Part shown: in pieces, positions 1 through 64,000 of the stretch | How the letters are laid out: each line of letters starts with the position of its first letter | Numbering within the stretch: the stretch's first letter is position 1 | Assembly: GCA_049520275.1 (NCBI GenBank) | Contig: JBEKPY010000032.1 | Location: 26,277-90,276, forward strand | Length of the DNA stretch: 64,000 nt | DNA from: Bryobacteraceae bacterium | GTDB lineage: Bacteria > Acidobacteriota > Terriglobia > Bryobacterales > Bryobacteraceae | Direction of reading: 5' to 3' | Notes under the pieces: model-generated | What the model was told of the DNA's origin: nothing | Database searches by the model: none | Seen by the model: only the letters and a program-made list of their open reading frames with translations | Translations under genes and position numbers: made by a program

Positions 1-3000
1 GTGATAAGTGGTCAATTCGGCGCGCTGGTCAGCCGCGACATCCTGGGCCCAAACCCCATCCGTTTGGCGAAAGCGCAACCGCAGGGCTTCATGCCGCTGT
101 ACCGCGCCATCGATGGCCAGTTGCAGCCGTTCTTCGTCGATGCTCGATGGAACCTCCAGCAGAACCGATTGGTTGTAGTGATGCGGATCTACCTTCATTT
201 GGGCAAAAAAGCGGCGCTGGACCGGCGTCAACGGCGAGGGGCCGGCCGCCGGCGTCATTGCCGGACGCGAGCTATCCAGGCGCTGCGCGGCAACAGCGAG
301 CTCCGCAATGGTGGGGTGCTGAAAGATCTGCTTCGGAACCAGCCGAAGTCCTTCTCTCGACGCTCGCGCCACAATCTGCATGGCGATGATGGAGTCGCCG
401 CCCAGGGTGAAGAAACTGTCGTGAATCCCGGGGTTCTGGATGTTAAGAGCCTCACTCCAGATACGGCAAAGAGTCGCCTCTGTCGCGTTGCGCGGCGGAG
501 CGTATCCCGCGCTTCGGGCCTGTGTCAAACGGTCCGGCGCGGGCAGCGCTTTGCGGTCGAGCTTCCCGTTGGCTGTGAGCGGCAGACGGGCCATGCTGAC
601 GAAGAATGCCGGAATCATGTACTCCGGCAGCTTGCGCGACAGCCGATTCGCCAGATGTACGGGGTCCCACTTCCGGCCGTGTTTCAGAGCCACGTACGCG
701 CACAGATATGTTTCCCTGCCGTCGTCGCGGCGATCCATGACGGCGGCGTTTTCCACGCCTTCGATCGCGCTCAGAGCGGCCTCGATCTCGCCCAGCTCGA
801 TGCGATGGCCGCGAATCTTGACCTGATGGTCCTTGCGGCCGAACAGAAGTACATTCCCGTCCGCCGACCAGCATCCCAGGTCCCCCGTACGATACATGCG
901 AACGCCGCGTTCGGTCCGGAATGGATCTTCGCAAAACGCCAGGCTCGTTTTCAGGGAATCGTTCAGATAGCCCCTTCCGACGCCGGTTCCGGAGACACAG
1001 ATTTCTCCTTTGATGCCGGCCGGGCAGAGGTTGCCCTGCTCGTCGACGATATAGATGTGCGTGTTCCGTATCGGTTTGCCGAGAGGAATGCTCGCTGTCT
1101 CCGGCAAACGGCACATCTTGCAATGGGCAATATCGTCGGAAGCCTCGGTCGGCCCGAAGGCATTGACCACCGGAATCGAAGGGAAAAGGCGGAACCACGC
1201 CTCGATCAATTGCGGCTTCACGATCTCGCCGGTCACGCACAGATACGTCAGGGCGGGAAAGGCGTCGCTCCGTTCCAGGCGGGGCAACAGAGCCGCCAGG
1301 TAGGACGGGACCAGTTGCAGAACGGTGACCTGGTCCGATTCGATGCCATCGCGCAAGGCGCCCGGATCCAGCACGACAGCGTCGCTATAAATGACGGTGG
1401 TTCCACCCGCCAGCAGCGCCGCGAAAAACTGCCAGACCGAGATATCGAAGCAGTGTGACGCATTCTGGGCAATCACGCTCTTCGAAGTGATCTCGAAGTC
1501 CTCGACCTTCGCGAGGAAATGATTGAGCATGCCCGCGTGCTCGATCATGACCCCTTTGGGCTTCCCGGTTGAACCGGAGGTAAAAATCACGTACGCCAGA
1601 TCGCCGGGCTGGACGGGAATCCCCAGGTCCGACGCCTCGTAACCGGACGACTCGGCTTCCGTGCGGTCCCAGTCGGCCTGCGTAAGGATCAACTTCGGCC
1701 GAGCCTCGTCCAGAATGGTCCGGATGCGCTCCTCGGGATAACGCGGCTCGATCGGAATGTATGCCGCGCCGCATTTCCAGATGGCGAGGATACACTGCGC
1801 CATCCGTTCGGAGCGCTCCATCACTATGGCGGCAAGGTCCCCCGAGCCCAGTCCTGTCGAACTCCGGAAGAAGCGCGCCAGGCGATTGGCGCGTTCGTTC
1901 AACTCACCGTAGGAAACTGGACGGCCCTCGCAGCGGAGCGCAACGCGTTCGGGATGAGCGCCAGCGCCCTCCTCAAATCGCGCGATGAACGTACGGTCGG
2001 CGTCGAACTCGGCTTTTGTGTTGTTGAAAACTTCGAAAAGCTGTTGTGTTTCGGCGGCAGTAACAATTCGATATTCGCCCAGTCTGCATTCCGGGTGTGC
2101 CGCGAACTCCTCCAAAAGCTGCACATAATGCCCGCCCATGCGGCTGATGGTGGCGCGGCCGAAACGCCGGTCGTCATAGAGCAATTCAATTTGCCACGGA
2201 TCGACGGGAGTAACCTGCAACGTCAGCGGAATGTCCGTGCGGTCGTACACCTCGACATCGCTCACCTCCCATCCACCGGCGCTGCGCTGCAGCGACTGGT
2301 CGAGAGGGTAGTTCATGAAAACGATATTGCTCTCGAAGAGCGGAAGATTGCCCGCAATGCCACTCCACTGCCGAATGTCCGAAAGAGCCGCGTATTCGTA
2401 CGGCGATCGCAGCGCCTGCAACCCCTGCAGGCTCTTCAACCAGGGCACCAGGGCTGCCTGCGGGTCCACCTGCGCGCGAATCGGAACCGTGTTGATGAAA
2501 ACGCCGAGCATCGATTCGATGCCGGCCAGTTCAGGAGGCCGGCCGGCCACGGTAGCACCGAAGACAACGTCCTTCTCGGAACAATATCGAGACAACAGCA
2601 GAGCCCACGCACCCTGCATGATCGCGTTGAGCGTGAGTTGATGCCGGGTGGCGAGCGCGCGCATGCGGTTCGCAAGGCCGGCAGGCGGGGCCATGATCGC
2701 TCGCGCCTCAGCCACGCTCCCCGTGATCGGTCCCGCGCGGTCGGGCAAAGGCGTAGGTCCCTGAAAGCCTTCCAGATGCTGTTGCCAGAACTCGCGTGCC
2801 CGGCCCGAGTTCTGGCGCTGCAGCCACAGGATGAATTCGCGATAGGCAGGCGCCGGCGGCAGCGTGGAACCGTCGCGCTCGCTGAGCTGACGGCACAGAT
2901 GAAACAGCTCCCCAAGTACGATCTGCAAACACCAGCCATCCATGAGCAGGTGATGATGGGTCCAGTAAAACCGGAATTCCGCGTCGCCGGTCTGGACCAG

Positions 3001-3369
3001 ACGGCACCGCATCAACGGCGCCTGGTCGAGACGAAACGGAGTCCTCCGGTCCGCCGCAAGACACTCGCTCCAGCGTTGTCGTTGCGCTTCCCGCTGGGTG
3101 CCCCGCCAGTCTTCGAAGGTCCAGGGAAGAGTGGCCTCCCGCCGGACTACCTGTATCGGCTTGTCGAGACTGTGAGCATGGAAGGACGTGCGCAAAACCG
3201 GCTGGCGATCCACCAGGGCCTGCCAAGCCTGGCGGAATATCGCGGCCCGCAGATCGCCCGAAAAGGTACAGCTCAACTGGCTCAGGTAGGCGGACGACTG
3301 CGGTTCCGAAAGCGCATGGAACAGCATGCCCTTCTGAATCGGAGACAGTTCGTAGATATCCTCGATCAT
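1..3369 (-). CDS. Non-ribosomal peptide synthetase, partial (C-A-T-C..., continues beyond left edge)
   Basis: Manual translation of the minus strand gives an ATG at 3369 with N-terminus MIEDIYELSPIQKGMLFHAL. C domain with HHHLLMDGW; A-domain motifs LSYGELNERANRLA, FTSGSTGKPKGV, NAFGPTEA, GELCVSGTGVGRGY; PCP FFTLGGDSIIAMQ; then start of a further C domain (LTPVQRRFF) running off position 1. Not in the ORF track because no stop lies in the window. Confidence 0.85.
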   Translation of the reverse strand, partial: MIEDIYELSPIQKGMLFHALSEPQSSAYLSQLSCTFSGDLRAAIFRQAWQALVDRQPVLRTSFHAHSLDKPIQVVRREATLPWTFEDWRGTQREAQRQRWSECLAADRRTPFRLDQAPLMRCRLVQTGDAEFRFYWTHHHLLMDGWCLQIVLGELFHLCRQLSERDGSTLPPAPAYREFILWLQRQNSGRAREFWQQHLEGFQGPTPLPDRAGPITGSVAEARAIMAPPAGLANRMRALATRHQLTLNAIMQGAWALLLSRYCSEKDVVFGATVAGRPPELAGIESMLGVFINTVPIRAQVDPQAALVPWLKSLQGLQALRSPYEYAALSDIRQWSGIAGNLPLFESNIVFMNYPLDQSLQRSAGGWEVSDVEVYDRTDIPLTLQVTPVDPWQIELLYDDRRFGRATISRMGGHYVQLLEEFAAHPECRLGEYRIVTAAETQQLFEVFNNTKAEFDADRTFIARFEEGAGAHPERVALRCEGRPVSYGELNERANRLARFFRSSTGLGSGDLAAIVMERSERMAQCILAIWKCGAAYIPIEPRYPEERIRTILDEARPKLILTQADWDRTEAESSGYEASDLGIPVQPGDLAYVIFTSGSTGKPKGVMIEHAGMLNHFLAKVEDFEITSKSVIAQNASHCFDISVWQFFAALLAGGTTVIYSDAVVLDPGALRDGIESDQVTVLQLVPSYLAALLPRLERSDAFPALTYLCVTGEIVKPQLIEAWFRLFPSIPVVNAFGPTEASDDIAHCKMCRLPETASIPLGKPIRNTHIYIVDEQGNLCPAGIKGEICVSGTGVGRGYLNDSLKTSLAFCEDPFRTERGVRMYRTGDLGCWSADGNVLLFGRKDHQVKIRGHRIELGEIEAALSAIEGVENAAVMDRRDDGRETYLCAYVALKHGRKWDPVHLANRLSRKLPEYMIPAFFVSMARLPLTANGKLDRKALPAPDRLTQARSAGYAPPRNATEATLCRIWSEALNIQNPGIHDSFFTLGGDSIIAMQIVARASREGLRLVPKQIFQHPTIAELAVAAQRLDSSRPAMTPAAGPSPLTPVQRRFFAQMKVDPHHYNQSVLLEVPSSIDEERLQLAIDGAVQRHEALRLRFRQTDGVWAQDVAADQRAELTTYH

Positions 3370-3414
3370 CGTGAGATTAGAGGACCCGCCGGGTGTCCTT
3401 GCATCGTGCAAGCA

Positions 3415-6400
3415 TCAGGAGTTGCCCATGCCGGCGATCAACGCGTCCAGTTCCGTTTGATCGAGCCGCGCGCCCGGAAAGTCGGACGGCGTATAGGCCG
3501 GCGAATCCGCTGTCCGGCAGCTATCCACGAGTGCGCCGAGGATGACGGTGTACCGTTGCGCCAGCCGCTCGATGGTGGCGCGATCGTGCATGTTCTTACT
3601 GAACGTCCACGTCATCGCGAGTTGTCCGGCAGTCACGATCCCGTTGATTTCGAGAACGTGCGACCGCCGGTTAGCGGAAGCTACCTCGGGACTGCTCAAT
3701 CCGAGGACGGGTTTCCATGCATCGCCGGCCGTTAGCACACGATCGGTCTGGCCCAGATAGTTAAAAAGCACCTCCGCGGCGGGTTGCGCCAGGACCTCGG
3801 CGTCGCGCCTGAGGTAGCGAGCCAGGCCATAGCCAAAACCTCGCAAAGGTATCGCGCGAAGCTGTTCCTTGACCGCCTTCAAAGCCTGCACCGGTGAAGC
3901 CCCGGATTCGCCGCGCAAAAGCACCGGATACAACGCCGTGAACCAACCGGCCGTTCTCGAGCAATCGAGATCGGGAAACAGGTCTTCGCGCCCGTGCCCT
4001 TCCATGTCCACCAGCAGCCCGGACGAGCCAGTCCATTCCATGAAGGTCAGCAAAAGGGCGGTCAGAAGAATATCGTCGATTCGTGTATTGAAGGCGCGGG
4101 GCGCTTCATGAAGCAGATCGTGCGTGCGGGACCGATCCAGAGAGCACTGCACGTCCGCAGCGGAGGCAAACGTGCCGCTGTCGGACGAGCCTGCGCGATC
4201 CTTCGGGATGGACGTTACCGGAGCCGCACACACATGCCTCCAGTAAGACAGCCCTTCGAAATCGGTCCGGCTGAATTCGTGCAGGCGCGACGACCATTCC
4301 ATGAAGGAGCTGGTCTTCGCCGGAAGCTCCGCGCCGCGGCACAGGGCGTACAGATCCTCCAGCAGGATTCGCCAGGAGACGCCGTCAATGGCCAGATGAT
4401 GCACCGCGACGAGCAGAAGCGATGGACCGCTTCCCGGTCGCCGGAATAGATGAACCCGGATCAGCGGCCCGTGGGCCAGATCCATGCCGCTCTGAATCTG
4501 GGCGGCGCGGCGCTCCACTTCCGAATCCGTGGCCACGTTCGACCAGGTGAAGGGGATCTCCGCGCCCGGCACATCGTATCGTTGTTCCCACTTCTCGCCG
4601 ATCTTGGCAAACCGCAGGCGAAGCGCGTCGTGGTGCTTCAACAACCCCTCCACGGCGAACTGCACCGCCTCCGGCGCCAGGTCCGGAGGGACTTCCAGCA
4701 TCACCGACTGGTTGAAGTGGTGCGGAGCCGCGAAGCTCTGCGAGAAGAACCACTCCTGCATGGGCGCAAGCGGCACGGCGCCCGTGACTGCACCTTGCTC
4801 CGCCACTACTGCCCGCGCGTCGACGGCCACGGCCGCCAGCTCCGCGATCGTCTGATGCTCGAAGAACTGCTGCGCGGACAACTTGATCCCCGCGTGGTTG
4901 GCACGAGCTACCGCCTGGATGATGAGAATCGAGTCGCCTCCGAGCTCGAAGAAGTTGTCGCGAATGCCGACCCGGTCGAGCCCCAACACTTCGGCCCAGA
5001 TGCGCGCCACACGCTCCTGAATTTCCGATTCGGGAGCGTCCCCGCCGCCACCAGCCGCCGCGGCCTCTCTGGGAGCGGGCAGAGCCTTACGGTCGATCTT
5101 GCCGTTGGCCGTCAGCGGCATGTCGTCCAAAACGACGAATACGGGAGGCACCATGAACTCGGGCAACCGGTTTTTCAGGTACTCGCGGAGATCCGCGGGC
5201 GTGACCGGCCCATCCACCGTCACATAGGCAGCCAGGCGTTTCTCCCCGGGCTGGTTCTCATGAACCACAACCACCGCATCGCGGATTCGGCGATGCTGCG
5301 CGAGCACCGACTCGATCTCACCCAGTTCGACGCGGTACCCGCGGATCTTTACCTGAGTGTCCTTGCGGCCAATCAACTCCAACTCTCCGTCCGGCAACCA
5401 CACACCCAGATCGCCGGTGCGGTAGAGCCGCTCCCCATCCTGGAATGGGTTTGGAACGAACGCCGTCTCCGTCTGGTCGGGACGATTCAGATATCCTCGC
5501 GCCAGGCCCACGCCTGCAATACAGATTTCGCCGATGCACCCTTCGGGAACCAGCTCCAGGTTTGCATCCAGCAAATAGATGGCGATGTTATCGATCGCCT
5601 TCCCGATCGGAATCCTCGCCGCATAGGAAGCGAGCGGGTCCACACGATGATGCGTCACGCAGACCGTCGCTTCGGTCGGCCCATAGGAGTTGTAATAAGC
5701 GATGTTCCTGGCGAAATCGCGCGCGTCGTCGACTTTGGCGTTGTCCCCCGCACTGACGATTCGCTTCACCGAATGCAGCTTGCCGCGATCCAGTGCGGCC
5801 AGGTACACGGGAGGCGCGGTGATGGTGGTCACGCCGTGCTTCTGAACCAGCTCCGAAAACTGTGCCGGGTCCTTGATCGCGGCGCGCGGGATGGTGACCA
5901 CGGTTCCTCCCGCCATCAATGGCACCAGGACCTCGAACAGGGAGGAATCGAAGCCGGCGGAATAGAATTGGGAAAAACGATCGGAGGCGTCGATCCCGAA
6001 CGCGGCAATATGATGCAGCGCCATGTTGACGAAGCCGCGGTGCTCCAGAATCACACCCTTGGGTTTGCCGGTCGAACCGGAGGTATAGATAATGTAGGCG
6101 GCGTCGTGAGGCTGGGCTGCTGGCGATGGATCGTCTGTGGACGTTTCGAGCGCGTCCAACTGAAGATCGAGCGCGAACATAGGCGTGGCATAGAACGCGC
6201 TCAACTGCGACATTTGCTCCGAGTGAATCAGCAGGACCCGCACACCGGCATCGTCGATCAGGAACTGAAGCCGTTCTTCCGGGTACTCGGGGTCCAGAGG
6301 GAGATAGACGCAACCGGCTTTCAGAACCGCCAGGAGCGCCGTAATCCACGATTCGGAAGCGTCCGATACGACACCCACCACATCGCCGGTCTGCAACCCA

Positions 6401-7290
6401 TATTCGCTTTTGAGGAAGTGAGCGAGCCGGTTCGCGCGCTCATTCAACTCGGCGTAGGTCAGCCCCGCGCCGTCGTTGACAACCGCGAGCGCGCCGGGCT
6501 GGCTGGCCGCCCGTTGCTCGAACACCTCCGCGATGGAAACCGCGGGCAACACCCGTTGCGTCTCGTGGCGAGCGTACCGCGATCGCTCCGCGTCATCCAT
6601 TAGCGAAACTCCGCTCAACGGACGATCGATGTCTTCATAGCCGGCGAGAACATTTCCGAGGTGGCGTGCGAAATGACTGAGATACTCAGGGGAGAAGGCG
6701 GCGGCGGCCCCGCTCAGATGGATGCGCAAGCCGCGCCCGCGCCTGACTTCAATCGCGAGATCGAAGCGCTCCGGATTCTCCAGGCGGGCGTGCACACCCT
6801 CAAACTGAAGCGACACGTTGGTCGACAAACTGGCTGCGTTTCCCGACTGCTTAGCTGCATCCGCGATGGAAAAATCCCGATAGGTGTAGCTATCCGAGAC
6901 CGTGCGCCGGATGGCGTTCAGATACTCCCGGACGGCGCCATCCGCCGGAACCTCCGCAATCAAAGGCAGGGATCCGCTTTCGCCCGCCATCAAGGGAGAC
7001 TCCACCTGCACCACGGGCGATCCGCTGTAGGCGCTCAAAACGTGAAATATTCCGCCGGCAATGACCACGAACGCACCCAGGTCGTTACCGCCGGAGAGAT
7101 CGTCGATGAGCGCAAGGGCGGACGGAGGCAACTCCACTTCCTGCTCTATTCGCCCGCTCCGTGGAAGCGCGTACGCCCGCTGATGCTGTCGTAGCTGGAA
7201 GCCGCCACGAAGTTTCCGAATCGCGAGCTTCCAGAAGTTCGCGTGTTCGCAATACCCTTCGCTGGTTAGTGTCTGATTCATCGCATTCAT
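3415..7290 (-). CDS. Non-ribosomal peptide synthetase: truncated (C-terminal lobe only) C domain - A - T - E
   Basis: 1291-aa ORF. A motifs LTYAELNERANRLAHFL, YTSGSTGKPKGV, YGPTEATV, GELCIAGVGLARGY, KIRGYRVELGEIE; PCP FFELGGDSILIIQ. Final domain carries HHLAIDGVSWRIL, typical of epimerisation domains. The first ~200 aa resemble only the C-terminal half of a C domain; no HHxxxDG. Confidence 0.85.
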   Translation of the reverse strand: MNAMNQTLTSEGYCEHANFWKLAIRKLRGGFQLRQHQRAYALPRSGRIEQEVELPPSALALIDDLSGGNDLGAFVVIAGGIFHVLSAYSGSPVVQVESPLMAGESGSLPLIAEVPADGAVREYLNAIRRTVSDSYTYRDFSIADAAKQSGNAASLSTNVSLQFEGVHARLENPERFDLAIEVRRGRGLRIHLSGAAAAFSPEYLSHFARHLGNVLAGYEDIDRPLSGVSLMDDAERSRYARHETQRVLPAVSIAEVFEQRAASQPGALAVVNDGAGLTYAELNERANRLAHFLKSEYGLQTGDVVGVVSDASESWITALLAVLKAGCVYLPLDPEYPEERLQFLIDDAGVRVLLIHSEQMSQLSAFYATPMFALDLQLDALETSTDDPSPAAQPHDAAYIIYTSGSTGKPKGVILEHRGFVNMALHHIAAFGIDASDRFSQFYSAGFDSSLFEVLVPLMAGGTVVTIPRAAIKDPAQFSELVQKHGVTTITAPPVYLAALDRGKLHSVKRIVSAGDNAKVDDARDFARNIAYYNSYGPTEATVCVTHHRVDPLASYAARIPIGKAIDNIAIYLLDANLELVPEGCIGEICIAGVGLARGYLNRPDQTETAFVPNPFQDGERLYRTGDLGVWLPDGELELIGRKDTQVKIRGYRVELGEIESVLAQHRRIRDAVVVVHENQPGEKRLAAYVTVDGPVTPADLREYLKNRLPEFMVPPVFVVLDDMPLTANGKIDRKALPAPREAAAAGGGGDAPESEIQERVARIWAEVLGLDRVGIRDNFFELGGDSILIIQAVARANHAGIKLSAQQFFEHQTIAELAAVAVDARAVVAEQGAVTGAVPLAPMQEWFFSQSFAAPHHFNQSVMLEVPPDLAPEAVQFAVEGLLKHHDALRLRFAKIGEKWEQRYDVPGAEIPFTWSNVATDSEVERRAAQIQSGMDLAHGPLIRVHLFRRPGSGPSLLLVAVHHLAIDGVSWRILLEDLYALCRGAELPAKTSSFMEWSSRLHEFSRTDFEGLSYWRHVCAAPVTSIPKDRAGSSDSGTFASAADVQCSLDRSRTHDLLHEAPRAFNTRIDDILLTALLLTFMEWTGSSGLLVDMEGHGREDLFPDLDCSRTAGWFTALYPVLLRGESGASPVQALKAVKEQLRAIPLRGFGYGLARYLRRDAEVLAQPAAEVLFNYLGQTDRVLTAGDAWKPVLGLSSPEVASANRRSHVLEINGIVTAGQLAMTWTFSKNMHDRATIERLAQRYTVILGALVDSCRTADSPAYTPSDFPGARLDQTELDALIAGMGNS

Positions 7291-7296
7291 TTTGAT

Positions 7297-8895
7297 CTAG
7301 TGCGTCCAAATTTCCTTCTGCGCGTACAGGTTCTCGGACACAATTCCGCGGGCCCGACAGTGGGCCACCAGCTTGCGCGACTGGATGTACGATTCGGACT
7401 CTTCATTCAGTTCGTTATCGAGGATGTGCGACAGCCACGGCTCCTGGCCCATCGCGTAGACATACACCTGCTTGAAATGGAAGCGATCCACCAGCGCGGA
7501 CGCCTCGTCGAACGTGGACCCTCGCGAGCGCCGGGACCGGTCCACTTCGCGCGGCAGCGCCTGCGGGAAGAACACGCCGTAGAGCCAGGAAGGCGGCGCA
7601 CCTTCGCATTCCATCCCCAGGAACAGGATTTCGGGCTCACCGGCCTGCCGGAAGACATGCTCGAACAGCCGCGTCTCGGGATTACAGGAATCGGCCACGC
7701 ACAGCACTCTCCGTTCGCCAATGCGGACCAGATAAGCGTTCTTGCTCTGGATCAGAAGATCGTGGTGCTCGCCCAGGAAGGGGATCGCGGTAATGCTGCC
7801 GTTGGGAATGGGAATCTCGGTCATGTCGCGCACTTCCATGACATTCGGAAACCCGGTATTTTGCAGGGCAAGCTGCAATGACGGGTCCTGCAGGAAGCCG
7901 TCGAGATTGCGGCCCACCACCACGGTTTTCACCTTGTGGCGCAATTGCAGCAGCGTCTCCAGCAGGATGTGATCGTGATGGCTGTGCGTGATCAGAACGT
8001 AGTCGATCCGATCCGGCAGGTCGGCGTAGGTATAGCGCGGCAGGTCCGCCGAATAGGTGTAGCTTACGATGGGGTCCACCAGGATCGTGACGTTCTTCGT
8101 CTCGATCAGCAAACACGCATGCCCGAGGTAGCGGATGCGCATCTGGTCTCCGTCGTAAGCCGGGGCCGGCGGCGGGGCGGCCTCCGTGAAAAAGGACTGA
8201 AACCGAAATTCGGCCGCACCCGCGATGTCGAAGCAATCGCGAATCGCTCCGTACGATTGTGCTTCCCGCTTCATGCGAAACAGGCGATCGAGACCCGGAT
8301 TGCGAAACGGCGTCTCCAGGAACACCGTTTGATCGTCCTTGAGGCGGGGCGTGCTCATGATGAACGGGCGCTCCTTGTCGCGAACGATCTCGGAAAGCGC
8401 GATGCTCTGGGCGCTTTCGGCATACATCTCGCTGCGATACAGAAGCGGCTCAAACACGCGCACGGTCGGACTGTGATTCACGTCGTAGCACAGCTCGACA
8501 TAGCCTTTGAGGACATCGGGCATCTCTTTGTAGATGGGGTCCAAAGCCATGCCCTTCGCCTTTTGCACCAGGGCGGAAGAGAATTGCTTCAGAGCGCGGC
8601 CGAACTCCAGAACGCGCTGGCAGCGGCTGGTGGTCTGCTCCAGCAGAGCTTTCACCTCGTCGACCCGCTTGCCCCCAAGGTCGATAAACGGGCCGCCCTT
8701 CATCGCAGGGTTCTTCAGCGCCGCCACGTGCAGTTGAGGCGAGGCCACGTAGGACTTCATGATGGGCAGGTAGCGCTCCAGGAGATTCAGGGCGGCCGAT
8801 GCCGGGGGAATCAGGAGAACCCAGGCGTACCAGTTGTTCCACAACGGCTCCACCTGGATGTTTGGCTTGAGATAGACTTTGCATTCGCCGGTCAT
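7297..8895 (-). CDS. CmlA-like non-heme diiron beta-hydroxylase (N-terminal domain + MBL-fold domain)
   Basis: 532 aa. C-terminal metallo-beta-lactamase fold (LITHSHHDHIL, multiple H/D/E ligand motifs); ~250-aa N-terminal domain. Size and two-domain layout match CmlA-type PCP-substrate beta-hydroxylases. Embedded between NRPS genes and translationally coupled to both. Confidence 0.55.
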   Translation of the reverse strand: MTGECKVYLKPNIQVEPLWNNWYAWVLLIPPASAALNLLERYLPIMKSYVASPQLHVAALKNPAMKGGPFIDLGGKRVDEVKALLEQTTSRCQRVLEFGRALKQFSSALVQKAKGMALDPIYKEMPDVLKGYVELCYDVNHSPTVRVFEPLLYRSEMYAESAQSIALSEIVRDKERPFIMSTPRLKDDQTVFLETPFRNPGLDRLFRMKREAQSYGAIRDCFDIAGAAEFRFQSFFTEAAPPPAPAYDGDQMRIRYLGHACLLIETKNVTILVDPIVSYTYSADLPRYTYADLPDRIDYVLITHSHHDHILLETLLQLRHKVKTVVVGRNLDGFLQDPSLQLALQNTGFPNVMEVRDMTEIPIPNGSITAIPFLGEHHDLLIQSKNAYLVRIGERRVLCVADSCNPETRLFEHVFRQAGEPEILFLGMECEGAPPSWLYGVFFPQALPREVDRSRRSRGSTFDEASALVDRFHFKQVYVYAMGQEPWLSHILDNELNEESESYIQSRKLVAHCRARGIVSENLYAQKEIWTH

Positions 8896-11800
8896 GGGGT
8901 CTTTCCTCTCGACTTTGTGTGAAATGCCAGATCGATTGCCACTTTGACCGTTTGTCGCGGCTGCACCGGATCGAGAGGAATGCTGTGCAGCCGGACGCCG
9001 CCGTCGTTCGCGGCGTAATTCAGAATCGTTTGGAATCCCTCGGCCAGCCGGCGCACGGTGGACTCCTGGAACAGCGAACCGTTGTACACCACATTCATGT
9101 CGATAACTTCGCCGGTGGGCTCGGCCAGAATCCAGAAGTCGGTCATTGCTTCCGCCGCGGTCGCTTCCAGTTCGGGATAGGCCTTCTCGGAAATGCGCAA
9201 GCGCCGGGAGCCGTTCTCGCGGCGAGCCAGACGTTGATTCTGAAGCGTGAATCCAACATCGAAGAGAGGATTCCGTTCGAAACTCCTCTTCACTCCCAGT
9301 TGCTCGACAATTCGATGCAGCGGATAAAGCTGGTTGGCGTGAGCTTCGAGTGTCGTCTCGCGAACTCGATCGAGCAGAATGTCGAACGGGTCGGACCCGG
9401 CAACCGTCGTCCGCAGCGCCACGACGTTCAGATACGGCCCAATCTGATTCTGCAACTCCGTGCGCACCCGTCCCGCTAAAGGCGATCCGACGACGATGTC
9501 GTCACTGCCGGTACTTCGATAGAGGAGCGTTTTGAGGACCGCCAGCATGACCATGAACTGCGACGCGCCATGGCGCCTGCCGATCACATCGACCTGCCGC
9601 GTCTGGTCCGCGCCCAATTGAAAGCGATAGGACTGGCGGCGGTATCCGCGCGCCTCCGAACGCGGTACGTCCGAAGGAAACTCGAGCGGCAGCAATTCCC
9701 CCGCCAGCTTGTGGAGCCAGTAGGTTCGCATGTCCGCTCCCCGCTCTCCGGCAAGAAGTTCGTTCAGCCATGCGGCGTAATCCTTGTAGTGAATTGGCAG
9801 CGGTTCCAGATTCGACGTCCGGCCATCGGCCAGGGCATCGTATGCCTGCTTGAACTCGTCGATCAGGATTTCGATCGATACGCCGTCGGTAACGATGTGG
9901 TGCATGGCGCAGGCGCATAGATGTCTCATCCCGCCCAGGCGGACGAGGGTCACGCGAAGGAGCGGCCCGGTCGCCAGATCCATGGCCGGGGAGGCCTCCC
10001 GTTGCAGGATGCGCACCGCTTCCGCTTCCGGATCGCCCGCGCCGCTCGCATCGAATCGGGCGGCGGCGAACCGGGATTCATCCGGGGCGAGCACCTTTTG
10101 TCTGGGACGATGCTCCAGCGCGGGAAAAACCGTTCGCAGAATCTCGTGCCGCCGGATGAGCGTCCGAAATGCTTCGTCGAAGAGCTCCTCGTCCAGATTC
10201 CCTTCGATGAGAAAGCACCCGGGGAGCATTGCGCCCTGTGCCTGGCCAGTCTGTTCCTGCACCCACAAGCGCATCTGGAACGGCGCCAGCTCATAGGTAT
10301 CCTGCCGCGCCGTGGGAAGGATCGGCTCGTAGCGGGCGCCCCCGCGGCGCGCGATTTCCCGCGCCAGACCCGCGATGGTCGGGTGAGAGAATATGCCGCG
10401 GATCTCCAGATCGCTGGTCATCTCTTCGTGAATCCGCGCCGCTACGCGAGTGGCGGATAGCGAATTGCCGCCGATCTCAAAGAAGTTGTCGAAGACTCCG
10501 ATTCTGGACTTGCCGATGGCTTCCCGCCAGATGACCGCCAGTTTTTCTTCCATGGCATCGCGAGGCGCCGCGTAAAGGGTGCGAACACCCGGATCGGGCA
10601 GCCTGGCGCGATCCACTTTTCCATTCGGAAGCAGAGGGAATTCCTTCAGGACCACAAACCGCGCCGGCGTCATGTACTGCGGCAGCCGGTCCTGCAAATG
10701 CCGGCCGAGGGGCGCCAGGACTTCTTCCTCCGAATGGTCCGACGCGACATAAGCGATCAACAGGGCGGATTCGCCTTCCTCGCGCAGCACGACAATGGCG
10801 TCGCGCACAAACGGATGCAGGGTCAGTGCGGCTTCAATCTCTCCCAGTTCAATACGGAACCCTCGCAACTTGATCTGCGTGTCGGCGCGGCCAAGGAACT
10901 CGATATTGCCGTCTTCGCGAAAGCGGGCGAGGTCGCCGGTCCTGTACAGCCGTTCGCCTTCCTGATAGGGATCTGCGATAAAGCGCTCGCGGGTCAACTC
11001 GGGGCGATTCAGATACTCGCGCGCCAGGCCGGAACCGCCGATATACAGCTCGCCGGCGATGCCCGGAGGAACCGGTTGCAGGTGACGGTCCAGGATGCGG
11101 GCTTTCTTGTTGAGCAAGGGCCGGCCGATCGAGGGCGCCAATTCGTCATCCCGCTCCACGATCGCGCCCGTCGAATAGACGGTGTCCTCGGTCGGCCCGT
11201 AGATATTGAGCACCTGGCGGACCGCCGTCTGCCGGTAGATTCGCTGCACGATGCTGCGAAGCAGGCGTTCGCCGGCGAGCTGGAAAGTGTTGACCGACTC
11301 GGGCAAAGGTCCGGACCTCAGTAGTTCCGGCACAACCGACGGCACCGTACTGACCAGCGTTACTTCGTTGGCCGAGGGCAGTCGTGGCAGATCGAGCGCG
11401 TTCTCCGCAATGACCACCGTACCCCCGCATGCAAGGGGGACGAAGATTTCGAAGACGGATACGTCGAAGCAGACGGAAGTGGAGAACAGCACGCCTCGAA
11501 GCTGCTCGGGCGCATAGAACGAGCAGGCCCAATCCACCAGTCCGCTGAGGCCCGCCTGAGTGATGGCGACACCCTTCGGTTTCCCGGTGGAGCCGGAAGT
11601 GTAGATGACGTACGCCAGATCCTGCGGCTGCACTGTGGCTGGGGACGCCTCCGCCGGCGGGTGCTCGCCATCGACAAACACAAGCCGGGCTGCGTGCTTC
11701 GAAAGCACAAGGGCGCAGGCCCGATCCGTGAGCAGGACATCGATGCCCGCGTCGTCGAGCATCGACTCCAGCCTGGCTTTGGGGTACTCGGGATCGAGCG

Positions 11801-14800
11801 GAACATAAGCGCCACCCGCCTTCCACACCGCCAGCAATCCCGCGATCAGGTCTGCTGTCCGGCCGGCACAAATCCCCACCCTTGTCTCCCGCCGGACTCC
11901 GAGCTTTGCCAACTCGCCCGCGATGCGCATGGCTCGGTCATTGAGCTGGCCGTACGAAACCCTGCGTTCGCGATCGACGACCGCCGTGCGCTGAGGATCG
12001 CGCGCCACCTGTTCCTCGAACAGCGACAGGGCGGAAGCGGCCGACGCTGGAAGAACCGGGCCGTTCCACATTGCGGCAAGCGCCGTCATTGCCGGCTCGG
12101 ATAGCAGCGGCATGCGGGAGATGGCGGCGTCCGGATCGGCAACGGCGGCGCGAAGAAGCGTCTCGTAGATCTCAAGAAATCGCCGGACCGTCTTCGGTTC
12201 CAGGACATCGCTGCTGTAATCGCAATCGATGTGAAGTTCCGAACCCGCATCGGTGACGTTGACGCTCAGATCGAAGGCGACAAATCGAACCTCGGGCTCG
12301 GCCGGTTGCAGGGTCAGTCCTGGAATCTCCGGAAACCGGGAGACCGGCTCCAGGTTAAAGACGACGGAAATCAACGGCGACGCGCCAGCTCCCCGGCGCG
12401 GTCCCAGCTCGCGCAACAACTCCGCGAAGGGATAATCCTGATGTTCCATTCCATCGAGCAAGGTCTGCCGGCTCTGCAGCAGGAACTGACGGAACGAAGC
12501 GTCCGCATCGAAGCGGCTGCGCACCGGCAACAGGTGCGTGCAGTAGCCCGCGACACTCTGGCCCTCACGGGAGAATCTGCCAGTCACCGGAAGACCTACG
12601 ATGAGGTCGTCCTGTCCAGTAATCCGGTGCAGAAGGACGTTGAACACCGCGGTCAGCGTCGCGTATAACGTGCAGCCATGGGAGCGCGCGAGCAGGCGAA
12701 GCCCATCCGCGAGGGCGGAGTCGATACGCTGGGTGAGACGTCCGCCCCGGTACGTGTTGAGCGCGGGTCGCGCGCGATCTAATGGAAGCTGCACGGACGG
12801 ACTATCGGGCCCGGTCTGTGCCAACCAGTAATCGCGATGCGCCTGCATTTCGCGCGATTCCATCCGGTTCGCGGCCGCCGCAAGGTACTCGCGGAACTGC
12901 GTCGGCCTGGCAGGAACGTTCCTGCCCGAATAGAAGTCCGCAATCTCGCCCACTAACAGCGCCATGGAAGCGCCATCGGAAATGATGTGGTGCGCAGTGA
13001 GACTGAGGATGTGCCGGCTATTCTCACGCTGGACCAGATTCGCACGGAACAACGGACCTTCCAGCAGGTTCATCGCTTCCCCGGAATCGGGCTTGTCCTC
13101 GAGCGCAACCTTGAATTTCGACGCCGGCCAGACGATTTGTTCCCGATCTGACGCGATGGTGGTGCGCAGGGCCTCGTGCCGTTCGATGACCCGTTGAATC
13201 GCCTGCCGGAGACGATCGCGATCCAGTTCACCCACCAGCTCGACGCTCGTGTTCACGTGATACGCCAGGTTCCCGCCGCGTTCGATCTGGCTCAGCAGCC
13301 AGAGTTGACGCTGCGCCTCGCTCAAGGGGACGCGAACCGCCGCATCCACCCTGGCATCCGGAAGCCATCCGCCGCAGCGCAGCTCGGCGATGGTTTCGTC
13401 GATGGCGGCCGCGAACCTCCGGAGATCCTCCTCAGTGTGCGCGGTCGACAGGAAGCACGTGCGCCACTCCCAGATGTAGATTCCCTTCTCCAGAAGGTGA
13501 TAGAAGAACAAGTCCAGATTCGAAGAAAACTCGAACCGGAACATCGACCCGAAGTGCGCGACCCGGATCGGCACATTGCCCTCCTCGAAGGACCCGTTCA
13601 ATTGCTCCGCGAACTCAGCCGTCCGTTTGTTCAGGCGATCCTGTGTGGCGCCCTTGTCATCCAGCAGGTAGCGCAAAACGGCCCGCGCGGCCGCCATCGA
13701 AAGAGGATGCTGGCAGAATGTACCGCCGAATGCGGTGCGCTCCGCGGCGGGGAACGATCCGTCGCCGTACTGCCACATTCCGCCGTCGATGCCATCCATG
13801 AACCGTGCCTTGCCGGCCACGACGCCTATGGGCAGTCCGCCGCCGGCGACTTTGCCGTACGTGGCAAGGTCCGCTTCAATGCCGAACCAACCCTGCGCCC
13901 CCTTCGGATGAACGCGGAGGCCGGTGATCATTTCGTCGAAGATCAGGGCCGCGCCACACTCGGTGGTGATCCTGCGGAGTTCCCGCAGGAAGTCTCCAGG
14001 CTGCAGGGAGGGGTTCCGCGATTGCACGGGCTCCACCATGACGGCCGCCAACTCGCCGCCGAGCGCACGGACCTCTTCGAGCGCCTCCTCGGCGCCGTAT
14101 TCCAGCACGGCGATGTCCTCGACGGCGCCGGCAGGCACTCCCGGCGCAACCGCGACCGTTTCCGTCTTCCCGCCCTGAACGCGCGCTGCCGCCAGCGTTC
14201 CGTCGGAATGGCCGTGATAGGAATGCGTAAAGATGACGATCTTCGTGCGGCCCGTGGCCGCGCGTGCAAGCCGCATCGCGGCCATCACCGCCTCAGTTCC
14301 GCTGTTGGAGAACGCAACGCGCTGGTGTCCCGTCAACCGGGTGAAGAGGGTGGCCACTTCGCCAACCAGATCCGAACGCGCTCCGAGCTCCACGCCACGA
14401 CGGAACTCCTCTTCAATGGCTCGGTTAATAAACTCCGGCTGGTGGCCGAACAAGTGGACGCCAAAGCCCATCGTGAAGTCGACGTAATCGTTCCCGTCAA
14501 CGTCCCACAGCTTCGATCCCTGCGCGCGTACACCCACGATGGGATAGAGCATTTCCTTCGTGGAGAATCGAAAACCCACCGTTGCGCGGCTGTCCGCCAG
14601 CACCCCACGCGACTCCTGGACCATTTCCCTGGATCGCCGGGTGCGTCCGTTGTAGCGGGCCACCAGGTCCTCCAGATGCTCCCGCTGTGTCCGGCTGAGT
14701 CCCTGCGTTGCAGGCGAAACGGGCGCCCCCCAAGGCAGCAGAGGCGCGGCACGCTCCGGTGCAACAGGCGCGGCGGAAGGGGAAGGCCTGTGAGGTTCCA

Positions 14801-17800
14801 GCGCCGGAACATTGTGTGGCGGAACTTTCATCTGCCGCAGCATCTCCATCTGCTGGGCGATGATCTGTTGCACCATCCTGTTCTGCTCCGCGATTACCCG
14901 TTCGATCACCGTCGGCGCGTCCGCCGACGACGGTTCGGAAATGGGCGGCGGCGCCGTGGCGGGAAGAACCCGATCGATATGATCGGCCAGGGCTTTCAGT
15001 GTGGACAGATCCTCGAAGAAGTTGCGGATGGCGAGTTTCACGCCATACTCGCGTTCGATGGACTGCAGGACGTCCATCAGCACGAGTGAGTCTGCGCCCA
15101 TTTCAAGGAATGGTGTTGTCTCGCCGACGTCCGCGGCATCGGCGTGAAGGAACGTCGCGACGACGGCTTTCAGCCGGAGAAGAATGCTCTCACGGCGCGG
15201 CCCGACGATCGCATCTTCGTGTTTGGCTGGAGCCTGCACGGTCCTCGGCGATTCCTTGAACCAGATCCGAACGCGGTGGAATGGACGATGTGGCAACGGC
15301 GGCCGGCGGCCTGGCTGGCCAGCAAGAGCTGGCTGCGGCGCTTCCTCGAGCAGCACATGCGCGTTGGTCCCGCTCGCTCCGAACGCACTGACACCCGCGA
15401 TGCGCTTTCGCTCGCCGCGCTTCCAGGGAGTCTGTTCGCGACAGATTTCCAGCGGCAGCTCACTCCAGGAGATCAGGGGGTTGGGATTGCGCACGTGCAG
15501 ACTCGCAGGCAGTTGCTCATGCTGGAGCGCCAGCAGAACCTTGATCACCCCCGCAACGCCCGCGGCCGATTCGGCATGGCCAATGTTCGACTTCACCGAG
15601 CCGATCCGTAGCTTCCCGGGCCGCTCCCCGCCGTCACCGAACACCGCCGCGAGAGCGCGTACCTCGATGGGGTCTCCGAGTTGCGTGCCGCTCCCATGAG
15701 CCTCGACATAGTCCACCTGGGAGGGCGCGACGACGTCTGCCAGGGCCTTCCGGAGCACCGCTTCCTGTGCCCGCCCGTTCGGAACAGTGAAGCCGCTGGA
15801 GGCGCCGTCATGGTTGACGGCCGAGCCACGAATCAGGGCGAGGATGGAATCGCCATCCGCGAGCGCTCTGGATTCCGTCTTCAGGACCACAACTCCGCAG
15901 CCCTCGCTCCGCACGAATCCATTGGCCGATTCATCGAAGCTCCGGCAACGCCCATCGGGAGAGAGCGCGTGGGTCCGGCAGACCGCCACGGTTGTTTCGG
16001 GCGCAAGGATCAGGTTCACGCCGCCGGCAAGCGCCATGCCGCATTCGCCGTTACGCAGGGCCTGGCATGCCTGGTGAATCGCGACCAGCGACGACGAGCA
16101 GGCGGTATCCAGAGCCATCGCCGGGCCGGTGAGCCCCAGAGTGTAGGATACGCGCCCGGCAGCGGTGTTCAGAGGATTGCCGGTGAAGAAGTAGCTGTCG
16201 ACGCCGTTGTTCCCGCCATTCTGCATCAGCAGATGCGCGTAGTCGTGGGTGGTGATGCCCACGAAGACTCCGGTCTGGCTGCCTTTCAGGTCCGCCGCCG
16301 GAATTCCGGCGTTCTCCAGCGCTTCCCAACTCACTTCGAGCAGCAGGCGATGTTGCGGGTCCATGCTCTCCGCTTCGCGTGGTGAAATGCGGAAAAAAGC
16401 CGGATCGAACAGGTCGACGTCGCGCAGGAAGCCGCCATGACGCGTATACATCTTGCCTGGGTCGTCCGGATTGGAACTATAGTGCTGGTCCAGACTCCAG
16501 CGCTCGCGCGGGACCTCCGAGATCGCGTCGATGCCGTCTCGCAGGACGCGCCAGTAGCTCTCACCGTCAATCGCGTCGCCGGGAAATCGGCACCCGAAGC
16601 CGACGATGGCGATGGCTTCGCTCTTTTCCGCCGGCGCCACGGGCGCTTCCACTGGCGCGTCGCCCAGAAGGTAATCCGCAACCGCCTCGATGGTTGGATT
16701 GTCGAATATCAAAGTGGCGGGGAGCGCGCGGCCCGCACAGGCTTCCAGGCGCGTGCGAAATTCGAGCGCGAGCAGGGAATCCATGCCCATGTCGAAGAAG
16801 CCCCGGTCCCGCTCCGGAAGCGTGTCTCGTAACTGCAGGACCTCCGCCGTCTCGCGCTGAAGGAAGCGAATCAGTTCGTCGCGCGACCGGGGCAGCGACG
16901 GGGTTCCCGCGGCATGGGCCGCTTTCCCCTGGTCCATTCGAGCCAGCAGGAGCCGATGTCCGCGGGCTTCATAGGAGCCTCGGAACAAAGGCCAGTTGAC
17001 ATCCGCCACGATTGTCTGAGTCTCCCCGCTGCCGAGAAGCTTTCCCAGGGCCGCGAGGGCCTTGTCGGTGGCGAGCGGATTGACGCCGGCACGCCGCAGC
17101 AGCGCGTCCGATTCCGCGGTATTCATGCCTCCTTCGGCCCAAGGACCCCAGTTGATCGTCAATGCCGGCAAGCCACGTGCGCGTCGATGATGTGCCAGAG
17201 CGTCGAGGTACCGGTTTGCCGCGGCGTAATGAGCCTGGCCGCGAGAGCCCCATACCGATGCGATCGAGGAGAAACAGACGAAGAAGTCCAGCTCCAGGCC
17301 TCGCGTCAGCTCGTGCAGTACCTGGGCGCCTTGCACCTTGGGCCGCAACACCGCGTCCCATTCGCCCGGGCCGATTTCGTCGAATGCCCGATACCCCGCA
17401 ACGCCGGCGGCATGAATGACGCCACGCAGGGCCGGCCCGCAGGAGGCGAGCAGGATATCCATCTGCTCCCGCTCGGCCACGTCGGCGCGCTCGCAACGCA
17501 CCGCGATTCCCCGCGCTTCGAGGGCAGCAATAGCGGCGCGCGCCTGGTCGGTCCGCGGCCCTGCTCTTCCCACCAGAATCAGTTGCCGCGCTCCCCGATC
17601 GGCGAGCCAGCACGCGACTCGCAACCCCAGGGCTCCGAAGCCACCCGTGACCAGGTAAGCGTGGCCGGGCGCGATCTTCAGTTCAGCGGCGCTTCTCGGC
17701 TCCGCTTTCGCCAGTCTGGGAACCAGGCGTTTGCCGCCTCGGAAGGCAACCAGGTCCTCAGGACCGCCGGAGGCGATCTCATGGATCAGACTTTCGACCT

Positions 17801-19697
17801 CACCGGGAGCCGAAGCCGCATCCAGATCGATCGCCGCGCCCGCGAGTTCGGGATGCTCCAGAAACAACACCTTCGCCAATCCCGTCAGGGGCGCCTGTGC
17901 GACACCATCCAGTTCGGGCGCGCCGGCGGCTTCCGTCGCGCCGCGGGTGATCAGCCAGATCCTCGATGGTTTTTCTGTTCGTCGCGCTGCCGCTTGCGCC
18001 ATGTCCAGCAACAGATGTGCGCACCCGGGATCGTCCAGCCCTTTCATGAAGACGATCCGGTCGAAAGATCCCGCATGGAGCGACTCGACGTCCTCCCCCA
18101 GAACGCAGCGGATTGCTCGCGCCTCCGCAAGCTTCGCCAGATTCTCCGCCAGGTCCCCGCGATCGCGAACGATGAGCCACGATTCTTCCCCGGCCGCAAT
18201 GGAGGGCGCTGGCGGCGCCTGCTCCCAATCGACCCGATAGAACCAGTCCGGCGCCGATGCCTTCGCATTGCGCTTGCCGGCCAGTGGATAGTGCTGCCGC
18301 TGGAAGGACAGCCCTGGATTCTCTTTCGCAGGCGCCGCTTCGTTGGTTTCGGGCGGCTCCTCGACGATCGCGTGAGCGTTGGTGCCGCTGAACCCGAAAG
18401 CGCTCAGTCCGGCGATGCGCCGGACGCCCCCCCGTTTCCATTCCACCGGCGCAGCGGCCACGCGAACGCGGATCTCATTCCAGGAAATGTGCGGATTGGG
18501 CTCGCGAAAATGCAGGCTCGCGGGAATACGGCCATTCTGAAACGCCAGCAGAATCTTGATCAGCCCGGCGATGCCGGATGCCGGTTCGAGGTGCCCGATG
18601 TTCGTTTTCACCGAACCGGTCCACAGGGCGGCTTCGCTATCGCGACCCTGGCCGTAAGCGCTCGCCATGGCTTCGATCTCGATCGGGTCTCCCAGGGATG
18701 TGCCGGTACCATGCGCCTCCACGTATCCGACCTGGCGCGGCTCCAGCCCCGCATCCGCCAGGGCGCGTTGAATGACCGAGCGCTGCGCCGCCACGCTGGG
18801 AACGGTCAGCCCGCCGCTCGGTCCGCTGTGGCCAACGGCGGTGCCGCGAACGATTCCGAGAATATTGTCCCGGTTGCGAACCGCATCCGCCAGGCGCTTC
18901 AATACCACCACGCCACAACCCTCGCCACGGCTGTACCCGTCGGCCGACGCATCGAAGGATTTCGACAGTCCATCCGCGGACAACATGTGCGCCCGTGAAA
19001 ACGTGGCCATGACGGCGGCAGACAACATCAGATGAACGCCACCCACGAGCGCGACTTCGCTCTCACCGGACCGAAGACTCTGGCACGCGAGATGGAGGCA
19101 CACCAGCGACGAGGAACACGCCGTGTCGACGGCCATGCACGGACCGGTCAGTCCCAATAGATAGGACAACCGTCCTGCCGCGGCATTGAGGGCGCTGCCC
19201 GTGCCGGCGTAGGCCCCGGCTTGCTCGAGCTCCGCACCCAGCAACACGGCATGATCGAAACAAGTGATTCCGAGAAAGGTGCCGACCGGGCGTTCGTAAA
19301 GGCTGCCGGGCGCAAGCTTCGCGTTTTCGAGCGCCTGCCAGGCCACTTCCAGCAGTATCCGTTGCTGCGGGTCCATGCTGGCGGCTTCCCGAGGCGAGAT
19401 TCCGAAAAACGGAGCATCAAAATCCTCGATGCCTTCAATAAAACCACCCCTCCGGACCGGCATCGAAGTGGCATCCCAACGCTCGGCCGGAACATCCCGG
19501 ATCGCACAGATACCCTTGTCCAGAAGCTGCCAGAAGGACTCGGGACTATTGCACCCTCCCGGAAACCGGCAGCTCATTCCAATGATGGCGATCGGCCCGT
19601 TTCTCGAGGCACGCAGCGCCTCGATTTCCGCGCGCCTCTGCCGCAGCTCTTCGAGAGCCGTCTTCAGCGTTGCGGCGTGATTTGGATTGGAACTCAT
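8892..19697 (-). CDS. Hybrid PKS/NRPS megasynthase: KS-KR-ACP-KS-ACP-aminotransferase(AMT)-C-A-T-C
   Basis: Track ORF 8892..20183; the first 162 codons look like junk, and the likely start is the ATG at 19697 (MSSNPNHAATLKTALEELRQRRAEIEALRAS docking helix). Two KS domains with Cys/His/His intact (TACSSSL, VEAHGTGT / VEAHGSGT, NIGH), no AT. KR (Rossmann VTGGFGALG... YAAAN). Two ACPs (GMDSLLALEF, GADSLVLMDV). Class-III PLP aminotransferase / GSA-aminomutase-like domain (FSNSGTEAVMAAMRLARA, YGKVAGGGLPIGVVAG). Then C (HHIISDGAS), A (YTSGSTGKPKGV), PCP (FFEIGGNSL), C (HHIVTDGVS). Confidence 0.9.
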   Translation of the reverse strand: MSSNPNHAATLKTALEELRQRRAEIEALRASRNGPIAIIGMSCRFPGGCNSPESFWQLLDKGICAIRDVPAERWDATSMPVRRGGFIEGIEDFDAPFFGISPREAASMDPQQRILLEVAWQALENAKLAPGSLYERPVGTFLGITCFDHAVLLGAELEQAGAYAGTGSALNAAAGRLSYLLGLTGPCMAVDTACSSSLVCLHLACQSLRSGESEVALVGGVHLMLSAAVMATFSRAHMLSADGLSKSFDASADGYSRGEGCGVVVLKRLADAVRNRDNILGIVRGTAVGHSGPSGGLTVPSVAAQRSVIQRALADAGLEPRQVGYVEAHGTGTSLGDPIEIEAMASAYGQGRDSEAALWTGSVKTNIGHLEPASGIAGLIKILLAFQNGRIPASLHFREPNPHISWNEIRVRVAAAPVEWKRGGVRRIAGLSAFGFSGTNAHAIVEEPPETNEAAPAKENPGLSFQRQHYPLAGKRNAKASAPDWFYRVDWEQAPPAPSIAAGEESWLIVRDRGDLAENLAKLAEARAIRCVLGEDVESLHAGSFDRIVFMKGLDDPGCAHLLLDMAQAAARRTEKPSRIWLITRGATEAAGAPELDGVAQAPLTGLAKVLFLEHPELAGAAIDLDAASAPGEVESLIHEIASGGPEDLVAFRGGKRLVPRLAKAEPRSAAELKIAPGHAYLVTGGFGALGLRVACWLADRGARQLILVGRAGPRTDQARAAIAALEARGIAVRCERADVAEREQMDILLASCGPALRGVIHAAGVAGYRAFDEIGPGEWDAVLRPKVQGAQVLHELTRGLELDFFVCFSSIASVWGSRGQAHYAAANRYLDALAHHRRARGLPALTINWGPWAEGGMNTAESDALLRRAGVNPLATDKALAALGKLLGSGETQTIVADVNWPLFRGSYEARGHRLLLARMDQGKAAHAAGTPSLPRSRDELIRFLQRETAEVLQLRDTLPERDRGFFDMGMDSLLALEFRTRLEACAGRALPATLIFDNPTIEAVADYLLGDAPVEAPVAPAEKSEAIAIVGFGCRFPGDAIDGESYWRVLRDGIDAISEVPRERWSLDQHYSSNPDDPGKMYTRHGGFLRDVDLFDPAFFRISPREAESMDPQHRLLLEVSWEALENAGIPAADLKGSQTGVFVGITTHDYAHLLMQNGGNNGVDSYFFTGNPLNTAAGRVSYTLGLTGPAMALDTACSSSLVAIHQACQALRNGECGMALAGGVNLILAPETTVAVCRTHALSPDGRCRSFDESANGFVRSEGCGVVVLKTESRALADGDSILALIRGSAVNHDGASSGFTVPNGRAQEAVLRKALADVVAPSQVDYVEAHGSGTQLGDPIEVRALAAVFGDGGERPGKLRIGSVKSNIGHAESAAGVAGVIKVLLALQHEQLPASLHVRNPNPLISWSELPLEICREQTPWKRGERKRIAGVSAFGASGTNAHVLLEEAPQPALAGQPGRRPPLPHRPFHRVRIWFKESPRTVQAPAKHEDAIVGPRRESILLRLKAVVATFLHADAADVGETTPFLEMGADSLVLMDVLQSIEREYGVKLAIRNFFEDLSTLKALADHIDRVLPATAPPPISEPSSADAPTVIERVIAEQNRMVQQIIAQQMEMLRQMKVPPHNVPALEPHRPSPSAAPVAPERAAPLLPWGAPVSPATQGLSRTQREHLEDLVARYNGRTRRSREMVQESRGVLADSRATVGFRFSTKEMLYPIVGVRAQGSKLWDVDGNDYVDFTMGFGVHLFGHQPEFINRAIEEEFRRGVELGARSDLVGEVATLFTRLTGHQRVAFSNSGTEAVMAAMRLARAATGRTKIVIFTHSYHGHSDGTLAAARVQGGKTETVAVAPGVPAGAVEDIAVLEYGAEEALEEVRALGGELAAVMVEPVQSRNPSLQPGDFLRELRRITTECGAALIFDEMITGLRVHPKGAQGWFGIEADLATYGKVAGGGLPIGVVAGKARFMDGIDGGMWQYGDGSFPAAERTAFGGTFCQHPLSMAAARAVLRYLLDDKGATQDRLNKRTAEFAEQLNGSFEEGNVPIRVAHFGSMFRFEFSSNLDLFFYHLLEKGIYIWEWRTCFLSTAHTEEDLRRFAAAIDETIAELRCGGWLPDARVDAAVRVPLSEAQRQLWLLSQIERGGNLAYHVNTSVELVGELDRDRLRQAIQRVIERHEALRTTIASDREQIVWPASKFKVALEDKPDSGEAMNLLEGPLFRANLVQRENSRHILSLTAHHIISDGASMALLVGEIADFYSGRNVPARPTQFREYLAAAANRMESREMQAHRDYWLAQTGPDSPSVQLPLDRARPALNTYRGGRLTQRIDSALADGLRLLARSHGCTLYATLTAVFNVLLHRITGQDDLIVGLPVTGRFSREGQSVAGYCTHLLPVRSRFDADASFRQFLLQSRQTLLDGMEHQDYPFAELLRELGPRRGAGASPLISVVFNLEPVSRFPEIPGLTLQPAEPEVRFVAFDLSVNVTDAGSELHIDCDYSSDVLEPKTVRRFLEIYETLLRAAVADPDAAISRMPLLSEPAMTALAAMWNGPVLPASAASALSLFEEQVARDPQRTAVVDRERRVSYGQLNDRAMRIAGELAKLGVRRETRVGICAGRTADLIAGLLAVWKAGGAYVPLDPEYPKARLESMLDDAGIDVLLTDRACALVLSKHAARLVFVDGEHPPAEASPATVQPQDLAYVIYTSGSTGKPKGVAITQAGLSGLVDWACSFYAPEQLRGVLFSTSVCFDVSVFEIFVPLACGGTVVIAENALDLPRLPSANEVTLVSTVPSVVPELLRSGPLPESVNTFQLAGERLLRSIVQRIYRQTAVRQVLNIYGPTEDTVYSTGAIVERDDELAPSIGRPLLNKKARILDRHLQPVPPGIAGELYIGGSGLAREYLNRPELTRERFIADPYQEGERLYRTGDLARFREDGNIEFLGRADTQIKLRGFRIELGEIEAALTLHPFVRDAIVVLREEGESALLIAYVASDHSEEEVLAPLGRHLQDRLPQYMTPARFVVLKEFPLLPNGKVDRARLPDPGVRTLYAAPRDAMEEKLAVIWREAIGKSRIGVFDNFFEIGGNSLSATRVAARIHEEMTSDLEIRGIFSHPTIAGLAREIARRGGARYEPILPTARQDTYELAPFQMRLWVQEQTGQAQGAMLPGCFLIEGNLDEELFDEAFRTLIRRHEILRTVFPALEHRPRQKVLAPDESRFAAARFDASGAGDPEAEAVRILQREASPAMDLATGPLLRVTLVRLGGMRHLCACAMHHIVTDGVSIEILIDEFKQAYDALADGRTSNLEPLPIHYKDYAAWLNELLAGERGADMRTYWLHKLAGELLPLEFPSDVPRSEARGYRRQSYRFQLGADQTRQVDVIGRRHGASQFMVMLAVLKTLLYRSTGSDDIVVGSPLAGRVRTELQNQIGPYLNVVALRTTVAGSDPFDILLDRVRETTLEAHANQLYPLHRIVEQLGVKRSFERNPLFDVGFTLQNQRLARRENGSRRLRISEKAYPELEATAAEAMTDFWILAEPTGEVIDMNVVYNGSLFQESTVRRLAEGFQTILNYAANDGGVRLHSIPLDPVQPRQTVKVAIDLAFHTKSRGKTP

Positions 19698-19705
19698 GGC
19701 GCGAT

Positions 19706-22700
19706 CTACGGACGTCGTGCGATCTCCTCTTCGACGAGAGCCGCCAGTTCGTCGTCGGTGAGCGACGCCCCTTCCCCGGCTGCGGCGGCCATGGCGCGCG
19801 GAGATTCCAATGTCAGAACTTCCGACAAGAGATATCCCGCCAGCGCGTCGAGCGTCGGATAGGCAAATAGTAAAGTCGCCCGCAGCGGACGGCCCAGGGA
19901 CGCTTCCAGCCGCGTCTTCAATTCCAGAGCCAGGATGGAGTCGAGACCCAGGTCGAACAAACCCTGGCGTGGAGGAATCGCCTGGGAGTCCTTCAGCTTC
20001 AGCGCGTCTCGAACCAGGTTCGCAAGCTGTAAAAGCAGGAACTGGCGACGCTCGCCGGCGGGCATCTCCGTCAAACGGAGCATCAGTTCGCTCGGCCCGG
20101 CGGGACGATCCGTGACGGGCATCATCTGGGAAAGGAACATGGAATTGCGCGCGGCGGGATCGAAACGGAAGAAGCGCTCCCAATCGATGTTGGCGACCCC
20201 GACCTGAGTCCGGCCGCTGCGCATAAGAATCTCAAGGATCCCGAAGCCGGTTTCCGGGGGCAGGGCCTCAACTCCAAGGTGCGCGAGCTTTGCGTGCGCG
20301 AGACGGCCGTACTCCGTGGCAGCGTGGCCGATCTCCTTCCACGGTCCCCAGTTGATGCTGAGCGCGGGGCGGCCCTCGGCGCGGCGCTTCCATGCCAGCG
20401 AATCCAGGGCGCTGTTCGCGGCGGCGTAGTTTCCCTGACCGGGCATGGGCACCAGCGAAGCCATGGACGAAAACATCACGAAGTAGTCGAGGGGATCATC
20501 GCGCGTGGCGTTGTGGAGGTTCCATGCGCCGTTCATTTTCCCCGAGGCGCTACGCTCGAAGCGCGTCCAGTCCTGCGCGCGGAGCAGGGCGTCGTCGAGT
20601 GTCCCCGCCAGATGGAAAACACCGCGAATAGATGGCATCGTGCGCCGTATCGCGGCAAGAGCGGCTGAAGTTTCCCGCTCGCTGCCGAGGTCGGCCTGGA
20701 AGACAGGGGCGCTTCGCGAGATCGATACGACATTCCCCGCCCCACGCTCGCGCAACCACGCCGCGAGCCGGGTGCCGATTCCGCCGGTTCCGCCGGCGAT
20801 CACATAGGTCCCGTCGGCCGCCAACGCGAGGGGAGCATCCTGGGAAACCGATCCCTCCGCCTGCAACCTGGCCACATGAAGCCCACCGCGCCGGACGCCA
20901 AGCAGGTCTTCGCTTCCGCAATCGCGAATCGCCGCGAGAAGTTCCCGCGCCGCCTCCTGCGGACTCGATAGAGGATCGAGGTCTACCAGCCCTCCCCAGA
21001 ACTCGGAGTGCTCCACCTTGATCGTGCATCCGAGTCCCCAGAGCTGAGCCTCCGTCACGCTCCCAGCGTCTCCATCGAGCACCGGCATGGCGCCTGTCGT
21101 CGCGATCCACAGGCGAGCGTCCTCTCTCAGCTCATGCCGGGCCAGAGACTGCGCCGCCTGAAGCAGGCCCTCCAATCCGTTGCCGCCGAGATAAACAACT
21201 CGCTCCGCCAGCGATTCATCGGGGATTTGGCCGGCACGCCGGCAGGTTCCCCCCGAGCCGCGAATGAGCGCTTCCAGTTGCGCCGCGATGTCGCGGCTGT
21301 CTTCGAGAATCAGCCAGTCTCCCGCATCGGCGCCCCGCGCCGCGGTCCTGGATACCGGGATCCACGCACGCCGGTAGAATTGATAATCCCGCTGCGACTG
21401 CAACGGAGCCGCGGAACTGCGCATGCGCTGAAGGCGAAGCCCGCGGATTTCAAAGAGCAGCGAACCGTCCAGACCGTAGACGGAAACATCCCCTTCCCGA
21501 ACTTCGGATGAACCGCCCGCACCCAGCACGGCGTGACTCCACGCTGGCTGGGGCGTCGCTGTTACCACGCGCAACTCCCGAACGCCGGCAGGAATGTAAA
21601 TCGAATCCTCCAACAGATTCGCTGGCAGCGCGGCCAGCGCCACCCGGCTGCAAGCGTCCAGAAATCCGGGATGAACGGTGTAGACCCCGGAACCAGTGTC
21701 TGTCGCCTGAATCCTGCCCAGAGCCTCCCCGTCACGCCGCCAGATTCTTCCAATGCATTGGAGTTGTTCGTCTATCTGAAGCCCGTAGCTCCGCAGCTTC
21801 TCGTGAAACGCGGTTCCCGGCCATTCCTCAGTGCAGCGGCTCTGTATCGTGGCCGGATCGAATCGCTGCGTGGCGGGAGGTGGCGCGGGAAGCGCCGAAG
21901 TGTCGTGCAAATCCTTGAGGCGCGCCAGGTGCTGGAGATTGCTCAGGATGAGATTCGCATCGGGGCCGAAATCCAGCAGGCACGCAATCTCCGTCGCGCC
22001 AATCGATTCCAGGCGCTGCACCAGCGGGAGGCACGTTTCCGGTGTGCCGATCAGTCCGCGCGACTCCGCAAAGCGATCATAGAGGAACTCCACGAACTCG
22101 CTCAAATCGCTCGGACTCAGCGTCCGTACATCCACGTTCTGGCCACGGCTGCGCGCGAGGCCATTCAGCAGGCCGATATTGTTCTGAATGTAGGAGCAGA
22201 ACGGTTTCCTGGCCAGTTGGCGCACCTCCGGCGCGTCGGCGCCCACGAAGGTGTGAAGCATCACGGTCACGACGCCCGATTCGGCATCGTACCCCGCCTG
22301 CGTACGCGCTTCCCGGTATAAGCGGATCTTGCGAGCCAGTTCCTCCTCGCCCTGGTCGAGCAAATGCGTCAGGACATGCGCGCCAAGCTCGCCGGCCCGC
22401 ACATACGATTCGGCTTTGGAGGCCGCTGTTATCCAGACGGGCAGTTCGCGCTGAACCGGGGTCGGGTAGGCTCTGACAGTTGTTTCCCGCCCGAGGCCGT
22501 CCTGTGCGACGACACTCTCACCTCTCCACAAACGCCGGAGGGTGGCGATGGTGGAAGCGAGATGTTCGTAACGGTTGGAATATCGCTCGGGAAAAAACGC
22601 GAAGTCCTCCGGATTCCAACCGGGCGCAAAGGAGATTCCCACTCGGCCGCCCGACAGATTGTCCACCATGGACCACTCCTCGGCGATTCGCAGCGGATGA

Positions 22701-22999
22701 TGCAGCGGAGCCACCACACTTCCCGCCCGAAGCGAGATCCGCTCGGTGACCATCGCGAGGCTGGCATGCAGGACCGCGGGATTCGGATAGAGCGAGCCAT
22801 ACTGCGTAAAGTGCCTCTCGGGAACCCACACGCTGGAAAAGCCGTGCCGGTCGCCGAAGCGCGCACTCTCCACCACGAGACGGTACTTGTCCCCCGCCAG
22901 GGCGTCTTCACTGGCGGCAAAGAACATCAACCCGAACTTCACGAGGATGCCTCCCATTCGTCGCCTGAAGGCGCGCGCTTGCGCACAGGGACCATTCAC
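19706..22999 (-). CDS. PKS subunit: luciferase-like monooxygenase (LLM) domain - DH C-terminal hot-dog - KR - ACP
   Basis: 1097 aa, GTG start. N-terminal ~360 aa is an LLM/FMN-dependent oxidoreductase fold (KFGLMFFAAS... SVWVPERHF). It is followed by the second hot-dog half of a DH (YGLQIDEQLQ, VHPGFLDACSRVA), a KR (IAGGTGGIGTRLA, YAAAN), an ACP (LGLDSILALEL) and a C-terminal docking tail. Overlaps the upstream gene by ~90 nt in another frame. Confidence 0.85.
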   Translation of the reverse strand: MNGPCAQARAFRRRMGGILVKFGLMFFAASEDALAGDKYRLVVESARFGDRHGFSSVWVPERHFTQYGSLYPNPAVLHASLAMVTERISLRAGSVVAPLHHPLRIAEEWSMVDNLSGGRVGISFAPGWNPEDFAFFPERYSNRYEHLASTIATLRRLWRGESVVAQDGLGRETTVRAYPTPVQRELPVWITAASKAESYVRAGELGAHVLTHLLDQGEEELARKIRLYREARTQAGYDAESGVVTVMLHTFVGADAPEVRQLARKPFCSYIQNNIGLLNGLARSRGQNVDVRTLSPSDLSEFVEFLYDRFAESRGLIGTPETCLPLVQRLESIGATEIACLLDFGPDANLILSNLQHLARLKDLHDTSALPAPPPATQRFDPATIQSRCTEEWPGTAFHEKLRSYGLQIDEQLQCIGRIWRRDGEALGRIQATDTGSGVYTVHPGFLDACSRVALAALPANLLEDSIYIPAGVRELRVVTATPQPAWSHAVLGAGGSSEVREGDVSVYGLDGSLLFEIRGLRLQRMRSSAAPLQSQRDYQFYRRAWIPVSRTAARGADAGDWLILEDSRDIAAQLEALIRGSGGTCRRAGQIPDESLAERVVYLGGNGLEGLLQAAQSLARHELREDARLWIATTGAMPVLDGDAGSVTEAQLWGLGCTIKVEHSEFWGGLVDLDPLSSPQEAARELLAAIRDCGSEDLLGVRRGGLHVARLQAEGSVSQDAPLALAADGTYVIAGGTGGIGTRLAAWLRERGAGNVVSISRSAPVFQADLGSERETSAALAAIRRTMPSIRGVFHLAGTLDDALLRAQDWTRFERSASGKMNGAWNLHNATRDDPLDYFVMFSSMASLVPMPGQGNYAAANSALDSLAWKRRAEGRPALSINWGPWKEIGHAATEYGRLAHAKLAHLGVEALPPETGFGILEILMRSGRTQVGVANIDWERFFRFDPAARNSMFLSQMMPVTDRPAGPSELMLRLTEMPAGERRQFLLLQLANLVRDALKLKDSQAIPPRQGLFDLGLDSILALELKTRLEASLGRPLRATLLFAYPTLDALAGYLLSEVLTLESPRAMAAAAGEGASLTDDELAALVEEEIARRP

Positions 23000-25900
23000 G
23001 GTCCGCCAAATCCGTTCGCCGGAACACCTGGAACGAAAACGATCCGCCCGGCTGACGGTTCAGGACGGTCTGCATTTCAGCCTGGGAGCCGGCCTCGAAG
23101 AACACCGGCTGGTGAAGCTGTAAGTCGGAAACTTGGTAGTGTGAGCCCGGCGTTGTTTCGGACGCCGCCCGCAAGGCTATTTCGACGTAGGCGGAATACG
23201 GCAGTACCGCCGCACCCATCAGGCAATGGCCCTGTATGTAGTCCGTGCTCCCCGGTATTCGCGATCGCCAGACGTACGTCTCCGGCAGATGCGCGAGCCC
23301 TTCCATGCGCTCCCCAAGGAGAGGGTGCGGCTTCTCCGCGGCTTTCGACACGAACCCCGGAGCGGCGTCGATCCAATAGCGCTCGCGTTGGAACGGATAG
23401 GTGGGGAGGCCCGCAAGCCGCTGGCGGGAAGACCCGCAATCCACCGCGCGCCAATTCACCTCGCTGCCTCGCATGTACAGCTCGCCGAGGCTCTCCAGCA
23501 ACGTGCTCCAGTTCCCGCGGTGCTGATCGAGGCTGGCCAGCCAGGCGTGCTTTTCCGGTGCAATGCACCTCTTCCCCATGGTCAGCAACATTGGTTTCAC
23601 ACCGATTTCCAGAAAGGCATCGACCCCTGCGCCAGCCAGGAATTGCATTGCCGCCATGAATTGCACAGGCTCCATGGCGTTGCGGCTCCAGTACCCGGCA
23701 GTCGCAAGCTCGGCTCCGGCTGGGCCGCCGGACACGGTGGATACCACCGGCACCGAGGGGGCCCGGAACCTCACCATACGAGCCGCAGCTTCGAACTCGG
23801 TCAACATAGGCCTCATCAGCGGCGAGTGAAACGCATGGGAAACGGAAAGAGGCGCGGTGTGTGCACCGGAGCGCTCCAGCGCCGCTGCAATCTCCTGCAC
23901 GGCCCGCGATTCGCCGGAAATCACCACCTGCCGGGGACCGTTGATCGCCGCGATCGACACCGCGTCCGCATGGCGCGCCACCAGGTCGGCGACCCGGTCC
24001 TGTCCCGCCAAAACAGACAGCATCGCTCCGTTGCGGCACAGTGCCTTCGTCAAAGCCGCGCGTCGAGCGACTAATATGAGGCCATCCTCGAGGCTGAACA
24101 CGCCAGCCGCACAGGCCGCCGCGTATTCTCCAATGCTGTGGCCCATGACGATGGAGGGTTCGATTCCCCAGCTTTTCCACATCTCGGTAAGAGCGGCTTC
24201 CATCGCGAACAGAATCGGCTGGGTCCAGACCGTTTCGTCGATTCGCGACGGTTGGCCGGGTGGCGCAAACAAAACCTCCAGCAGCGAGCCTTCCGAGTGA
24301 GGCCGCAGGATTTCGGAGCAGCGGTCGAGCGTTTGCCGGAAAACCGGCTGGGTGTCGTACAACTCGCGGCCCATCCCGGCGTATTGCGACCCCTGACCCG
24401 TGTAGACGAACGCGATCCGCGGCGGTCGCGACGGCGTCCGCGCATCGAAGCCCGCCCGCAGTTTCTCGAGCAGCTCTCCAGCCGACTTCGCGATCAAAGC
24501 TCTCCGCACGGGGAAGTGTTCTCTGCCGGAACAGACCGTGAAAGCAAAGTCGCCTAATGAAACTCGTGGATTGGCCGCCAGAAAGCCGACGTACTGTTTG
24601 CAGACCTCGTCGAGAGCCCGCGGAGTCCTGGCTGAAAGTGCGACCGGATGGATTCCACCTTCCGCACCGTTCGCTTTCGGCCGATTGGGCCCTTCCTCAA
24701 TCACCACGTGAGCATTGGTTCCGCCGAATCCGAAAGAACTGACGCCCGCCAGGCGCTTCCTCTCACCGCGCGGCCACGGTGTCAGCGCCAGGGGGATGCG
24801 CACGCGCGTGCCGTCTTTCGCGGCGCTCCGGTTGAGCCGCTGGAAATGCAAATGCGGGGGAATCTCCTCGTACCGCAAAGACAGCACTGTCTTGATCAAA
24901 CCGGCGATTCCGGCCGCGGCTTCCAGATGTCCGATGTTCGTCTTGACGGAACCGGCGAAAATGGAGCCAGTGCGCTCGGCCCCGAAAACGGCTTTGAGAG
25001 ATGCCAATTCCATCGCGTCACCCAGGGGGGTGCCGGTGCCGTGCGCCTCCACATAGCCGGCTTCGGAAGGATCCACGCCGCTGCGGCGCCAGGCGTCCCG
25101 CATTACGGCTTGCTGGGCCGGACCGTTGGGCGCGGTGAGTCCGTTGGTCATTCCGTCCTGGTTTACCGCCGAGCCGCGAATCACGGCCAGCACCGGATCG
25201 CCATCGCGGAGCGCATCGCTCAGGCGTTTCAGGACGACAAGTCCCGCGCCCTCGCCCCGCACGTAGCCGCTCGCGCTCTCGTCAAAAGTCCGGCAACGTC
25301 CGTCCGCGGAAAGCATCCCCGCGCGAGCGAACATCACGCTCAGGTGCGGCGCGAGGATGAGATTCACTCCGCCCGCCAGGGCCATGTCGCAGGCGCCGCT
25401 CAGAAGGCTCTCCGCCGCCTGGTGCACCGCGACCAGCGACGAGGAACACGCCGTGTCCACGGCCCAACTGGGGCCGCGAAGATCCAGCAGATAAGAGATC
25501 CTGTTGGCGGCGATGCTGAGGGCGTTGCCCGTTGCCGCATATGGCTCCGTGGCGGAAGCGTGGTTGCTCTGCAGCCTCGCGTAATCGGAGTTGCTGATTC
25601 CAATGAAAACGCCGGTTCTTGTGCCGCCCAGACTGTTCGGAGGAATCCCCGCGTCTTCCAGCGCTTCGCGGGCGATCTCCAGAAGCAGGCGCTGCTGAGG
25701 GTCCATGGCTTCCGCTTCACGCCTCGTGATTTCGAAGAACTCCGCATCGAAGTTTTCGACTTCATCCAGCAGCCCGGCCCATTCCGGAGCTGTCGAATCA
25801 GGCCAGCCGAATCTTCTGAACCGGGCTCCCAGAGCGGGAGCGATCGCGCTCCGTCCCTCCCGCAGCATGCGCCAGAACGCTTCGGGATTGCGCGCTCCCG

Positions 25901-27992
25901 GAAAGCGGCAGCCCATGCCAACGATCGCCACGGCATCTTTCCCGCCCGCTGCCGAGGGGGCCGTCGGAGCCTGGTCCATTTGCGGGGAAAGATGGCGCGC
26001 CAGCGCTTCGATGGTGGGATAGTCGTACAGCAGCGTGGCCGCCAGCGGACGGCCTAGCCACTCCTGGAGCTCTCCCGACAGCGCCACCGCGTCTTTGGAA
26101 TCGATGCCGAAGTGGCTGAACGGATCGCTTGCGCGAACGGTGTGGACCGGCACGCGCAGCTTGTCCGCCACCTTCTCCATCAGCCACGCGCGGATGGAGC
26201 CGGTATCGACGGCGCGTGGGTTGGCCTTCATGACTTTCGCCGGCGCCGGATTCTCCGGGCGGCGCCATTCCCCTGCAATCTGCAACCCTTCATCCGCGAG
26301 GAAACTCGCGCGGCAGAGGTGCCGTTGAATCTTCCCGCTGGAAGTCCTCGGGATGGTCACGGGCTGGACGAGCAACGCCGCGTATAGTTCAATGTCATGC
26401 TGCTCGGCCACCGCCCGGCGAATTGCCGCGACAGTTTCTTCGACATCCAGCTTGCGCAGATGTTCGCGTTTCACCTCGCAGACCACCACCAGCCGTTCTT
26501 CCCCGTCGATATCCACGCTCACGGCAGCGGCTGCGTTCAAAGCGAGGGCGGCGTGGCTGGCTTCCACCGTACGTTCGATATCCTGCGGGTGATGATTCCG
26601 GCCGCGGATGATGATCAGGTCCTTGATGCGCCCGGAAACGAAAAGCTCGCCGCCGAGCAGGAATCCAAGATCGCCGGTCCGCAGGAACGGACCGTCGCCG
26701 CCGGACAGCCGTGCCTGGAAGACGCGCGCAGTGTCTGCGTCGCGGCCCCAGTACCCGGCCGCGATGTGCGGTCCAGCCGCCCAGATTTCGCCAATCTGTC
26801 CGCTTTCCACGGGTGCGCAGGTATCCGGGTTCACGATCGCGAGCCGCGTACCGGCGGCTGCTTGTCCGGAACTCACCAGTCGCCGCGCGTTGGTCTCCTG
26901 CGTGGAAGCCACTGCCGCACCGGCCTCCAATGACCGGCCGTCGAACGAAGCCTCGACGTGCGGCTGATCCGGCTTGCTTCCCGTGACCAGCAGCGTGGCC
27001 TCCGCCAGGCCGTAACAGGGGTAGGGAGCCTCCGGGCGAAGCCCGCACGCGCGAAACGCCTCCACGAACCGGTGCAAGGTCTCGGCACGAACCGGCTCCG
27101 AACCGTTGTACGCAATCCGCAGGCTGCTGAGATCCAAACCCGCCTTTTGTTCCTCCGTCACCTTCCTGGCACACAAATCGTAAGCGGAGTTCGGCCCGCC
27201 CGTCGTGGTAGCCCGGTATTTCGAGATGGCCTGCAACCAGCGGACTGGCTTCTGAATGAACGAAGCCGGTTCCATCAACACCGACAGAATGCCCAGATGC
27301 AAAGGGTGCAGTGTGTTCCCGATCAAGCCCATATCGTGAAACAGAGGCAGCCAGGATGCGAAGATCGTGGTTTGATCGTGGCCAAAACAATGCCCGATCA
27401 TCTCCGAGTTGTGGAGAAGGTTTCCATGGCTCACCATCACACCCTTCGGCGAGCCCGTGGACCCGGACGTGTATTGCAGAAACGCCAGGGCATCCGGATC
27501 GAGGGAACCGTCCACCCAGAAATCGGCGTGGGGATCCTGGCCGTCGTCGGTGGCAATCCAACGCGATGTCCGGAGCCCGTCGATAACCGCCGCTTGCCGT
27601 TCCAGTCCCTCAAGCTTTGCGGCGGTGGTCAAGGCGAAAACCGCGCCGCAATCCGCAACAATCGACTGTAAGCGTGCGGCGTAACGGTTCTGCCGCGGCG
27701 GATACGCGGGCACGGCGACCGCACCGGCGTATAGGCAGCCCATGAACGCGCTGATGAACTCGAGGCTCGGTGGATAAAGAAGAAGCACCCGGTCGCCCGG
27801 GTCGACAGCCGCCTGCAGCCTCGCTCCAATTTGACGAGCCCGTGAATCCAGCGCCTGGAACGTGAGACTGCCCGATTCCACCTCGCCGTTTTCGAGAAAA
27901 ACATACGCCGTCCGATCGGGCCGGGTTCGCGCGTGATGTCGCAGCACTTCCACGAAGCTTCGAAACTCGGGATTTATAGAGAGGACCTTCAT
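22908..27992 (-). CDS. Fatty acyl-AMP ligase (FAAL)-ACP-KS-AT-DH(N-terminal hot-dog) loading/extension subunit
   Basis: 1694 aa. FAAL N-terminus MKVLSINPEFRSFVEVLRHHA... YTSGSTGSPKGVMVSHGNLLHN; ACP (GIDSKDAVAL); KS (DTACSSSL, EAHGTGT, NIGH); cis-AT (GHSIGEYAA, YTGQGSQ); then a DH first hot-dog with HxxxGxxxxP (IQGHCLMGAAVLP). The ORF ends right after this half-DH. Confidence 0.9.
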   Translation of the reverse strand: MKVLSINPEFRSFVEVLRHHARTRPDRTAYVFLENGEVESGSLTFQALDSRARQIGARLQAAVDPGDRVLLLYPPSLEFISAFMGCLYAGAVAVPAYPPRQNRYAARLQSIVADCGAVFALTTAAKLEGLERQAAVIDGLRTSRWIATDDGQDPHADFWVDGSLDPDALAFLQYTSGSTGSPKGVMVSHGNLLHNSEMIGHCFGHDQTTIFASWLPLFHDMGLIGNTLHPLHLGILSVLMEPASFIQKPVRWLQAISKYRATTTGGPNSAYDLCARKVTEEQKAGLDLSSLRIAYNGSEPVRAETLHRFVEAFRACGLRPEAPYPCYGLAEATLLVTGSKPDQPHVEASFDGRSLEAGAAVASTQETNARRLVSSGQAAAGTRLAIVNPDTCAPVESGQIGEIWAAGPHIAAGYWGRDADTARVFQARLSGGDGPFLRTGDLGFLLGGELFVSGRIKDLIIIRGRNHHPQDIERTVEASHAALALNAAAAVSVDIDGEERLVVVCEVKREHLRKLDVEETVAAIRRAVAEQHDIELYAALLVQPVTIPRTSSGKIQRHLCRASFLADEGLQIAGEWRRPENPAPAKVMKANPRAVDTGSIRAWLMEKVADKLRVPVHTVRASDPFSHFGIDSKDAVALSGELQEWLGRPLAATLLYDYPTIEALARHLSPQMDQAPTAPSAAGGKDAVAIVGMGCRFPGARNPEAFWRMLREGRSAIAPALGARFRRFGWPDSTAPEWAGLLDEVENFDAEFFEITRREAEAMDPQQRLLLEIAREALEDAGIPPNSLGGTRTGVFIGISNSDYARLQSNHASATEPYAATGNALSIAANRISYLLDLRGPSWAVDTACSSSLVAVHQAAESLLSGACDMALAGGVNLILAPHLSVMFARAGMLSADGRCRTFDESASGYVRGEGAGLVVLKRLSDALRDGDPVLAVIRGSAVNQDGMTNGLTAPNGPAQQAVMRDAWRRSGVDPSEAGYVEAHGTGTPLGDAMELASLKAVFGAERTGSIFAGSVKTNIGHLEAAAGIAGLIKTVLSLRYEEIPPHLHFQRLNRSAAKDGTRVRIPLALTPWPRGERKRLAGVSSFGFGGTNAHVVIEEGPNRPKANGAEGGIHPVALSARTPRALDEVCKQYVGFLAANPRVSLGDFAFTVCSGREHFPVRRALIAKSAGELLEKLRAGFDARTPSRPPRIAFVYTGQGSQYAGMGRELYDTQPVFRQTLDRCSEILRPHSEGSLLEVLFAPPGQPSRIDETVWTQPILFAMEAALTEMWKSWGIEPSIVMGHSIGEYAAACAAGVFSLEDGLILVARRAALTKALCRNGAMLSVLAGQDRVADLVARHADAVSIAAINGPRQVVISGESRAVQEIAAALERSGAHTAPLSVSHAFHSPLMRPMLTEFEAAARMVRFRAPSVPVVSTVSGGPAGAELATAGYWSRNAMEPVQFMAAMQFLAGAGVDAFLEIGVKPMLLTMGKRCIAPEKHAWLASLDQHRGNWSTLLESLGELYMRGSEVNWRAVDCGSSRQRLAGLPTYPFQRERYWIDAAPGFVSKAAEKPHPLLGERMEGLAHLPETYVWRSRIPGSTDYIQGHCLMGAAVLPYSAYVEIALRAASETTPGSHYQVSDLQLHQPVFFEAGSQAEMQTVLNRQPGGSFSFQVFRRTDLADREWSLCASARLQATNGRHPREVRVDVLCRQ

Positions 27993-28010
27993 GAGACCAG
28001 CCGGCCGTTT

Positions 28011-29108
28011 CTACGCGTGAGTGCTCGCGGCATTCCCGATCTCCAGCGGCGCATACCTTCGTTCCGGCCAGGGCGTGGGAACGAAGCCGTCGATAATCGT
28101 GCCAATGCCCTCGGCTCGGGCGAGGTCCACCGCCAGGCGCGCCACCGCGAGATCCAGAATGCCCAGCCCAAACGGGCTGAAGATCACCGGCTCGCCGCCA
28201 CGGCGGGCTTTTTGCCCCGATAGAATCGCGCCCAGAGTGGCGCGGATACAATCGCGGTTCCCCGCCTTCTGCACCGCCAGATCAAGCGAAGTCCGATTGG
28301 AACAAACATGCTCGACGTCGTCGACAACGTTGTCGCCCGCGAGGATTACTTCCGGCGCGAGATCGCGCAACGAGATATGTAAGATGACCGAATTCTCGCG
28401 GCAGCCGTCCAGGTTGTCCAGATGCGGAATCGTTGCGTTGGTCGCCAGGCTGACGACATCCGCTTCGCGGAACAGGGTAGTGGCCGAAGGCGCCAATGCG
28501 ATGTGTCGAGTCCCGCAGAGATCGGGGCATTTCTCCAAAAACCTGCGAGCCTGGGCCGGGTCTGTATCGAAGAGCAGGAACTCCGCAATTTCGGGATGCG
28601 TCGCCAGCAGGAACCGGACAGTCTCGAAATTGATCGGACCGCAACCCAGAATGCCAACCGAATGAATCGAGCGGCCCTCGCGAAGGACCGATGCCGCCAG
28701 CGCCGCGCTTGCCGCGGTGCGGCACGCGTTGATTACGGACCCTTCCAGGATCGCTTCAGGTTGTCCCGTTCGCGTCGAGTTCAGAATCAATGTGGCGGAG
28801 GCCCGGTCCATGCCCGATCGGATGTTGTCGGGGAAAGATGCTACCCATTTCATTCCCGCGACCTGGAACGACCCGCCCAAGAACGCGGGTTTGGGAATGA
28901 TCCGATCCCTTGTATTGCCGGGGAACCGCAGGAAAGGGCAATTGGGAGCGCTGTAGTCACCCTGCTCCTTCAGCAGGTAAGCTTGCCTGACGCTCTCCAT
29001 GATCGCCGCCTCGCGCCCCTCGAAGAGTCGGATGATCTCGTTCCCGCGCAGCAGAGTCACCCCGCCGGTACTTTCCAGTGAGCGCTTCACGTTAATTTCC
29101 CGATTCAT
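28011..29108 (-). CDS. sbnB: SbnB-like NAD-dependent ornithine cyclodeaminase/mu-crystallin family enzyme (2,3-diaminopropionate biosynthesis)
   Basis: Track ORF 28011..29213. Alignment to SbnB suggests the start MNREINVKRSLESTGG at 29108. OCD/mu-crystallin family Rossmann motif GILGCGPI. Immediately downstream of sbnA, with a 16-nt overlap. Confidence 0.7.
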   Translation of the reverse strand: MNREINVKRSLESTGGVTLLRGNEIIRLFEGREAAIMESVRQAYLLKEQGDYSAPNCPFLRFPGNTRDRIIPKPAFLGGSFQVAGMKWVASFPDNIRSGMDRASATLILNSTRTGQPEAILEGSVINACRTAASAALAASVLREGRSIHSVGILGCGPINFETVRFLLATHPEIAEFLLFDTDPAQARRFLEKCPDLCGTRHIALAPSATTLFREADVVSLATNATIPHLDNLDGCRENSVILHISLRDLAPEVILAGDNVVDDVEHVCSNRTSLDLAVQKAGNRDCIRATLGAILSGQKARRGGEPVIFSPFGLGILDLAVARLAVDLARAEGIGTIIDGFVPTPWPERRYAPLEIGNAASTHA

Positions 29109-30111
29109 GAAGCCATGGCCTGAAAGTGCCGCCGAAATGCGTGGAAATCCATTCCCGTGAGTACACCGTTTCGAAATATCGGTCCCCCCGGTCGCAGAGA
29201 ATCGCCACGACAATTGCCCCCGCCGGAATCCGGGTTCTCATCCTGCCAATCGCGGAAATCACCGCTCCCGAGGAGCCACCGGCCAGGATAGCCTCGCTCT
29301 GGAGCAGACGGAAGCAACCCTCCACGCATTCGCGGTCGGACACATGTACACAGTCGTCTTCGAGGCCGCTCTCGTACAGCGCCGGTCTTCTCGATGCGCC
29401 GTGCCCCGGGATGAGCCGCCGCTGTGGCTCGTTCCCAAAGATCACGCTGCCCACGGCGTCCACCGCGATGATCTTAGTGCTCAAAGCGTGATCGCGCACG
29501 TAGTCCCGGCAGCCGCGCAGCGTGCCACAGGTGCTGGTCGCAACAAACAGATAATCCACCTGGCGCCCCAGATCCCGATCGAGCTCCCCACACATGTCGT
29601 ATTGTGCCCGAGGGTTGCTGGGATTGGCGTATTGATCGATCCAGAAGCTGTCGGCAATGCGCGCCTGCAGTTGTTTCACGCGGTTCAGGCGAGCCGTCAA
29701 AAGCTCTCCGCTAACTGGATCGGCCTGGTCCACGACTTCAACCTCAGCCCCGTATGCCTTCAGGATTGCGATGTGGCTTACTGTCGTCCGGCTGTCGACC
29801 ACGCACACGAAACGAAGCTTCAACAATGCGCACGCTTGCGCCAGTCCGACGCCGAGATTGCCCGAGCTCGACTCGATGATGGTTGTGCGCGGCCCTACAT
29901 CTCCGCGGTCACAGGCGTCCAGCAGCATTCCCCGAGCAGATCGGTCCTTACCACTGCCTCCGGGATTCATCATTTCGAGCTTGGCGTACAGCGCGAAATC
30001 GATCGGTGCGAACACCCGCGTGAGCTGCACCAGGGGAGTATTCCCCACCGCAGCAAGAACGCCGCTCGCCTCCGTGGAAGTGTCTAACCGGGCTTTTGCT
30101 TCAGCGGCCAC
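29092..30111 (-). CDS. sbnA: SbnA-like PLP-dependent cysteine-synthase-family enzyme (N-(2-amino-2-carboxyethyl)-glutamate synthase)
   Basis: 339 aa; GNTPLV, PGGSGKDRSA lysine-PLP motif, GTGGT-like glycine loop. Pairs with the sbnB homologue as in staphyloferrin B Dap supply. Confidence 0.7.
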   Translation of the reverse strand: MAAEAKARLDTSTEASGVLAAVGNTPLVQLTRVFAPIDFALYAKLEMMNPGGSGKDRSARGMLLDACDRGDVGPRTTIIESSSGNLGVGLAQACALLKLRFVCVVDSRTTVSHIAILKAYGAEVEVVDQADPVSGELLTARLNRVKQLQARIADSFWIDQYANPSNPRAQYDMCGELDRDLGRQVDYLFVATSTCGTLRGCRDYVRDHALSTKIIAVDAVGSVIFGNEPQRRLIPGHGASRRPALYESGLEDDCVHVSDRECVEGCFRLLQSEAILAGGSSGAVISAIGRMRTRIPAGAIVVAILCDRGDRYFETVYSREWISTHFGGTFRPWLHESGN

Positions 30112-30716
30112 TCTCAGTTCTCCTCACCGCCCATGGAGATGTTCCGGCTGGAGACGGTAACCCCTGGCATTCCAAGGACGGCAGTACGCAGCGGTTCCAA
30201 AGGGGTCGGCAATCTCCACGCAGGACGAGTAGGCTCCCATTCCCAGCCATAGTGATACGGCCTGGGACAAAGCTGCTGAGATGCCTGGCGCCAAAGAACC
30301 GGGCTGTTCTCGCAGACAGAAACGGGACAGTGACGTCGATATACAATTCCTCCAACGGTCTCGATCAGCCACGAAATCCTCATAGCGCCGCTCTAAGACG
30401 ACCGCAGAATCGTCGCGCGGCGCAGGAATTATTGTCATCATCGCGAAGTCCCCGGCGCGAGTCAAGGAAAATCTTTTTTGTTTTTCAAAGTCGCCGCTCA
30501 CCGCCACCGTGCGTTCTCGCCAAGAGTAACCCTGTCGGCCGACGCCGGACATTCGGCATCGGCAAGGGCGAACAACGGACGAAATTAGCGGTGTTTCCCG
30601 ACCGAGTCGTGTACCGGGGGAAACACTGGTTGTGAGATCGCGAGGTCTGTGGTACCCATAGTAGATCTTGGGGATTTCGACCTGGGTTTGAAATCCTGTT
30701 CGCCAGAGGACGCCAC

Positions 30717-33284
30717 GTGCAGGTAGTTCAGATTTTGCTGCTCGAGTCTCCGGAAGCGTGGAAGCGTGTGTTGATCGTCGCGGGCATAGCTGGCGCTGGC
30801 AACGCGGCTATCCTGGGGATCATCAACCGCAGCGCCTTGCTGGCCCCAACCGACAGCAACCTGCTCATTCTCGGCCTCTTGCTGCTGTTCGGGATGTGCA
30901 TGCTGGCGCTCTTCATGGGGAAGCGCTACGCGTTCATCCAGGCCTCCGTGATCGTGGAGAACATGATCAGCGACCGGCTGATCCGCGTCTCCAACAAGAT
31001 CCGCCACACGGAGCTGGAACTGGTGGAGAGCCTGGGGCACGGCGAGCTGTTCACCCGGCTCTGCCAGGACACGGCCCTGATTTCGCAGTCCGGACTGATG
31101 CTGGTGGACGCGGCGCAGCAGTCGCTGGTGCTGCTGTTTTGTTTGTGTTACATCGCGGTGCTCTCGCTCCCGGCGTTCGTCGTCACCGTGGGCACCATCG
31201 CGGCTGGCGTGGCCGTCTATTTCCGGCATGCCGGGAAGTTGCAGGCGCTGCTGCACCGGCTCAAGGGAAAGGAATCGCGTCTGGTGGACGCGCTGGGTCA
31301 CATGGTCGACGGATTCAAGGAAATCCGGATGAATCGAAAGAAAAGCGACGCGGTATTCGTTGAGTTCACGGAGTTATCCGAAGGCGTGCGCGCGCTGAAG
31401 ATCGACACCCAGGCCATGTTTCTGGTCGACATCATGTTGTCGGACCTGGTGTTCTATTCGCTGCTGGCTGTCGTCGTTTTCCTGCTGCCGCGCTTCCACC
31501 ACACCACGGGCGCCGCCGTGCTCATGACCACGGCGGCGATCCTGTTCATCATGGGCCCGTTGCAACTGGTGGTGCAGGCGGCTCCGGTGCTGCAGCGGGC
31601 CCAGGCGGCCATCGCCGACCTGGCGGTCCTCGAAGAGAAGCTCGACCGCGCCGGCGCCAGCGGCGAGGGGCCTGCCGACGGCCGCTGGCGGGGTTTCCAA
31701 ACGATCTCCATCGATTCCGTGGTTTTCGCCTACGCCGAGCGCGATGGCGTCAATGGCGCCTTCTCGGTGGGGCCGCTGAGCACGCAGATCCGCCGCGGCG
31801 AGACTATTTTCATTGTGGGCGGCAACGGCAGCGGCAAGACCACCGCGCTCAAGCTGCTGACCGGGCTGTACTTCCCCCACAGCGGGGCCATTCTGGTGGA
31901 TCGCGAGTTGCTGACGCGCGGCAACGTGCAGAACTACCGCGAGCTTTTTTCCACCGTTTTCGCGCAGTTTCATCTGTTCGACCGGTTGTACGGGGCGGAG
32001 GACGTCGATCCCCGCTCGGTGCAGGCGATTCTGGAGGAAATGGAGCTGGCGGGGAAAACGCGCTTCGAAGGGGGACGTTTCAGCAACCTCAATCTGTCCA
32101 CGGGCCAGCGCAAACGTCTGGCCCTGGCGGTGACTCTGCTGGAAAACAAGGAGATTCTGGTGTTCGACGAGTGGGCCGCCGACCAGGATCAGCACTTTCG
32201 CAGGTACTTTTATGAAGTGGTGCTGAAGCGGCTCAAACAGGAAGGCCGGACGGTGATCGCGGTCACCCACGACGAACGCTTCTGGAAGCACGCCGACCGC
32301 ATCATCAAAATGGACTACGGCGCCATCGTGGAAGATGCCGCGTCGGAGGCGCCGGACACCGATGGTGCGCCGGCCTTCGGGCCACGCCGGGGGAGTGTCG
32401 ATGCCGGGGAGCGGCGCCGAATGAAACGAATTTACGACTGGTTGTCCGGGGTGCCCGGAAGATTGAAGGCTTTCCTGAAACGGCAGATCCCGTACCTGCT
32501 GGTTCTCGGGTTCATCCTGGTGTTCCTGCTGGTCTACTTTTACAACAGCATGTTTGTGGCCATCCACCCGGGAGAACTCGGGGTGCTGTGGAGCATGCTG
32601 GGCGGCGGCACCGTGGTGCACACGGTGTACCGGGAAGGCCTCCACTTTGTCCTGCCCTTCAACCACATGTATGTCTACAACGCCCGCAAGCAGCGCTTCG
32701 CCGACTCCATCGATGTGCTGACCGTCGACGGGCTGACCGTGCACGTGGAGTACTCGGTGCGCTACTATCCGAATCCGGACCTGCTGCCGCTGCTGCATCA
32801 GCGGGTGGGCCCCGACTACCTCAACGTGGTGGTGCGGCCGGAAGTGCGCTCGGTGATCCGAACCGTGTTCGGACAGTACAAGCCGGAGGAGATCTACACC
32901 ACCCAGAAGGCCATCCAGGAACGCGTTTCCGTGGATTCCAAGATTCAGATGGAAGCGCGCTTTGTCTCGGTGGACGACGTGCCGCTGGAGCGCATCTCGC
33001 TGCCGCCGACCTTGGCCCAGGCCATCGAATCCAAGCTGGCGCAGCAGCAACTGGACGAGGAGTACGTCTACCGGCTCGCCGTGGCCGGCAAGGAAGCGCA
33101 GCGGAAACTGATCGAGGCCGGGGGGCAGAAGGCCTACAACGACGTGGTGAACCAGAGCCTGACCCCGTCGTTGCTGGAGTGGCAGGGCATTCTGGCCACC
33201 CTGGAGCTGGCCAAATCTCCCAACGCCAAGGTGGTCATTGTGGGCGGCAAGAACGGCCTCCCCATCATTCTCGGGAAGGAGTGA
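30717..33284 (+). CDS. SyrD/PvdE-type cyclic-peptide ABC exporter (TMD+NBD) fused to a C-terminal SPFH/band-7 (HflK/C-stomatin-like) domain
   Basis: 855 aa, GTG start. Six-TM N-terminus, Walker A GGNGSGKTT, signature LSTGQRKRLAL, Walker B ILVFDEWAADQD, H-loop AVTHDE; then an extra TM (IPYLLVLGFILVFLLVYFY) and an SPFH domain (GELGVLWSMLGGG...HFVLPF...VDGLTVHVEYSVRYY). Confidence 0.8.
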   Translation: MQVVQILLLESPEAWKRVLIVAGIAGAGNAAILGIINRSALLAPTDSNLLILGLLLLFGMCMLALFMGKRYAFIQASVIVENMISDRLIRVSNKIRHTELELVESLGHGELFTRLCQDTALISQSGLMLVDAAQQSLVLLFCLCYIAVLSLPAFVVTVGTIAAGVAVYFRHAGKLQALLHRLKGKESRLVDALGHMVDGFKEIRMNRKKSDAVFVEFTELSEGVRALKIDTQAMFLVDIMLSDLVFYSLLAVVVFLLPRFHHTTGAAVLMTTAAILFIMGPLQLVVQAAPVLQRAQAAIADLAVLEEKLDRAGASGEGPADGRWRGFQTISIDSVVFAYAERDGVNGAFSVGPLSTQIRRGETIFIVGGNGSGKTTALKLLTGLYFPHSGAILVDRELLTRGNVQNYRELFSTVFAQFHLFDRLYGAEDVDPRSVQAILEEMELAGKTRFEGGRFSNLNLSTGQRKRLALAVTLLENKEILVFDEWAADQDQHFRRYFYEVVLKRLKQEGRTVIAVTHDERFWKHADRIIKMDYGAIVEDAASEAPDTDGAPAFGPRRGSVDAGERRRMKRIYDWLSGVPGRLKAFLKRQIPYLLVLGFILVFLLVYFYNSMFVAIHPGELGVLWSMLGGGTVVHTVYREGLHFVLPFNHMYVYNARKQRFADSIDVLTVDGLTVHVEYSVRYYPNPDLLPLLHQRVGPDYLNVVVRPEVRSVIRTVFGQYKPEEIYTTQKAIQERVSVDSKIQMEARFVSVDDVPLERISLPPTLAQAIESKLAQQQLDEEYVYRLAVAGKEAQRKLIEAGGQKAYNDVVNQSLTPSLLEWQGILATLELAKSPNAKVVIVGGKNGLPIILGKE

Positions 33285-33288
33285 AGGG

Positions 33289-34470
33289 GTGAAGAAGACA
33301 CTGGCCGTCGTTCTGCTATTGGCGCTTGGAATCGCCCTGTACCTCCTGCTGCGGCCCTCCGGGGCCCCGATGGCCCGCGGTTCGCCGGACGAAATCCTGA
33401 TCGGTGTGGCCTGGCCGTTCGCCGTGAATCAGGACGGCATGGACAAAGGGCTGATTCTGGCCCAGGAGGAGATCAATGTCCGGGGGCTGCTGGGGAAGCG
33501 CATCCGGCTGTTGATGCGCGACGATCGCATGAACCGCGAGCAGTCGAGAAGGCTCGCGATCGAGTTCTCGCGCAACCCGTCGATGGTGGCCGCCATCGGC
33601 TACTACGACGACAAGTTCGCCGTGCGAGCTTCGGCCATCTTCGAACAGAGCAGCCTGCTGCACATCGTAGCGGGCGCTAACAACACCTATATGACCACGC
33701 ATGGTTTCCGGTATCTGATCCGCTCGGTGCTGCCGAACAACCTGATCGCGCGCAGTCTGGCCCGCCTGTGCACCGACCGCGGCTACCGCAACTTCGCCAT
33801 GGTCGCCGAGGATGGTCCGTTCGGAGAGGACCTGATGTTCCAGATCGGAACGGCGCTGGGCGCCCTGAACGCCAGCACGGTCTACGAGTCGACATACGTA
33901 CCAGGGGAGGTCGATTTCCGCGAGACCGTCGACCAACTGAGAGAAGCCGGAGGAGATGCCATCCTCTTTCTGGGGTTAGAACACGAAGGCGCCGCGTTCA
34001 TCAAGGCGGCTCGCGGCATGGGGCTGAAAACCCCGATTGTGGGGGCCTTCAGCGACACGCCCGAAATGCACGAAATCGCGGGTCCGTTATTGGAAGGCGT
34101 GATGTTCTACGAAATCTACGACGTGAATTCTCCAACGCCGGAGAACCGCGCCTTCGTGGCCAGGTACCGCCATCGCTTCGGCGAAGATCCGGAACCCTAC
34201 GCCGCGCAAGGATACGACGCATTACGAATTCTGGCGAAGGCAATCGGAACCACGGGGTCCACCAACGGTCTCGACCTGGCATACGCGATCCGCTACATGG
34301 ATCCGTGGGAGGGAGCCAATGGTTCTTACAAGTTCGATTCCACCGGGGAACTGGACGACAAGGACCTCTACCTGAAGATGTTCCGTGGAGGCAAACCGGT
34401 CGTGATTGCGACCAGCCATCCGGTTGCTCCGGCCCCCCCCGTGCACGACCAACTGCTTGTTCCTTATTGA
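33289..34470 (+). CDS. Periplasmic substrate-binding protein, type-1 PBP (branched-chain amino acid/Liv-type family)
   Basis: Track ORF starts at 33238; likely start is GTG 33289 (VKKTLAVVLLLALGIALYLL signal/TM), preceded by GGAAGGAG. PBP type-1 fold similarity (IGVAWPF..., GYYDDKFAV...). Confidence 0.65.
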   Translation: MKKTLAVVLLLALGIALYLLLRPSGAPMARGSPDEILIGVAWPFAVNQDGMDKGLILAQEEINVRGLLGKRIRLLMRDDRMNREQSRRLAIEFSRNPSMVAAIGYYDDKFAVRASAIFEQSSLLHIVAGANNTYMTTHGFRYLIRSVLPNNLIARSLARLCTDRGYRNFAMVAEDGPFGEDLMFQIGTALGALNASTVYESTYVPGEVDFRETVDQLREAGGDAILFLGLEHEGAAFIKAARGMGLKTPIVGAFSDTPEMHEIAGPLLEGVMFYEIYDVNSPTPENRAFVARYRHRFGEDPEPYAAQGYDALRILAKAIGTTGSTNGLDLAYAIRYMDPWEGANGSYKFDSTGELDDKDLYLKMFRGGKPVVIATSHPVAPAPPVHDQLLVPY

Positions 34471-34483
34471 CAATGGACAGAAT

Positions 34484-34666
34484 ATGACCCAATATCTTGT
34501 TATTGCGTGGATCCTCGGCAGTTTAATTATTGCCCTGTGCGGCTCCAGGTTTCGGTTCGGATTCTGGGGGTACTTCTTTGGGTCGTTGCTGTTGACGCCC
34601 ATCATCGGCCTGCTTCTATTACTGGCGGCCGTTCCACCCCGTCCCCGGAAATCCGAACGTGTGTAA
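34484..34666 (+). CDS. Small two-TM membrane protein (60 aa)
   Basis: MTQYLVIAWILGSLIIALCGSRFRFGFWGYFFGSLLLTPIIGLLLLLAAV; ATG at 34484 14 nt after the SBP stop. Confidence 0.4.
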   Translation: MTQYLVIAWILGSLIIALCGSRFRFGFWGYFFGSLLLTPIIGLLLLLAAVPPRPRKSERV

Positions 34667-34874
34667 ACGCGGGTCGGCTGATCGTGAACTCGGCGTACCA
34701 GGGATTCCCTTGGGCGTGAATCGTAGAGTACTAAAGTTTTCACCTTACCCGACCGATCACAGAGTTGTTGATCAAATGCATGAGGCAGCCAACAGGAGGT
34801 CCGCGCTGGCTGAGTTCGATCCAGATCGCAAACGGAAGTCCTTCCACCACTAAGCCCGGACAGAACGAGAGAGT

Positions 34875-35621
34875 ATGCCTGCACCGAAAAAGCCCCGATT
34901 GACAAAACAGAATTCGCGGAAGCCGGCAGATGAGCCACCGGCCCCTACTCAGGAAGACGCGCCCATCCCTCCTGCCGGATTTGTGGAGACGAACCGAGAG
35001 ACAGTAGCACGATATCAAGGAGAGAACACTGTGCCCGAAACACAAACTCAACAGCCGACGGGTCCCGACGCGGCAATCGACGCCGCCGCGGCCCCGGCCA
35101 CCCCGGCGGACCCCACCAGTGAGATCAATCGATTGAAGGCGGATATTGTCATAACGAGGCACGTAGCCGTGGCGGCGAGCGCTGGATTGATTCCCCTGCC
35201 AATCGTCGATTTCGCCGCCGTGACCGGCGTGCAATTGACCATGCTCGCTCTGATCTGCAACATCTACAAGCAGCCATTTTCGAAGGAAGCGGTCAGGAGC
35301 ATCATCGCTTCCCTCGTGGGCGGAGCGGTCACCGGCGGCGAAGCCAGTTCCCTCGCCATCAGCAGCAGGCTGAAGTTCATTCCGGTGGTGGGCACGGCGG
35401 TCTCCTGGCTGGTGACTCCGGCCCTGGCGGGCGCCACCACCTACGCCATCGGCAAGGTATTCGTTCGCCACCTGGAGAGCGGCGGCAGCCTGCTTACCTT
35501 CGACGGGAAGAAGATGAAGGGATACATGGAGAAGGCAATGGAGGAAGGCAAGAAGCGGATGCCGCATTGGGGCAAGCGGGCTCCCGCCGCGGCTTCTTTC
35601 GACCCGGCCCCGGCAGTCTAA
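34875..35621 (+). CDS. DUF697-like (YcjF family) membrane-associated protein with Pro/Ala-rich N-terminus
   Basis: 248 aa; conserved block IPLPIVDFAAVTGVQLTMLALICNIYKQPF...KFIPVVGTAVS...ATTYAIGKVF. Confidence 0.4.
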   Translation: MPAPKKPRLTKQNSRKPADEPPAPTQEDAPIPPAGFVETNRETVARYQGENTVPETQTQQPTGPDAAIDAAAAPATPADPTSEINRLKADIVITRHVAVAASAGLIPLPIVDFAAVTGVQLTMLALICNIYKQPFSKEAVRSIIASLVGGAVTGGEASSLAISSRLKFIPVVGTAVSWLVTPALAGATTYAIGKVFVRHLESGGSLLTFDGKKMKGYMEKAMEEGKKRMPHWGKRAPAAASFDPAPAV

Positions 35622-35636
35622 GAAACAGGTGAACCA

Positions 35637-36614
35637 ATGATAAGAACAACGGCCATGGCGCCGGCGCTCGCGGTGTGTCTGGCCATTTCGCTTTACGCCG
35701 CGGAATCCGACACTCAGAGTGCTCCCAGCGGGCAGCAGCCCCCAGCGGCGAGCCAGCCACCCCCACAGACAGCAAACGCACAGCAGGCGCCCGCAGCAGG
35801 CACGCCGCCGGCGACCGCGGCCAGCGCGCCGGCCGCGCCCAAAAAACAGGAAATCGGCAGATGGTGGGAGAAGAGTTCGCGGGAGTACAGTCCGCTGCTG
35901 CCCCAGTGGCTGTTTCACGCCGAAGGCACGCTGTCATATATGAACGCGTCGGGAAACGCCAGCGGGAGCACATTCGACACCACCGACAGGGTAGACGTCC
36001 GGAAGGCTCGCTGCACGGCCCATTCGGTTGTCCGGTGGAGCCGCCAGGATATGGTGTACGGATTCGGTCAGGGGGCGGTGAATTACACCGAGCGAACCCT
36101 GCGCGAACAGGTGGATTGCGACGCCACGAAGACCCTCTACTTCGTTGTGGGTATCGAAGACTACCAGAACACCCTGTGGTACATGGATAAGCGGCTGAAA
36201 GCGTACGTCGGCGGGGCCGCGACCCTGTTCGAGAATGAGAAACAGCAGCTCACTTTTACGGGCGGTGTCGGACACGCGAACTTCACCTTCGACCGCGCCC
36301 GAATCATGGAACTGCCGTTCCCAACCAACATAAACTACAATCCGAGTTCGGGCGGCGCGCTGGGTATCCAAACCTGGCGCTGGAAGGCATGCTCCCGCTT
36401 GACCTTCAACGAAGTTGCCTCTTACATGAAATATTTCGACTCCTATCTCGGCTATAACTGGGAGATCGATTTGAGCGGGGATGTCCCTATCGACAAGCGG
36501 TTTTCCTTCCACGTGACGTATCGCATACAGGACCAGGCCAACAGCATCGTCACGGCGCTGCATGTGTTTGAGCAGGACCGCGCTTTCCTGTTGGGCGTCA
36601 AGGCATCGATGTGA
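35637..36614 (+). CDS. Secreted/outer-membrane protein of unknown function (DUF481-like beta-rich), signal peptide, Pro/Ala/Gln-rich linker
   Basis: 325 aa; signal peptide MIRTTAMAPALAVCLAISLYAAE; low-complexity PQTANAQQAPAAGTPPATAASAPAAP; alternating hydrophobic C-terminal strands. Confidence 0.4.
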   Translation: MIRTTAMAPALAVCLAISLYAAESDTQSAPSGQQPPAASQPPPQTANAQQAPAAGTPPATAASAPAAPKKQEIGRWWEKSSREYSPLLPQWLFHAEGTLSYMNASGNASGSTFDTTDRVDVRKARCTAHSVVRWSRQDMVYGFGQGAVNYTERTLREQVDCDATKTLYFVVGIEDYQNTLWYMDKRLKAYVGGAATLFENEKQQLTFTGGVGHANFTFDRARIMELPFPTNINYNPSSGGALGIQTWRWKACSRLTFNEVASYMKYFDSYLGYNWEIDLSGDVPIDKRFSFHVTYRIQDQANSIVTALHVFEQDRAFLLGVKASM

Positions 36615-36744
36615 CTGGGGGGTGACACGGTGAGAGCGGTCGGCCGCGGCGCCCTTGCCGCCCGAGCTCGAAACTCGCTGGCAGACGAAGTTCGGCCGGC
36701 CGATTCAACCGGGGCTACGGATTAACGGAGACCTCGCGCCGTCT

Positions 36745-37290
36745 CCGCGATTTCCCGTTTCATCGGCTCGATGGCCGTCCCCTCGTCTACGTGTCACTCG
36801 GCGCCACCTTCCACGGCGTGCCCGCCTTCTATCAAGCGTGTTTCGAAACGCTTTGGCGCCCGACCGTGGCCGGTGATTCTCTCCACCGGTGGGGCGAAGC
36901 TCGATTTCAGGGCGCCGCCGGATAACCTTCTGGTGCGCCAGTTTGTTCCGCAACCTGGGCTGCTCGAGCGGGCCGGCGCGTTCGTCACCCACGGCGTCAT
37001 GAACAGCCCGAACCAGGCTCGACTTTGGCGTTCCGTTGGTGATACCGCAGCGCGGAGATCAGCACCTGGTCGGCGCGCGCAACGCGGAACTCGGCGCCAG
37101 ACCCGCGATTTCGGCGCATGAATCGGAATGAACTGGATGCCGCGCGCCTGCGGGGTGCCGTGGAGGCCGCGCTCTCCAATGCGGCTTTCCGCGAAAGGGC
37201 GCAGGCGCTCGGCGCATTGCTGCGTGCTTCGGGCGCTTATCGGCACGCCGCGGACGCGATGCCGGCCGTCGTCCGCTCTCGCGCCAGAAG
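36745..37290 (+). pseudogene. Decayed C-terminal half of a macrolide-type (MGT/GT1 family) UDP-glycosyltransferase, at least 3 frameshifts, N-terminal half absent
   Basis: Three frames each carry consecutive GT1 C-terminal motifs. Frame a: RPLVYVSLGATFHG. Frame b: WPVILSTGG...NLLVRQFVPQPGLLERAGAFVTHGVMNS. Frame c: GVPLVIPQRGDQHLVGARNAELGA. Frame a again: ELDAARLRGAVEAALSNAAFRERAQALGALLRASGAYRHAADAM. Confidence 0.6.
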
Positions 37291-37452
37291 CCCGCGCGCC
37301 ATGACCGTGGTTGCCGCCTCACGGACGCGTGACGACAGCCGTATTCTCGCGCGTCGAACTCGCGTCTTTCGGTGTTGCCATAGACACTCGACGCCGAAAA
37401 GGTTCGGCCTGGTGACGCGGCCGCCGCGCAGGCAGCGCCCGCATCGCCACGT

Positions 37453-40400
37453 TCAGTCGGTGCCAGCCTTCGGCGCCGGCGGCGCTTTTTGCCTGGGCTC
37501 GGCCGCCGTTTTTCGTTTCTGAGACAGCCGGTAACGCGCGAGGAGCTCCTCGCGATTCTGGCGAAGGTCCATTCCGGACGGCGCGGCGGGATAAGGCTTG
37601 TCGCCCATCATCCCTTTCCACAGAATGCTGTTAAAGAGCGCGGGATCGACGCGATCCGCGTCCGAGAAGTCCATTCCCCTGGTGACTCGCGCCCAGTACT
37701 TCGCGTCGTGCGCCGGCTTCGGCGCCACCATGCCGGTGGGAGCGGGGGGCAGCGGCAGGGACGTATTGTAGAGAATCGGCGCGGGAGCGGGAGTAAAGCT
37801 CCACGGGCTTGGCGTGGTGTTAAAGATGTCGGCCATGGGCGCGGCGAGCGCGTCGTTCAGATTCATCGGCGGGAGGCCCAGAACCTCTTCGATGGTGCGC
37901 AGGAAGTTGATCGTATTGTACGGAGTGGAGACCAGTGCGCCTTGTTTCACCCAGGCGCCCGCCACGAATGCGATGCTGCGGTGCGAATCGACGTGGTCGC
38001 CGCCATCCTGCGCGTCGTCTTCAACTATGAAGATCAGCGTGCTGTTCGCGTACACGCTGCTGGCGATCTTTTGAACCAGCAGGCCCACCGCATAATCGTT
38101 GTCGGCCACCTCCAGATCCGGCGTATTCACGCCGTCAATCGCCCCCGGGCCTCCGGACCCGGTGGTGTAGTTTCCGGTGTGATCGTGCATCAGGCGAACC
38201 AGGGTCAGCGCCGGCAGATCCTCCGTGCTGCGTCCGGCGTGGTGGCCGTTGACATATCGGGCGTCGAAATCCCGCACCCATTCGGTGTAGCGCCAGTAAT
38301 CCGGAAGCGCGTTGTCGAAGCCGCGGAAGTACGGGTCGGTGAACGGGGCGAGGTCGGCATTCGCGGGAAAAGCCACCTGCGTGCGGGTTGCGAACGGATC
38401 GCGCAACACGGGTATGGCGTACCTGGACAGTGTGGGAGGCAGTTGATAGCGGGTTCCGTCCACAAAGAAGCCATAGTTGCGGACCCTGAGCCCCGCCCGC
38501 AGCGCGGCGTTCCATAAATAGCCGGTATTGATTTCGTTCTCCGGCCCATCCGGCGCGGACACATTGGTCTGGCCCGCCAGCGCATCCGGATCCTGTGGGG
38601 TCAGAGGATTGGCGGCCAGCCGCCCGGCAAGGGTGGGAATGGCCACGTTCACGTTGCGGTTCAGACCATCGGAATCCAGACTGGTGCCGCGGAGCGCGTA
38701 CGCCACCGGGTACTGGCGTTCCACCACGTCGGGGGCCTGCGCGGAGGTGCTCCACAGCCAGCCGTCATAGCTGACTTCGGCGGTGTCCAGGAAGTTGTCG
38801 AGGGTGACGAAGCTTCGCGCCAGGTTATGGAGATTCGGAGTGATGGCCTCTCCAAACTCGGTCAGATCGGGATCGCCATTGCCGATTCCGAGATCTCCCA
38901 AAACCTGGTCGTACGTCCGGTTTTCCTTGATGATGAAGATGACGTGTTTGACGCCTGCGCGCACGGCCGCCATCACCGCGGCGTCGCTGGCGCTCTCGGT
39001 GCCGGCGAAGTGGTTGTTCGCGGCCACCTGCTGGGTCAGCGTCGCCAGTTGCGCCGGTTCGGGGAGCGGGAAGCTCTGCAGACCGGCTTTGGTCAACTGA
39101 GGATTGTATTGATTCGATTCCATGCAGGTTTTCGACAACGGCGGCCCGTAGCCGCCATAGCAGAAGCCGGGATTCGGTCCCGTCGGCGACTTCCCATTGG
39201 CCGCGTACACGGATGCCGGGCTGAGCGGGCTGGCGCCGCCGGCGTGCACCACGCTCACTGAGTTCGGGTACCAGCCGGTGGGAATAAGACCAACTACATG
39301 GTCGCCGCTGTTGGTTCCGCCCAGCGCCACCACCGCGATACAGTTCAGGTTGCCATTGGTCACGTAGAGTTGCTTCTCGTCCGGCTCCGAGAGCGTTACG
39401 CTGTTGGGGTTCGCGCCCTTGTACTGCGCCACCGGCGAGGGCACTACCGACGCGACTACCGGGATCGTCTCGACGACCGCGTTCTTCACGGTGTCGATGA
39501 CGTCAACGGTATCCGATTGGTCTTCGGCGACATACAGGAAAGTCTGGGCGGCGTTCAGCGTCATCCTGTTCGGTTGTCCGGTCACGTGGATCCGGGCCGC
39601 CACCGCTGGCGTGCCACCCAGATTAACGACGTCGATCTCGCGGTCGCGAATGCTGGATACGTACGCTGTCGCGCTCTGTCCTTTACCCTTCACAGCCACC
39701 CAGAACGGGTATTCGCCGCCCGGAACTCCTTGCTGCGGGTTGCTCGCGCTCTTGCCGGGGCGCAGGTCGAGTTCCGCCTGCTTCAACCAGGCGCCGTAGC
39801 CTCCGGTGAATACCGTGATCGAGTCGTTGTAGTAATTCACGACTACCAGCGTCTGGCCATCGCTCGAAATAGCCACGCCGGCGGCGCAGGCCGACACGCT
39901 AAGTCCCACGCCCCCCGCGCTGTGGCCCAGAGGAAGCGGAGAACTCGGGTCCTCCGCCCAGGTTGCCGGGGCGCTCGGGGTGGCGGGGCTCAGCGAATAA
40001 ATGTGAAGGTTGTCGTTGGGGCCGCCGGCCACATAAAAATGTGTGCCGGACGGATCGAAGACAATCCCGTTGTAAGTATTTGGAACCTGCAACACCTGCG
40101 TCTGGGTTGGAGTCAGATTCGAGATGTCGTAGATGAACACGTACTCATTCGAGTCCGGGGGATGCCATGGCGGCGTTGCTGCCGATGTCACCGCCGGCAC
40201 GGTGTCGGTGTTATAAACGCGATTGAACCCGCTGGTCAGGACCAGCAGGGTCTTGCCGTTTGGACTCACCACGGTGCTGACCGCCTGTCCGGCCAGCCAG
40301 TCGGGCTTGTCGGCCAGGCCGGGGTTCAACGGTTGGAACGCCGACCCTGTGGGCGCCAGCGGCGTGATCTGCTGGCCCATATTGGGCAGGAACTGGGGGC

Positions 40401-40494
40401 TGGGCTGGGCCTGGGCCAGCACGCCCGAGATGACCAGCGCAAGCGTCGGACCGGCCGCTCGAAACGAGAAACGCCGATAAGCTTCCTTTGTCAT
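37453..40494 (-). CDS. Secreted bifunctional-architecture protein: N-terminal YVTN-type beta-propeller + C-terminal phosphoesterase family (phospholipase C/AcpA acid-phosphatase-like)
   Basis: 1013 aa; signal peptide; repeated propeller blades (LYVTNGNLN, FLYVAEDQSDTVDVID); phosphoesterase signature VKHVIFIIKENRTYDQVLG and DDAQDGGDHVDSHRS. RBS AAGGAG before the ATG at 40494. Confidence 0.75.
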   Translation of the reverse strand: MTKEAYRRFSFRAAGPTLALVISGVLAQAQPSPQFLPNMGQQITPLAPTGSAFQPLNPGLADKPDWLAGQAVSTVVSPNGKTLLVLTSGFNRVYNTDTVPAVTSAATPPWHPPDSNEYVFIYDISNLTPTQTQVLQVPNTYNGIVFDPSGTHFYVAGGPNDNLHIYSLSPATPSAPATWAEDPSSPLPLGHSAGGVGLSVSACAAGVAISSDGQTLVVVNYYNDSITVFTGGYGAWLKQAELDLRPGKSASNPQQGVPGGEYPFWVAVKGKGQSATAYVSSIRDREIDVVNLGGTPAVAARIHVTGQPNRMTLNAAQTFLYVAEDQSDTVDVIDTVKNAVVETIPVVASVVPSPVAQYKGANPNSVTLSEPDEKQLYVTNGNLNCIAVVALGGTNSGDHVVGLIPTGWYPNSVSVVHAGGASPLSPASVYAANGKSPTGPNPGFCYGGYGPPLSKTCMESNQYNPQLTKAGLQSFPLPEPAQLATLTQQVAANNHFAGTESASDAAVMAAVRAGVKHVIFIIKENRTYDQVLGDLGIGNGDPDLTEFGEAITPNLHNLARSFVTLDNFLDTAEVSYDGWLWSTSAQAPDVVERQYPVAYALRGTSLDSDGLNRNVNVAIPTLAGRLAANPLTPQDPDALAGQTNVSAPDGPENEINTGYLWNAALRAGLRVRNYGFFVDGTRYQLPPTLSRYAIPVLRDPFATRTQVAFPANADLAPFTDPYFRGFDNALPDYWRYTEWVRDFDARYVNGHHAGRSTEDLPALTLVRLMHDHTGNYTTGSGGPGAIDGVNTPDLEVADNDYAVGLLVQKIASSVYANSTLIFIVEDDAQDGGDHVDSHRSIAFVAGAWVKQGALVSTPYNTINFLRTIEEVLGLPPMNLNDALAAPMADIFNTTPSPWSFTPAPAPILYNTSLPLPPAPTGMVAPKPAHDAKYWARVTRGMDFSDADRVDPALFNSILWKGMMGDKPYPAAPSGMDLRQNREELLARYRLSQKRKTAAEPRQKAPPAPKAGTD

Positions 40495-40584
40495 TGCTGA
40501 GGCTCCTTATGGGTGGCGGAGTTCTGTGCAGCGGTTACACTGGCTGATCCCGCCCTGGTGGGTTGGACCTGGCTGGGCCGGAGA

Positions 40585-40628
40585 CCCAGCACGGTGTCTG
40601 GGGACCGCTTCAAGTAGAGTTATCGGCC
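40585..40628. promoter_or_regulatory. Conserved ~40-nt upstream motif, copy 1 (~100 nt upstream of the YVTN/phosphoesterase gene)
   Basis: cagcacggtgtctggggaccgcttcaagtagagttatcggc. Copy 2 matches at 43596..43636 with 34/41 identities, including an invariant CTTCAAGTAGAG-TATCGGC core. Confidence 0.45.
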
Positions 40629-40759
40629 TGGTCCTCTGGTACCAGTACCTCGGCCCCGTAGAATTCTCAAAGAACAAGAACGACGTTGCCGGAGGGCGTC
40701 ACATTAGCGTTGCCGAGGTCCAGGAATGGCAGCGCGGAGAAAGCCCGGAAAGACAAAAG

Positions 40760-42073
40760 TCAGTTCATCAGGTCGGCGGAGTGCGGGTCAATCGCCTGGT
40801 TCGCCAGCTTTACGAAAGTCCCAAGGGGGCAGTCGAAAGTCGCATTGCCGGCGCTGCAACCGGGGATGAAGACCGGGGCGCTGGGCGGCGGCGCAGCGAG
40901 GGTCAGGGGCGTGAGATTGCGCAACTGGTCCAGAGTCTGCCCGACGTAAGAGGCCCGGACGATGTACTCGCCAGTGTTTTGGGACTGACGGAGTTGGAGC
41001 ACGAGAGCGCCGCCCGGAGAGCAGAAGTCTTTCTGATATCCCGGCAGAAGCCAGTCGAGGTGGAACAGGCCGGCTAATCCGGTGATGTCGGTGTCCGAAG
41101 CGATCAGCACGATCACTTTCGTCGACGGATTCCCCAGCGAGCCCGTCAGCGTATTCCCGGTGGCTGACTGGACCATGGATCGAACGATGTGCGAAGCCAG
41201 ATTGGAACTCTGCACTCTATCCAGATAGGGCGTGCGGAACTCCAGATCGAGGACCAGGTTAGGAACGCGAGAGGTCTGGCTAACGCCGTCGGCAGTCAAC
41301 TGGCCCCACCCGGCCGGCAGCCCATCGGCGTACTCCATAAGGAAAGGATCGATGGCCAGGGCAACGTCGGTCAGCCCTCCGAGGTCGACCGGTGCGCCGC
41401 CCGTCCCGGCTGTGACGGCAAATGGAATCGCGGTGACGTCGAACTGATTTGCCGGGGCTGCGGGCGCCGGAGTCTCGCTCGCGGGATAATTCAACAGGAC
41501 CGAGCGCGTGAGGGCGATTTCCGGGGCCCAGGCGGAGGCCAGCAGTTGCAGATTGCCGCCGACACGACCGTTCACGGCCGCAATCGCCATCCGCGAATCC
41601 AGCAGCGCGACGCCGGCGCCCACCGGATTGAACAACGGATCGATGGCCGTCGTCGGGGTCAGGGATTGGACGTTGGCCGGGGCCGCCGGGAGAAAGCCCG
41701 CCCAGAAGTGTTGCGCGGAGTCAACGGTCCGCTGGATCGCGTTGGCATGAAAGAAAACGAAGCTGGCGTCGGCGGAGTCGTTGCCGGTCAGCAGTCCTTC
41801 ATCAGTGAGCCAGAGACGGTAGTAGCCGCCGAGGATGGTCTCCAGTTTCTCACCGTTGGGGGTCAGAATGCCCGGTAGAGGGCCGACGCCGAAATCCGGG
41901 TAGTCTTGCACGGAGAAGGTGTTGAGGACGCCGGATGGCGCGACCGGAGACCGCACGTTATGACGGCCGAAAACGATCACCTGCTTGAGCTGGGTGTCAT
42001 CGACGGGCTGAGCTGCCAGCCCGAAGACGCAGACAAGAACGGGAAGGAAGAGCCGAAGGGAATGGATTGTCAT
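40760..42073 (-). CDS. Histidine acid phosphatase (branch 2, phytase/AppA-Agp-like), secreted
   Basis: 437 aa; signal peptide; RHG motif VIVFGRHNVRSP; C-terminal Cys pattern PGCSAGNATFDCPLG. Translationally coupled to the upstream paralogue. Confidence 0.75.
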   Translation of the reverse strand: MTIHSLRLFLPVLVCVFGLAAQPVDDTQLKQVIVFGRHNVRSPVAPSGVLNTFSVQDYPDFGVGPLPGILTPNGEKLETILGGYYRLWLTDEGLLTGNDSADASFVFFHANAIQRTVDSAQHFWAGFLPAAPANVQSLTPTTAIDPLFNPVGAGVALLDSRMAIAAVNGRVGGNLQLLASAWAPEIALTRSVLLNYPASETPAPAAPANQFDVTAIPFAVTAGTGGAPVDLGGLTDVALAIDPFLMEYADGLPAGWGQLTADGVSQTSRVPNLVLDLEFRTPYLDRVQSSNLASHIVRSMVQSATGNTLTGSLGNPSTKVIVLIASDTDITGLAGLFHLDWLLPGYQKDFCSPGGALVLQLRQSQNTGEYIVRASYVGQTLDQLRNLTPLTLAAPPPSAPVFIPGCSAGNATFDCPLGTFVKLANQAIDPHSADLMN

Positions 42074-42075
42074 AC

Positions 42076-43500
42076 TTAGTTCACCAGGTCGGCGGATTGC
42101 GGGTCGATTACGTGGTTCGCTATCGTCACGAAGGTCCCGAGGGGACAGTCGAAGTTGGCATTATCGACGCTGCAACCGGGGATGAACACCGGGGCGCTGG
42201 GCGGCGGCGCAGCGAGCGTCAGGGCGGTCTGATTGCGTAGCTGGTCGAGCGTCTGAGAGACGTAGGAGGCGCGGACGATATACTCCCCGGTGCTCTGCGA
42301 CTGGCGGAGCTCGAACACCAACGCGCCGCCCGGACCGCAGACGTCGGCTTCGTAACCCGGCAGAAGCCAGTCGAGATGGAACAGGCCGGCGAGTCCGGTG
42401 ATATTGGTGTTCGAACCCGTTAGTACGATCGCTTTGGTCGCCGGACTTCCCAGCGCGCCTTTCATCGCATTCCCGGTGGCCGCCTGAACCATGGAGCGCA
42501 CTATGTGGGAGGCCACATTCGAACTCTGCACTCGGGCCAGATAGGGGGTGCGGTATTCCAGATCGAGGATGACGTTGTACAAGCGGAAGGTCTGGTTGAT
42601 ACTGCCAACGGTCAACTGGCCCCAACCGGCCTCCGCAGCCGGCAGTCCATCCGCGTACTCCATGACGAAAGGATCGATAGCGCCGCCAACATCGGCCAGC
42701 CCTCCAAGGTCCACCGGCAAAGTGGTGCTTCCGGCCGCAACGCCGATGGGAATGGAGGTGACGTCGATCCTGCCTGTCGGGGTCGCCGGGACCGGAGTCT
42801 GGCTGACGGGATAGTTGAACAAAATGGAGCGCGTGAGGGCGAGTTCGGGCGCCCAGGCGGAGGCCAGGGACTGTGGATTAGCGCCGAGGCGTCCGTTCAC
42901 GGCCGCGACCGCCCTGCGGTAATCGAGCAGCGCGACTCCCGCGTCCACCGGATCGAACAGCGGGTCGATGGCCGGTGGGCTGTAGGAATTGACGTTTACA
43001 GTGGCCGCCGGGAGCATGCCGGCCGCGAAGGCTTGCGCGGTGCCAACAATGAGCGGAGTCCCATTGGCCCGGAGGTATACGAAGGCGGCATCGGCTGCGT
43101 CATTACCGGTCAGCAGTCCCTCCTGGGTGAGCCACAGTCGGAAATACCCGCCGAGGATAGTCTCATCCGTGCCACCGTTGTGGGTGAGGACGCTGATACC
43201 CGGCTCGAGGAACGCCGGGTAGGGCAGCGCGGAGAAGGCGTCGAGGGCGGTGTTCGGCAAAATAGGAGTCCGCACACCATGACGGCCGAAGATAATAACC
43301 TGCTTGAGCTGGGTATCGTCTGCGGGCCGCGCCGTGGGGTTGGACAAGCGTGGCTCGCCGGTGAGCGTGGGGCTCAGCGGCGTAGTCGCTGGGCCCATAT
43401 TGAGCGCGGGTTGTGCGTAGGCCGCCGCGCCGGCGATAATTAACGCAAGCGTCAGGCCCGCCGATGAGAGCGGAAAACGCTCGCAAACTTTTTCTGCCAT
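42076..43500 (-). CDS. Histidine acid phosphatase paralogue, secreted
   Basis: Track ORF 42076..43641. Likely start ATG 43500 (MAEKVCERFPLSSAGLTLALIIAGAAAYA), preceded by AGGAGA. RHG motif VIIFGRHGVRTP. About 55 % identical to the downstream paralogue, including the C-terminal Cys motif. Confidence 0.75.
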   Translation of the reverse strand: MAEKVCERFPLSSAGLTLALIIAGAAAYAQPALNMGPATTPLSPTLTGEPRLSNPTARPADDTQLKQVIIFGRHGVRTPILPNTALDAFSALPYPAFLEPGISVLTHNGGTDETILGGYFRLWLTQEGLLTGNDAADAAFVYLRANGTPLIVGTAQAFAAGMLPAATVNVNSYSPPAIDPLFDPVDAGVALLDYRRAVAAVNGRLGANPQSLASAWAPELALTRSILFNYPVSQTPVPATPTGRIDVTSIPIGVAAGSTTLPVDLGGLADVGGAIDPFVMEYADGLPAAEAGWGQLTVGSINQTFRLYNVILDLEYRTPYLARVQSSNVASHIVRSMVQAATGNAMKGALGSPATKAIVLTGSNTNITGLAGLFHLDWLLPGYEADVCGPGGALVFELRQSQSTGEYIVRASYVSQTLDQLRNQTALTLAAPPPSAPVFIPGCSVDNANFDCPLGTFVTIANHVIDPQSADLVN

Positions 43501-43595
43501 TTGCGGGAGTCTCCTTAGTCTGTGAAGTCCTGCGTGCGGCGGTTGCCCGGGGTCAATCTGAAGCGAAGCGATCGGCTTTCGACAGATGACGGAAG

Positions 43596-43636
43596 CCAGA
43601 GCGGTCCCAGGGGCCGCCTCAAGTAGAGCTATCGGC
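43596..43636. promoter_or_regulatory. Conserved upstream motif, copy 2 (~100 nt upstream of the tandem acid-phosphatase operon)
   Basis: ccagagcggtcccaggggccgcctcaagtagagctatcggc; see copy 1. Confidence 0.45.
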
Positions 43637-43861
43637 TTCATGCATTCGCACCATTACACCGGGGCGCCAGCCGAAGGCGGCATGATCGGGAAGCACCGGT
43701 GGCGCTATTGGCGGCCACACCCAATCAAACGGGGTCAACCTGCCGCGCGTGCCGGTGAAGATGCCGGATGGCGCCATCGAGCGGCGGATCAGGTCCTCGA
43801 TCGATCCTCGCTGAGATGCTTGATTAGCGATCTTCGACGAATGGCTCGCACGACGCCACCC

Positions 43862-44004
43862 TCGCTAGAGCCAATACTGTTCAGTTTGCGCGGGAGGGAC
43901 ACGCGGCGCAAGCCGCGTTCGTTCGGTGCTGTGCAAAAACGCGGCTTGCGCCGCGTGTCCGATTGGCGGACGAAGGCCAAAGTGAACAGTATTGGTCGCT
44001 AGAG
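43862..44004. mobile_element. MITE-like nested palindromic element: 9-bp direct repeats (TCGCTAGAG) flanking 13-bp terminal inverted repeats (CCAATACTGTTCA / TGAACAGTATTGG) around a perfect 23-bp-arm inner palindrome; the inner hairpin is an intrinsic terminator
   Basis: DR 43862-43870 and 43996-44004; TIR 43871-43883 and 43983-43995; inner arms 43897-43919 and 43938-43960 (GGACACGCGGCGCAAGCCGCGTT). On the minus strand this reads CGCGGC-GCAA-GCCGCG followed by TTTTT, right after the secretin stop (TAG at 43999-44001, inside the right DR). Confidence 0.5.
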
Positions 44005-45678
44005 CAGCGAGATCGGCTTTGTTTCCGTGCCCGTCAGGAGCGCGGGCGTGGGGAGATCGGTGGGCGGAAGGTTCAACAGCCGCGGCTTGATCACCAGCAG
44101 CGCGCCGGCGCGGTCGGTGTTGCGCGTGTTGTTCCCGAGCAGCCGGCCCAGCACCGGCACGTTCGCGAGGCCGGCGATGCCGCTGAAACTGGCCGCGTCG
44201 GTCCTGCTTATCAGCCCCGTGAGCACCGCCCATTCGCCCTCGTGAAGACGGACGGTGGATTGGAATTTCCGGTTGTTGATTGCCGGTATGCCGCTGGGCT
44301 GCACCGCCCCGAGCAGTGTGTAGGAGGCCTCCACCTCCAGGGTCACCTCTTCTGTTCCGTGAATATGCGGGGTGATTTTCAGCTCGAAGCCGAGATCCTG
44401 GAACTGAATGGTGGGCGGAGGCACATAGGACGCGGCCGCCGTACCGGTGCCGGACGCCGAGGTGGTGAAGGTACTGCTGATCAGCGGATACTTGCTGCCC
44501 ACGTGCAACAACGCAGGCTGGCCCTGGGACGCCGTCAGATGCGCCCGGTACACGGTGCTGGTAATGGCCTTTGTCACGGTGGCAAACAGGTTCGCCTGGG
44601 CAATGCCGATCCCGAGGATGGTGGCGCCGCCGCCAAACGTGAGGAAACTGGAGAAGCCGGACGGAATCGCGGTCGTGGCCACGTAATTCGCGATCGTCCC
44701 GAAGTCGATCAGGGGGAACGAAGACGGCAGCCCCGCGCCCCACTGGAGCGAATCCGAGTCGTCAATGTCCAGCAATTCCACTTCGAGGTCCACCTGCGGG
44801 TGAGCCCGCAGCAGGCTTTCCAGCAGGGCCTGGGCCGGGCGAACCTTGGAGATCTGATCGCGCAGCAGCACCATGCGGTTCGTGGTGTCCACCATCACGC
44901 GCTGGATGTCCATGGTGGAGCGCACGGCGTTGACCATTTCCTGAAGTTCCTGGGTGTTGACCGTCTCCGGGATGGGAATAGTCACCGAGACGGTTCGTTC
45001 GAACTCCTTGCGCTTGGCGGGAGTGTCGGCGGCGACAAAGACCAGCCGGTCGCCCACGGGGATGACAAACGTCCCGGTGGCGTCTTCCAGAGCGCGCAGC
45101 GCAGTCCGGTAGTCCACCTGTTGCATCTGGAACCGGGTAGGGGGAGACGGAGAGTACTCCGAGTCGAACACCACGAGCAGGCCAAAGGCCTTCGCCACCT
45201 GCTCAAACAGAGACTTGCCGTCGCCCCGGACATCGAAGTCCCGTAGGGCCGGTGTGGCTTTTAGTTCGGTGGGAGGCAGGGGTTTGCGGGCTTCGGCGGC
45301 GTCACTGGCGGTGAGTTCGCCAAACAGGCTGTCATCGAGACCGGCATCCGGTTTGGCCTCCTTCCCGATAGCGTCGGCTTTGTCTTTCAGGCCGGGGTCC
45401 AGTTTGGCGACGGATTCGAAATCGCGTATTCGCAGAGCGTACGCCGGATTGGCTGGGTCCAGTGCATATGCATGTGAATAAAGGACATAGGCGCGAGCTA
45501 CATCGCCTTTTCGCTCGGCCTTCGCGGCTGCCCGGGCCAGTTGGGAGGCGGCCTCGCTGGCGTCGCTGGCGGCCGCGAAACATCCCGCAAAACAGGCCGC
45601 AAACACGACCAGGGCAATGCAAGGGCGAAACCCCACAACAGGCATGACGGCGCCCGGAGCCGGAACGTGGACAAGCAA
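43999..45678 (-). CDS. Secretin-family outer-membrane protein (GspD/PilQ/CpaC-like) with N-terminal TPR-like region
   Basis: 559 aa; C-terminal secretin block (GEWAVLTGLISRTDAASFSGIAGLANVPVLGRLLGNNTRNTDRAGALLVIKPRLL); hydrophobic N-terminus with Cys (possible lipobox). An internal start at 45645 (MPVVGF...) is also possible. Confidence 0.7.
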   Translation of the reverse strand: MLVHVPAPGAVMPVVGFRPCIALVVFAACFAGCFAAASDASEAASQLARAAAKAERKGDVARAYVLYSHAYALDPANPAYALRIRDFESVAKLDPGLKDKADAIGKEAKPDAGLDDSLFGELTASDAAEARKPLPPTELKATPALRDFDVRGDGKSLFEQVAKAFGLLVVFDSEYSPSPPTRFQMQQVDYRTALRALEDATGTFVIPVGDRLVFVAADTPAKRKEFERTVSVTIPIPETVNTQELQEMVNAVRSTMDIQRVMVDTTNRMVLLRDQISKVRPAQALLESLLRAHPQVDLEVELLDIDDSDSLQWGAGLPSSFPLIDFGTIANYVATTAIPSGFSSFLTFGGGATILGIGIAQANLFATVTKAITSTVYRAHLTASQGQPALLHVGSKYPLISSTFTTSASGTGTAAASYVPPPTIQFQDLGFELKITPHIHGTEEVTLEVEASYTLLGAVQPSGIPAINNRKFQSTVRLHEGEWAVLTGLISRTDAASFSGIAGLANVPVLGRLLGNNTRNTDRAGALLVIKPRLLNLPPTDLPTPALLTGTETKPISLL

Positions 45679-45735
45679 GTGACCGCGGGATGTGTATAAA
45701 CAATCTGTCGCAAGGAGCCGATGTAAAGCTCAGGC

Positions 45736-46995
45736 ATGCCCGTGACACTTGCTCCGACTCGTCCTGCATTCTCGCCCCCGATACCGCAGAACATTGAGGA
45801 ACTGGGCATTCCGCACTCCCTGCTGGTTGACCTGGTAATGCGGCGGTCGCTGCTGGAAGGTGGCAGCACCCTGCAATCGCTGAGTAACGCCCTGCGGGTC
45901 CCCGTGCCACTGATCAACCTCATTTTCCAGCATCTGCGCTCGCAACACCTTGTGGAGGTGAAGGGCATGCAGGGCAACGACTACAACTTCACCCTCTCGG
46001 CCTCCGGCAAGAGCCTTGCCGCAGAACGTTTTCAGTTGAGCCAGTATGCCGGCGCGGCGCCGGTTTCGCTGCGCGATTACAGTATCGCCACCAAGGCCCA
46101 GACCGCCCGCGTGCAGATTGACCGCCGCTCCCTGCGGCAGGCGTTTTCGGACCTGGTGGTTCCCGACGGCCTGCTGGACCAGCTCGGTCCCGCCCTCATT
46201 TCGCAGAACTCCATCTTTGTGTATGGACCGACCGGAAACGGCAAGACCAGCCTGGCGGAACGCATGCTGCGCGTCTACTCCGACACGGTTTACCTCCCGT
46301 TTGCGGTGGAAGTGGACGGACAGGTCATCAGCCTGTACGACCCGGTAGTCCACCAGCAGGTGGAAACGGAAGAGGCCCTGGTGGATGCACGCTGGACTCT
46401 GTGCCGCCGGCCGTGCATCGTAGTGGGCGGCGAGTTGATTCCGAGCATGCTGGAGTTGCGTTTGGACGAAAGCTCGGGCATCTACGCCGCGCCTCTGCAG
46501 ATGAAGGCCAACAACGGCATCTTCATCATCGACGACTTCGGCCGTCAGCTCATGTCGCCGCGCGATCTGCTGAACCGCTGGATTGTTCCGCTGGACCGGC
46601 GCGTCGATTACCTCATGCTGCGTTACGGCGTCAAATTCCAGATCCCGTTCGAGCTGATGGTAGTGTTCTCCACCAACCTCGATCCCGGCGATCTGGCCGA
46701 CGAAGCGTTCCTGCGCCGCATTCACAACAAGATTTTCGTCGACGCCGTGGACGCCCGCTCCTTCGACCTGATCTTCCAGCGCGTGGTGGGGGCCAAAGGG
46801 ATCGTGGTGGAGCCCGACAGCGCCGAGTACCTGCGCGAGCTATGCCTGCGGGATGGCCGCACCGAGCTGCGCGCCTGCTATCCCGCGGACATCTGCAGCA
46901 TCCTGACCTCGATCGGGAAATACGAGAGCCGGCCGCCCATTATGACCAAAGGCGAGCTGGAACGCGCCGCGGCCCTTTACTTTGCGCGGAGCTGA
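45736..46995 (+). CDS. AAA+ ATPase of uncharacterised family, divergent from the secretin gene
   Basis: 419 aa; Walker A IFVYGPTGNGKTSLAE, Walker B IFIIDDFGRQ, sensor VVFSTNLDP. Confidence 0.6.
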   Translation: MPVTLAPTRPAFSPPIPQNIEELGIPHSLLVDLVMRRSLLEGGSTLQSLSNALRVPVPLINLIFQHLRSQHLVEVKGMQGNDYNFTLSASGKSLAAERFQLSQYAGAAPVSLRDYSIATKAQTARVQIDRRSLRQAFSDLVVPDGLLDQLGPALISQNSIFVYGPTGNGKTSLAERMLRVYSDTVYLPFAVEVDGQVISLYDPVVHQQVETEEALVDARWTLCRRPCIVVGGELIPSMLELRLDESSGIYAAPLQMKANNGIFIIDDFGRQLMSPRDLLNRWIVPLDRRVDYLMLRYGVKFQIPFELMVVFSTNLDPGDLADEAFLRRIHNKIFVDAVDARSFDLIFQRVVGAKGIVVEPDSAEYLRELCLRDGRTELRACYPADICSILTSIGKYESRPPIMTKGELERAAALYFARS

Positions 46996-47102
46996 CGGCG
47001 GCCTGCCGGGCCCGGACCCTCTCATTGCGTGCTGCCGCACCGCGCTTCGCCGGAGGTCCGTGCAGCGCCTGAGCGGCATCGGCGAAACCCCGGACGGAGT
47101 CC

Positions 47103-47375
47103 TCAGTGGCCGTGGCTGGGCGGGACGTAGCCGGGGGGGAAGGCCGAGCCTTCGCCGAAAAAATACTCTTCCATCTGTTTGATCAGGAACTCCTGCGCTT
47201 CCTGGGTACCCAGGTTGAGGCGGTATTCGTTCATGATCATCTTCATCTGCTCCACCCACAAACGCCAGGCCTCCTTCGACACGTTGTCGTAGATTCGCTG
47301 GCCGAGGGGGTGACCTTCGAAGGGAACCTCATCGAGTCCCGGCATCTCGCGCTGAAACTTCGCGCAAAACACCAT
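47103..47375 (-). CDS. yggX: Fe(II)-trafficking / oxidative-damage protection protein YggX
   Basis: Internal start at 47375 (MVFCAKFQREMPGLDEVPFEGHPLGQRIYDNVSKEAWRLW...), collinear with E. coli YggX ([36 protein letters not shown]). Confidence 0.75.
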   Translation of the reverse strand: MVFCAKFQREMPGLDEVPFEGHPLGQRIYDNVSKEAWRLWVEQMKMIMNEYRLNLGTQEAQEFLIKQMEEYFFGEGSAFPPGYVPPSHGH

Positions 47376-47572
47376 GCGCTTAGCCGGCTCGCTCTGGATT
47401 CGCGGACCTGACGCGCCGCTTCCGCAGCCCATTGTATTGGTTTTCTCCTTCGTTCAGGATAGCGCAGCGGGCAGCGGCGGCTCGGCGGAAGAACGGCCCA
47501 ATGTCGATTGTCTAACGGCCCCCGTTGGCCGCGTGTCGGAGCGACCCGGAACATAATGGTTACATCCGCCGC

Positions 47573-48619
47573 ATGCGAGTTGGACTCATAGGTACGGGCG
47601 CCATCGCCCACAAGCACGCCGAGGCGTATCGCAACATCGGTTATCGGTTGACCGCGTGCACGGACCTCCGCGAAGAAACCGGCCGGCGCTTTGCCGCGCA
47701 GTACGATTGCCAGTTCGTGCCCGCGTACGAGGAGGTGTGCCGCGATCCGCGCCTCGATTTCGTGGATGTGTGCACGTTTCCCGATTTCCGCTTGCAGCCG
47801 CTGCGGATCTGCGCCGAGGCAGGCCGGCATATCCAGGTGCAGAAGCCCATGGCCACAGATCTGGCCACGGCGCGGGTGATAGTGGAGACGGCGCGGCGCG
47901 CGGACATCCTGCTCAACGTGGTCAGCCAGCACCGCTTCGACGATTCCGTACAGTTTCTGAAACGCGCCATCGCGGCCGGCCGGCTGGGGCGGATTCTGCA
48001 AGCCGACGCGTACGTGAAGTGGTATCGCCCGGCCGCCTATTATTCGCGCCCCGGCAAGGGGAGTTGGCAGACCGAAGGCGGCGGTGCGCTCATCAACCAG
48101 GCGATCCACCAGGTGGACATTCTGCTGTTCCTCGCCGGAGCGGTGGTCGAAGTGTTCGGGACGTGGCAGATTGGCGCGCTGCACGCGATTGAGTCGGAGG
48201 ATGTTGTCTCGGCCGTGCTTCGCTATGCTTCGGGGGCGACCGGCGTGATTCAGGCGTCCACCGCCTTCTGGCCCGGCTACAGCGAGCGCGTGGAGATCCA
48301 CGGCGCCAACGGCACGGCGATCATCACCGGCGACAAGCTGACAACATGGGATGTGCGGGGTGATGTGCAGAACGATGCTGGCGAACCGGCGCCGCTCGCG
48401 CGCGAGGTCAGCTCCGGGGCCTCCGATCCGATGGCCATTTCGCTCGTGCCATTCGAACGCCAGTTCCTCGATTTCGGCGAAGCGATTCGTACCGGCGGCC
48501 GGCCATGTTCGTCGGGCGAGGAGGGCTTGCGCGCGCTGGAGCTGGTGATGTCCGTGTATCAGTCCTGCCGCGAAGGGCGCAGGATCACGCTCAATGAAGG
48601 ACCACGAAAGAATGACTGA
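47573..48619 (+). CDS. Gfo/Idh/MocA-family NAD(P)-dependent oxidoreductase
   Basis: Start MRVGLIGTGAIAHKHAEA (ATG 47573); Rossmann fold plus a C-terminal alpha/beta domain typical of the family. Confidence 0.75.
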   Translation: MRVGLIGTGAIAHKHAEAYRNIGYRLTACTDLREETGRRFAAQYDCQFVPAYEEVCRDPRLDFVDVCTFPDFRLQPLRICAEAGRHIQVQKPMATDLATARVIVETARRADILLNVVSQHRFDDSVQFLKRAIAAGRLGRILQADAYVKWYRPAAYYSRPGKGSWQTEGGGALINQAIHQVDILLFLAGAVVEVFGTWQIGALHAIESEDVVSAVLRYASGATGVIQASTAFWPGYSERVEIHGANGTAIITGDKLTTWDVRGDVQNDAGEPAPLAREVSSGASDPMAISLVPFERQFLDFGEAIRTGGRPCSSGEEGLRALELVMSVYQSCREGRRITLNEGPRKND

Positions 48620-49538
48620 GAACCCCTGGTGGGAGGTGCGGGTCCCGGCGTCCAGCGCGAATCTGGGGCCGGGATTCGACGCGCTTGGACTGGCCCTCGA
48701 GATCTACCTGACGTGCCGGTTTCGCCGCGCCGAGCGACTGCTCATTCGGGCGCTCGGCCGCGACGCGGAATCGATCCCCACCACTGCGGAGAATCTCATC
48801 TGGCAGACCGCGCTGGCCGTGGCTGCGGATACGGGGAGCGAACTGCCGCCGGTGGAGCTGGAGATCGACAACGACATCCCGCTGGGCAAAGGTCTGGGAT
48901 CGAGCGCGGCCGCGCTGACGGCGGGCGTGGTGATGGCCGATCAGTTGCTCGGTTTGCGTTGGAAGCCGCTACGGATATTGGACGAGGCGGCGCGCATCGA
49001 GGGACATCCGGACAACGTGGCGGCGTGCGTGCTGGGCTCCATCGTGGCCAGCGCAATCGACGGTGGCGGCGTAGCGCGCGCGGTGCGGCTGGAGTTGCCC
49101 AGGCGGTACGGCATCGCCATCGTCGTGCCCGATTTCATTCTGCCCACAGTGCAGGCTCGCGCCGTGCTGCCGGCTTCCTACAGCCGCCAGGATGCCGTGT
49201 TCAACGTGCAGCGCTCGGCGCTGCTGATTGCGGCTCTGGCCACCGGAACCACCAGCGCCTTTCCCGCCGCGCTGCAGGATCGCTTTCATCAGCCCTATCG
49301 CGCGCCGCTGGTGCCGGGCCTTGAGGAGATCCTGCGGCTGCGTGCCCCGGGTCTGCTGGGCTCGGTACTCAGCGGGGCGGGGCCGTCGATCCTGGTCTTC
49401 TACGAGCGCGGATACGAGAGCGTGACGGATCTCGTCCGGCAGATCTTCGCCCATCACGGGCATGCGGCCGAAGTGCTGATGGCGGCCATCGCCGACCACG
49501 GGTATGAGCTGAAGCGGATGGGAGACGCGGCGGAGTGA
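48612..49538 (+). CDS. thrB: Homoserine kinase
   Basis: VPASSANLGPGFDALGLAL and PLGKGLGSSAAA GHMP-kinase motifs; start either 48594 or 48612. Confidence 0.85.
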   Translation: MTENPWWEVRVPASSANLGPGFDALGLALEIYLTCRFRRAERLLIRALGRDAESIPTTAENLIWQTALAVAADTGSELPPVELEIDNDIPLGKGLGSSAAALTAGVVMADQLLGLRWKPLRILDEAARIEGHPDNVAACVLGSIVASAIDGGGVARAVRLELPRRYGIAIVVPDFILPTVQARAVLPASYSRQDAVFNVQRSALLIAALATGTTSAFPAALQDRFHQPYRAPLVPGLEEILRLRAPGLLGSVLSGAGPSILVFYERGYESVTDLVRQIFAHHGHAAEVLMAAIADHGYELKRMGDAAE

Positions 49539-49977
49539 TGCGCGCTCGCCGTCGTAAAGCGACCGCAGGGGCGCTCGGCGGGACCGGTCCTTCCAGATTG
49601 AACTCCTCGATTGGAATGGTGGTGCCAGGCCGAAAAGCCTCGAATAGCTCGTCGGCGCGATCGCGTTGGACGCGACATGGCGCCCCCTCCCAGTGGTGGA
49701 CCGGTGTACTCGGGTGTGCGACACAGAAGTGGGGGTGCGGGCGAAATCCCCAGAAAACGCAGAAATCCTTGCGTACTGCTACTTCAGCCTGCCCTGCCGC
49801 CACACCGACGAGGAAGGGTACCACACGACCGCGCTTTGCAGCCCAAAAGTGCCTGTATTTGCAGGGCGTCCGCATCGGCTAAGTTCGGTTGCGGCGATTC
49901 TTCCATTTCTATGTCGTGCACCCGGTGTACCATCCCGACGAGCCTGAAAGTGGGATAGGATAGACTGCCGGGGAACG

Positions 49978-50525
49978 ATGTCGTCCATCTTCATCTGTCA
50001 TAGCTCAATCGACAAACCATTCGTCCGAATACTGAAGAGCCGTCTTGAGCGGTTTGAGATTCGTGTGTGGGTGGACGAGGACGAAACCAGGCCGGGTGCT
50101 GATCGGAAGTATATCGGCCGCTATCGAAGAAATGGCCTTTCTGGGAATCGTCCTCTCCCCGAACTCAGTCGCGTCAAGATGGGTGAAGGAAGAGCTTGAA
50201 CTTGCGTTGAACAATCAGATTCAACAGGCACAAGTCCGCGTCATCTCTATTCTCTTTCGCGAGTGCGCGCTGCCCGGCTTCTTGAAAGGCAAGGAATATG
50301 TGGATTTTTCCGCTTGGAGCCGAAGCAGAAAAAACGACCATCAGAGTTGACTCGCCGGGATTTTGTGACCCGACAAGCAGAGTCATCAATCGCGACCTCT
50401 TCTCGGACCGCCTCAAGGCCGCATTCGAGGCGTACCTTGCTGAACTCCGTGCGAGCCCCAGCGATAGTGGTGTCTGGAAGAAGGCCAGGCGCAGAATCTG
50501 GTGGCTGATCCGGATGAGTGCATGA
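49978..50525 (+). pseudogene. TIR-domain protein gene disrupted by frameshift(s); lies in a lower-GC segment
   Basis: Frame 1: MSSIFICHSSIDKPFVRILKSRLERFEIRVWVDEDE. It shifts near 50090 to a frame encoding LIGSISAAIEEMAFLGIVLSPNSVASRWVKEELELA...KGKEYVDFS. Together these form a canonical bacterial TIR (TIR_2-like) fold; a further frame continues to 50525. Local GC is about 50 % against >62 % in flanking DNA. Confidence 0.6.
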
Positions 50526-50603
50526 GCGATAAGGAGGAAGAATCTCTCCTCCCGGCCCGCCATCCACTCAACCTTCCCTCTTCGCCCCTCCGCTAACACC
50601 CGC

Positions 50604-50926
50604 CCCCTACCCCGCCACCCGCTCCTGAATCAGCTCCCAAAAGGCCCGCGCCGCGTGGCTCAGCACCCGCTTTTCCGGATACACCAGCCGGATGGGCCGC
50701 TCCACGTGCAGGTCCCGCACCCGCACCTCGCACAGGTTCCCGGCGGGCCACTCCCTCGTTGGGCGACACCAGCAGCCGGTTGGTCTCCACCGTGGCATCT
50801 CAACGTCCATGCTCAGCGCCGCCCTGGCGTGCTGAAAACTCGCGAATCACAATCGCGCGGTACGGCGAAAGCACGTTTGTGGGCGATGAAGGTTTCCATG
50901 CCCAGCTCGGTGATCGGAATCTCCTC
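50604..50926 (-). pseudogene. Decayed duplicate (copy A) of the 3' ~350 bp of the LysR gene at 54646..55530
   Basis: Near-identical to 54643-55000 (ccctaccccgccacccgctcctgaatcagctcc...gatcggaatctcctc) with point changes and a ~35-bp internal deletion; encodes ...CEVRVRDLHVERPIRLVYPEKRVLSHAARAFWELIQERVAG in broken frames. Confidence 0.8.
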
Positions 50927-50940
50927 GCTACGGCGAGCCG

Positions 50941-52199
50941 CTACTGGAAATGGACCTGCGACGAAGCCTCGAAGTGCCGGTGATTCCTATACTCCAGATC
51001 TACCTTCCAGGCGCCGCCCGCGGCGTACCGAACCACAATGCTGGCGGAGACCGGCAGCAGGTGTTCAACGTCTCCAATTCGCACCCGGTCCCAGGACGCT
51101 TCCTCCTCCCATCCGCTCATCTCGAACTCTCCCGGAAACCCCGTCGCTCTTGCCTCCAGGTGGACGACATCGCCGCCAGGGTCCTCGACAAAAACGCGTC
51201 CGCTCTCTCCTGGGTAGAAACGTCGGAACTTCCAGTAGAGATCGCCAAAGCATCCATCCGGTGGCGCCACGAATTCATACACCAGCACACTCCTTCCACG
51301 CATCTGCATGCGTCCACTGAACTGGAGCGTGGTCGGACATTCCGGGTCGAAAAGCGGCTTAAGCTCGGCGCCGAACCCACCTATCCATTTGAAACCCGGC
51401 AATGCCTCAAACGGTTTGCCCCAGGGACGGCCATTCCTGGTCACTCGCTGCCGGCTGGTGCTGCTTCCCCGAAAGGTCACTTCCGATCCGACCGTCTGCA
51501 CATATTTCCACTCCCGCCCAACATCGTTACCCGAGTAGTGTCTGCCGATTTCATCCGCGACAAAATTGGGCAGGTTCGCCGCGTAATCCAGGTTGACCCG
51601 GCGTGCCTGCTCCAACTCATTCTGGTAATCCACTGAAGGACCTCTGAGCGCATTACCCTCACCCTGCGCCGGCGCACTTGTCGCGGGAAGGTCCTTCAGC
51701 CGGTTTCCCGCCTGGCGCCACGCGCGGCAGCCGATCTCTCTCGAGCGCTCCTCATCGGAAAACGGCGTCAGCAAGCGGAGGTTCTTCACTTCGAGGAAGC
51801 GATACCGTTGCGATTCCGCATCGTAGATTTCATCGATGGGGCTGCAGGTAATCTCCACCCGGTCGCCGAATGTGTAATGCGCGACAATCTCCTCCACAGT
51901 CACGTGGCCACCCTTCGCCAGCGCGGCATCGATCAGCACGCCGTCGGCAAGCCGGATCGTAATCGATTCCTGCCCGATGTGCTGCAAGCCCCCGGAGAAT
52001 ACAACGCTCCGGCGCCCTTCATGTCTGGGGGTGAGCCGGTGGTTTCCCTGAGCCCGGTCGATCGCGTCCTGCAGTCTCCCACGCCAGCCCTGTTGCGGCG
52101 TGCCGGAACCCTCACCCGGCGTCTCCTGTGCCGGCGTGTAAGCCAGAATCAGGAAACACGCAACAAACAGCCTCGGCCGCGGCAGACATACAAACATGC
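50941..52199 (-). CDS. Hypothetical secreted protein (signal peptide), no recognisable domain
   Basis: Track ORF 50941..52386. The first 62 codons are an antisense read-through of LysR-fragment copy B. Likely start MFVCLPRPRLFVACFLILAYTPAQE at ~52199. Confidence 0.45.
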
Positions 52200-52257
52200 C
52201 TGCTCCCGATGCCCCAGTCACTCTTCCGGTTTCGAATCTTTCGATACCTCCCGTTCC

Positions 52258-52379
52258 CGCGCCGCCACCCGCTCCTGAATCAGCTCCAAAAAGGCCCGCG
52301 CCGCGTGGCTCAGCACCCGCTTCTCCGGATGCACCAGCCGGATGGGCCGCTCCACGTGCAGCTCCCGCACCCGCACCTC
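52258..52379 (-). pseudogene. Decayed duplicate (copy B) of the last ~120 bp of the LysR gene
   Basis: ccgccacccgctcctgaatcagctccaaaaaggcccgcgccgcgtggctcagcacccgcttctccggatgcaccagccggatgggccgctccacgtgcagctcccgcacccgcacctc matches 54651-54772 at ~95 %. Confidence 0.8.
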
Positions 52380-52428
52380 CTGCCACGCACAGCGGCAGAA
52401 GGCCGCAGAGCGCAGCCTGGTCCGTGGG

Positions 52429-52839
52429 CTAGATGAAAAGATCGGCCGTGACCTTGAACACTAACGCGAGTTTCTTAGCCTGCTCCTTGCTGATGGAACG
52501 CTTCCCACTCAGCACCTCCGAAACCCGGCCGCGCGTGCCCAGCACTGGCAGCAGGTCCCTGGCTGTTCGTCCGCTCGTCTCCATCAGGTAGGCCAGCATT
52601 TCGTTGGGCGCAACCGGGGGCAGAGGGCGCTGGCGATCGTCGTAAGCCTGCACCAAAATCGCCATAGTCTCCAGCAGCGCGGATTCCTCCGGGGACAAGC
52701 GGTCCTCGCCCTTGCCGATCAAATGCTCCACGGCGGCGACCATACGGTCGTACTCTTCCTCGGTCCCGATCACTTTGACGACAATGCGATTCGCGAGCCG
52801 GGCGTATTTCCTGGGGTCGACGGACAGTGTAGCGCTCAT
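52429..52839 (-). CDS. HigA-family (XRE-HTH) antitoxin-like protein
   Basis: Start MSATLSVDPRKYARLANRIV; C-terminal HTH ...RTARDLLPVLGTRGRVSEVLSGKRSISKEQAKKLALVF, typical of HigA/VapI-type antitoxins. Confidence 0.6.
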   Translation of the reverse strand: MSATLSVDPRKYARLANRIVVKVIGTEEEYDRMVAAVEHLIGKGEDRLSPEESALLETMAILVQAYDDRQRPLPPVAPNEMLAYLMETSGRTARDLLPVLGTRGRVSEVLSGKRSISKEQAKKLALVFKVTADLFI

Positions 52840-52882
52840 GATTTCCACGCGGCCCGAGGATCGGCTCGTTGCCATCTACAGT

Positions 52883-53350
52883 CTAACGTTGAATCAGCAG
52901 TTGCAGAAGGAAATCTTCCGCAATGGTCTCCTTCGCAATCATCTTCCGGCTATCGAACGCCGCCGCTGCCAATTCGATGTGGGCCAGCACTTCCGTTCTC
53001 GTCCACTTCTTCGAGTTGTCATCGTCCGCCGTGTGCCGATACTGCTGGAGCCGGACGAACGCGTCCGCGACAGCCCGCAGGTGGCGGACTGAGGAGTGAT
53101 TGGGATTGGGGAACGATTTGCTGCGCGTCCTGGTGCAGGCGTCGTTCATCTTCCGATGCTCGAAGGCGCGCGCGAGGGCCGCTCGCTGGCGAGGCCTCTT
53201 CCAGTTGGCAACGGCGGCGGTGGTGAGGAGATGGAAGACCGCGTAATACGCCGTCGAAACTGCTCTTCTCAGGCTCGCCTGTCGGGGACGCTTCTTGTCG
53301 AGGTTGGCGAGAAGCTGCGCCTGCTCGATCAGATGGTCCGCGAACGCCAT
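52883..53350 (-). CDS. Hypothetical alpha-helical protein immediately upstream of the HigA-like gene (possible toxin partner; has Rx5H RTEVLAH near the C-terminus, HEPN-like?)
   Basis: 155 aa; RRAVSTAYYAVFHLL... No confident family assignment. Confidence 0.35.
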   Translation of the reverse strand: MAFADHLIEQAQLLANLDKKRPRQASLRRAVSTAYYAVFHLLTTAAVANWKRPRQRAALARAFEHRKMNDACTRTRSKSFPNPNHSSVRHLRAVADAFVRLQQYRHTADDDNSKKWTRTEVLAHIELAAAAFDSRKMIAKETIAEDFLLQLLIQR

Positions 53351-53354
53351 CGCG

Positions 53355-54474
53355 CTAAGCCCAGGCGGGTTCTCTAAGCTTCGCCTGTTCTGATTGGCTG
53401 CGGAAACTGAAATAGGCCTGAAGGCCTGATTGATCGGTCCTGGTCTCAGTCATGATCCTGTGGGATACGCGCTGAGTCACTTCCCGCAGGTTTTCGGGCC
53501 GGCTGGCCTCGTCCGTCAGAATGATGGTGAAAAATATGGAGGTATTTCCGATCCAGTCGGTACCGATATCGTAGCCGATGCGCACAACCTCGGCAGCCAG
53601 GGCCCTCGCGGCCCTTTCGACACCGGCCGCGATGCTGCGCTGGTTCACAAGACCGCCAGGGACAATCGACACAAGTTCATTATCCCGCGTTTTCGCGCGG
53701 ACTGTCTCTCGGTCGGTTCTAGCTGGGGGGCAACCCGAGGTACTGGTGTATCCACCTTGTGGCTTCCGCCTTGGCGACCTCAATACCAATGCCCAGTCCT
53801 GCTTGGCCTAGCTTGCTGCCAAGCTGCCTTAGCCAGGTTGCGGTTCGGCGCCCCAGGGTTTTTGAGCCACCGTTTGCCGAATCTTCTTTAACCGCGGACT
53901 GCAAACTTGCTATCTCAGAGTCCAGTACACCCAGACCGCTGAGGGCGTTGGCGAGTGAGGCCCAACTCCCTCGTTCGATTGTAATACTGTGGACTTGCGC
54001 GAAATCCCGCGAGGCGATCACGTTGTTCCCCCCGAAGATATACGTAATCACGCTCTGATCGACCTTCTCTTTGGGTAGCTCGTCAAAACTGTCAGTCACC
54101 AGTCCGAGATCGTCCTTCAGTTCAAGAGCAAGACGTAAGACTCTGGTTCGGATGGTGTCGATCAGCCCCACGAAAGCCGAGCCGGCGATCTCCTGCCACG
54201 CTCTGCTCAGACCGTATTGTCCTCCGAAAAAGGACCACTCATACCTGAGGGTCAGATTTGGCGGCCAATCGACGATGAAGCACGAGTCCACACCAACACC
54301 TTCGTAGGAGGCTATAGGCTGAAAGAGGATCGCCGAATCTGCGAAGTGCCTGTGCTGCTGTTCCAACACTATTGATGGTAATGGCTGGTCACTTATCTTC
54401 GATCCAAATCGGCCCACGAAGCACCCCCTCGCTATTGCAACCGTTTCTTCACGGCGTATGCCAATACCAAGCAC
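53355..54474 (-). CDS. Hypothetical protein, apparently frameshifted (two overlapping ORFs 53355..53789 and 53719..54474); lower GC
   Basis: Two same-strand ORFs overlap by 70 nt with coding-like composition; no recognisable domain. Confidence 0.35.
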
Positions 54475-54645
54475 CTGCGCAGGAGTGTCGCAACCGAGCC
54501 ACTGTCTGCAGCGGCAAGAGCGATTATCTCGTCAAGCAATTCTCTCGGTGAGCCAAGCCTGTCTGTCATCTCCCGCCCGATCCGCCCTCCCATTTCCGAA
54601 AGGCTGGAAACGCACGCATCGATTGGTCCTATTCTCAGCCTACCC

Positions 54646-55530
54646 CTACCCCGCCACCCGCTCCTGAATCAGCTCCAAAAACGCCCGCGCCGCGTGGCTC
54701 AGCACCCGCTTTTCCGGATACACCAGCCGGATGGGCCGCTCCACGTGCAGCTCCCGCACCCGCACCTCGCACAGGTTGCCCGCGGCGATGTCCTGCTCCA
54801 CGCACATGCGCGGCAGAAAGGCCACCCCCTCGTTGCGCGACACCAGCAGCCGGATGGTCTCCACCGTGGGCATCTCCACGTCCATGTTCAGCGCCACCTT
54901 GGAACGTTGAAATTCGCGAATCACAATCGCGCGGTACGGCGAAAGCACATTGTGGGCAATGAAGGTCTCCATGCCCAGTTCTGTGATCGGAATCTCCTCC
55001 AGACTGGCAAAGCGATGGCGCGGTGAAACCACGAACGCCAGGTGATCGTGGTAGATCACCAGCGACCGCAGCCGGTCGTCCTCGGGATCGTAGCTGATCA
55101 CGCCCAGCTCCAGGTCGCCGTCGATAAGCTGCCCCGGAATCTTGCTCGACAGGCAGCGCCGCACCTGCACCTTCACCTTCGGGTACATCCTGCGGTACTG
55201 CTCGAGCGACGGCAGCATGTACAGCGTGGTCGATTCGTTCGCACCGATAATCAGCCGCCCGGCCGAGTGGTCCCTCAGCTCGGCAAGCGCGGTGTCCAGC
55301 TCGCTCTGCAGATTCTCGAACCGCCGCGCGTGCTCCAGCACGATTTGGCCGGCGTCGGTGACGATGAGATCCTTCCCCGAGCGGTCGATCAGCTTCTCGC
55401 CCAGGTCCGATTCCAGCTTCGCAATGGCCAGCGAGACCGCCGGCTGGGTCCGCAGAAGCTTTTCCGCCGCGCGCGAAAAGCTCTTCTCGCTCACTACAGT
55501 GCGGAATACCTTGAGTGGGTACAGTTCCAT
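54646..55530 (-). CDS. LysR-family transcriptional regulator (intact), divergent from leuA
   Basis: 294 aa; N-terminal HTH LKVFRTVVSEKSFSRAAEKLLRTQPAVSLAIAKLE; C-terminal substrate-binding domain. Its 3' end is the template of copies A and B. Confidence 0.85.
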   Translation of the reverse strand: MELYPLKVFRTVVSEKSFSRAAEKLLRTQPAVSLAIAKLESDLGEKLIDRSGKDLIVTDAGQIVLEHARRFENLQSELDTALAELRDHSAGRLIIGANESTTLYMLPSLEQYRRMYPKVKVQVRRCLSSKIPGQLIDGDLELGVISYDPEDDRLRSLVIYHDHLAFVVSPRHRFASLEEIPITELGMETFIAHNVLSPYRAIVIREFQRSKVALNMDVEMPTVETIRLLVSRNEGVAFLPRMCVEQDIAAGNLCEVRVRELHVERPIRLVYPEKRVLSHAARAFLELIQERVAG

Positions 55531-55635
55531 AAGTCCTGCTTATGCCATTACTATAGCTCATGTACGGAGCGGGAATTATAAATTTGCCAAATACGTGGCA
55601 CCCTCGCATACTGGAAGTCTCAGGAGGGAAACCCG

Positions 55636-56811
55636 TTGCCTGATCGCGTATACATCTTCGACACCACCCTGCGGGACGGCGAACAGTCGCCCGGTTGCAG
55701 CATGACCGTACCCGAGAAGCTGCGGATGGCGGCAAAACTGGTGGAGCTGGGCGTCGATATCCTCGAAGCCGGCTTTCCCATTGCGTCGCAGGGCGATTTC
55801 GAGGCTGTGGATGCCATCAGCCGCGAGTTCCCCTGGGTACAGGTGGCGGCGCTGGCGCGGGCGAACAAGCTCGACGTCGAACGCGCCGCCGCCTCGCTCC
55901 GTCACGCCCAGAGGCCGCGCATTCACACTTTCATCGCCACCAGCGACATCCATCTGAAATACAAGTTGCGCAAGACGCGCGAGCAGGTGCTCGCCGAAGC
56001 CGTCGCGGCGGTGGAGCTGGCGCGCCAGTACACCGATGACGTGGAGTTCTCGGCCGAAGACGCCACCCGAACCGACTACGACTACCTGGAGCAGGTGTCG
56101 CGCGCAGTGGTGGCGGCCGGCGCTCGAACCGTGAACCTGCCCGACACCACCGGCTATTCGGTGCCCGACGAATATGGCGAGCTCATTGGCCGGATGGCAC
56201 GCGCGCTGGGCGACAGCGCCATCGTGAGCGTGCACTGCCACGACGATCTCGGCCTGGCGGTGGCCAATTCCATTGCCGCCGTGCAGGCGGGCGCGCGCCA
56301 GATCGAGTGCACCATCAACGGCATCGGCGAGCGGGCCGGCAACGCGTCGCTGGAAGAAATCGTGATGGCGTTCAAGACACGGCCGGACCGGTTGCCCTTC
56401 GAGACCGCCATCGTCACCGAGTTCCTTTTCCCGGTGAGCTGCGTGCTCACCGACACAATTACGTTCGGGCCGCAGCCGAACAAGGCCATTGTGGGAGAGA
56501 ACGCGTTCGCGCACGAGGCGGGCATTCATCAGGACGGCTACCTGAAGGAGAAATCCACCTACGAGATCATTGACCCGAAGACGGTGGGCGTGCCCGAGAG
56601 CCGCCTGGTGCTGGGGAAGCACAGCGGGCGCCACGCGCTGAACCAGCGCGCGAAGGATCTCGGGTTCGATCTCACCGGCAGCGAGCTGGACGCCTTTTAC
56701 CACCGCTTCACCACCCTTGCCGACTGCAAGAAGGGCTTGCGCAACGACGAGATCTCGCACCTGCTGCGCGAGGTGTGCGGCATGGCGTCTCAGGCCGCCG
56801 CCAGCGATTAA
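55636..56811 (+). CDS. leuA: 2-isopropylmalate synthase-family enzyme (short form without LeuA C-terminal regulatory domain; could be a citramalate/homocitrate-synthase-like variant)
   Basis: LRDGEQ, HxH (VHCHDDLG) and DRE-TIM barrel motifs; 391 aa; heads the leuB-leuC-leuD run. Confidence 0.7.
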   Translation: MPDRVYIFDTTLRDGEQSPGCSMTVPEKLRMAAKLVELGVDILEAGFPIASQGDFEAVDAISREFPWVQVAALARANKLDVERAAASLRHAQRPRIHTFIATSDIHLKYKLRKTREQVLAEAVAAVELARQYTDDVEFSAEDATRTDYDYLEQVSRAVVAAGARTVNLPDTTGYSVPDEYGELIGRMARALGDSAIVSVHCHDDLGLAVANSIAAVQAGARQIECTINGIGERAGNASLEEIVMAFKTRPDRLPFETAIVTEFLFPVSCVLTDTITFGPQPNKAIVGENAFAHEAGIHQDGYLKEKSTYEIIDPKTVGVPESRLVLGKHSGRHALNQRAKDLGFDLTGSELDAFYHRFTTLADCKKGLRNDEISHLLREVCGMASQAAASD

Positions 56812-56948
56812 ATTGTGGGGCAGGCCCGTGGCCTGCGCGGGGCTCTCAGCCCCGCCTCTGCCACGAACCGAACAACCCAGTGGACGGCCTGAGAGGCCGC
56901 CGCAGGCTGAGAGCCTGCCCCACAGGGCCGGAGTTACATACTAGTCTC
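56812..56948. repeat. Cluster of GC-rich hairpins (REP-like) in the leuA-leuB spacer
   Basis: Outer inverted repeat TGTGGGGCAGGC (56815) / GCCTGCCCCACA (56905) enclosing hairpins GGGGCTCTCAGCCCC, GGCCTGAGAGGCC, GCAGGCTGAGAGCCTGC. Confidence 0.5.
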
Positions 56949-58031
56949 ATGAACCTTAACGTCCTCATACTGCCGGGCGACGGCATCGGTGTCGAAGTCA
57001 CCCACGAAGCGGTGAAAGTACTGCGGCGCGTTGCCGCGAAGTACAACCACACGCTGGAGCTGAGCGAAGGGTTGCTCGGAGGCGTCGCCATTCATCGTTG
57101 CGGCACGCCGCTGCCGCAGGAAACCGTCGATCTGGCGCAGAAGGCCGACGCCACGCTGATGGGCGCCGTCGGACTGCCCGAGTTCGACAACGCGCCGCCC
57201 GACCAGCGGCCCGAGCGCGGCCTGCTGGGCTTGCGCAAAGTGCTCGGCGTGTTCGCCAATCTGCGCCCGGTGCGCACCTACCCCTCGCTGCTCGATTCTT
57301 CGCCGCTGAAGAACGATCGCATCGCCGGCACGGACATGATCATCGTGCGCGAGCTGACCGGCGGAATCTACTACGGTACGCCACGCGGCATCTTCGGGGA
57401 AGGCGCTGAGGAGCGCGCCGTGAACACCATGTCCTACACGCGTCCGGAAATCGAGCGCGTCGCCCGAGTCGCCATGTCTTTGGCCCGCAACCGGCGCAGG
57501 AAGGTCACCAGCGTGGATAAATCGAACGTGCTTGAGAACTCGCAGCTCTGGCGAAAGGTGGTCGTCGAAATCGCCGCCGAGTACCCCGATATCGAGCTCG
57601 ATCACCTGCTGGTGGATAACTGCGCCATGCAACTGGTGCTGAACCCGCGCCGTTTCGACGTGCTGCTCACCGAGAATCTCTTCGGAGATATCCTTAGTGA
57701 TGAAGGGGCTGTGCTGGCTGGCTCCATCGGCATGCTACCATCAGCCTCGCTGGGGGACAAGCGCGCGTCCGGCGCGTGGACCGGTCTCTACGAACCGGTG
57801 CACGGATCGGCGCCCGATCTGGCAGGACGAAACGAAGCCAATCCGCTCGCCGCCATCGGCTCGGTCGCGGCCATGCTTGAGTACAGCTTTGGCCTTAAGA
57901 ATGAGTCGGCTTCGGTCAACCGGGCTATTGAAGCGGTCATTGAATCGGGCCGCGTAACCGGCGATCTGAAACCCGCTGGCAAGCCGGCTACTACATCTGA
58001 AGTAGGAGACGCTGTCGCGTTTCTCGTGTGA
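56949..58031 (+). CDS. leuB: 3-isopropylmalate dehydrogenase
   Basis: Start [17 protein letters not shown] (ATG 56949; the track ORF starts further upstream at 56775); typical isocitrate/isopropylmalate DH motifs ([12 protein letters not shown]). Confidence 0.9.
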
Positions 58032-59461
58032 ACATCATGCAACCTCGCACCATCGTTGAAAAAATCTGGGACAGCCACGTGGTCGCCGAAAACCCCGGCG
58101 CGCCGCCCCTTATCTACATCGACCTGCACCTGGTCCACGAAGTCACCTCGCCGCAGGCCTTCTCCGGCCTGCGCGAGCGCGGTCTGAAAGTGCGCCGGCC
58201 GGACCGCACCTTCGGCACGGTGGATCACAGCATTCCCACCACGCCGCGCGGGCTGCCCATCGTCGATCCGATCGCCGCTGCGCAGGTGAATCAATTCGAA
58301 ACCAACTGCCGAGATTTCGGCATCCCCTTCTTCGGGCTGCATAGCGAGCACCAGGGCATCGTGCACGTGATCGGCCCCGAGCAGGGCCTCACCCAGCCGG
58401 GCATGACGCTGGTCTGCGGCGACAGTCACACCGCCACGCACGGGGCGTTCGGCGCGCTGGCCTTCGGCATCGGCACCAGCCAGGTGGAGCACGTGCTGGC
58501 CTCCCAGTGCCTGCTGCAGCAGAAGTCGAAGACCTTCCAGGTGCAGGTGGACGGCACGCTTCACTCCGGCGTCGGCGCCAAGGATATCATCCTCGCGCTC
58601 ATTACGAAGATCGGCATCGGCGGCGGCACCGGCTGCGTGATCGAGTACACCGGCCCGGCCATTCGCGCGTTGTCCATGGAAGAGCGCATGACCGTGTGCA
58701 ACATGTCCATCGAGGGCGGCGCGCGGGCCGGTCTTATCGCCCCGGACGACACCACGTACAACTTCCTTCACGGCCGGCCGTTCGCCCCGAAGGGCGCAGC
58801 ATGGGAGGCTGCGTTGAAGCTCTGGAAACAGCTCCCCACCGACGACGGCGCCGTCTATGATCGCTCGGTGACCATCGACGCCTCCGCGCTCGAGCCGATG
58901 GTCACGTTCGGCACTAACCCGGGCATGGGCATGCCGATTTCGGGCTCGGTTCCCGATCCGGCGACGGTCGCCGATCCGCTGGAGCGCGAATCTCTCGCCA
59001 AAGCCCTGCGCTATATGGACCTCGAACCCGGTACGCCCATTGAGGGTCACGCCGTCAACGTGGTGTTCATCGGAAGCTGCACCAACTCGCGCATTTCCGA
59101 CCTGCGCAGCGCGGCCACCGTGCTGAAAGGCCGCAAGGTGGCGCCGGGCGTCCGCACCCTGGTGGTGCCCGGCTCGATGGAGATCAAACGCCAGGCCGAG
59201 GCCGAAGGGCTCGATCGGGTTTTCCGCGAGGCCGGCGCCGAGTGGAGGGAAGCGGGCTGCTCCATGTGCATCGCCATGAACGGCGATCAACTCCAGCCCG
59301 GCGAATACAGCGTCTCCACCAGCAACCGCAATTTTGAAGGCCGTCAGGGCAAGGGGGGCCGTACGTTTCTGGCCAGCCCGCTGACCGCCGCCGCCAGCGC
59401 CGTTGTCGGCGCGGTAACCGACGTAAGGAAACTGCTCAATGGAAAAATTCACGCCGTTTGA
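58028..59461 (+). CDS. leuC: 3-isopropylmalate dehydratase large subunit
   Basis: Aconitase-family motifs ([23 protein letters not shown]; Fe-S cysteines [15 protein letters not shown]). Confidence 0.9.
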
Positions 59462-60014
59462 AAGCCAGTTCGTGACGCTGCCGGTGGACAACATCGACAC
59501 CGATCAGATCATCCCGGCGCGGTTTCTGAAGACTATCTCGAAGGCCGGGCTCGGCGACCAGCTTTTCTACGACTGGCGCTACGACTCGACGGGCGCGCCC
59601 CGGCCCGACTTCGTGCTGAACAAGCCGGAGTCGAAGGAGCGCCGCATCCTGCTGGGCGGCGACAACTTCGGCTGCGGCAGCTCGCGCGAGCACGCGCCGT
59701 GGGCGCTGACCCAGTACGGCTTCCGCGCCGTGATCAGCACGTCGTTCGCGGACATCTTCCGCCAGAACGCGCTGAAGAATTCGCTGGTGCCGGTGGTGGT
59801 GCCGCGGGACGTGCATGCCTGGCTGTTCGCGAATCCCGAGGCCACGCTGGCGTTGGATCTTGCCGGCCAGGCGCTGATCCTGCCCGGCGGCCGCCGCGTC
59901 GAGTTTCCCGTGGAGGCCTTCGCGAAGCACTGCCTGCTGGATGGCGTGGACGAGCTCGGCTACATCCTGCAACACGAAAGCGCCATCGCCGCCCACGAAA
60001 TTAGGCGAAATTAG
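59439..60014 (+). CDS. leuD: 3-isopropylmalate dehydratase small subunit
   Basis: [30 protein letters not shown]; the last six codons (HEIRRN) and the stop lie inside a tandem CGAAATTAGG repeat abutting the RAYT element. Confidence 0.9.
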
Positions 60015-60023
60015 GTGACGAAA

Positions 60024-60752
60024 TTAGGTGACGTACACCTCATTTCCGAATTTCGGTTTGCGCCCTCGCTTCTGCGGTCGAACCGGCCGCCCGAGACATA
60101 CCTCCATCCGTTCCAGAAACTCGACGTCCCCAATGGGCCGGCCCGTCTCGTTCGCCTGCCGGAATCGCTCAACGAACCCGGCATCACGCACGCCGAGTTC
60201 CAGGACTTCGGCCCAGCTCCGCCTTGTGTAGTTGTCTCTCCAGCGCGCCATATCGAGCGTAACCGGCGTGTTGCGTCCCTCAACATGCGTCGCAGCGCTG
60301 GACCACGGCCAGGCGAGCGCACAACTCACCATACCCGCCCGAACCGGGTTCTGCTCCACATAACACAGCGCGTTCCACAAATGCCGATTGTCGAGTGGGC
60401 ACGACCGGTAACGCCCCTGCCAAAGCTGCCCGGTCTGTCCCCGTTGTACGTGAAGCCATCGTGAGCACCCATGATTGGTGAGGCGGAATGTCCACGCCAT
60501 CGAGGCGAGGCCGTCTGGCTCGCACACAACGTGGTAGTGGTTGCCCATGAGGCAGTAACCCAGGATTCTCAACCCGTACTGCTGGCTGTACTTCTCCAGA
60601 AGCTGCAGAAAGATGCGGCGATCCAGGTCGGAGAAAAATACGTCCTCGCAATGGTTTCCGCGCTGCACAACATGGACGGGCACGCCGGGAACCACAAGCC
60701 GGGAGATATGGGGCATAACCTCGATGTGCCCTCGCGCGGGCTTCCCTCTCAC
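60024..60752 (-). CDS. REP-associated tyrosine transposase (RAYT) / IS200-family Y1 HuH transposase
   Basis: 242 aa; HuH motif GNHYHVV, downstream QGRY catalytic Tyr region, VHVVQRGN N-terminal motif; ORF 3' end reads through the left TIR. Confidence 0.75.
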   Translation of the reverse strand: MRGKPARGHIEVMPHISRLVVPGVPVHVVQRGNHCEDVFFSDLDRRIFLQLLEKYSQQYGLRILGYCLMGNHYHVVCEPDGLASMAWTFRLTNHGCSRWLHVQRGQTGQLWQGRYRSCPLDNRHLWNALCYVEQNPVRAGMVSCALAWPWSSAATHVEGRNTPVTLDMARWRDNYTRRSWAEVLELGVRDAGFVERFRQANETGRPIGDVEFLERMEVCLGRPVRPQKRGRKPKFGNEVYVT

Positions 60753-60783
60753 GTTCGTAATTCGGAAATGAGGTGTACGTCAC
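60028..60783. mobile_element. RAYT/IS200-like element: HuH Y1-transposase gene bounded by perfect 24-bp terminal inverted repeats (GTGACGTACACCTCATTTCCGAAT)
   Basis: TIR-L 60028-60051, TIR-R 60760-60783 (24/24 match); each TIR contains a small CCGAA-T-TTCGG hairpin. Left flank carries 2.8 tandem copies of CGAAATTAGGTGA (59996-60031). Confidence 0.75.
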
Positions 60784-60833
60784 TGTTTTGGACTACAATC
60801 TCTACTAGACCCAGGAGATCCCAGGGTAAGCTC

Positions 60834-61262
60834 ATGCACATCTCTGTCAAAGGCGAGTACGCCTTGCACGCGCTCTTCGACCTGGCCATGCAGCGCACTC
60901 GCGAACCGGTCAAGATCGCCGGTATCGCCAAACGCCAGAAGATCCCGCAGAAGTTCCTGGAACTCATCCTCGCCGGTCTGAAACAGGGCGGCTTCGTGGA
61001 GTCGCGCCGCGGCGCCGAGGGCGGCTACTTGCTGGCGCGCCCGGCCGACGCCATCACGGTAGGAGAAGTGCTGAGGTTCATCGAGGGCAGCCGGAGTAAC
61101 AACTCGCCGAAACAAGGCCCCAACGACGACGATCCCTTCGCCGACATGTGGCGCCGCGTCGACCACTGCATCGCCAACATCGTCGACCGCACCACGTTTT
61201 CCGAACTCTGCCGCGCCTGGCAGGAAAACCGGGCGCGCTACATCCCCAACTGGGAGATCTAA
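60834..61262 (+). CDS. Rrf2-family transcriptional regulator (CymR/IscR-like), upstream of cysK
   Basis: Start [20 protein letters not shown] (Rrf2 HTH), 143 aa; stop overlaps the cysK ATG (TAATG). Confidence 0.8.
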
Positions 61263-62218
61263 TGTTCTTCGAAGATAATTCACTCAGTATCGGCAGGACC
61301 CCGCTGGTGCGGCTCAACCGCGTCATCGATGGCGCGCCCGTCACCATGCTGGTCAAGATTGAAGGCCGTGGACCGGCCTACTCGGTAAAGGACCGGATCG
61401 GCGCGGCCATGATCTGGGACGCCGAAAAGCGCGGCGTCCTCGGGCCCGGAAAGGAACTAATCGAGCCCACCAGCGGCAACACCGGGATCGCCCTCGCGTT
61501 CGTGGCGGCGGCCCGCGGCTATCCCATCACGCTGACCATGCCGGAAACCATGTCGCTGGAGCGGCGCAAGGTGCTGAAGGCTCTCGGAGCGAATCTAATC
61601 CTGACCGAAGGGGCGCTGGGCATGAAGGGCGCCATCGGCAAAGCCGAGGAGATCCTCGCCTCCGATCCCGATCGCTACGTGCTGCTGCAGCAGTTCAAGA
61701 ACCCGGCCAACCCGGAGATTCACTTCCGCACCACGGGCCCGGAAATCTGGGACGACACCGACGGTCAAATCGACGTGCTGGTCTCCGGAGTGGGCACCGG
61801 CGGAACCATCACCGGCGTATCGCGCTACATCAAGAACGAGAGGGGGAAGCCGATCCTTTCGGTGGCGGTGGAACCCTCCAACAGCCCGGTAATCACTCAG
61901 GCGAAGAAGGGCGAGCCGCTGAAGCCGGGCCCGCACAAGATTCAGGGTCTCGGCGCGGGGTTCATTCCGGACACGCTGGATCTGGCCATGGTGGATCGCG
62001 TGGTGCAGGTGACCAACGAAGAGTCCATCGAGATGGCCCGGCGGTTGTCGCGCGAGGAAGGGATCCTGTCCGGCATCTCCTGCGGCGCGGCGGTGGCCGG
62101 CGCGGTGAAAGTGGCCCAGGAGCCCGAGTCGAAAGGAAAGCTGATGGTGGTGGTGCTGCCCGATTCCGGCGAACGGTATCTCTCGAGCGTGCTGTTCGAG
62201 GGGCTTTTCAGCGAGTAA
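61262..62218 (+). CDS. cysK: Cysteine synthase A (O-acetylserine sulfhydrylase)
   Basis: [21 protein letters not shown] lysine [27 protein letters not shown]. Confidence 0.9.
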
Positions 62219-62618
62219 GGGCGCCCGGCCGCGCGGCGATATCCGGGAAGGCCTTCAGCAACGCTTTGTCGAACGTGGCCAGCGGACACCGCTCTTGCAC
62301 CGCCAGCTCGACGAAGAAGGTGTCGTAGACGGCAACGCCGGATGTCAGAGAGCGAAGCAGAGCGCCGTGGCAGAGCGAGCGCGTGGGAACGGACTCAATG
62401 CCAAGCTGGGCCGCCAGGCGCAGTCGAGTGGGCCCATCCTCGGGTGTCAGGACGCCGGTGCGAATGGCCATCCAAACCACGTTGACGAGTTCGGCTTCCC
62501 AGATCGCCGGAGCCATGCCGTTGCTGACGGTCGCCATGAACCGGCCGGCCTCGCCGGCAAAGCGTTCGGTTCCGAGGAGAAAGTACGCTGCGACGTTGGT
62601 GTCGATAACGGCCCTCAC
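62208..62618 (-). CDS. vapC: PIN-domain toxin VapC
   Basis: 136 aa; MRAVIDTNV... acidic PIN residues (D6, E, D...); overlaps vapB stop by 4 nt. Confidence 0.75.
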
Positions 62619-62842
62619 CCGCGGCCTGTTCCGATCCAGGCGTCGATCTCGCCGGCGGTCGGGCGGCGTGCCTGCTTCGCCCAGCCTGCTTCGATCTGTT
62701 CGACAACCGATCGCCGCTCGGCGACATGTTCTTCGAGGAGTTCCCGCACTTCCTGTTCCATCGAACGGTGGCGGCGGCGAGCCAGGGACTTCAGGGACTT
62801 CACGATTCGCGCGGGAACGTTGCGGATCGTCAGGGTAGACAT
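62615..62842 (-). CDS. vapB: VapB/FitA-type (ribbon-helix-helix) antitoxin
   Basis: Start MSTLTIRNVPARIVKSLKSLARRRHRSMEQEVRELL (ATG 62842), classical plasmid-stability-protein-type antitoxin N-terminus. Confidence 0.7.
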   Translation of the reverse strand: MSTLTIRNVPARIVKSLKSLARRRHRSMEQEVRELLEEHVAERRSVVEQIEAGWAKQARRPTAGEIDAWIGTGRG

Positions 62843-62854
62843 AATGCGCTCTAG

Positions 62855-62873
62855 TGCTAGCATCATGCTAGCA
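62855..62873. promoter_or_regulatory. Two copies of the palindromic octamer TGCTAGCA spaced by 3 nt, 13-31 nt upstream of the vapB start codon
   Basis: agTGCTAGCAtcaTGCTAGCAtag, in the 34-bp gap between vapB and the divergent hydrolase gene; candidate RHH-antitoxin operator. Confidence 0.4.
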
Positions 62874-62876
62874 TAG

Positions 62877-63803
62877 ATGATTATGCGAGCAATACTTCTC
62901 TCTCTTCTATGCGCCGCCGTGGCCATCGGTGAGATCCATCACAATCCGGGCAGCACAACGCCGGTGCCCCACGAGAAGTACATCCACGTTGTCAGCGAGG
63001 CCGATTCGCCGATCCAGCAGACTTACATCAAGGCCAGGGACGGCCTGTATATCGCCGCCGCGATTCGCAAGCCGAAAGGCGACGGCCGCTACCCCGCCAT
63101 CATCATGTTTCACGGCGCACCCGGCGGACGGGGCATGGAGCAACTGGTGGGATGGTCGAGGGGCGACTTCGGCGGGCCGGTGTGGGAACGGTTCCTGCAG
63201 GAAGGATATGTCGTCGTGGTGGCCGACTATCGGGGCGGCGACTGGAATCTCATGTCCGTGCCGTCGACGAACGGAATCGTTACTTCCATCGACGACGGGC
63301 TGGCGGCGATCGACTATGTCAGGTCGCTGCCGTACGTCGATCCGGGCCGTCTCAATCTCTACGGGGTCAGCCTGGGCGGCAACCTGGTGATGCAACTGGT
63401 CTCCCGCGTGACGGTGAACTCGGCCATCGTAGGCGCGCCCGCGGCGCTGTGGTTTCTGGGCATGACCTGGCCGGCCGGCGCGCCGTCCGGGCCGGATCGC
63501 GTCAAGGGCATGAAGCCCGACCCCGAGATTTCGCGCAGGAACATCGAGCCCATCCACACCCCGATTTTGATTCTGCAGGGGACCGCGGACGGCCTGATGC
63601 CCGTAGCCATCATGCTGCACGACGCGCTCGCCGCGGCCGGCAAGTCCGTACGCATGGAGGTCTACGAGAACGGCTACCACGACTTCTGCCTCGGGCCGCA
63701 GGGCCAGAAGCGCCCCGACCTGCCGCACGGCGAGATTCTGATGGACGCGGCTCTGGACGCGCTGGAGAAGTCCGTTCTCTTCGTGAAGGGCAAGCTGCAG
63801 TAA
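62877..63803 (+). CDS. Secreted alpha/beta-hydrolase (dienelactone hydrolase / S9 peptidase-like fold)
   Basis: Signal peptide MIMRAILLSLLCAAVAIG; nucleophile elbow GVSLGG; 308 aa. Confidence 0.7.
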   Translation: MIMRAILLSLLCAAVAIGEIHHNPGSTTPVPHEKYIHVVSEADSPIQQTYIKARDGLYIAAAIRKPKGDGRYPAIIMFHGAPGGRGMEQLVGWSRGDFGGPVWERFLQEGYVVVVADYRGGDWNLMSVPSTNGIVTSIDDGLAAIDYVRSLPYVDPGRLNLYGVSLGGNLVMQLVSRVTVNSAIVGAPAALWFLGMTWPAGAPSGPDRVKGMKPDPEISRRNIEPIHTPILILQGTADGLMPVAIMLHDALAAAGKSVRMEVYENGYHDFCLGPQGQKRPDLPHGEILMDAALDALEKSVLFVKGKLQ

Positions 63804-63828
63804 CCGGACACGCGGCGCCAGCCGCATT

Positions 63829-63889
63829 ATGCAACTTTCTGGTTGCATATTCGTCCGGTCTGGCGTATCATGCAACCTGGAGGTTGCAT
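63829..63889. promoter_or_regulatory. Two 20-bp palindromes ATGCAAC-N6-GTTGCAT, 41 bp centre-to-centre, immediately upstream of the SRPBCC gene (candidate operator pair)
   Basis: ATGCAACTTTCTGGTTGCAT (63829-63848) and ATGCAACCTGGAGGTTGCAT (63870-63889); the second abuts the GTG start. Confidence 0.5.
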
Positions 63890-64000
63890 GTGGTTGCTTC
63901 CCAACTGAACCGGATCGAACGAACCACTCTTATCCGCGCCCCGCGGTCCCGCGTCTGGAGCGCGCTCACCGGCGTACGCGAATTCTGCCAGTGGTTTCGC
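63890..64000 (+). CDS. SRPBCC-superfamily (AHSA1/activator-of-Hsp90-ATPase-like) protein, 5' partial
   Basis: VVASQLNRIERTTLIRAPRSRVWSALTGVREFCQWF matches the N-terminal signature of AHSA1/polyketide-cyclase-like SRPBCC proteins; runs off the right edge. Confidence 0.55.
   Translation, partial: MVASQLNRIERTTLIRAPRSRVWSALTGVREFCQWFR

Follow-up and report, generated by a model that had tools for sequence, protein, structure and literature searches.

A probable resident REP-RAYT unit reaching into the 3' end of leuD in an uncultured peat-soil acidobacterium

No domesticated transposase coexisting with mobile repeats of its own has been studied better than the RAYTs (REP-associated Y1/HUH tyrosine transposases) with their REPIN populations, and what is known of them comes almost entirely from Group 2 and Group 3 enzymes of Gammaproteobacteria. 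In these systems, also called REPtrons and exemplified by TnpARep/REP-BIME of E. coli and the REPINs of Pseudomonas fluorescens, a single HUH/Y1 gene lies between inverted short palindromic repeats. The repeat is dispersed, mostly as inverted doublets (PMC5581495, PMC3116915), the gene stays at one syntenic locus under purifying selection, and REP type and RAYT type co-vary. Another described type is that of the TIRtrons, whose TIRYT enzymes (Di Nocera et al. 2013, PMC3733652) correspond to the TnpAREP-like subclass 2.1 (Quentin et al. 2018, PMC6006769) and to RAYT Group 1 (Bertels et al. 2017, PMC5581495). Their gene is placed between long terminal inverted repeats (TIRs), with its 3' end overlapped by one of them ('3'ov'), and copies of the TIR recur both singly and as dimers. 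A sharply defined acidobacterial TIRYT group has been described (PMC3733652). Subclass 2.1 proteins have a median length of 238 aa and a signature composed of NH[YF]H, WQ, Y..xNP and an SS tail motif (PMC6006769, Table 1); the subclass is tabulated without REP (PMC6006769), and about 12 occurrences of the flanking 16-mer are tabulated for Group 1 (PMC5581495). The locus described below shares the listed features of the REPIN-RAYT systems, as well as the gene placement and the single and dimeric repeat copies of the TIRtrons.

This locus lies in a 64-kb stretch of DNA, referred to here as the window. We consider it most probable (about 85%) that the region is a resident REP-RAYT unit ('REPtron/TIRtron') in the genome of an uncultured peat-soil member of the Bryobacteraceae/Solibacteraceae (Acidobacteriota), and not a fresh insertion. 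The leuD gene (3-isopropylmalate dehydratase small subunit; 59439-60014, plus strand, 191 aa) matches TIGR00171 with 198.7 bits, residues 1-183 covering profile positions 1-188 of 188. It ends in a plus-strand tandem array (59996-60031) composed of unit 1, CGAAATTAGG (59996-60005), and units 2 and 3, CGAAATTAGGTGA (60006-60018 and 60019-60031). The left REP (60020-60056, plus strand), with outer arm AAATTAGG, core GTGACGTACACCTCATTTCC from 60028 and inner arm GAATTTCG, is located downstream of the RAYT gene, which is encoded on the minus strand (60024-60716, 230 aa, ATG at 60716). Upstream of this gene is the right REP, inverted on the minus strand (60755-60791; inverted-repeat arm 60756-60783), with its core and inner arm intact. 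Plus-strand genes for an Rrf2-family regulator (60834-61262) and a PALP/cysK-like protein (61262-62218) lie beyond it, divergent from the RAYT gene.

The leuD stop (TAG, 60012-60014) falls within unit 2 and the RAYT stop (TAA, 60024-60026, minus strand) within unit 3, so that the two convergent stops are 9 nt apart and both inside repeats. The left REP also contains the final eight RAYT codons (FGNEVYVT), and a C-to-A change at its position -2 yields TAG on the plus strand and TAA on the minus strand. The inverted arms (60028-60055 and 60756-60783) are 28 nt long and complementary at 27 of 28 positions (96%), the outer 24 nt being perfect; these two are the only matches of the 24-mer in the window even when 3 mismatches are allowed, with 0 expected. 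Between 59800 and 61000, no Rfam family, sigma-70-like promoter or intrinsic terminator was found.

The RAYT protein scores 32.4 bits against Pfam Y1_Tnp (cut-off 23), which, with the perfect 24-nt termini, upholds the recognition from the sequence alone of a RAYT-type Y1/HUH gene between inverted ends. Its sole NCBIfam match is REP_Tyr_transpos (E 2e-14); the score of 53.5 bits, under the curated cut-off of 80, and the acidobacterial host set it apart from the gammaproteobacterial REPIN-RAYT systems. Searched against solved structures, the family profile finds E. coli TnpARep (4er8) best (E 4.4e-8), and its similarity to the IS200/IS605 TnpAs 2xm3, 2ec2 and 2fyx is weaker (E about 1e-3); phmmer with the RAYT sequence alone matched no solved structure. 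The protein carries an NHYH HUH motif, LWQGR, YVEQNPVRAG with the catalytic tyrosine, and WPWSSA, followed by a conserved C-terminal region of about 90 aa (TGRPxG...LGRxxRPQKRGRKPK); E. coli TnpARep, by comparison, has 165 aa. NHYH and YVEQNPVRAG are invariant across an alignment of 23 sequences, and the HUH motif, the tyrosine and the 28 invariant columns are intact in the window protein. The gene evolves with an omega of 0.08-0.19. The exact 230-aa protein occurs in seven contigs, each time at this locus, and thus shows no sign of a multicopy insertion sequence. Gene callers chose the ATG start; an in-frame GTG upstream, at 60752, would give a 242-aa form, for which an exact-protein look-up returned no match, the 230-aa form being on record.

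In a comparison confined to motifs, the length of 230 aa and NHYH, LWQ, YVEQNP and WPWSSA agree with TIRYT/subclass 2.1. Unlike in TIRYTs, the Bac_DnaA_C/HTH Pfam domain was not detected in the C-terminus of the window RAYT, and a Pfam scan of the 23 family members (E up to 1) found no C-terminal HTH (Bac_DnaA_C, HTH_23 or HTH_28-like), with Y1_Tnp as the only consistent domain. TIRYT/Group 1 RAYTs nevertheless appear to be the closest known type, membership being read from motifs and literature and not from clustering with reference sequences. The system is a further case of the known RAYT/REPIN type, and its flanking repeats are presumably mobilised by the RAYT, by analogy with characterised enzymes.

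A consensus of about 37 nt for the repeat, S.AA(T/A)TCG-GTGACGTACACCTCATTTCC-GAATTTCSG, was built from 117 non-redundant copies with unrelated flanks, among the matches listed. Its stem has 7 bp (AATTCGG/CCGAATT) and, at variance with gammaproteobacterial REPIN-RAYT systems, the 17-nt conserved 'loop' is the most invariant part; the invariant stretch among these 117 copies is GTGACGTACACCTC. Unlike in Groups 2 and 3, the same consensus has no GTAG tetranucleotide at the REP foot. The published TIR motif GGGGWSAS is near but does not fit either the sister type, GGGGACGT, or the window type, GGTGACGT, and the TIR measures 24-28 bp here. A scan of metagenomes located the repeat at no fewer than 120 loci, and the sequence occurs in more than 100 unrelated peat and soil contig contexts. 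An inverted partner lies 6-74 nt away in 49 of 95 copies and a direct partner in one, among the matches listed. The conserved arm is symmetric at both outer ends of these doublets, where it pairs with the inner arm, and the two copies flanking the RAYT gene are oriented outer end out, as in the dispersed doublets (REPINs) of the same sequence. A hairpin-forming REP with about half of its copies in doublets thus differs from the flanking repeats tabulated for subclass 2.1/Group 1.

The sister MAG SPRUCE 694, whose RAYT is 74% identical, has its own flanking repeat, CTAATTCGGGGACGTACACCTCAATCCCCAATTAG, on 11 contigs, seven times as inverted doublets; REP type therefore tracks RAYT type. No further REP copy was found elsewhere in the 64-kb window, so that dispersal is demonstrated for the sequence family and the sister MAGs, as distinct from the window's own genome. 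Three intragenic copies were retained, each with support from Pfam and from conservation across samples; long stop-free frames over REPs were uninformative as a sign of intragenic copies in this GC-rich DNA, 95 of 136 copies passing. The repeat is not placed in the CGTC-tagged REP superfamily, because its bottom-strand CGTC sits inside the conserved loop and is not an unpaired terminal tag. About 25 human-gut contigs matched by a 20-mer proved to be one unrelated sequence and were dropped, and singleton matches in five unrelated or only distantly related genomes (Bacillus, Thermoplasmata, Acidimicrobiaceae, Peptostreptococcaceae and Acidobacteriaceae) are within the number of chance matches estimated for the pattern.

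A small hairpin had been proposed at each end of the element. It holds for the left end, whose ssDNA has a significant fold (at 40 nt, -7.8 kcal/mol with z -3.0; at 73 nt, -13.7 kcal/mol with z -3.1), but only because the tandem unit provides the outer arm. The right end folds no better than shuffled sequences (z +0.4 and +0.6); the outer arm of the right REP is degenerate, with CCAAAACA in place of xxAATTCG, a variant common to the relatives.

Tandem repeats do encode the C-terminus of LeuD, as had been proposed from the sequence: three tandem copies of CGAAATTAGG(TGA) specify (H)EIRRN and the TAG stop, the final codons CAC GAA ATT AGG CGA AAT TAG (59994-60014) being built from units 1 and 2. 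TRF describes the array as 3.2 copies of period 13 and also 2.0 copies of period 10, and the unit with at most 1 mismatch has 3 matches against 0.04 expected. In the consensus of the dispersed REP, the 13-mer takes up positions -9 to +3, made up of the outer stem arm (AATTCGG, or AATTAGG in the window) together with GTGA. Unit 3 is the genuine outer arm of the left REP plus the first 4 core nucleotides (GTGA), and units 1 and 2 are local reiterations. The idea that the 13-mer is a reiterated target or guide sequence fails on this point: it is part of the REP itself, the outer arm with GTGA, and is conserved in the 117 copies with unrelated flanks among the matches listed. A conserved LeuD tail of about 12 residues (xRPISVNTLx) is kept in 114 of 120 homologues and is absent from the window protein, in agreement with the suggestion that the end of leuD has been remodelled; the homologues end in ...(Y/F)E.x(R/H)PxS(V/I)NTxx at 198-201 aa and the window protein in EIRRN at 191 aa. 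The sequence-only reading had also considered that relatives without the element might show the same triple repeat. None was found; instead, the relative L103 (90.6% DNA identity) has the element and a single unit, with LeuD ending in AAYEIR*. In L013, L057 and L168 there are no array units, and the leuD TGA lies within the REP's GGTGA. The array is identical across all spanning contigs of the window's population, and its unit sequence and register vary between lineages. It is best read as having arisen in situ, and the LeuD C-terminus of the window's lineage as having been replaced by residues from reiterated REP arms.

The order leuD-REP-RAYT-REP-Rrf2-cysK is common to at least six diverged Bryobacteraceae/Solibacteraceae lineages, in which the RAYT is 71-100% identical. 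Adjacency of RAYT to leuD was found in the window, L013, L057, L103, L165 and L168, inverted REPs flank the RAYT also in L013, L017, L020, L057, L165 and L168, and Rrf2-PALP is the constant neighbour in all eight related loci examined. The leuD stop lies within the REP in the six lineages (seven loci) examined. L013, L057, L168 and L165 (RAYT identity 86%, 81% by tblastn, 75% and 71%, respectively) each have both the full gene order and the leuD stop already inside the REP, which contradicts the view that the element was inserted flush against leuD. Synonymous divergence (dS) from L013 and L103 is matched between RAYT (0.31-0.40) and its neighbours (0.35-0.43), whereas between the window and L165/L017 it is 1.6-2.1 for the RAYT cassette and 0.26-0.43 for the neighbours, about five-fold above the flanks. 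Next to its own REP, L013 retains a stump of the other type. These comparisons indicate that inheritance is not purely vertical, and the excess divergence and the L013 stump suggest as a possibility that lineages have swapped the REP-RAYT-REP cassette at one fixed site on the chromosome. An empty site, with leuD beside Rrf2 and no RAYT, was searched for among the related loci and none was found. In L169 (LeuD 94% identical) other genes follow downstream and the REP is represented by no more than arm-like fragments (AATTCGG, GGTGACGATTCGG), a picture that suggests rearrangement and not a clean empty site; the L171 sequence is too short for such a reading.

Duplications like those in the window recur at other copies of the repeat. 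Tandem duplication at the outer edge is found in 17 of 139 REP copies (about 12%), against 1.8% at random positions (p about 1e-9). The duplicated units are 6-18 nt long and present in 2-3 copies; counted from GTGACG, their right boundaries form clusters at -1..+1 and at +6. Random positions and a positional histogram served as controls; a mirror-image control on the inner side was unusable because the consensus has an internal 8-nt periodicity (CATTTCCG AATTTCCG). L119 and L127, identical at 586 of 589 positions, differ solely by an 11-nt duplication ending CGG|TGACG. What is duplicated in L060, L121 and L071 is flanking sequence unrelated to the arm. The same boundary is used with or without the canonical arm. 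We attribute the duplications to a process tied to the REP end, for which RAYT nicking and polymerase slippage are the candidates.

The history of the locus can be reconstructed as follows. The left REP has long been common to two convergent genes, supplying the leuD stop as well as the last codons and stop of RAYT. The earlier state in the window's lineage was L103-like, with the REP straight after ...AAYE and LeuD ending EIR-TGA. It was followed by two local tandem duplications, of 10 nt and 13 nt and each ending at the outer boundary of the REP, through which the leuD stop became the TAG in unit 2 and the LeuD tail became EIRRN. Analogy with characterised RAYTs suggests an enzyme that would bind the folded REP in ssDNA, nick beside it and act in trans to mobilise REP doublets, its own gene remaining at one chromosomal slot. 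The duplications might arise from a RAYT nick at or near G|GTGACG with subsequent slipped resynthesis or religation, or from polymerase slippage at the hairpin. That those ending at G|GTGACG or just after GTGACG record, in vivo, where the RAYT has nicked the DNA and rejoined it faultily, and hence reveal the cleavage site, is a tentative and rather doubtful proposal, the link between duplications and nicking being one that we infer.

A different origin, the recent insertion of an autonomous IS200/IS605-like element by leuD, 3' of a specific target and with the 13-mers as reiterated target or left-end guide, is highly improbable and largely refuted by the comparisons above. The locus does share with IS608 and ISDra2 the HUH/Y1 catalytic core (Pfam Y1_Tnp), with ssDNA hairpin substrates expected, and the lack of a classical target-site duplication around the unit. 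Inverted ends enclose its gene, dispersed copies show conservation immediately beyond the core, comparable to that of TTAC in IS608, and guide-type selection of the cleavage site is documented for RAYTs (PMC8266576). However, IS200/IS605 elements have different left and right subterminal hairpins instead of symmetric 24-28-bp inverted repeats, and they are multicopy together with their transposase, whereas the exact protein is confined here to one locus (seven contigs), with no second copy in the window. Their insertion point is 3' of a tetra- or pentanucleotide, whereas the sequence 5' of the core is here part of a symmetric repeat, with the conserved arm at both outer doublet ends and pairing with the inner arm. 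The arrangement is common to the six or more diverged lineages, and no pair of empty and filled sites, as expected for such an insertion, was found. Duplication without new insertion, in the 99.5%-identical L119 and L127 and in the window as compared with L103, and duplicated units made of unrelated flank in L060, L121 and L071 also speak against it.

For the array itself, two further accounts accept the REP-RAYT unit. Ordinary hairpin-stimulated replication slippage, unrelated to RAYT chemistry, is a serious contender that falls somewhat short of an even chance. Short units in two or three copies, microhomology at the window junction (CGAA/CGTA) and the stable ssDNA hairpin at the left end all suit it, and Di Nocera et al. 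(PMC3733652) note that REP dimers are able to fold into large hairpins or cruciforms, with stalled replication and genome instability as a consequence. The boundaries, however, lie inside the 7-bp stem and not at its base (-6 to -8), and they are the same regardless of a canonical arm; both observations count against slippage while being compatible with it. Selection of the REPs and extra arms at the leuD end as a 3'-end or stabiliser RNA for the leu operon and the convergent RAYT mRNA seems improbable. The REP between convergent genes, three arms offering alternative pairings with the inner arm (in the 73-nt fold above), an array fixed in every population contig, and the roles in transcription termination and mRNA stabilisation hypothesised for REPs (PMC3733652) would fit such a function, but the region from 59800 to 61000 has neither an intrinsic-terminator-like site nor an Rfam family, the extra units are absent in close relatives, and unit sequence and register differ among lineages.

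With the resident REP-RAYT unit the field gains a clade from the Acidobacteriota. Its RAYT shows features like those of Group 1/TIRYT enzymes, which are tabulated as REP-less, and the cognate repeat, its doublets and two co-varying RAYT/REP types can be read from metagenomes in this clade. It also provides a concrete case of a REP shaping coding sequence, namely the leuD stop and the LeuD tail. We know of no biochemistry for Group 1/TIRYT-type RAYTs, and the position specificity of the duplications gives a testable lead to the cutting site of such an enzyme. If they are indeed footprints of RAYT activity, a domesticated transposase would still be editing the DNA beside its repeats, even where that DNA is the 3' end of a housekeeping gene, as at leuD.

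The leuD gene (59439-60014, plus strand; 191 aa) matches Pfam Aconitase_C and the NCBIfam leuD models well above their cut-offs, and its conserved domain is complete, positions 1-188 of 188 in TIGR00171 being covered by residues 1-183. Convergent with it on the minus strand lies a 230-aa ORF (60024-60716 from the ATG), which scores 32.4 bits against Pfam Y1_Tnp (cut-off 23) and whose sole NCBIfam match is 'REP-associated tyrosine transposase' (RAYT; 53.5 bits, cut-off 80, E 2e-14). Inverted repeats flank this gene at 60028-60055 and 60756-60783, with 27 of 28 positions complementary and the outer 24 perfect, and directly outside the left arm is a tandem array, CGAAATTAGG / CGAAATTAGGTGA / CGAAATTAGGTGA (59996-60031). 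The leuD frame runs into the array with the codons CAC GAA ATT AGG CGA AAT TAG (stop at 60012-60014), and the first two units therefore supply H-E-I-R-R-N and the stop. In the Y1 gene the last codons read ...FGNEVYVT-TAA, and this stop (60024-60026) falls inside unit 3. The sequence-only reading had described this layout accurately, and its coordinates were confirmed. Downstream, an Rrf2 regulator and then a cysK-like PALP gene are divergent from the Y1 gene. A PIN-domain and FitA-like RHH toxin-antitoxin pair (62208-62926, minus strand), located between the cysK-like gene and a DLH-family hydrolase, is found in the population of the window, and is not at that position in the related loci L013 and L016/L017.

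No third match to the arm was found within the 64-kb window, even at three mismatches. When a genome collection was scanned for a degenerate 20-mer of the arm, 19 stretches matched, of which 11 are contigs of one MAG, Bryobacteraceae SPRUCE 694 (host of a 74% homologue of the Y1 protein), 3 are contigs of the MAG hosting the 86% homologue, and 5 are single occurrences in taxa with no relationship or only a distant one. Seven of the 11 SPRUCE 694 contigs carry two inverted copies, with starts 55-74 nt apart in six and 280 nt apart in one, and the dispersed unit, CTAATTCGGGGACGTACACCTCAATCCCCAATTAG, is identical to the repeat flanking that MAG's own RAYT. Three further near-complete singlets have unrelated flanks, two of the window type (L027 from SPRUCE 694, and L028) and one an AATTCC variant (L024). 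In metagenomes the window-type 20-mer matched at least 120 loci, from which one unrelated human-gut sequence was then removed; in the latter (L040-L043 and about 20 more loci), the 20-mer GTGACGTACACCTCAATTCC lies within a conserved sequence, GTTCACTTTCGCCTGGCTCA...TTCGCTTATGCC, and is regarded as a coincidental match because the repeat arms are absent there. At least 117 non-redundant copies with unrelated flanks yield the consensus S.AA(T/A)TCG-GTGACGTACACCTCATTTCC-GAATTTCSG, in which an invariant core is enclosed by a 7-bp stem, AATTCGG/CCGAATT. Of 95 copies among the matches listed, 49 have an inverted partner on their inner side at a distance of 6-74 nt, and 1 has a direct partner. The pair around the RAYT is oriented outer-end-out, as in the dispersed doublets. 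The best structure match of the family profile is E. coli TnpARep (4er8, E 4e-8), followed by IS200/IS605 transposases at about 1e-3, which together with the Pfam score upholds the RAYT/Y1 class first proposed for the enzyme. Taken together, the dispersal, doublets, orientation and profile match make it highly probable (about 85%) that the inverted termini and the RAYT form a REP/REPIN-RAYT system.

Several other features of these repeats can be noted. Their inner side (+13 to +28 of the consensus; 60041-60056 in the window) has an 8-nt periodicity, CATTTCCG AATTTCCG, which reads CATTTCCG AATTTCGG in the window, and some copies (L058, L128, L152) carry an extra TCATTTCC unit. Two contigs from the population of the window (L010, L012) stop 5 nt from CGTACACC of the left REP, on its outer side, a position consistent with assembly breaks at repeated sequence. 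REP-like stretches of 20-27 nt also occur in frame inside genuine coding genes, always read as G(N/I)EVYVT, the frame of the RAYT C-terminus: in selA (L024 at ~2484, L090, L151; Pfam SelA 414 bits), in the Pfam-confirmed rimM (L045 at ~5280, L105, L116), and in glycosyltransferase-like genes with matches below cut-off (L061 at ~2765, L069, L101, L028/L145). These stretches are conserved between diverged samples.

RAYTs are known as single-copy, largely vertically inherited genes whose flanking REPs disperse as REPINs (PMC5581495, PMC3116915). The enzymes of E. coli, Stenotrophomonas and Marinomonas cut next to the hairpin, at a CT or CA dinucleotide, and a GTAG foot serves them as recognition and guide sequence (PMC8266576). 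In length and in its NH[YF]H, WQ, Y...NP and SS tail motifs, the window protein resembles the TnpAREP-like subclass 2.1, or RAYT Group 1 (PMC6006769). This subclass corresponds to the TIRYTs of Di Nocera et al., which lie between long inverted repeats that in some cases overlap the gene's 3' end and in some cases recur as dimers, and which include a distinct acidobacterial group (PMC3733652). By contrast with TIRYTs, no HTH Pfam domain was detected in the window's protein family, and the published TIR motif GGGGWSAS has no exact match here. Moreover, subclass 2.1 is tabulated without REPs (PMC6006769), whereas the repeat flanking the window gene is clearly a REP that forms a hairpin, and roughly half of its copies are paired as doublets. 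An IS200/IS605 assignment was also considered, and neither the multicopy state nor the asymmetric ends that define that family were found. The system is accordingly placed with the RAYT/REPIN systems, closest in motifs and length to the Group 1 type, and not with IS200/IS605.

Several metagenome contigs from peat and soil carry the exact LeuD, and several the exact 230-aa protein, without exception in the identical arrangement and with the same triple repeat. The Rrf2-PALP genes adjoin the Y1 gene in the related RAYT loci L013 (86% protein identity), L020 (77%), L168 (75%), L017 (74%) and L165 (71%), and leuD lies on its opposite side, convergent and touching or overlapping, in L013, L057, L103, L165 and L168; a 53% homologue is located elsewhere, adjoining secA. 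The RAYT is under purifying selection (omega 0.08-0.19), and its dS against L013 and L103 equals that of leuD, Rrf2 and cysK (0.31-0.40 versus 0.35-0.43). Because of this shared synteny, selection and divergence, the RAYT behaves as a resident gene and not as an insertion sequence, and the earlier proposal of an element inserted against the leuD stop is not borne out. Strictly vertical inheritance nevertheless does not fit the RAYT. When the window is compared with L165 or L017, which carry another REP type, the flanking genes share 85-97% DNA identity, whereas the cassette between the REPs shares 62-83%, and dS rises from 0.26-0.43 in the flanks to 1.6-2.1 in the cassette. A reasonable reading of this excess divergence is that the RAYT/REP type may have been replaced at a fixed chromosomal slot. 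Immediately outside its own REP, L013 keeps CTAATTCGGGGACGTT, which corresponds to the outer portion of the other REP type. At 3925-3970 of that locus, 5' of the RAYT, the stump of the other type (GTCTAATTCGGGGACGTT) outside the GTGA-type REP has repeats of the local flank (AGTCCAA...) on both sides, as nested flank-plus-arm fragments. L167 likewise shows a cassette far more diverged than its flanks relative to window positions 60000-60800.

The sequence-only reading had taken the tandem 13-mer for a reiterated target or left-end guide and had called for a comparison of flanks among other copies. These copies are the dispersed REPs, which have unrelated flanks and contain the arm within the repeat. 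Aligned to the consensus, CGAAATTAGGTGA combines the outer stem arm, AATTAGG here in place of AATTCGG, with the first four core bases; as judged from this alignment, the 13-mer belongs to the REP itself and is neither a target nor a guide in its flank. The C-to-A change at position -2, seen in 11 of 117 copies among the matches listed, produces a TAG and, on the opposite strand, a TAA, at which leuD and the RAYT, respectively, terminate. At the left end the outer arm pairs with the inner arm (40-nt fold, -7.8 kcal/mol, z -3.0). The outer arm of the right REP is degenerate (CCAAAACA), a variant common to relatives, and this REP folded no better than shuffles.

That the end of LeuD has been remodelled was correctly recognized: a conserved tail, ...AA(Y/F)E.x(R/H)PxS(V/I)NTxx, at 198-201 aa is present in 114 of 120 homologues, and the window protein ends ...AAHEIRRN, with the TAG of unit 2. 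In L168, L057 and L013 the C-termini are ...AYESARPISVNTLIR, ...AYESGRPISVNTLTPNR and ...AWESTRPRSVSTIG, respectively, each stopping at the TGA of the REP's GGTGA, as does L103 (90.6% DNA identity to the window), which ends ...AAYEIR and has a single CGAAATTAGGTGA. L165, with the other REP type, reads through the whole REP to a far-end TAG (...AYEKANSGTFTSIPN). The REP has therefore long been the source of the leuD stop. The canonical tail was lost once the REP abutted AAYE, and the lineage of the window afterwards gained the 10-nt and 13-nt tandem copies. Other close relatives have the tails ETRRVSMA and EKFPDQSNPAIRRAG. Given these variants and the altered downstream context in one of these relatives, the leuD-REP junction is a rearrangement hot spot. 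L169 (700-800), whose LeuD is 94% identical to that of the window and ends in EKFPDQSNPAIRRAG, has no RAYT downstream, only the arm-like fragments CAATTCGG and GGTGACGATTCGG and, beyond them, small ORFs and a RelB gene; it is a separate rearrangement at the same junction.

Short tandem reiterations against the outer edge of the REP are also found at the RAYT loci of other lineages: GAATTA three times in L017, (C)AATCTGGGCT three times in L020, an arm and core present in duplicate 5' of the RAYT in L168, and three nested flank-plus-arm fragments in L013. In L168 (2540-2620), the REP 5' of the RAYT has its core twice (GTGACGTACACCGCATTTC... then GTGACGTACACCTCATTTCC) and CCAAAACGGT duplicated. 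Of 139 copies among the matches listed, 17 show a tandem duplication whose end falls no more than a few bases from the outer edge; at random positions on these contigs the frequency is 1.8% (binomial p about 1e-9). When exact duplications were plotted by position relative to the G of GTGACG, 10 of them ended at -1 to +1. Two duplications end at +6, that of L156, included in the histogram, and the 13-mer of the window, whose boundary was set by hand, the script having retained only its 10-nt period. The flanking background is about 12 events over about 128 positions. What is duplicated varies between copies, being either the canonical arm or unrelated flank, and the boundary is constant. The orthologous REPIN loci L119 (6686) and L127 (618), from two samples, are identical at 586 of 589 positions and differ solely by an 11-nt tandem duplication (CGCTAATTCGG) ending CGG|TGACG at the outer boundary of the REP, a recent event in place. 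L103 and the window form a second orthologous pair with a duplication in place. Either nicking by the RAYT or slippage induced by the hairpin is a candidate cause; the position of the boundary inside the stem, and not at its base, mildly favours a site-specific nick. The main interest of the system lies in these boundary-anchored duplications and in a REP that gives stop codons to two convergent genes.
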